Positions 1 through 64,000 of a stretch of 64,000 bases of DNA are shown here, in pieces; positions within the stretch are counted from its first letter, which is position 1; every line of letters starts with the position of its first letter. A model generated the notes under the pieces. It did not search any database. It had not been told where the DNA came from and was given only the letters and a program-made list of their open reading frames with translations. The stretch lies in contig NW_004797524.1 in assembly GCF_000002075.1 (NCBI RefSeq), positions 464,741-528,740 on the forward strand, in the 5' to 3' direction. This DNA comes from Aplysia californica (lineage: Eukaryota). A program made the position numbers and the translations under genes.

Positions 1-37495: not shown

Positions 37496-40400
37496 ATGAA
37501 TCACGCTCGCCGTTGTGTTCACCGCTTAGTGGTTATGAGGCCCCAATTAAGGAGTGTCTCCCAAAGCTACAGTACACTCAGCAAAGGAATGATGCGCCCT
37601 CTGATACAGGCCAGCAGAAAGAGCTACAGGTTCGCACCAGCTATTGGCAATAAAATGATGTCAGGCGGTGCTGGAGATAGCAGTTTTGAAGTTATCAATG
37701 TGCAAGACGAGGAAGATTTCAAGAAGCGAGTCCTTGAAGCAAGTGCCACAACACCTATTGTTGTGGATTTCCATGCTGAGTGAGTAATTTTGAGTAGATC
37801 CAATGGTTTCCTTCAAAATTTGTTTCCCATGTGCCTGAATTTATTTTTAATGACTCAGCATGAAAACTATTACATTACTAAAGCCAGTAAAGGAACAAAT
37901 TGTACACAAATGTGACATTGGAAAAAAAAAAGGGAAAGGAAAACCCACTCTACAGAATCAGCCATCTGCTTTTTTTGTGTGAAAATGCACAGTACCTCTT
38001 TTACTTTTATGCACCCAGATTTTTGGACCCCAAGAAATTTTAAAAAGCCATTTCCATTTTGAGGGTGAATAAAGGGGTACAGTCTGGTTATAGACCCTAG
38101 TTGGCCTATCCACTCTGTAGCATTCAGTATTTCTTAGAATTTGAGTATGAGCCTATAGGACAACAAAACTAGGAAGATACGATTTGGACTTTGGACTCAC
38201 CACTGTTTCATTTTGACGCTCGGATCGAAATTCTTTGAAAAAACGGATTGTTTATTTGGGGCATATAATATACTTGCATTATGACATCCTTGACCTTACA
38301 GCTTGGTGTTTTTCCAGTTCACCATGGAGTGCATCATTTGAGCAAAAATGAAGAGATTGGGGGGGGGGGGGGGGGGGGGACCACAACAGTGGGCACCTGA
38401 CTACACAGCAAAACAAAGCAGTGCTCCCAACTTGTTGCCTCTATAAATTTTGCTTAAAAATATTGCTGCTCTTTTTATTTTTGATTTTATCGCAAAGAAA
38501 GGTACACACAGCTAGAAGTAAATTTTTAAAAAATTGTTTTAAGATGTTAACTCTATTATGTAGTTGCGAGCGCTGTAAAAATCTTACCAAACTGAAACTG
38601 AAAACTCCCTCTGCTGTCGTAAGAGAAAACGACGAATGGTTAAAATTTTTCTATTTTTCTATTTTTATATATTTCATAGAGTATTTAATTCTGCAACTGA
38701 TGGTGTAAAAATTTGTGTCATATCGTAATCCGTTGTTGCGTAATTGAGAGTTCGTCATTTTCCCGTACACTGGCGAGCTCTGAGCCAGAGCTCAGTGTAA
38801 GGGAGAACGACAAATGCTCGATCGGTCAAGGATCACTGCTCGTTCGGCGTTGTCCCCTGGTCTCTGCCGTTAGCAAATTTGGCGTGGGCGACGAATGACA
38901 ATCGATCACTGTTGCGTCAGTACAAACATACTAGGCTTTTTGCAAACAAATACACCACCACCCCCTCCCCCGGAGTACCGTCGACCAGGTTTATAAGAAT
39001 GTATCACTTAGTATGTCTTTCTGTCTGTCTTCACGTATTAGGCCTATGCTGACGGTGTGAATTGACAAGAGCAGGCGGTAGAGAGGGGAAAACGGATGGG
39101 AACAGGGGGAAAGGGGTGGGGATGGGAGGGTCAAAAAAGTATTTAGGGAGAAATTTATTAGCACTGCATATTAGTGTCCGCCAGATGTTCACAGACTAAC
39201 GTCATGTTAGTTTGCTGTCCAGTCATTTGACATCCCAAATCCCAACGATGGTTATAATAATAATAATAATAATAATAGATAGCATTTGTATAGCGCATAT
39301 CCCCGCTCAACAGCAGGCTCTATGCGCTTTACACTATATTATTACCCCAGCAGACCATAGAGCACTCCGAAACATTCTCAGCTTCCCGGGAAGCATACAG
39401 TGCGAGCAGCCGATTAAGCGCTCAAACACTAACAAACTGACACGATCTTTCGCTGTCTATAGCCGGGTACCCATTCCCACCTGGGTGAAGTGAGGAAAAT
39501 TCGTGTAAAGTGCCTTTCCCAAGGACACAACGTCGGGCCCCTGACGGGATTCGAACCCACGTCCTTACGGTTGCGAGTCCGACAGCCTAACCACTAGGCC
39601 ACCGACGCCACAATTTGTCTAGCACGTGTCACTGGTCGACATCCTTATAGAATTACCAAGCAATTAATGACACTGCGTTATGAGAGTAAATTTCTTTGTC
39701 CAACTTAAAAAGTGGACGTATTGTGGCGACACTTAGTCTTGCTTTACGATTTTTTATGACTTGATGGACGATACGATCGAGTATAATAATGTCTTGCAGA
39801 TTCAAACTGTCCTTGTCGATCTCTACTTTGTGGTATGTTTTCCGATCAACTGAATCCTTTATTAAATACAAAGCGTCTCATTACCTCTCCCGAAAGCGTT
39901 TGTAATACAGTCTTGTCAGATTGTTACATTTCTTACGAGAAAGTTTGACTTTTGCAATGATCTGATCGTATTATTGACATTGTAACATTGTTGATCCCTT
40001 TGGTCGTGCAGGGAAAATTTTGCAATTAGCGAAAATAAAAGTAAAACTCGCTTCTGAAGAGAATACAATAAAGATATATCATGGAGATCAAACTTTTGTT
40101 CCGAATGAGACAGTTTTAAATCAAGCTGTTGAAAATGTGCGCACATCTGATTTGTGCGCTGACTGTAGTATTTAACCAAGCGAGGAAGGCAAACGAAGGA
40201 CGTTTACCGAGTTAAAGTTGGGATATAACAAACACCTAACTTTATACGTATAATAACTAGTTTGTATACGTCTTGTTTTTATTTGTAGCAACCAGTACAC
40301 AGTCATTACTGTCAATAATGCGTCACAACTGACCATCGCCTACTCTCATAAACGTTCACGAGTGTAAGGGAGAACGACGAACCGTACCATTCGTCGTTTT

Positions 40401-43400
40401 CGCGTACATCGCAAGGCTCACCTGCGGGCGCGCAGTGTAAGGGAGAATGACGAATGTCGAATGACTTTGCTACTTTTTAATCTAAACCATTCAAACTTTA
40501 GAAACTGCATTATGAGCACCTCAATCAGATATCTGGTGAATTACAGCTTAAAAGAGTGAAAAATAGAAGAGTTATAAAGTGAAAACAGTTTTTGCCTCTC
40601 CTGAAAAATTTGCCTCGCTACCTGCGCAGGACCATTCGTCGTTTTCCCTTACAACGGCAGCCCTTAAAACCCAATAGGCAGAGCATTTGTACAAGGCAAT
40701 TTTGTCTTTCGTTTGGGTGTAGGCTAACGATACGGTCCATGCTACGAAATGACTTTTTTTTTTAGAGAGAGTGACGAGTGGCTGCCACGATAGTGCACTG
40801 TCTAAGAGTACACATGTCTGTATTTTTTGGGGAGTTTTCAAGACTCTTCTTTACCCGCTTAGCTTTTTTCTTTTTGAGGATAGACATAAAATTTAGAGGT
40901 CCCACCTCACCTCTTAAATAACTTAATGTTGATAGGGGCATTATTATAAGTACCATACTATACCAAAGTTGTCTTGGTAGTCATATTGTTTTGTGTGTGT
41001 TAGCTGTGCAGTGCATTGTTGCAAATTATTTTGATCAAGCCTTGAAGTCTCATAGTTTCAGTTGATAAATATGGACACTTGGTTGCAATTTAAAATGTCT
41101 GCAGGCAACATATAATAGACCTAATAGTTTGCAATATATTGCTTTGAAATATGTGATGAAACACTTTTCTCGTCGAGTATTGCTGTCTTTCTATAAATCC
41201 CTTTAAGTGGGTGGTTGGCCGGTGCTCTGGTGTGGTTTGCTTCTTCTTTCCTATCAAACATCTGTCGTCCTTATCTCCCCTCCTTCTTTTTTATGTTTGT
41301 TACTCTTTTGTAACGCCTCTGATCTTCTGGCGCTCATATGATCTTATGCAGTTGCGAGCGCCGTAAAACCTCTAGATCTGCTACTAAATCCCCCTAATCC
41401 CACCCGCCTCTTAGATAATTTAGATTGTATTGATCTAGGTGTAAAGCATTTATTTTTAAAAAATATTTTTATTCTTTGGTTGTGAGGTGAGCTTCAGAAA
41501 CTCACCTATGTAATATTAAAATTCATGACTTTTGTAAGGTATTACATGTAATAATTTTGCTTTCACAGGTGGTGCGGCCCTTGCAAAATCCTTGGTCCAA
41601 GGCTGGAATCACTCATGTCTAAAGAACAAGGGAAAGTGACTATGGCAAAAGTCGATATCGATGATCATTCAGATCTGGCCATGGAATATGGGGTAAGCAA
41701 TTTCCTTTTCTCCTTTGTGTTCTAGTTCTGTCTTTTTGATGGACAGTCTTTCTTTATGATTTTTTTCTTCCTCATATCCCGCGGCCAAGGTCCTTGCCTT
41801 CAAAATGCCTTTCTCTTGTAGGGAGTTAATCCGATTCAGTAGCTAGCAAGCAATCAAGGTACATTGAGTGAGGTTTATTGAAGATTTTGATACATGCACT
41901 TCAATTCCTGTGTTTAATGCAGTTAAAACTGGTCTAAAGACACAATACTGCCGTATTTAAATCTTATTTTACCTGCTCGTTTGATTCTTCTTCCAAAAAC
42001 AGAGGTGTGATCAGCAGCAACAGTGATTGTCAATTTGTATACCTCTGTCAGAACATGCGTGTTGATATATACAGTCAAACCCCGTTGTACCAAATCCATC
42101 TCAAAATAGATGGTACCAACTTGAACAAGGAGAATAACCCAGTGTATCTTGGAGTACAACTTGACAGCAAGCTCAACCTGAAACAACACACCAACAACCT
42201 TAGGAAGAAAGCTATGAAGAGACTTAATCTCACCAAACGACTAGCCAGTACCAACTGGGGATCAGACAAGAACACCTTAAGAGGCCTCTATTTGGGATAT
42301 ACCAGAGCTGTTTTTGATTATAATCTTGTTTTACAAAAAATCTGCAGTAAAACTACAAAGAACTCAATGGACACCATCCAAAACCAAGCTCTTCGTCTTA
42401 TCTCTGGCGGAATGAGATCCTCATCGACTGTGGCTTGTAAAATCCACACAAATATTGAGCCATTAGAAACTCAAAAAAAACGGGCAGCTTTAAAAGTATA
42501 TGAAAGATCTAAAAGGCTAGAAAATAACCACCCTAATAGAATCCTTGTTGACAAGTGGAAACCTAATCAAAGACTAAAAAATACAAAATCTGTATTTGAC
42601 ACTGTTCTCAATCTCCAAGAAAAACATCACCTCCCTGAAAGACGAGAACCTTTGGAAAGAGTTCCTTCAACTCCCCCACCACATCTCACCATAGCAAAGC
42701 CAGAAATTAGGAAAACACTTTTGGACAAGAGCAATAAAAACACATATCCAGTAGCACTAAAACATTCTGCCCTTGAAACAATTGATTCCTATCCACCAAC
42801 ATGGATCCACTCATACACTGATGGATCTGCCTTTAAGGCAACAATCAATGCTGGATATGGGTCAGTGAGCAACTTGCCCAGTGTTTTAAAAAAGAAAGTC
42901 TTTAATTCCAGCGGGTCCTTCTGCTCCAATTTCATTGCCGAACAACAGGCTATCACCAACACAGCAAACTACATCAACTACTTGTTTGACACTAACCCAC
43001 TTGCTACCACAGACATCGTTATCTTTACAGACAGCCTTTCGACACTAGAGACACTTGAGAGTGGGACTGATGTGAACAAAGATATATTGCACTTGATTTG
43101 GAGTCTACATAATTTGATAAGTAGGCACCACGTCAGAGTAGTCCTACAATGGATTCCTGCCCACACTGGAATACCGGGAAATGAAAGAGCTGATGCTCTG
43201 GCAAAGAAAGGAGCTAGCCTCCCTCAGCCTGAAATTCCTACGAATTACACCACCTGCTGCCAAATGATCAAGTCAAACCTCAAGGAAGAGTGGATGAATG
43301 ATTGGGCCACAGGTACGACAGGAAGGATGATGTATGGCCACATGAATAAACCACTGATCAAAGATCCAATCAATGAGTTGAGGAGGAGAGATCAATCCAT

Positions 43401-46400
43401 AATCTTCCAACTTAGAACCCAACATGTACCTCTCAACCAACATCTCAACTGAATTGGAGTAAAGCAGTTTGCTGCCTGCCCATTATGTGACTACCCCTCA
43501 GAGACAGTGGAACATTATCTGTTCTTCTGTAGAAAACTAACTGATTTAAAGGGATGTTTTCTTCCCAAGCTACCCCACACATCTAATTGCCTCTACTCCT
43601 CAAGACAACAATTAGAACAGACATGCAGCTATTACCGAATGGCATCATGCAGAAGAGTTAATGCTCAGATGCTACTGGATCGCAAACAACAACAACCCCG
43701 TTGTACTGCCAGCCCCGCTTACTGCCCGGTTTTGCCAATGTACAAAAAGAATCCCCTCTATAAACATGGTATTTGCGCCTTTACACTGCTCTCCGCCAAA
43801 TGTCTCAATGGTACAGTCCTTATTAAACTACTGTAAATTTACCCTGTTGTATCGCCAGCAAACTAGCCGCCAGTAATACACAGTACACACTGGGGAACAC
43901 ATGGCAGAGCTGGAGCGCGAGAACGGAACTGAATCGCCACTCTTCCCTGCGGAACGCGATTCACGATTCACTTCAGCGGAATGCGGAATAATATCGCCTT
44001 CCGATTCCCGATTCACTCCCCTGTCACTGTCACCACCTTGTGGCTTGTTTGTAACCTACTGCTGGGTTGTGAGTTGAGTCTTGAGCACAAGAACGGAATG
44101 GAAGACTTATTATGGCTCTCCTTTATTTTACAAAAGATGGTATAGTCCAACCCCCCTATTAAAACATAATGAACGGATTCCAACCAATAGACTAGGAATT
44201 TTATAGAGCCATTGTTTTAGCAAATCATGGGGGGGGGGGGGGTGAATTTATGGGGTCGCTAATTGAAGTCAATAGAGCAGCACAACGAAGAGTGGGGAGG
44301 GGGGGGCGGAGAGGATGGTGGGGCAACAAGGGTGGGACTCGCGAAGAGGCGTTGATATGACACTGTTCTGTTTCATGCATACAACGAGTCCGAGGCTTAG
44401 TGTTCCACGAGCGCTCGCTAACTCGCGGTTCTTTGAATCCGACTGAATCGCGAGTCACCACTCTCAGATTTGGTGAGCAGGATCCAGCTCTAACACACAG
44501 CGCACGTCACATCCCCTGAATGATTGCTTGACACATTTCACACTCACGTTTCTACAAGCTAGGCCTATGTGTAGATCAAACTCTTTTCACCAATTTGCTC
44601 CCTCCCCGCCCATCCCACCTCTCCACCCTTGTCTTGTAAATTTCAGGTAATATGGATAGCTCTTCAGTGATGTAAGCTTAGTTTGTCTTAAGCGAACACA
44701 ATAGGCCTTCCATGTGTAATGTAAAAAAGTAGTTTACAATTATATAAAACATCACTTTATAATTCAGCATCAAATTCACTTCCCGCGTGGTGCGCTGATT
44801 ATGAAAATGCTATTATATTAAAGCTTTGGTCAATATTTAAAAAAATTGGAATTAAAGATATTTTATTTAGTAAGGACTCGCACCCAAGTGTAAGTGGCTG
44901 ATCGAAGGGAGATAATTCATTACTTCATCTAGTGATTGGTAGAAAAATTCCTTTGACGTAGGACAGTAGGTGCTTCATGTATTTAACAGAGGACATGAAA
45001 ACCTCATTGTACCACCTGCCTCGCTGTACCGCCAACTTCATGCTCGTCCCAAGGTATGCCGTGTAATGAGGTTTGGCTGATGATAATAACTTAATAACAG
45101 TATACCGGTACATTTATGAAAGAGTTGCTGTACATTAAATAGGCTAGTATTTGTGATACTTGTCATTGTGGAAGTTGTTGATATTATATTTTATTGTGAT
45201 GTGCCTAGAGCCATCAGGGAGTGGGCATTATAAAAGTGATCTTACGTGTATGATATGGAGCATCTGGGAAACTCTACAAACCAAACTTGATTCAGGTTGA
45301 CTCTTACTGAAGTTTACAAATGTTCAGGTGTTAAATTTCCATGGAACTGCAGGAGTCAGTCTTTGCGAAGATTTTGACATGTTAGGAGTTCATATAAAAA
45401 TCATTGCCATGTCAAAATCATTTGCCATCTTCACCACATTCTGCTCTGGGATTTTTTAGCAATTCTGTGATTTCTGTTTGCCTCTAGCCGAGCATAGTAA
45501 AGTCAGTTCCTGGGTGGTTAGCAGGTGCTCTGGTGTAGTTTGCTCCTTGTCTTTCGTCCATGTCTCTCCTCCATCTATTTTGTGTTTGTGACACCTCTGA
45601 TCTTCAGCACTTATGTGACCTAACTGTTTGGCAAGTGCCGCAAAAATCTCACTAACAAACCAAAAGTCAATGCCTTGCATGCTGCCGTCTGTTTTGTACA
45701 TTTTTAAATACAATATCAATACACTGCGTAATATTAGATCGATCATTGCTTCCAACCAGTGCGTGAAAAACATATTTAGTACGTTTTGAAGGTCTTATAA
45801 GTATGGAAATTGATCGCTTTTAAGGACAAGCGGGCTAGCCCACATTTTGGGGGTTTCCAGAAATCTTGACCTACACCAAAAGTGAACATTGCCCTACCTA
45901 TAGGAGAAGTTTGGTTTCATTGGTGTGTCTATTTGTTTGGTTACAGAGAAAACTCTCCTTTTTTTTTAAAGGAACTAAACAAGGGTCCAAAAACTTTACC
46001 TTTGATTTTCTCAATTTCAGGATAGCCACCTTGCACATAAAAGCGACCAATTAATTGTCATGTTTTGGAAAAACTTGCGCATATTTTCTTTTTTCTGGTA
46101 TTACTTGTCTCAGACTTGCCAGTGCTGAAGAAATCTTATGAACTTTCAAGACCTGATAAAATTATGAATGAGAATGAAGCCCATAAGTCATTTCAGTCTG
46201 TATCCTTACTACAGTTACTGAGTTAGTGTTAGTTCTTGAGCAAGAATTTATTGAAAGCAGAAAAGTGTGTGTAAAGGATTTGGATGTGCCTCCTTGGATA
46301 TTGTTCATCATCTTGACCTGCCACATGGGTACAGTATGTTTTTGGGATTTGAAAAGTTGGTAGCTGTGTATTACATCGTGTGGATGTTTCTATTATTCTG

Positions 46401-46567
46401 ATTTTGTACCGGACTGACCAATAATTATCTTCTTCTTCTTTTTCCATCAGGTGAGGTCTGTACCTACAGTTGTAGCTATCAAGAATGGCAAGATTCAGAA
46501 TCAGTTTGTTGGTGTGATTGATGATGACCAAATCAAGGCATTTATTGAAAAACTTGTCATCTCGTGA
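37496..46567 (+). CDS. TXN2: Mitochondrial thioredoxin (exons 37496-37779, 41569-41692, 46451-46567; 174 aa)
   Basis: Arg/Ser-rich mitochondrial presequence, then VVDFHAE|[13 protein letters not shown]...[16 protein letters not shown]|VRSVPTV...[17 protein letters not shown]. Canonical splice sites. Confidence 0.96.
38611..40660. mobile_element. Unclassified non-autonomous DNA transposon with 30-bp TIRs, containing a nested SINE
   Basis: TIRs CTGCYGTYGTAAGRGAAAACGACGAATGGT at 38611-38640 and inverted at 40631-40660. CCCT flanks both sides, and subterminal GTGTAAGGGAGAACGAC repeats are present. Confidence 0.8.
39254..39611 (-). mobile_element. Full-length tRNA-head SINE (partial copies ~18205-18400, ~21903-22030, ~35000-35290, ~47990-48200, ~57240-57360)
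   Basis: A box TGGCCTAGTGG, B box GGTTCGAATCC, central GTGTCCTTGGGAAAGGCACTTTAC...CACCCAGGTGGGAATGGGTACC, a 3' stem-loop and an (ATT)n tail. Confidence 0.88.
41208..41385 (+). repeat. Abundant ~180-bp dispersed repeat (copies also ~3700-3800, 4765-4930, 5635-5810, 6385-6665, 19137-19290, 22670-22833, 45520-45660, 57780-57865, 58015-58177)
   Basis: GGTGCTCTGGTGTGGTTTGCTCCTTCTTTCCTATCAAACATC...CATATGACCTTA..GTTGC.AG.GCCGTAAAAC recurs in both orientations with simple-repeat tails. Confidence 0.85.
42072..45079. mobile_element. Tigger/pogo-like non-autonomous DNA element interrupted by the LINE
   Basis: Left end TA|CAGTCAAACCCCGTTGTAC continues after the LINE TSD. An imperfect inverted end GTAATGAGGTTTGGCTG ends at 45079. 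Confidence 0.55.
42091..43693 (+). mobile_element. 5'-truncated non-LTR retrotransposon (I/Ingi/Nimb-group): RT C-terminus, RNase H, CCHC finger, (CAA)n tail
   Basis: Motifs [40 protein letters not shown] and CPLC...EHYLFFC. A 13-bp TSD AACCCCGTTGTAC lies at 42078-42090 and 43694-43706. One internal stop at 43450-43452. Confidence 0.93.
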
Positions 46568-49202
46568 TTAGAATGAAAGTGATGCTCTGTATGTTAAATT
46601 TGTCTTCTGTGAATATAAAGTATTAGTTGGATGATTTGGTTTGGTTGACTGGATAATCAGAAAATGTTGTACATGGCTTGTTGCCATGTCTTTCAGACTA
46701 TTTAATCATTGACACACTTTTCTATTTGTTTTTGTATTTGCTTTATGCAGGAGTTCATGTTGCTTCACCCTACAAATAACTTTTTACTTTATAATGTGAA
46801 TTGCAGACTATCTACATAAAGGAATATAATGTGTAATTCAGTCTGAATCTGAAGTGCATATGAAGATTTTAATTTACAGCACTTAAAAACTAGTCTTGGT
46901 ATTATGAAGACTACCCAAGGTAGGGGTTATAAAGATTGACAAGGATACTTTTAGCCTACAGTTGTCAGTTGTCGGTGAACTAATGATAGAGATTGTTGGC
47001 CATTGTAAGCAGAAAGGCTACATATTGTTTTCAAAAGTTAAAGAGAAAAGGGTTTTATTCAGTAAATTGGTCGATGAAATAGCTCACTCTGTTGATATTA
47101 TGGAAACGACTGAGAAAGACTGATTTATTAATGAATAAACTAATCATTTTCATCAAACAACGACTTCATTTTTTTTTTTCCGTTTTAGTTTTAATGCCTT
47201 GTTGGGGTTCTTTAAAAACATTTTTTTTTAGAGTCTTTGTAACTGGAAGTGAGGTCATGATGTCATGGTATGGGCTGAAGGACTTCTGTCGAATGTGTCT
47301 CATTTGTTGTACTGTTACATAATATTATTACTCCGTTGCTAAGGAATGATGATTTCATCCCATTCAAAGCTGCGGGTAGGTGGTGGGGGTCACTGGTAGG
47401 TCCTACTCCTCTACTTTCTCTCTGTTGTTTCTGTCTGTTTGTCTTACTTTTTTCCAGTAGGCCTACCAAATGAAATTGCCATTTTGTGTCCATGTGCATC
47501 TCTTTACCCAAACGCAAAATTCAAACCATTCAAATCCCTCACACTCACCACAGTCTCTATTGAATATACTGAACATGGTGAACCTGCATCTGTGGTGTGA
47601 CAGTGAGGCTTTGTGCTGGCGCACGCAGGAAACCTGAATTCAATTCCAGAGTGGGGAGAAGACTTTTATTGATTTGAGTATCTTAGTCTTTCTGCTGGGA
47701 TGTTTTTTCCCTCTCAGTCCAGGTTGGCCCAGACAGGCTATGTTCGAAGCTCATCTCCTAATTGATCTAAATTGTATTTTAAGAACAGAGCAATAACACA
47801 AAACCTTGTGTACACATGAAGGAAGGGGGCTCTCATGGTCTGAAGGTTATGGTGTTCGCCTCTCATGCCATAGGTCCCGGGTTCGAAACCTGACAGCGAC
47901 GGAAAATTTTATTGTATAAAATTGTCTCTTTTTCCCTCTGTTCCTGCTCCCAAACGTCCATGTTCTGTCGTCGCCTTCGTCTCCACATTCTAAGCTTCCT
48001 GGGAAGCATACAGTGCAAGCAGCTGATTAAACGCCCACACACTAACTGAAAAGATCTTTCGCTGTCTATTACCATGTTCCCATTCTCACTTGAAATGAAG
48101 TGAGGGAAATTCGTGTAAAGTCATAGCTAAGTGTATTTCCCAAGGACAGGACGGGATACCAACCGACGACCTTACAGTTGCGAGTCCGAGAGCCTAACCA
48201 CAAGGGGGGGGGGGGGATCTTTGAATTATGAACCTATCTAATTAAATTACGGGGTAGGTGGACAGAGCAACTACCGCCCAGTTCAGCAGCCAACATGTCT
48301 TTTGACAATGGTTGGAAGAGATACAATATTATGTTCTTCTTTCAACCATACGAATGGTTTTTGTCTTCTTCCAGCTCTAGTCGTCATTATCAACTGCCAG
48401 ATCTGTGACAAACACTGTTTATCAATATTTAAAAAAATAATACATGTACATGTATCATGGCTCTCCATTCTTTTCTTTGCGAGGGTGTTCTAAAACATAC
48501 ATTAGCCTGATCTTTTTCCGTCACCTATCTGTTATGGCTCTCCAATTAGGTTGCTCGGAGTTCACCAAATGAGATTCGAACAAACCAATAAGAACCTCGA
48601 CCTTTTACATCTAGGTATATCTGTCACTGTTATCTCTGTTCAATGCAGAGACTAGAACCAACAGGCGAGACTACTGTGCCTTATCTGAAACAATCGCTCA
48701 TTACATCACGCCGTCAAAGGCAGTACCGTAAATACGCGTTGGAAGAGGCAGTAATTTCGTCATTCAGCAATATTATAAGTGCTACCAATACAAGTTTATC
48801 AACATAAACTTACTTCAAAAGCTTAAACATAAACTTGAACGAATGGATGATGTGGGGAAGACTAGGACATTATAATTTGTTGTTGGTAATGGTGATATTT
48901 TGTTTGTTTGTTTTAGTCTTGAACTTGAAGCAAAGAAATGACAGGATCGCCGATGTCTGTTGCAGATCTAGTGTTCGACGATGCTGATACTAGTGATACA
49001 TACAGAATTTCAAGTGTATACAGTAATGGCTTCGGCCTTTGCAGTAGTTTACATGTTAGGTACGCCCACCTATGTAACTGCCTCAGACCTAACATTCCGC
49101 ATGGGAGATTGAGAGTCCTGTACCCAGTTTCTGTCTGAATACTGAGACTCACCTATTTACATATTCGAAGATTTGTACAAGTGCAAGACAAAGGATACCA
49201 CC

Positions 49203-51455
49203 ATGATGTATCTGATGGAAGTTTTCCTCATACTAAGCACGGCTCTGATTATGACATCAGCTGTTGGGCCCTTGTGTTTTGAATGTGTGGGCGTGGAGAA
49301 TCCTTACGAGTGTAAAAATATAGTTCGATGCAAAGAGAACCAAATGTGTTTTTCCACGAGGTACATTGACTATCACAACGGGAAGGAGTTCTGGGACCTG
49401 AGCTGTAAAACGGCGTCTTTCTGTATCGCTGTAGGGATTCACACAGGGCGCCGTCGTCGAGACTCTGACTCTGACAATTGGGCTGCACAAAGGATTATAA
49501 GTACCCAGCATGCTCAAGATGAGGCGTTTCAACGACACTCTAGAGAGATTAATGACCACCTTGCTCTCTGCTCCTCATGCTGTCCCGGTGATCACTGCAA
49601 TACCAACGTGTGTCTTACAGGCGTGATCAAACCACCGAAAGGTCTTTCTTGCTACTCTTGTCAGGACGTCAAGGACCCGGCTGACTGCAGACTTGTTGAA
49701 AATTGCAAGTTAGGGGAGAGCTGTGCTGTATGGACAACGCCAAACGGCCTGCTAAGTCTGGGGTGTAAATCCAGCAGTGTGTGTACTGTGGAAGGTAATC
49801 AGATTTTCTACGGGAAACGAGCTCTTGGCGTAAACGCATTTTCTTCACAGCCTTCTCAAACACCGGCAGCTGTTACGGGTAATAGAGGCGTGCGTGCATC
49901 TCGCTATGAAATGCCGAGAACATACGTAACACCGTTTCCCAGCATGAACTTACTGCAAAAGTTCGGTGCCGGTAACTTCCAGCTTAGCGCAGTCGAGCAA
50001 GGCTCTGATGTTTATGACGTCTCCGGATTCCATAGACGATCGGTGAGCTCAGGATGTCGTGCTTGCTGTGACAGCAACTTCTGCGCCCAGCGTTACTGCT
50101 CGCGCGTCACGTCGTTACCCCAGGGCGTGGTCACCGTCACAGCGCCGCCTACTACGACGCCAACGACAACAACAACCACTACCACCACGACAACAACAGC
50201 TGCCCCCACCACCACCACAACAACAGCCGCCCCCACCACTACCACAACAACAACCACTACCACCACAACACCGAAACCATTGTCCGTGAACATCGACCCT
50301 GTCTCTCAGAACGTCACTGAGGGCGACAATACGGCTGTCACTTGCCTCGTTCGTGGACAGCCGCCAATACACGTCACCATCGAGAAGAAAAATTCCGGAA
50401 CATCTCCGACTGTCTTCTGTGATGAGCAAATATTGGTAGATCGGAAAAATATTTCATGCAGATTATCTCAGGTGCCGTTATCACTTTCAGGAAGTATGCA
50501 GTGCAAGGCAACTAATGCGTTTGAGAGTACTTTTTCAACAGCTCAGCTGTTTGTCAAAGAACGTATAATTCCTTTCTCAGTGACACAGAAACCGACGGAT
50601 ACGGACTTGACTCCTGGTATTACCACAGAAATCTTCTGCGGTGTCCGCGGCAAACCGACTGCCCATTACACATGGCTGAGGAACGTGTCCGGAGTTCTTA
50701 ACAAAGTGGTCAACGGCAGTGCAGTGTCCAGTTACTACGACACACGTACTGATGCAGCAGTACTGGCAGTCACTGGAAAAAGCTCGGCCGCTGATGGCGT
50801 CTATACGTGCAGAGCTAAGAACACGCACGAGACTATGGATTTCATGTTCACGCTAAAAACACTGACTGATGTGGCAGTAGTTTCTCATACCCCTAGTAGC
50901 ATTACAATAGGGGCACCGCCTTCTCAAACTGAAGTAACCGTATCTTGCGTTTTTCATAGCTATCCTTCCCCGTCAGTGGAGTGGACCTATAAAACAGAGC
51001 GCGGTTTAGTTGCTAAATTGCCTAAACAAAACTTCAGCGCTTCGTCAACTGGAGACAAGACAGAAAGTCAGCTGACCATCAAAGTGGACTTTATCAAAAA
51101 GAACGCTCTGTCGGGAGTCACGTGTTTTGGGGACAACGGGTACGGGAAGGTGAATGCGTCAACTTCCATAACAATTCAAATGCCCGCCAAGATCACCACA
51201 CCTGCTCAGAACTATACAGTCCAACATGGACACAGCCTAGCAATCAACTGCGATGTGACAGGAAACCCTCAGCCAGTGATCAATTGGCAATTTCTTGACG
51301 AGTACGGATTGCCGTCAGTATTGCCAAACATTCGTTTGGAAAACCAAGCAAGGAGACTAATTGCTGATAAAGTAAGTTTCCCAGGGACGATTATCTGCAT
51401 GGCATCTAATTCACTTGGAACAGATGAAGCCAGCTTCGGAATTAAAGTTATATGA
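49203..51455 (+). CDS. Secreted 750-aa protein: signal peptide, two split 12-Cys Ly6/uPAR-like domains, Thr-rich mucin stalk, four Ig-like domains; single coding exon
   Basis: Uninterrupted ORF from ATG 49203 with a hydrophobic leader. Two C-x2-C-x8-C-x5-C-x5-C...C-x2-CC-x4-C-x4-C units, poly-Thr at ~50142-50270, and Ig I-set-type motifs (C-V-G-P...W...G-Y-C-A-N) at ~50278-51452. No TM segment is visible. Confidence 0.9.
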   Translation: MMYLMEVFLILSTALIMTSAVGPLCFECVGVENPYECKNIVRCKENQMCFSTRYIDYHNGKEFWDLSCKTASFCIAVGIHTGRRRRDSDSDNWAAQRIISTQHAQDEAFQRHSREINDHLALCSSCCPGDHCNTNVCLTGVIKPPKGLSCYSCQDVKDPADCRLVENCKLGESCAVWTTPNGLLSLGCKSSSVCTVEGNQIFYGKRALGVNAFSSQPSQTPAAVTGNRGVRASRYEMPRTYVTPFPSMNLLQKFGAGNFQLSAVEQGSDVYDVSGFHRRSVSSGCRACCDSNFCAQRYCSRVTSLPQGVVTVTAPPTTTPTTTTTTTTTTTTAAPTTTTTTAAPTTTTTTTTTTTTPKPLSVNIDPVSQNVTEGDNTAVTCLVRGQPPIHVTIEKKNSGTSPTVFCDEQILVDRKNISCRLSQVPLSLSGSMQCKATNAFESTFSTAQLFVKERIIPFSVTQKPTDTDLTPGITTEIFCGVRGKPTAHYTWLRNVSGVLNKVVNGSAVSSYYDTRTDAAVLAVTGKSSAADGVYTCRAKNTHETMDFMFTLKTLTDVAVVSHTPSSITIGAPPSQTEVTVSCVFHSYPSPSVEWTYKTERGLVAKLPKQNFSASSTGDKTESQLTIKVDFIKKNALSGVTCFGDNGYGKVNASTSITIQMPAKITTPAQNYTVQHGHSLAINCDVTGNPQPVINWQFLDEYGLPSVLPNIRLENQARRLIADKVSFPGTIICMASNSLGTDEASFGIKVI

Positions 51456-52399
51456 TACATGTGTGGAAAAAAGTACGTGCGCGCATTATAGACTTGAATC
51501 ATGGTATTCTAGACCATGCAATGAAAAACTGCAGCTCTTAGTCTTTGCTTTCTCTAAAACTTTAGCTGCGAAATATGAGCACCGTGGGCGTCCAAAGAAG
51601 GGCAAAAACACCACTCTCACTATAGCTTAAGTGGAGTGCGCACATCACCACCCCCACCCCTTCCCCCTTTTCCCACGTCCTTCAAATAGAGTCAAATGGT
51701 GTGCTCTATTATAAAATTATAAACTGGAATTACGTCAGTGTGCAGATCTAGGATATTAAAAGACAAAAGTCTATGGCACGCAACAAGACAACTTCGCCCC
51801 TCCACCCTTCCCTGAATTGACCCATTCGCTGCTTCAGATAATGGGTAGTTGACGTCATAACTAGTCATTACCCTGAAACCTAATTCATCGTACTTGTCAT
51901 CATGTCTTCTGTCAAACACTGTCCTCTCAACAACAAAAATTTTCAAATAATAAAAAAAAAAAGAAGAAAAATACTGTACAGTTTGTTATGTTGCTCTTGA
52001 TAAGAAATAAAGAGTCGTAACGGGGCAGACTGGCCAAATGTTTCATTCCGCTCATCTCAGTACATGTACTTAAATCTATAAAGATGAGTCTGCTAGTAAA
52101 GCACATAAATGTTTAATGGATCACTGTCCTATCTTTTCCCCACACAATTGTTAACGGTTTGTTTACACAGGGAGCATAAATCTTCCTCCTCAAATGCCAG
52201 ATCAGAATCATGACATAATTATATCGGCCATCACGGTTCGCCAGTATGTATACTGTTCGACTGTCCTCGAAATATCACGTTTGCCTTTCATTTGGAACGG
52301 GTATTACGTCAGTGCACACAATCTAAGATATCACGATAAATTCTATGACATATTTTTGTAAGCGTATTACGACGCATGGACATACATGTGTAGGTAGAT

Positions 52400-52900
52400 A
52401 TAAGGTCATAATATGAGCGCACGAAACACACCAGACATTTTCAGTTGATAGGAACTTTTTTATTTTGCCCAGGTGACGGCCGATGCCTACGCTTATTTTA
52501 TCGATTTTGGACCACAAAGTACAAAGTAAAGGGATCTTGAATTAACGTACGCAACTTTCACACGGGACCTCCGATATTTTTTGCCCTTGCCCGAGAAGGC
52601 TAGGTGTAGATCTTTCCTATCACAAGATCAGGGGTGTGGCTTAAGACAGCAGTAAGTGGCCAAGGAGGAGCAGTAGAAAGAGTCAGGAGCAAAGGAGTTG
52701 AGGGAGGGGGTGGGAGGAGCAGGAAGTGGAGACGAAAGCAGAAGACAGAATATTGCTAGTTGCTAGAGAGCAGGAAAGGAGGTGAAAAGTGACACTTACT
52801 TTTTTAGAGTAGAAAATTTTCCGTCGCTATCCGGATTCGAACCCGGGACATATTGAATGAGAGGCGAACACGCCTTAACATCTAGGCCACGAGAGCCCCC
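52400..52900 (-). mobile_element. tRNA(Glu)-like-head SINE, ~500 bp (other copies ~47826-47990 +, ~53640-53945 -)
   Basis: Head GGGGCTCTCGTGGCCTAGATGTTAAGGCG...CTC...GGTTCGAATCC, pyrimidine-rich body, multiple dispersed copies. Confidence 0.78.
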
Positions 52901-55036
52901 GTCCTGGACTTTATTCCAGTGACGAGACATAACGAGCCGGAGCCACCGACTCAGCTGAACGGTGAAATCATCACGCTGGATTGTCGTGTGCATGTGAAGT
53001 AACGTGATTCGAATCCCAAACTTGGGTTGTTTCAGTTTGAGTTCGAAGTTTTCAGGTACCTGGTTGGTCTTTGGAGATGGACGTTAAATTCGGTGGTCCC
53101 ACTTTTTTTTAGAAGACCTTGCAGTGGTAATGATTGTGGAAGTGTGTTTAACCAAACTCTATGGTTTTTATAACCCACAGAATACCTCACCGTTCAAATT
53201 AGAGACTGAGTGCATCTTGAGTCTCAGCATTTGGAGAACGTAAAACCTGCATTGATTGTGTGTTCGTCGATTTTGAAATGGACGAAATAATAAACTAAAG
53301 TCTATTTGTAAGTTCCAACACAAAGTTCTCCTTTTCGTACCCCTACTAGAATCTAGGTCTCAGGGGTAGCGACTGCTCGTTCATCATCCTGCAGTGCAAC
53401 TGATTTTTGCTTTTACGTAATAGGGTTTTTTGTTCGTACTGGCCTTCAGGCAGCCCAATTCCATGTGTTCTACATGTATATGATTTTATAGTCACATACT
53501 GACTAGAGTATTTTCAGTTTAAGAAGGAATTAATTTTGAATTTTGACCGGGTAGCGGCCGAAGCTTACTTGTTGTACATTGACATGCATCGATTTTAGGA
53601 TCGTCAAGGGTCTTTAAGTTTAATAAGCTCACTTGCACATGGAACCTCCAAGATTATTCGCCTTTATAAGTTTATCCGAGAAGGCTGGGTGCTCGATCTT
53701 ACTTACCCTAAGACCAGGGGTGTGGCTGGAGGACAGCAGCAAGAAAAAGCTAGGACTAGTATGAGTAGCAGTAGAATTTAGAAAGGGTAAGGAGTAGAGG
53801 AGCCCAAAAGTGGGGTTGGGGGAGAAAGTGGAGATGTCAGCAGATGACAACATGAGTGACTAAAAAACAGAAAAGGAGGTTTTTAGGACGAACATTTTTT
53901 GTCGCTGTCAGGGTTCGAAAACAGGACCCTTTGAACGAGAGGCTCCTAGCACAAAAGTTTATAAATGTTCTTAGAAGAGTATTATAATTTGTAGATAGTA
54001 GGACTGCTACAAAGTCAAGACATGGCAGTTTAAGAGAAAATCATATGTTAGTTGTTTCGTATCACTTTTCAGATCTTACAATGTGAGATAATAGTAATAG
54101 TAGTAATATATAGATTTAATAAGTAAAGTTGCACTGTCACTTCTTAATTTAAGAATAAGAAGATAAGCATTGGATGACCATGTCTCGTTGGACCTATGTT
54201 GGTTGCGAACAAAGAGAAAGAAAAAAAGTCTCCTCATTCGTACAATGTACAAGTCTGTTCAGGACACAACATTTATAGTACATGTATACTATGTACTCAT
54301 GTACAATATGTACTCATGTACAATGAATATTACAGACTAAAGTTACTATTGGTCTAAGTTAAAAAGTCCAGGTCTCTAATTTATTGTCGATGATATCTTC
54401 ATTTCTTCATATTTAATTCCAATTCCTTGCAGAGATTACTTGTTTGAAAGTTTGGGAACAGACTGCTTTCAAAAGGGAAACCCCATGGTTTAAGTTTTAT
54501 GGCCCACATTCCTTGATAGTCGTAGAGTGGGAAATAGGTGTACCAGAAAAAGTGGCACGCTGTCTGTCAAAATCAAAAGAGAGACAACGAAATTGTTTAA
54601 AATTCAAAAACACAAGCTGCCACCATCGGTGCAGCTGATTTCATGCTAGACTGGTTTGATAAATTTTCATCTATTGCCATCCTCATAGTCTTAACTCACT
54701 CACAAATTAAATTAAAGGTTCTCTCTCAAAGATAAATTTGACGTATCGAAAAGGGTGTGTTATACTCTTCCTTTTCCTTCACTTTACCCAATACAGGGTC
54801 TGTTTCAAGTTAATCACATCCCCTTTTCTTGTGTAGGGTCTTCTGAGTACTCAGTATTTTTCCTTTCATTTTGCCACTCTAAATGCACATATTCTTCATA
54901 GTTTCATAGCCAGAGTTCTTTCAAAAGCCTCGTAGCACATGTACTTCCTCCAATCCTTATCCTGTTTCCACAGTGTTGGCATCAACACTGATTTTACAAA
55001 ACACTGAGTGAGAGGTTTGCTTTTTATTTCCCGATA

Positions 55037-55220
55037 AATCTGTCTCCGCGGTTTTAGGCAAAACAAATTCTGAAATTATGCAAACAGCCCAAAAATGTGA
55101 AATTATGCGATTCTGTTAATTATAACCAAGGACGATAAAGGAAAATAATCAGAAATTATGCAAAAAATTATCAAATTTTGCTATATTATGCGGAGTGCAT
55201 AAAACACCGGGGACAGATTA
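55037..55220. mobile_element. Short MITE-like element
   Basis: AATCTGTCTCCGCGGTTTTAGGCA versus inverted TGCATAAAACACCGGGGACAGATT, with internal AAATTATGC repeats. Confidence 0.5.
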
Positions 55221-56295
55221 ATGAATGTTCAAGAAAATGTAGCACATTTTAGCTATCCTTTTCAATCTTTCTCTTGGAACATCTCAGAACAGCCGTGAAA
55301 TATTTGATTACTTTTATTTAACCATCACTTCACTGCACTGTTACAAATAATACAAAACCTCTAGTCCTCAACATAAAATCCCAAATACAGTCCACGCCGG
55401 CATAAAGCACATTTCGGACTCGAGCACGCTAAACGGCTCTTACCGAATGCGCCTTTAAGCATGGTAACTTCAGCTTCGGGCACGCTTCATTTATAAGACA
55501 GTCAATACTTTCATGATGACCCATCAAAGTTTGAACAGTCTACACCGCAGCAGTGAGTGTGTTAAGAGAAACAAAAACAGCGCAAGTGATGGACACACAC
55601 ACACATGCGCGGCAAGGAAGTCAGAGAGATGCACACAGCCGTGCGTGTGGACATGGTATCTCACCTAGGGCAAAGCTACGCTCAGACAAAAAAAAATACA
55701 AAGAGAGTCGGGGAGATGAGTAAAGGAGGCAGGCTGTGATTTCACCTTATTGCCCCTCGTCATCCGATAATCCTGAATTGATATCATGCGCAAGATGGGA
55801 TCAAAGACCGTGTTTGGGGGATGAAAGCAGTGGTATGAATGTGGTACAGTGGGCAGTGGTACGCACAGGTAGTGTGTAGGCCTTGTGTGCTGTATCGTGA
55901 CTGGCTGTCTAAATTAAGGTTTTATTTCCTATTCAACCACAAAACAAAACAAACAAACAAATGAAAACTGCCAAGGCTGGTAAAAATTACAGTGCACACT
56001 TTTGTGGGACCACCATAGGCCTACTTACAAAGGGAAACAGGACAGGAAATTTTCTACATGAAAATCTCTGGATTATATCTACTTCGCACTCAAGCACGTT
56101 TCGGCATTAAGCACGCTTATGCTTTCTCCCGATGACCGTGCTAAAAGCCGGCCTGGACTGTAATTGCCCCGCACCGCAGACATGTAGAACAGACCAAATC
56201 TGCATCCATTTGTACAAATTAAATCACAAAAGAAGAGACAGAAACAAAAACAAACAAAAGCCTTAAATCGATTATGTTCCAACACTATACTTTAT

Positions 56296-59200
56296 TTACT
56301 TCTTCTTTTTCAACTTCCTTTTCCCTTTGCCCTTTTTCTTTGTCTGCAACTTCTGTTTCAACATCTGTTTCTTTTTGAGTTTCTTGACTTGCATTTTCTG
56401 GGCAGACAGCTGATTGCTGCAAGCTGCTAGCCTGAAAAAAAGAAATGAACAAGACATGCTTTTTTATTTAATTTTCGAATATAACTGTCTTTACATACCC
56501 AGCAACACAACTTACAATATCAACAAGGCCAAGGAGGCAAGGTTCCAATCCTGCCAATCATGGCCAACCCCTGCTGAGAGGGATACAACATCCCAGCAGA
56601 AAGATTGCGATACTCGATAAAAATCCTCCTCACTTGGGATTCAAATTCAAATGTTCTGCATGCAACAGAACACAGATCTTTAGAAAGCAGTACTGTGTTG
56701 ACTTGCCGTAACCACTAAGCATTTGTGGTGTAATTGTTACCTGTTTTCAAAAGATGTAAGTTTGATTCTCGAATGACAATTTGTTCTTGGGTATCTCCAC
56801 CCCTCATCATAGGCATAGCAACTGAACTTTTTACATTTGTACCATCACCAACCCCCCCCCCTTCCCCAAAAGGAAAACCGAAAAAAAAAAAAGCAAAACA
56901 AAAACAACCACAAGTAAAAAGTAGATTCCTGTTGGGTTGAAGGCTAGTGCTGCATCACATTGAATATGTGGTAAGGGAAAGAGACTGCTCCTGCTTCACA
57001 TGTTAATGGAGAATGAATTATTGTATACACTATCACAAGCAAAATGATATTGAATCTCTTCACCTCCACTTGAAGTTGAAGCCAATGAGTGAATAATAAA
57101 AAGTAAAGAATATCTTATCTTAAAAAAAAGAAAAATGTGAGATAGCATTCGTTTCACGCTCTACAACACTGTTTGTAGTAATGTTAATTAAGAGGAGGAA
57201 CCTCTGAATCTATGTCCATCTCCGACAGGACTCAGCCAAATCAGAAAATTCGTGTAAAGTGAATTTCCAAGGCCACAATATTGGACCAAGCTGAAGCTCA
57301 AATCCTTGAACCAGAAATGTCACAATTACAAGTCCTGTGGCCTTACCACAAGACCACTGGCAACATCAACTGTGTCTAAATTTTGTTCATAATTATTTGC
57401 AAGCAAACATATTTCAAGGACTGAAATAAGCATTGTACTCTTAGTTCAAGTCTTAGTTTGGGTTCTATTACTGCAATAACTGTTTTTCCCTAATTTGTGT
57501 CAAAATTGTGTGAACTCCATTTCCGGAGCTTACTACTGCTATGTGGCTTCATTGTACACAACTATGTCCATGTAGAGAGCTCCAGACCATATACTATACA
57601 ATTCACAGGTAAAGGAGATCATGTCCTATAGAGAAAAAAACGTATTTGTTGGCACAGGTCTGAGAAAAAACTTTCAGCATTCATCTGAACACCATTCTTT
57701 TTGTTAAAATAACAGGTCTCTTCAATTATAACCAGTCCTATGATACTCAGAGGAGAGCAGTTTTTGTTTTGTTTTAGTAAGCATTTTACAGAGAGAGAAA
57801 AGAACGATAGACGTTGAACAAAAAAGAAAGAACAAACCACACCAGAGCCAGAGCACCCCCCAATCCCGCACAAGGTGAGTAGCAAATAGAAATAATACTA
57901 GCTACACATGAAGAGAGTGAAGTAGTAGCAAGGAATACTCAATATCTTAACGCTGTCACAATACATACAGATTTCATTAGACCACTAGCTAGAAATGAGA
58001 AGAAAGTGTATTAGTTTTAGTAGAGGTTTTTAGGCGCTCGCAACTGCATAAGATCATATGAGCACCAGAAGATTAAAGGGGGTACAAGAGAGTAACAAAC
58101 ATGAAAAAGAAGAAGGGGAGATAAGGACGATAGATGTTTCATTGGAAAGAAGAAGCAAACCACACCAGAGCACCCACACAATGTCCTAATTTCCTACCTC
58201 TTACAGTTGGGCATAGATAACTCAAAACACATAGGGTATTGACATATATATATGTGTGTTTGATACATCCATAAATCGGGTTAACTAACTGACAATGAAT
58301 AATTAAAGATATCAGTTGATGAACGGCAAATTGTACGAGCTATCCATGATTTTCGTGTTCATGTTATCTGTGCCTGACAATATATATATATATATACAAA
58401 ACATATCTCTCTAAGAATGCAACACAGCAAAAGGAACAGAAAATACAAATCACTTACTTCTGTTTTAAGGACTTGTTTTTCACAGGCTTCACAGCCCCCT
58501 CATCTTCTTGATTCTCATTTTCTTCTCCTTCCTCTTCTTCTGGCTTGTTCTGGAAAAAAACCCAACCAGTCACTTAAAGTACATGCAACTGAAAACAATA
58601 CGAAAGCAAAACCATCTGGGCACTGGTAATTCTTTATATAGAACTTATGCACATTTGTTATGAAATCACACCACAGACTAACGCAAAAGAAAACCATTTT
58701 TAAAGGAATTTCCCAGCACAAAATGCAACCCACTGATCATCGATCATCACAAGCATCCCACTTCCAAACGTTCAAAGCTGAACAAAAAATCTATGCTCGT
58801 TTACAAAAAGAAACCTCTATGAAGAGGCATTCTGCACTTAAACCAGGGGCTTTGGGAACTTTTCTGCCAACCCAGGTCTAGGTGGTGTGAGAAGTTGGTC
58901 CTTAGCCTGCCACTAGTGAATCTCTTGTAGTCTTGTGGTTTATCGTTAAGACATGGACTTTGATCTAGGCTGCTTTCTCCTGGCCTTCCTGTATGGCATC
59001 CATCCACTGTACACTTAAACAGGATCCCCACCACCTCCTGCCAGCTGACCATGATATTATGATGTATGGTTGGACAGCACCTCTGCTTAATTAACTACTC
59101 ATAGTCATAGGCCACCAATCATCATATCACTTGACATCTGTGTGGGTGCTCTTTTTCATAGCCTGAAGACTTCAGGGATAAGTCCATGTCAGGTTGACTT

Positions 59201-59881
59201 GTTTAATGAATAATAATGACTAAGGAGTACTGCAGCACTGACATTCCCACATCCTGTGCCTATTACAAGGGTAACTCTATGAAATAAATGATTGTGCCTG
59301 GGTAGTACTATCTGAAATAAAAGTCCTTAAATTCAAAAGTAGATAATAATTTCTAGAAGTAAAAAAATTACACTTTCAACAGAGTAAGGCTGGATGCAAC
59401 TCATGAAGCCTGTCAACTAGTCTCCTTAAATAGTGCCTTTATTTCAACGTTAAAGGCTTTCCAAAGAACATAACACAAGCAGCTTTCACTGAAGTACAAT
59501 GCCTGGTAAAATTAGATTTAGATGTTAGTGATGATACATTTAGTACACTTAACATCATCTGTCATCTCAAGTACGAGTCAAAATAGCTAAAGAGCAAAAC
59601 ATCAAAATCAAACATTAAGAACATTATTCTTCAAGCTTAAAGCACTACCTGTTGGCCAGTGTTAAAACCCAACCGCATGCCGGATTTTCCAACGTAGTCA
59701 ACTTCTCCAATGTCGGCAATGGTCACTGTATGATCCGGGAGGTCAAAAACTGTTGGATCCACCAGATGTTGGATTTCAGGGATGATCACCGCCTCCTGCC
59801 GCAAGCGACTCTTTTGTTGATCTCTGGCCTGTTGTATTGAAAACAAAAGTCAAAAAGAAAATTAAGAAGACCTGGATATTG

Positions 59882-59925
<44 letters not shown>

Positions 59926-60370
59926 AGGGAGGGAGGGAGGGAGAGAGAGAGAGAGAGAGTGAAGGGACGCTATAATTATAATACAGCCATTAACTTGGAC
60001 TTGGACAAGACTATGTTTTTAAAATTCAGAAAAATCAACTGTTTCATGATACAACAACTATATAATGCAAGAACAGTAAGCGTTACAGTGGTAATTAATC
60101 ATAATTCGATTCTCATATCTTTTGACTGTCTCAGATATTACTGTTTTACTTATTTGAGTCACGGACTTCAGTCCTTATTGAAGTCTACTAGTACACAAAT
60201 TTCCCAAGCTTTGAATAAATTCTGCAGATGACCAAAGAAACAGGAGTTTTTGACATCAACATACCTGCTTAAGGAGCTCCTTCCTTTCATCCATGACTTT
60301 TTTGTCATGCTTCTCTCTTGCCAGCTTTCGCCTTTCATTTTTCCGCTTTTGAAAACCTCGTAGATACTCA
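56296..60370 (-). CDS. NOL12: Nucleolar protein 12 (Rrp17/Nop25 family), exons 60370-60265, 59828-59649, 58549-58458, 56431-56296; first exon not located
   Basis: Splices to EYLRGFQKRKNERRK...|...PTVFDLPDHTVTIADIGEVD...|acidic stretch|Lys-rich tail*. Matches the NOL12 motifs EYLTGFHKRK and YDHPNHTVTV. All phases are compatible. Confidence 0.88.
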
Positions 60371-60467
60371 CTGCCGAAAAGGAAACCAAATTTTAATCCA
60401 AGCTGAAAGATAAAACAGACTGTAACTTACAAAATCTAACTAGTTCTCACTCCCAGTTTTACTTTAA

Positions 60468-60696
60468 CCCTATCCGTACATCGTGTTTTACTATCATATC
60501 CATATGACGTGGGGAACTTTCCAAAGAGGAAATTTACTCATTAATCCGATCCATACCCTTTGCATATAGCAGTCTATCAAAATGATTCTTTGAGAAATAC
60601 TGAAAGTTTCAAAGATATCTAAGAAAAGAAGTATTCTAAAATGTGAAGAACACAACCCTGGGGGGTACAAAATGACCCCAGTGCGTAAGAATAGGG
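60468..60696. mobile_element. piggyBac-like MITE, copy 2
   Basis: TTAA|CCCTATCCGTAC...ATAGGG|TTAA; the body matches 14171-14409. Confidence 0.82.
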
Positions 60697-62510
60697 TTAA
60701 GCTTGCAAACTAACACATTTCAGACGGATGTCTCAAAAAGACAAAACAAAAATTAAAGAGATGCACTGAACCTCGCATACAATAAATTCAGACTCAACGA
60801 AAGGAGAAGGATTCTCTTTTACTTCTAATTCATAAAAAATCAATAAAATATGACGGTTCCCCGTATTCAAAGAACACTTAAACAAGCAAACTCGTCTCAA
60901 TGAAGTTGCTTGCATAACTAACAACCCCAGCTGTTATAGCTCCATGCATTTAAGCATACTGAACGTGGATCATCAGCAGATGGGAAGTCTTGAATTTTTT
61001 TGCCAAGCTGCTAAATAGTCAGAAATAAATCTACATAATGAGCGGTGGGTAGGAGGTCTGTGGAACCAAACACCAGTCAAAACGTCAAAACTGGCCCTAC
61101 TGAGTATTACGTAAAGTGCGGCAAACAATCTGTTATATGACACAAGACCTGTATTTGAGCAAAGTGTGCTTTTAAACAACTTGGGTTTTGGCCCATTATT
61201 TTGTTGTCTAAACAAGTCCAGCCTTAATCTATAACATGCTCAGAATAGCAGCAAAGTAAAGGAAACAATTCTTGGTTGGAATCAAACTGCTGCTTATTCA
61301 AGAAGTTGAAGACCAGGGGGAAAAGGTAGGTTTTGTGGAGGACACTACAGCGCACCTAGCTCCCTGCCAGCTTTTTTAAAAGAAAAGGAAATGATACGAG
61401 CATCCGTATACCAAAAAACACATTAACTAAAGCGTCAATGAAGATATGTACTTAAGTCGAGGACGTATGATGTCAAAGGACTTCCAAGTTCTCGTGTGGT
61501 TCATGAGAAATAACAGAATGTGACTTTTACACTAGCTCAGTCCTATTGGCCGGGCTGCGTCAAGGAAAGAAACCATTCATAAAACCACTTTGCGGCCCCA
61601 ATAGTTCTTTTTCTTTATGCCAGCACTGCGACAATTCAGAACAAATTATGTCCCTATCGTCCATTAAAATATGCTCATATTATGTTAGTCCCATTTTTCT
61701 TTATAATAAAGTTAAGAAATACTTGATTCAACAAAATTGAAGTCTGCTCCTGACAACTTCGATATATGTGAGTTTCACAGTATCAGAAGCTACTTCAAAA
61801 GTTATGGAAATAGTATTTTCAGAAGGCCCTGCACAAGAATCCTAAAATACCAGTACAACTTTTCAAAACTAAAAACGGGAGGGTCAAGTTGGTTAGCACT
61901 GGCCAATTAATCCCCTCCAATGGAGATGTGATCACATTCATAAGAATATGATAAGAATGACTGATCTGTGATGCAACAGGCACTGATCACTGCTTAGTTG
62001 ATAAGCGGTGCCCATCCAGGTTTTTGTTCTATAAATTATGATCCGAAACGCTGGATTTTAGTCTAATGTTATCCTACAGGACAGGATCTTGGGGGGGGGA
62101 GGGGACTTTTGTGGAGTAAAAATTTTGTTTTCTGAAAACAGCGGGATCTTATGGGAAGACCCCAGTCGGCGATCCCAGACAATATCGATAAATTTTTAAA
62201 AACTATTCAACTTTTGTTTTTTTGTGGAAAAACATCCGCAGACATCTGTTCTATCGGGTCACAATGAAGAAACTGTTGAAAAAAACACCCTAAATGACCC
62301 AAAAGGGCGTTTGAAAAGCGCAAATTGCACTAAAAATCCTTATAAAATTCCTCGATTATTCTGTCTTTCTCAAAATCTACTTTTTGACATATTATGTGAC
62401 CTCCTTGGTGCAAGGAGTTTTCAAAAACTACTGATGCTAGAGGCTTTAAATTTCGCTTACAGATGCTTTCGGATCTATTCTGGGGATCTATGTGAGGGAA
62501 TTGGGATTTA

Positions 62511-63325
62511 CAGTCGAACCTGTGTAAGACGGCCACCCATTGTCAAGGAGAAAAGTGGCTGTATAACACAGGTGGCCGTCTTAGGCAGGACTGATCAAGA
62601 TGAAGAAAACAAACCATTCCCATCTGAAGTCCCAATCGAAAGTAGCCGCCTTGTTGTTGTTTTTGTTGTTTTCGCTGGGTTTTTTCTCTTTTTTTCTTTT
62701 GTTGCTGCTTTTGTGCAAGGGTGACAATAAAACGAAATGTGTGAGATGAAGAGAACCGAGTGCTATGGTAAAACAAAAAAACGTGTCTCTACCATTCGGA
62801 GAACGAGCGACGCTTCTGTCGCAAGTTCATGTTGACGTCCTTTGTTACTTTGTTACAGACTGGATAAACAGTGACCACTCATCTCACTTACGATTTGTGT
62901 GTATGAGTTCTGGGCGGGACTTATGGGTTATGAGGGATCACACGCTTACCCCACCAGCAGATGAAAATTAATTCTGTTACCTTTTGGTCAACAGTGGGAG
63001 GGGCCTACGAAACATGATCGGTTTGAGGGACTACCTAACAACAACGACAGGTGATTAGATTAGGACGGGTCGCGCACAACGCCAGGGGCTAATGCTTGAT
63101 TTATGACAAAACGTAATGGAGTCACTAAGGTGGTCGTCTAAGACAGGTGTTATTGCTTTGTGTGATAGGGGTTGTGTGTTAAAATACGGTGGCCACGGCC
63201 GCGTTGGACAGGTGCCGGTTTTACACAGTTAAATTATAGAGAAAAAACATAAGGGGGGAAATGGAAAGTGGCCGTTTGTACAGGTGGCCGTCTTATAGAG
63301 GTGGCCGTCAGGGCAGGTTCGACCG
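62511..63325. mobile_element. Tigger/pogo-like MITE family B, long form
   Basis: TA|CAGTCGAACCTG...CAGGTTCGACCG|TA with repeated subterminal GGTGGCCGTC motifs. Confidence 0.85.
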
Positions 63326-64000
63326 TATAGAGTTATGGGAAAATTTTTAAAATCATGAATGAAAACTAAGTAAATTACAGTAAAATCACACCAAAACAAA
63401 ACCACTAAAAATCACAGTTTTAAATTCAGATAAAGATCATGATTGCATTTGACTTTTAAATGCCTTTATGACTAGCTCTTATTGATTGGATTTATATGAA
63501 TGAATATGACTGTTGACAATAGGGCACTATAGAAAACAGTAAATAATATGACCAATTAGGTAAGCCATTTAAAATCATTTGAGATTCAAACCGAGTAGTT
63601 TACAGGCAGTGTAGTGATAAATAAAAACAAATCATGGTAAATAAAAACAAATTTTGAACTTGTATGAAAAAGAAATAATTAGGAGTGAAAACAACTTATG
63701 AACTTGTATGAAAAAAAAAAGAATGAATAACTAAAAACTGCTGTAAAGCAGTTAAACAGTGTGAGATTCTATGATTTAAATGAAAACAAGTTTTGAAAAT
63801 ACAGGTTTCCCCTACATGTATGTTATATATATTTTAAAAAAGACCTAATCAATCAGCATGTCATATTATGACTTATGACTAAATCAGAATATTGAATATG
63901 TTGCACACACAATATAGAAAAAGACCGGCTTACTTTTTGTCCCTTATGGGAAAAAACAAGTGATTTCAGAGAATAGTGCTGTCTTATCAGACGTCTATTT

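What the first reader, a model, noticed from the sequence alone, without database searches (positions are those of the whole stretch)
49203..51455. Unusual secreted architecture LU-LU-mucin stalk-Ig x4 with no membrane anchor
Seen: signal peptide, two Cys-rich modules displayed on a ~45-aa Thr stalk, then four Ig domains ending immediately at the stop, with no TM helix or hydrophobic GPI tail. There are many N-x-S/T sites. Ig1 lacks the core Trp (VTIEK) and has an extra Cys pair. Inference: a soluble recognition or effector molecule (immune, adhesive, gamete or venom/mucus). It differs from the known gastropod IgSF-lectin families (FREP/CREP/GREP), which put the Ig domains N-terminal to the lectin domain.
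Basis: partly seen in the sequence, partly recalled or inferred. Interest (0 to 1): 0.7.

Follow-up and report, generated by a model that had tools for sequence, protein, structure and literature searches.

The report
Sea-slug three-finger protein with cut sites
This is a real, transcribed sea-slug gene for a likely secreted, unanchored protein that joins two three-finger domains to four antibody-like domains, a layout already listed for molluscs, and each three-finger domain carries a long insert bracketed by hormone-style cutting signals, so it is likely cut into three disulfide-linked chains.

Summary
The architecture is real: one 750-codon frame with a signal peptide, two Ly6/uPAR (LU) domains, a 45-residue Thr stalk and four Ig domains, and no anchor. 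An RNA run reads through the stop unspliced. Five relatives, two with all four Ig domains, also end at the last Ig strand. It is not unique: 17 of 83 homologues are LU+Ig proteins, and a 2026 survey (PMC13719153) lists molluscan LU proteins with 1-3 Ig domains.

Finger III of each LU domain holds a low-confidence 48- or 90-residue insert that opens with G-RRRR or G-KR and closes at a basic site. Across homologues, 82 of 123 such loops carry KR/RR (shuffles 33±4) and 52 carry G-[KR]R (shuffles 3±2). Best reading: convertases excise the inserts, proinsulin-style, giving three disulfide-linked chains, two of them amidated. The product likely acts as a soluble bridging or recognition protein. Cleavage and ligands are untested. 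The scan already noted these cut sites in oyster and mussel genes; ten paper searches found no description in print.

The parts
49203..51455 (+). Whole ORF, 750 aa (P0001), no intron inside the part covered by RNA contigs
   Evidence: RNA contigs 49290-50126 and 50102-51626, with the Thr repeat skipped by the tool
49203..49262 (+). Predicted signal peptide, residues 1-20 (cleavage TSA|V inferred from the -3,-1 rule)
   Evidence: hydropathy; not covered by the listed RNA contigs, which start at 49290
49263..49613 (+). LU domain 1 (C25-C137; 10 canonical Cys plus one extra pair)
   Evidence: AF2 model; VIA-align to GPIHBP1 Z 8.5, rmsd 3.0, 79 aligned
49425..49568 (+). Finger-III insert 1 (48 aa) with G-RRRR at 49446-49460 and RHSR at 49533-49544; predicted excised peptide
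   Evidence: pLDDT 55-63
49644..50099 (+). LU domain 2 (C150-C299)
   Evidence: VIA-align to TEX101 Z 8.1, rmsd 3.3, 80 aligned; Toxin_TOLIP E 0.0054, below the curated cut-off
49785..50054 (+). Finger-III insert 2 (90 aa) with G-KR at 49812-49820, RASR at 49893-49904 and RR at 50034-50039; predicted excised peptides
   Evidence: pLDDT 43-57
50139..50273 (+). Thr-rich mucin-like stalk (34 Thr in 45 aa); O-glycosylation inferred
50277..50558 (+). Ig1 (I-set; no core Trp; extra C406/C419)
   Evidence: Pfam I-set E 2.7e-8; alignment
50571..50861 (+). Ig2
   Evidence: Pfam Ig_3 best stretch 459-540
50871..51179 (+). Ig3
   Evidence: one of 4 Ig_3 stretches; C582, W594, C641 invariant
51183..51452 (+). 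Ig4, ending at the stop; contains a donor-like GTAAGT at 51372 that the RNA contig reads through
   Evidence: Pfam I-set best stretch 663-749
51456..52011 (+). 3' UTR (transcribed at least to 51876; AATAAA at 51949 and 52006; true end not shown)

Best explanation
The gene encodes a likely secreted, unanchored protein made of two three-finger (LU) domains, a Thr stalk and four Ig domains, whose LU domains are likely cut by furin/prohormone-type convertases that remove a long insert from finger III of each, leaving three disulfide-linked chains that likely work as a soluble two-ended binding (bridging or recognition) protein. Shown: the frame, the domains, transcription through the stop in one run, the basic sites and their enrichment across the family. 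Inferred: secretion; cutting after G-RRRR/RHSR (LU1) and G-KR/RASR/RR (LU2); amidation at the Gly before the first site (established pro-peptide chemistry, recalled); one inter-chain disulfide per domain (each A-chain has 7 Cys; the canonical C7-C8 bond spans the insert, recalled LU pairing). Predicted chains without glycans: 21-81 (7.0 kDa), 115-203 (9.5 kDa), 280-750 (50.2 kDa). Least supported step: the processed LU pair is a docking head held on an O-glycosylated stalk, and the Ig arm binds a second partner in mucus, haemolymph or matrix. Confidence by step: anchorless secreted about 0.9, cleavage about 0.7, bridging/recognition role about 0.35.
For: RNA run X15 (shown to be RNA by a spliced thioredoxin contig) covers 49290-51626 without a joint and 51672-51876. 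Six aligned proteins end within 3 columns of each other at the last Ig strand. AF2 with 51 sequences: pLDDT 89-97 for residues 20-79 and 120-199, 78-92 for 280-299, 43-63 for 80-119 and 200-279; all five basic sites lie in the low-confidence stretches and the outer ones at their borders. Both modules align to whole LU domains across the inserts. In 123 parsed LU domains of 75 relatives, the finger-III loop has KR/RR in 82 (within-loop shuffles 33.4±4.1, maximum 49 in 2000) and G-[KR]R in 52 (3.0±1.6); KR:RK:KK = 93:15:7; fingers I and II have such sites in 2 and 12 domains. Bias control on 27 hits whose best stretch avoids the query's own sites: 25 of 44 domains (shuffles 10.0±2.2); outside the loops 0.38 sites per 100 residues against 4.76 inside. 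First site a median 8 residues after C7, last site a median 7 before CxxCC; 38 of 81 loops have two separate sites. The same LU module heads Ig (17), C-type lectin (9), VWA (4), fibrinogen (3), EGF (2), C1q, SRCR and IgGFc-binding (1 each) proteins among 83 hits.
Against: No protein-level evidence of cleavage, amidation or secretion. 41 of 123 parsed domains have no KR/RR, so cutting is not needed for the fold; own-genome paralogue B has none in LU1. In the closest named relative P0003, LU1 keeps only the distal site, and only LU2 has G-KR; P0004 has KR sites without Gly, so amidation is not conserved in each orthologue. Low pLDDT in the inserts also follows from poor alignment there. Homologues are related, so counts are not independent events; 10 of 83 hits were not parsed by the pattern. 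Three poly(A) runs (X21-X23) show zero depth over 48468-52355 while the thioredoxin 3' end has depth 47-51: expression is low or restricted and the tissue is unknown. No ligand is known for any family member.
Confidence: 0.55

Rival explanations
1. The protein is secreted whole; the inserts are flexible loops and their basic clusters bind anionic glycans or mucins instead of being cut.
For: No direct evidence of cutting; 41 of 123 domains lack KR/RR; insert 1 has a run of four Arg.
Against: KR outnumbers RK and KK 93:15:7 in the loops against 65:34:51 outside them, and Gly precedes the site far above chance. Charge-based binding does not predict that order. Sites sit at both borders of the ordered core.
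Confidence: 0.2
2. It is cut, but the processed LU pair is a soluble ligand trap or receptor modulator (as Argos, uPAR-like or SLURP-like proteins) and not a defence or adhesion bridge.
For: Nearest folds are GPIHBP1, TEX101, CD177, LYPD6B, PSCA, CD59 and TGF-beta-family receptor ectodomains. Argos is a secreted protein of related fold with a 119-residue flexible region inside domain 1 (PMC12514838, section 2.6). One close copy in the genome, no expansion as in immune lectins.
Against: Fold similarity is at 12-28% identity and shows no function; Argos domains have two fingers and Argos is not among the rows; the family's other C-terminal partners are mostly lectin or complement-type domains.
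Confidence: 0.25
3. It is a peptide precursor: the excised peptides are the active products and the LU-Ig part is a carrier.
For: Multiple basic sites release 24-, 28- and 43-residue peptides; P0006 has a repeated KR-bounded unit in the same loop.
Against: Inserts are poorly conserved: 3-8 of 48 and 4-14 of 90 identities against five relatives, whereas the LU A-chains keep 16-24 of 47-54; loop length varies from 7 to 99; the Gly amidation signal sits at the end of the LU A-chain, not of the released peptides.
Confidence: 0.07
4. The open frame is the ectodomain exon of a membrane protein that splices out before the stop.
For: A donor-like GTAAGT at 51372; only one low-depth RNA assembly (depth 6-9) covers the stop and contigs drop rare forms.
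Against: The contig reads through 51372 and the stop; use of that donor would remove C732 and the last strands of Ig4, which are invariant in six proteins; only one hydrophobic 19-codon window of 2.0 or more lies in 51456-55900 and it has no RNA support.
Confidence: 0.05

Closest known systems
Molluscan LU+Ig proteins of the 2026 invertebrate Ly6/uPAR survey (PMC13719153; main text read, figures and supplements not visible)
   Same: LU domains joined to Ig domains in molluscs; the survey also lists LU+C1q, LU+FReD and LU+MAM
   Different: The survey gives one to three Ig domains, this has four plus a Thr stalk; its text has no mention of cleavage, dibasic sites, furin, convertase or propeptide; no function is given
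Ly6/uPAR (LU) proteins GPIHBP1, TEX101, CD177, CD59, LYPD6B
   Same: Fold (Z 7.5-8.5) and the 10-Cys core
   Different: Single-chain domains, mostly GPI-anchored (recalled); no 48-90-residue finger-III insert, no Ig arm; one extra Cys pair here
Proinsulin-type precursors (recalled)
   Same: Works like: a Cys-free connecting peptide between basic sites inside a disulfide-closed domain
   Different: Different fold; processing here is predicted only
Lymnaea molluscan defence molecule (MDM) and insect hemolin (passages of PMC11999971)
   Same: Multi-Ig invertebrate proteins with defence roles; soluble forms (recalled)
   Different: MDM has five C2-like Ig domains; no LU head is described for either; homology not tested
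VIgL family FREP/CREP/GREP (passages of PMC9334734)
   Same: Gastropod proteins with IgSF domains
   Different: No carbohydrate-recognition domain here and the Ig domains are C-terminal
Drosophila Argos (section 2.6 of PMC12514838)
   Same: Secreted, three-finger-related fold, long flexible region inside one domain
   Different: Two-finger domains, no Ig arm; not among the fold matches

Membership tests
Ly6/uPAR (LU) domain | Ten-cysteine three-finger pattern | tested here: met
   C25/28/37/43/49/68/74/126/127/132 and C150/153/162/168/174/188/194/288/289/294, plus one extra pair each; canonical spacing recalled
Ly6/uPAR (LU) domain | Three-finger fold | tested here: met
   AF2 cores pLDDT mostly 89-97; VIA-align Z 8.5 rmsd 3.0 79 aligned and Z 8.1 rmsd 3.3 80 aligned, top 39 rows all LU/three-finger folds; Foldseek best E 6.7e-3, uPAR; Atlas structure row 1 UPAR_LY6
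Ly6/uPAR (LU) domain | C-terminal CC-x(4)-CN motif | tested here: inconclusive
   LU1 has CCPGDHCN; LU2 has Ala in place of Asn
Ly6/uPAR (LU) domain | Pfam CL0117 profile at curated cut-off | tested here: not met
   UPAR_LY6 12.6 bits against 24.8; Toxin_TOLIP 17.9 against 21.2; the inserts split the match, and the short-loop paralogues pass Toxin_TOLIP
Molluscan LU+Ig proteins (PMC13719153) | LU domain(s) plus Ig-like domains in a mollusc | tested here: met
   named relatives in Elysia, Plakobranchus, Haliotis, Dreissena, Pecten, Mytilus, Mya
Molluscan LU+Ig proteins (PMC13719153) | One to three Ig domains, as stated in the survey | tested here: not met
   four Ig_3 stretches; P0003 and P0004 also have four
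Molluscan LU+Ig proteins (PMC13719153) | Homology to the survey's figured accessions | not testable with these tools
   figures and supplements could not be read
Convertase-processed precursor | Signal peptide and KR/RR/RxxR sites in flexible loops | tested here: met
Convertase-processed precursor | Processed chains detected | not testable with these tools
   needs proteomics or expression
VIgL (FREP/CREP/GREP) | IgSF domain paired with a fibrinogen, C-type lectin or galectin domain | tested here: not met
   Pfam finds only Ig families in P0001; the protein ends at Ig4
Hemolin/MDM-type secreted Ig proteins | Ig-only chain | tested here: not met
   LU-LU head and stalk precede the Ig domains
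Hemolin/MDM-type secreted Ig proteins | Horseshoe arrangement of four Ig domains | not tested
   the only whole-protein model was unusable (mean pLDDT 35.7)

The most novel reading that the evidence does not exclude
Molluscs have a widespread class of pro-three-finger domains: finger III carries a proinsulin-like connecting peptide whose removal, often with amidation, switches on a two-chain LU head that is shuffled onto Ig, lectin, VWA, fibrinogen and C1q proteins. This gene, with inserts of 48 and 90 residues bracketed in both domains, is among the clearest test cases.
Probability: 0.4. Interest if true: 0.65.

Novelty: new variant of a known kind. Interest (0 to 1): 0.45.

Why it matters
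The domain layout alone is a four-Ig version of a molluscan type listed in 2026 and is of modest interest. If the cutting is real, the three-finger fold, known as a single chain in toxins, Ly6 proteins and TGF-beta receptors, has a two-chain, precursor-processed form shared by many mollusc secreted proteins. That would give a maturation step for a large unannotated group now mislabelled 'hemicentin', 'roundabout-like' or 'mucin-like', explain why profile searches miss them, and yield a cheap test: three bands of predicted size on a reducing gel.

Tried and rejected
Word-based homologue search with residues 20-305: 481 candidates, none at E<=0.001; the exhaustive search found 83. Single-sequence AF2 of the whole protein: mean pLDDT 35.7, not used. 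Foldseek PDB: no match at E<=0.001. Complex prediction of two copies of the LU-LU part: no verdict. Run search: no RNA holder listed on record; X15 was judged RNA from its spliced thioredoxin contig. Query-independent homologue search with paralogue B gave only 3 proteins, too few for a control. Cuttlefish SP-alpha/beta sex-pheromone precursors as relatives: the peptides printed in PMC3484142 (abstract and passages) do not show the LU cysteine pattern by eye; rejected. Oyster cysteine-rich precursors (PMC8398477, passages and section 2.7): no mention of Ly6/uPAR or three-finger; their sequences are in figures not visible, so Cragi-GSWN and Cragi-FYFY were not compared. PMC9334734 (Aplysia immunome) and PMC10140915 (bivalve C-type lectins): no occurrence of Ly6/uPAR terms in the main text; supplements not read. 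The original Argos structure paper is not held. Ten literature searches (listings only unless named above) listed no paper on convertase-cut LU domains; subscription journals are mostly not covered. Search of earlier scan notes by sequence: nothing. Argos was not among the fold matches, which does not exclude a relation.

Full report
Observation. Window 49203-51455 (+) is one open frame of 750 codons. It has a hydrophobic N-terminus and no later 19-residue window above 0.86, two 12-cysteine modules, a stalk with 34 Thr in 45 residues and four Ig domains (Pfam Ig_3, 4 stretches; nearest solved sequences Robo2, titin and DSCAM, all through the Ig part). Ig1 lacks the core Trp and has an extra Cys pair. 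There are 7 N-glycosylation sequons, no more than composition predicts (7.7).

Setting. The gene lies between a thioredoxin gene on the same strand (exons near 41570-41693 and 46452-46568) and a Nop25/NOL12 gene on the opposite strand. No close copy was found in the genome (counts are lower bounds). Two distant paralogues on contig C420 have LU-LU-Ig-Ig, a Thr/Pro-rich stretch and a further C-terminal region, with no anchor. They match NCBI proteins labelled 'hemicentin-2' and 'mucin-2-like' of Aplysia californica.

Transcription and anchor. Run X15 is RNA: its thioredoxin contig continues into the upstream exon. Its contigs cover 49290-50126, 50102-51626 (Thr repeat skipped by the tool) and 51672-51876 at depth 6-10, with no joint in the frame. 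They read through the donor-like site at 51372 and the stop. Three poly(A) runs whose reads pile at 3' ends have zero depth across the gene while the thioredoxin 3' end has depth 47-51, so expression is low or tissue-restricted. The 5' end is not covered. Reads were laid on 46200-55900 only. Six aligned proteins end within three columns at the last Ig strand, and none of 20 LU+Ig proteins has a window of 1.6 or more after residue 40 (highest 1.59). Some of these may be partial models.

Family. An exhaustive search with the LU-LU part gave 83 proteins. By Pfam at E<=1e-5, 17 carry Ig domains (2 of them with TSP1), 9 C-type lectin, 4 VWA, 3 fibrinogen, 2 EGF, and 1 each C1q, SRCR and IgGFc-binding; one is a peptidase-like protein and probably spurious; the other 44 have LU families only or none. 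Named Ig-bearing relatives come from Elysia, Plakobranchus, Haliotis, Dreissena, Pecten, Mytilus and Mya (19 of the 83 were looked up). P0003 (Elysia chlorotica, RUS90434.1) aligns over 742 columns at 31.5% identity with the same stalk and four Ig domains; P0004 (unnamed) has four Ig domains without the stalk; both hit P0001 better than the two paralogues. Both also lack the Ig1 Trp and keep the extra Cys pair. A 2026 survey reports molluscan LU proteins with one to three Ig domains, and with C1q, fibrinogen-like or MAM domains (PMC13719153; parts 1-3 of 4 read, which is the main text; figures and supplements not readable, so its examples may include a relative of this gene). The layout is therefore a four-Ig variant of a listed type.

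Between the seventh Cys and the CxxCC motif each module has a Cys-free insert of 48 or 90 residues. AF2 on a 51-sequence alignment gives pLDDT 89-97 for residues 20-79 and 120-199, 78-92 for 280-299, and 43-63 for 80-119 and 200-279. Structural alignment fits each module, across its insert, to a whole LU domain (GPIHBP1 Z 8.5, rmsd 3.0, 79 aligned; TEX101 Z 8.1, rmsd 3.3, 80 aligned). The inserts therefore sit in finger III. Insert 1 opens with G-RRRR (82-86) and closes with RHSR (111-114). Insert 2 opens with G-KR (204-206), has RASR (231-234) and closes with RR (278-279).

Is that more than chance? A pattern parsed 123 LU domains in 75 proteins (73 of the 83 hits and the two paralogues; P0001 left out). 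The loop is 7-99 residues long. KR or RR occurs in 82 of 123 (76 of 87 loops of 16 or more residues; 6 of 36 shorter ones) against 33.4±4.1 in 2000 within-loop shuffles (maximum 49). G-[KR]R occurs in 52 against 3.0±1.6. KR:RK:KK is 93:15:7. Fingers I and II carry such sites in 2 and 12 domains. Because the query's own sites could have selected the hits, I counted separately the 27 proteins whose best stretch avoids them: 25 of 44 domains against 10.0±2.2, and G-[KR]R 15 against 0.9. Outside the loops the rate is 0.38 per 100 residues against 4.76 inside. 62 of 73 parsed hits have at least one such loop; 38 of 81 loops have two separate sites. Against this: 41 domains have no site, P0003 LU1 keeps only the distal site, P0004 lacks the Gly, and the proteins are related, so the counts overstate independent events.

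Mechanism. KR and RxxR are the motifs of prohormone convertases and furin, and a Gly before them signals amidation (established knowledge, recalled). Each A-chain has seven Cys, so at least one disulfide must link it to the B-chain; the canonical LU pairing makes this C7-C8 (recalled). Cutting would give chains 21-81 (7.0 kDa), 115-203 (9.5 kDa) and 280-750 (50.2 kDa before glycans) linked in series. The inserts are poorly conserved (3-8 of 48 and 4-14 of 90 identities with five relatives), as expected of connecting peptides and not of hormones. What the mature protein binds is not shown. Because the same head is fused to lectin, C1q, fibrinogen, VWA and SRCR domains, I favour a soluble two-ended binding protein of mucus, haemolymph or matrix, with the cut LU pair as a shared docking head (about 0.35). 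A ligand-trap or receptor-modulator role (about 0.25) is the main rival.

Comparison and novelty. It is an LU-domain protein by Cys pattern and fold, though below Pfam cut-offs because of the inserts. It is not a VIgL (no lectin domain) and not an Ig-only MDM/hemolin type. The survey's text has no occurrence of cleavage, dibasic, furin, convertase or propeptide, and ten searches listed no paper on cut LU domains; the library lacks most subscription journals. Three earlier unchecked notes of this scan reach the same cut-site reading for oyster and mussel genes. I saw them after my own count; they are not independent evidence. Verdict: real gene, known type of layout, plus a family-wide, statistically strong but untested processing signal. 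Interest 0.45.

Noticed in passing
window 49221-49222: Both paralogues have a phase-1 splice acceptor (TTTCAG) 18 codons before the first Cys. This gene has GAAG|TT at the same codon but continues upstream in frame to a Kozak ATG. It has either lost that intron or uses an unseen upstream exon.
   Followed up: partly
window 41570-41693 and 46452-46568 (+), 3' end at 47157: Last two coding exons of a thioredoxin gene; spliced contig and poly(A) site seen in RNA.
   Followed up: partly
window 42055-43452 (+): 465-codon frame with an RNase H domain (E 9.9e-13), likely a fragment of a non-LTR retroelement inside the thioredoxin intron.
   Followed up: no
window 56285-60380 (-): Exons of a Nop25/NOL12 gene (Pfam PF09805 E 3.5e-7) converging on the LU-Ig gene.
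   Followed up: partly
window 55086-55167: Many poly(A)-tailed reads with loose ends lie here in runs X21-X23; likely a repeat transcribed elsewhere.
   Followed up: no
L005:1803-3887 (+) and L006:2849-4816 (-): Two own-genome paralogues about 66 kb apart on C420: LU-LU-Ig-Ig, Thr/Pro stretch, and a C-terminal region with a weak third Ig-like hit and an unassigned Cys-containing tail; short finger-III loops, one with KKR and one with no site.
   Followed up: partly
P0006, second LU domain: A 99-residue finger-III insert built of repeated acidic units each ending in KR, like a neuropeptide precursor inside a three-finger domain.
   Followed up: no
window 50991-51005 and 51288-51311 (Ig3, Ig4): Ig4 has a conserved aromatic-acidic loop after the C strand (FLDEYG; similar in P0003, P0007, P0008), a candidate binding surface; Ig4 is the best conserved Ig domain (36 of 90 with both four-Ig relatives).
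   Followed up: no

Follow-up and report, generated by a model that had tools for sequence, protein, structure and literature searches.

An intronless gene of Aplysia californica, located in a window of 64,000 nucleotides (contig NW_004797524.1, positions 464,741 to 528,740), probably encodes a secreted protein made of two LU domains, a mucin-like stalk and four Ig domains (LU-LU-mucin-Ig4) that, judging from its Ig domains, resembles adhesion or ligand-binding proteins. The third loop of each LU domain is expanded by a long insert that carries convertase- and amidation-type sites. From the sequence we infer, with rather better than even confidence, that these sites are cut and amidated, which would give a disulfide-linked multi-chain form of the protein. 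The conservation of such loop-3 signals across a mollusc family suggests two-chain LU forms. We regard this new variant of the LU domain as real and the putative processing mechanism as plausible.

The gene encodes an LU-LU-mucin-Ig4 protein

Translation of positions 49203–51452 gives one unbroken frame with no intron, colinear with the orthologues P0001 and P0002 up to the last residues. The features of the gene are listed in Table 1. The probable signal peptide coincides with an N-terminal helix (aa 2–17) in the AlphaFold2 (AF2) model, and the AVGP-x-CF junction at its end is common to the paralogues. A C-terminal hydrophobic tail is absent from the 750-aa protein, which is therefore probably secreted. 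The C-terminal half belongs to the Ig domains according to Pfam, with I-set at E 1.5e-30 (105.5 bits, cut-off 23.7) and Ig_3 at E 4e-26 (91.8 bits, above its cut-off). No record of this exact protein was found in protein collections, and two word-indexed protein searches returned no closer orthologues.

Table 1. Features of the gene, with positions in the window and residues of the predicted protein.
Feature	Residues	Positions	Strand	Description or basis
Single-exon ORF	750 aa + stop	49203–51455	+	Signal peptide, LU1, LU2, Thr-rich stalk, four Ig domains
Probable signal peptide	1–22	49203–49268	+	By inspection: hydrophobic, AVG end, then conserved GPLCF
LU domain 1 (LU1)	24–137	49272–49613	+	12 Cys, CC-x2-D-x-CN end; GPIHBP1 LU structural match
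Insert 1, expanded loop 3 of LU1	75–122 (48 aa)	49425–49568	+	Cys-free; pLDDT 53–65
G-RRRR	82–86	49446–49460	+	Furin-grade R-R-R-R after Gly, in the form of an amidation signal
RHSR	111–114	49533–49544	+	Distal R-x-x-R, 8 residues ahead of Cys8; sequence
LU domain 2 (LU2)	148–299	49644–50099	+	12 Cys; Toxin_TOLIP, PSCA profile, uPAR D1 and CD59 structural matches
Insert 2, expanded loop 3 of LU2	195–284 (90 aa)	49785–50054	+	Cys-free, predicted disordered; pLDDT 44–57
G-KR	204–206	49812–49820	+	After F-Y; matches family consensus hydrophobic-G-K/R-R
RGVR-ASR	228–234	49884–49904	+	Internal R-x-x-R type sites; not conserved in orthologues
RR	278–279	50034–50039	+	5 residues ahead of LU2 Cys8; sequence
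Mucin-like stalk	314–356	50142–50270	+	Thr/Pro/Ala-rich; sequence
Four Ig domains		50277–51452	+	I-set / Ig_3 / Ig_2; Pfam

Both N-terminal domains are predicted to adopt the LU fold

An earlier note on this DNA had proposed two Ly6/uPAR-like domains between positions 49275 and 50099. This interval is bounded exactly by the first Cys of LU1 and the last Cys of LU2, and the translation confirmed the cysteine spacing that the note gave, C-x2-C-x8-C-x5-C-x5-C-x18/13-C-x5-C-[insert]-C-x2-CC-x4-C-x4-C. The cysteines are residues 25, 28, 37, 43, 49, 68 and 74, then 123, 126, 127, 132 and 137 after the insert in LU1, and residues 150, 153, 162, 168, 174, 188 and 194, then 285, 288, 289, 294 and 299 after the insert in LU2. 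Both domains thus contain the LU framework C-x2-C...C...C...C...C...CC-x4-CN (at least 8–10 Cys). In a 58-sequence alignment, all framework cysteines are invariant and the Asn that follows the last of them is nearly so.

The proposed fold agreed with AF2, Foldseek, VIA and a PSCA profile match. In the AF2 model, pLDDT is 94–97 for both LU cores as against 44–65 for the inserts. Foldseek and VIA matched only LU, TGF-beta-receptor-ectodomain or snake-toxin (3FTx) folds, in alignments that span the inserts. With VIA, LU1 (model residues 22–140) matched the LU domain of GPIHBP1 at Z 9.2 with 77 of 81 residues aligned, and LU2 (model residues 147–301) matched uPAR D1 at Z 7.6 and CD59 at Z 7.5. The family profile also matched PSCA (E 1.3e-5). 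The note had called for a model without the inserts; a natural short-loop paralogue, taken together with the trimmed structural alignments in place of an insert-deleted sequence, has the same LU topology. Neither LU domain reached the Pfam LU cut-offs (PF00021, PF00087, PF16975). The best Pfam LU score was that of Toxin_TOLIP on LU2 (17.8 bits, cut-off 21.2, E 0.0057), while UPAR_LY6 scored 12.6 (cut-off 24.8); the inserts split the match and only half-domains are aligned. Together, the predicted core, the structural matches and the short-loop topology identify both domains as three-finger beta folds of the LU type.

The canonical LU disulfide pairing is 1-5, 2-3, 4-6, 7-8 and 9-10. If the same pairing holds here, as assumed from the alignment to CD59 and GPIHBP1 and from the established LU connectivity, the Cys7-Cys8 pair would close the base of loop 3.

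Finger 3 carries long coding inserts with basic and amidation-type sites

The two inserts occupy finger 3, where they separate Cys7 from Cys8, and were indeed Cys-free and of the lengths first reported. The position is normally occupied by a short loop, as had been supposed: loop 3 has 13–14 aa in two Aplysia paralogues, whose fold is unchanged, and it is usually short among homologues, with 13–20 aa typical of the paralogues and the family and occasional loops of 2–5 residues. Only 14 of 20000 shuffles kept both inserts open in frame, the other two frames of the inserts contain 2–9 stops, and the GC content of the inserts is 0.50 versus about 0.41 in the flanks. The inserts are coding sequence, above chance. 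A repeat or transposon origin was ruled out, each insert being single copy in the 927-Mb assembly. A retained ancestral intron was also ruled out: the introns of Haliotis are located elsewhere, at positions that precede Cys7, and one Haliotis exon covers Cys7, loop 3 and the CC..CN cluster.

All the basic sites quoted in the earlier note (G-RRRR, RHSR, G-KR, RGVR/RASR and RR) were found. Neither of the two sequence-level results that, according to the note, would refute its reading (basic sites unconserved in orthologues, or no LU fold once the inserts are left out) was obtained, and as a whole that reading is supported in part. Basic sites are kept while the insert diverges in sequence and length, often with the Gly; K205 and R206 are invariant across three colinear orthologues, though the inserts themselves cannot be aligned. 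On the other side, the Elysia orthologue has no proximal LU1 site, the Gly is variably kept among orthologues, and RGVR-ASR is unconserved. The distal LU1 site is an R-x-x-R motif only, and the orthologues show R-x-S/R-R clusters in the matching stretch. The position of the distal RR of LU2 agrees with that of a KR found 4–7 residues ahead of Cys8 in many homologues. The protein presents the features sought in prohormones, namely a signal peptide and dibasic sites in exposed disordered segments, with Gly ahead of the sites of putative amidation.

A hydrophobic-Gly-Lys/Arg-Arg site is conserved in a mollusc LU family

A library-wide HMMER search gave 114 homologues. Among the 20 that were looked up, every named source organism is a gastropod or a bivalve and none of the proteins is characterised; a homologue query in Atlas likewise led to mollusc LU clusters. 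By sequence, the gene belongs to an uncharacterised tandem-LU family, of gastropods and bivalves where the source organism is named. A PF00021 scan of the genome gave no match, nor did control genomes, so that nothing can be drawn from it.

Motifs were counted in 192 LU domains parsed from 105 homologues; homologue pairs and domains are related by descent, so that the counts represent non-independent events. G[KR][KR] occurs in loop 3 of 84 of the 192 domains versus 7.2 +/- 2.5 by shuffling (maximum 17 in 2000 shuffles), and dibasic sites in 124 of 192 versus 66.7 +/- 5.3. Such dibasic sites are found in loop 1 of only 5 domains and in loop 2 of 26, and they reach 0.0506 per residue in loop 3 as against 0.0064 elsewhere in the LU domain and 0.0070 beyond it. 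The loop-3 logo has F, V, I or L at position -1, G at 0, K or R at +1, R at +2 (77/83) and S, D or E at +3. A second basic site is often present 4–9 residues ahead of Cys8, the median distance from the last basic cluster to Cys8 being 7 residues. Along the loop, identity is highest at the sites (0.36, basic residues retained at 0.45), lower in the stubs (0.23–0.24) and lowest in the spacer (0.16), which at 45% gapped is also the most indel-rich segment. No dibasic site is present in 68 of the 192 loops (about a third), one Aplysia paralogue included. In homologue P0004, the LU2 loop contains five tandem acidic units, each closed by KR. Together, these data show that loop 3 of the family is a variable, disordered loop with a conserved hydrophobic-Gly-Lys/Arg-Arg site.

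Putative maturation and alternative readings

In the maturation that we favour, subtilisin-like proprotein convertases would cut at the basic sites of loop 3, the RRRR site of LU1 being suited to furin and the G-KR site of LU2 to an enzyme of the PC1/PC2 type. The basic residues would then be trimmed by a carboxypeptidase, after which peptidylglycine amidating monooxygenase would use the uncovered Gly to form a C-terminal amide. The spacer would be thrown away like C-peptide. Each LU domain would be left in two pieces, joined through the Cys7-Cys8 disulfide and by the beta-sheet; in all, the mature protein would comprise three disulfide-linked chains, about aa 23–81, 115–203 and 280–750. Against this reading, the parent, large and with Ig domains, is unlike a classical prohormone. 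Processing would not be obligatory for the fold, since about a third of the family loops have no dibasic site.

The most serious alternative, possible but clearly behind, is that the loops remain uncut, that the conserved hydrophobic-G-K/R-R motif, at the tip of an exposed and flexible finger 3, serves to bind a partner such as an anionic ligand, a glycosaminoglycan or a receptor, and that the long inserts are tolerated disordered expansions. The fingers of three-finger proteins are their usual interaction surfaces, the parents with their Ig domains resemble adhesion or ligand-binding proteins, and motif enrichment by itself cannot separate a cleavage signal from a binding motif. In addition, the P4 Arg needed by constitutive furin is missing at most sites (R-x-[KR]-R in only 16 of 193 family loops); cleavage of these sites would therefore need PC1/PC2-type enzymes of the regulated pathway. 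A binding epitope, however, leaves unexplained the near-fixed Gly at P3 after a hydrophobic residue, the strict Arg at P1 and the fact that a second dibasic site often stands just ahead of Cys8, separated from the first by a hypervariable spacer rich in indels, and the tandem KR-terminated units of P0004 are typical of processed precursors.

It is improbable that the gene is primarily a peptide precursor, in which the LU scaffold would be a carrier and the excised segments (aa 87–110, 207–227 and 235–277) functional secreted signals. The flanking sites do have the prohormone form, P0004 offers multi-copy KR-flanked units, and Aplysia is rich in processed peptide signals, but the spacers show the lowest conservation in the loop and resist alignment even between colinear orthologues, where insert lengths vary (48/43/73 and 90/28/87 aa). 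The putative released peptides are thus not conserved between species, and the median excised piece in the family would measure merely 9 aa. That the LU and Ig parts are large and conserved speaks for the protein itself as the product. The low conservation of the spacer fits a C-peptide-like role better than a conserved bioactive peptide.

Least probable of all, and hardly credible, is removal of all or part of the inserts from the RNA as in-frame introns or exitrons, which would leave the main protein with short canonical loops: both inserts contain in-frame GT..AG pairs, and the best candidate (49795–50052, 258 nt, divisible by three, with a good donor AAG|GTAATC and an acceptor CTCAG|G) would produce a 4-residue LU2 loop, within the range of the 2–5-residue loops that occur in the family, but its acceptor has no polypyrimidine tract, its removal would lose the invariant, orthologue-aligned G-KR, and the open frame and GC content of the inserts, the absence of Haliotis introns within loop 3, and the retention of the loop in a homologue on an mRNA-like contig with AATAAA near its end all speak against it.

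Cleavage and amidation of finger 3 thus remain our preferred reading. A wider version is rather doubtful: a mollusc 'pro-LU' class in which convertases would open finger 3 and a hydrophobic C-terminus would be amidated to give a two-chain module, while some loops, such as that of P0004, would have become multi-copy precursors, so that LU scaffolds would in addition release free signalling peptides that escape neuropeptide-prediction pipelines.

Comparison with known systems

Few small disulfide-rich folds have been studied as thoroughly as the LU/three-finger domains (CD59, uPAR, Lynx, snake toxins), which bind through their fingers. The domains described here share with canonical LU domains (CD59, GPIHBP1, PSCA, uPAR, C4.4A, TEX101) the cysteine framework through CC-x4-CN and the three-finger fold, VIA giving Z 7.5–9.2 over nearly whole target domains, and their tandem arrangement resembles that of uPAR, C4.4A and TEX101. 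They differ by an extra Cys pair (C-x2 ahead of CC and x4-C after CN), by a loop 3 of 48 and 90 aa with convertase/amidation-type sites, and by fusion to a mucin stalk and four Ig domains with no GPI signal. Neither cleavage nor furin is mentioned for LU loops in a 2019 LU review.

In snake three-finger toxins, dibasic propeptide removal is known, as is PAM-type C-terminal amidation in a few of them (PMC12390062). That processing is terminal, at the N-terminal propeptide and the natural C-terminus, whereas the sites described here are internal to finger 3 and their cleavage would give two chains. A 2026 survey of invertebrate LU proteins reports mollusc and arthropod proteins with LU plus one to three Ig domains (PMC13719153), and this gene and its homologues have an architecture of that kind; the survey does not mention cleavage, furin or insertions, and the loop-3 motif and inserts are not described there. 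A two-finger conotoxin preprint was dropped as a parallel, as it concerns an Argos-like fold, and internal cleavage of Drosophila Boudin was not confirmed in the paper checked and is not used as a parallel. The earlier note knew of no comparable system. A limited search of reviews and surveys likewise brought up no account of LU domains processed internally at loop 3, although the terminal removal and amidation of the snake toxins (PMC12390062) qualify that claim.

Neither signal-directed internal opening of a finger nor a tethered amidated end is described in the reviews and surveys searched. If true, the proposed maturation would add a processing step and a regulatory switch to the LU fold, and would yield amidated chain ends and small peptides that escape standard prohormone searches. 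A simple sequence signature would also define a large unannotated mollusc family, and Aplysia is a favourable organism for a mass spectrometry test of the processing.

In insulin and relaxin, a spacer bounded by basic sites is cut out of a loop closed by a disulfide, so that two disulfide-linked chains remain, and the spacer evolves fast. The likeness to this B-C-A organisation is that the spacer of the LU loops is also the least conserved segment. The differences are that the LU fold, all-beta, is unrelated, that neither the insulin fold nor its A/B-chain Cys pattern is present, and that the parent is a multidomain protein of 750 aa whose processing is putative. The resemblance to insulin is an analogy of mechanism, not membership of the insulin family.

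Architecture and coding status of the insert-bearing gene

The two Ly6/uPAR (LU) domains lie in a single open reading frame, listed with the other features in the table below. The Cys spacing claimed for both domains in the earlier note is reproduced exactly by the Cys positions in the translation, the interval 49275-50099 is bounded by the opening Cys of domain 1 and the final Cys of domain 2, and every basic motif quoted there was found in the translated inserts. Residues 1-22 form a hydrophobic leader and the C-terminus is without a hydrophobic tail. Four Ig domains (I-set, E 1.5e-30) were the only Pfam assignments, all in the C-terminal half; over the N-terminal 300 residues, Toxin_TOLIP, UPAR_LY6 and UPAR_LY6_2 matched half-domains and scored below their cut-offs because the inserts split the match. 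LU1 and LU2 each have two cysteines more than the canonical ten (aa 123/137 and 285/299; C-x2 before CC, x4-C after CN). This additional pair, also present in most homologues (166 of 193 parsed domains), would presumably add a sixth disulfide to the C-terminal chain.

Coordinates of the gene, its inserts, its Aplysia paralogues and other features (positions in the window unless prefixed; L008 and L009 are the stretches of contig G000:C420 that carry the paralogues)
Feature	Position	Strand	Remarks
Uninterrupted ORF	49203-51455	+	750 codons
Insert 1	49425-49568	+	aa 75-122, Cys-free
Insert 2	49785-50054	+	aa 195-284, Cys-free
Exitron candidate in insert 2	49795-50052		donor AAG|GTAATC, acceptor CTCAG|G; 258 nt, in frame
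ORF with RNase H domain (E 1e-12)	42007-43452	+	481 aa; about 6 kb upstream of the gene; probably a retroelement remnant
ORF with TEX33 family domain (E 9.5e-15)	10537-11316	-	
Paralogue	G000:C420:98314-100386 (L008 515-2587)	+	690 aa, intronless
Paralogue	G000:C420:162848-164800 approx (L009)	-	about 650 aa, intronless

For the combined 138 insert codons, 14 of 20000 shuffles kept the frame open; the remaining frames contain 2-9 stops each. The GC content is 0.50 in the inserts versus 0.41-0.42 in the flanks. Each insert is single copy genome-wide, which rules out an origin from repeats. The coding regions of the Aplysia gene and of both paralogues have no introns; the Haliotis asinina homologue (locus L014) has three exons per LU domain, spread over 10 kb. 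This difference suggests that the Aplysia/sea-slug subfamily had a retrogene-type origin. In the Haliotis gene, Cys7, loop 3 (the Cys7-Cys8 segment, or finger 3) and the CC..CN cluster share one exon and the introns lie before Cys7, so the inserts do not occupy the site of an ancestral intron.

LU fold and position of the inserts

AlphaFold2 was run on aa 1-302 with a 58-sequence homologue alignment. Both cores were modelled with pLDDT 94-97, insert 1 with 53-65 and insert 2 with 44-57. In a Foldseek comparison with the PDB, the top matches were LU proteins only (uPAR, C4.4A, CD177, TEX101, Lypd6 and CD59), with weak E-values, the best being 3.8e-3. After trimming of low-confidence stretches, VIA re-alignment covered solved LU domains almost completely and spanned each insert: GPIHBP1 (Z 9.2, 77 of 81 residues, model 22-140), CD59 (Z 7.5) and uPAR D1 (Z 7.6, model 148-298). 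PSCA was matched by the family profile at sequence level (E 1.3e-5). Together, Cys framework, fold and profile homology support membership of the LU superfamily.

A whole-genome search (927 Mb, 4332 contigs) identified two paralogues, both on a different contig. They share with the window protein the signal-peptide junction and the two LU domains, but where the inserts lie they have just 14 and 13 residues; a paralogue AlphaFold2 model shows the same topology with a short loop. Hence the inserts represent expansions of finger 3. The paralogues are ordered as signal peptide, two LU domains, two Ig domains, Thr/Pro-rich stalk, Ig domain and Cys-containing C-terminal domain; the LU1 loop is strongly basic (KR, KKR) in one and has no dibasic site in the other.

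A basic motif in loop 3 of the homologue family

A HMMER scan with aa 1-302 against 1.84 billion representatives yielded 114 homologues (best E 7e-29, 40% identity). Among the 20 looked up, all 13 carrying a name were from gastropods or bivalves (Elysia, Plakobranchus, Haliotis, Mercenaria, Pecten, Mya, Mytilus, Mactra), and entries were labelled uncharacterised or by their Ig part. The closest relatives are sea slugs, and in P0001 (Elysia) and P0002 colinearity with the window protein extends through the last residue. In the sacoglossan-like homologue P0004 (stretch L013, 1001-2161), the LU2 loop 3 is 99 aa long on a continuous genomic ORF, the Ig domains being on a downstream ORF of the same contig. 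There, a P-F-G-KR site is followed by tandem acidic units, five to six in number and each about 16 aa long with a terminal KR. The loop resembles a multi-copy peptide precursor set within an LU finger.

A Cys-pattern expression parsed 192 LU domains from 105 homologues. Loop 3 has a median length of 20 residues and a maximum of 99; the Aplysia inserts are in the upper tail of this distribution but not unique. Dibasic pairs occur in 124 of the 192 loops, versus 66.7 +/- 5.3 when each loop is shuffled, and G-[KR]-[KR] in 84, versus 7.2 +/- 2.5 expected (maximum 17 in 2000 shuffles), counts that include related sequences and are not independent events. Elsewhere, dibasic pairs are found in loop 1 of 5 and loop 2 of 26 domains; per residue, their density is 0.0506 for loop 3, compared with 0.0064 for the remainder of the LU domain and 0.0070 for sequence outside the domain. 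The motif reads F/V/I/L, Gly, K/R, Arg (77/83), S/D/E. Fifty loops contain at least two basic clusters; in these, the stubs have median lengths of 7 and 6 residues and the excisable piece a median of 9.

When domain pairs sharing 45-85% core identity are compared, conservation within the loop is highest at the basic sites (0.36 identical, 0.45 still basic), followed by the stubs (0.23-0.24) and the spacer (0.16, with 45% of positions gapped). K205 and R206 are invariant in three colinear orthologues, whose inserts measure 48/43/73 and 90/28/87 aa and are not alignable. The expectation that the basic sites are conserved while the insert diverges is thus borne out. As judged from these sequences, the motif effect is large and recurs in gastropods and bivalves both; the observation is confirmed and extends to a signature of the whole family, and the predicted processing of loop 3 passes its sequence-level tests.

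Proposed processing and alternatives

In canonical LU domains a Cys7-Cys8 disulfide closes loop 3, and from this connectivity we infer the same pairing here. Within a disordered, exposed stretch of a secretory protein, a hydrophobic-Gly-Lys/Arg-Arg motif serves as the standard signal for cleavage after Arg by a proprotein convertase, trimming of the basic residues by a carboxypeptidase E/D-type enzyme and PAM amidation of the residue before Gly. Finger 3 would hence be opened at this site and, where a second site is present near Cys8, the spacer excised. The predicted mature window protein would consist of three disulfide-linked chains (about aa 23-81, 115-203 and 280-750). The R-R-R-R site of LU1 is furin-grade; Y-G-K-R in LU2, without a P4 Arg, would depend on an enzyme of the PC1/PC2 type. 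In vivo cleavage of at least one loop-3 site is more likely than not, and amidation of the residue before Gly is a serious possibility at slightly under even chances. The spacer sequences argue for C-peptide-like linkers rather than conserved signals; since they are fast-evolving and indel-rich, a signalling role seems improbable.

The main alternative, that loop 3 stays uncut as a binding loop, is rather unlikely but deserves weight; it does not account for the near-fixed Gly, the strict P1 Arg or the pairing of sites on either side of a hypervariable spacer. It is very unlikely that the inserts are spliced out: in-frame GT..AG pairs are present, the best being 49795-50052, but its use would remove the G-KR motif, which aligns with orthologues, and leave an LU2 isoform whose loop has 4 residues. 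One homologue lies on a contig of 1.9 kb that resembles an mRNA, its flanks being short and an AATAAA standing 12 nt before the end; this homologue keeps its site-bearing loops.

Comparison with known systems

A full-text literature search, with most subscription journals outside its coverage, found no description of convertase sites in LU loop 3. The 2019 LU review mentions neither cleavage nor furin, and a 2026 survey of invertebrate LU domains, which reports LU-plus-Ig architectures in molluscs, mentions neither cleavage nor inserts (PMC13719153). Snake three-finger toxins lose an N-terminal propeptide at dibasic sites and are rarely amidated C-terminally (PMC12390062); their processing is thus terminal, whereas the sites in the window protein would split a finger internally. 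Insulin-type B-C-A processing offers a good mechanistic analogy, although the insulin fold is unrelated.
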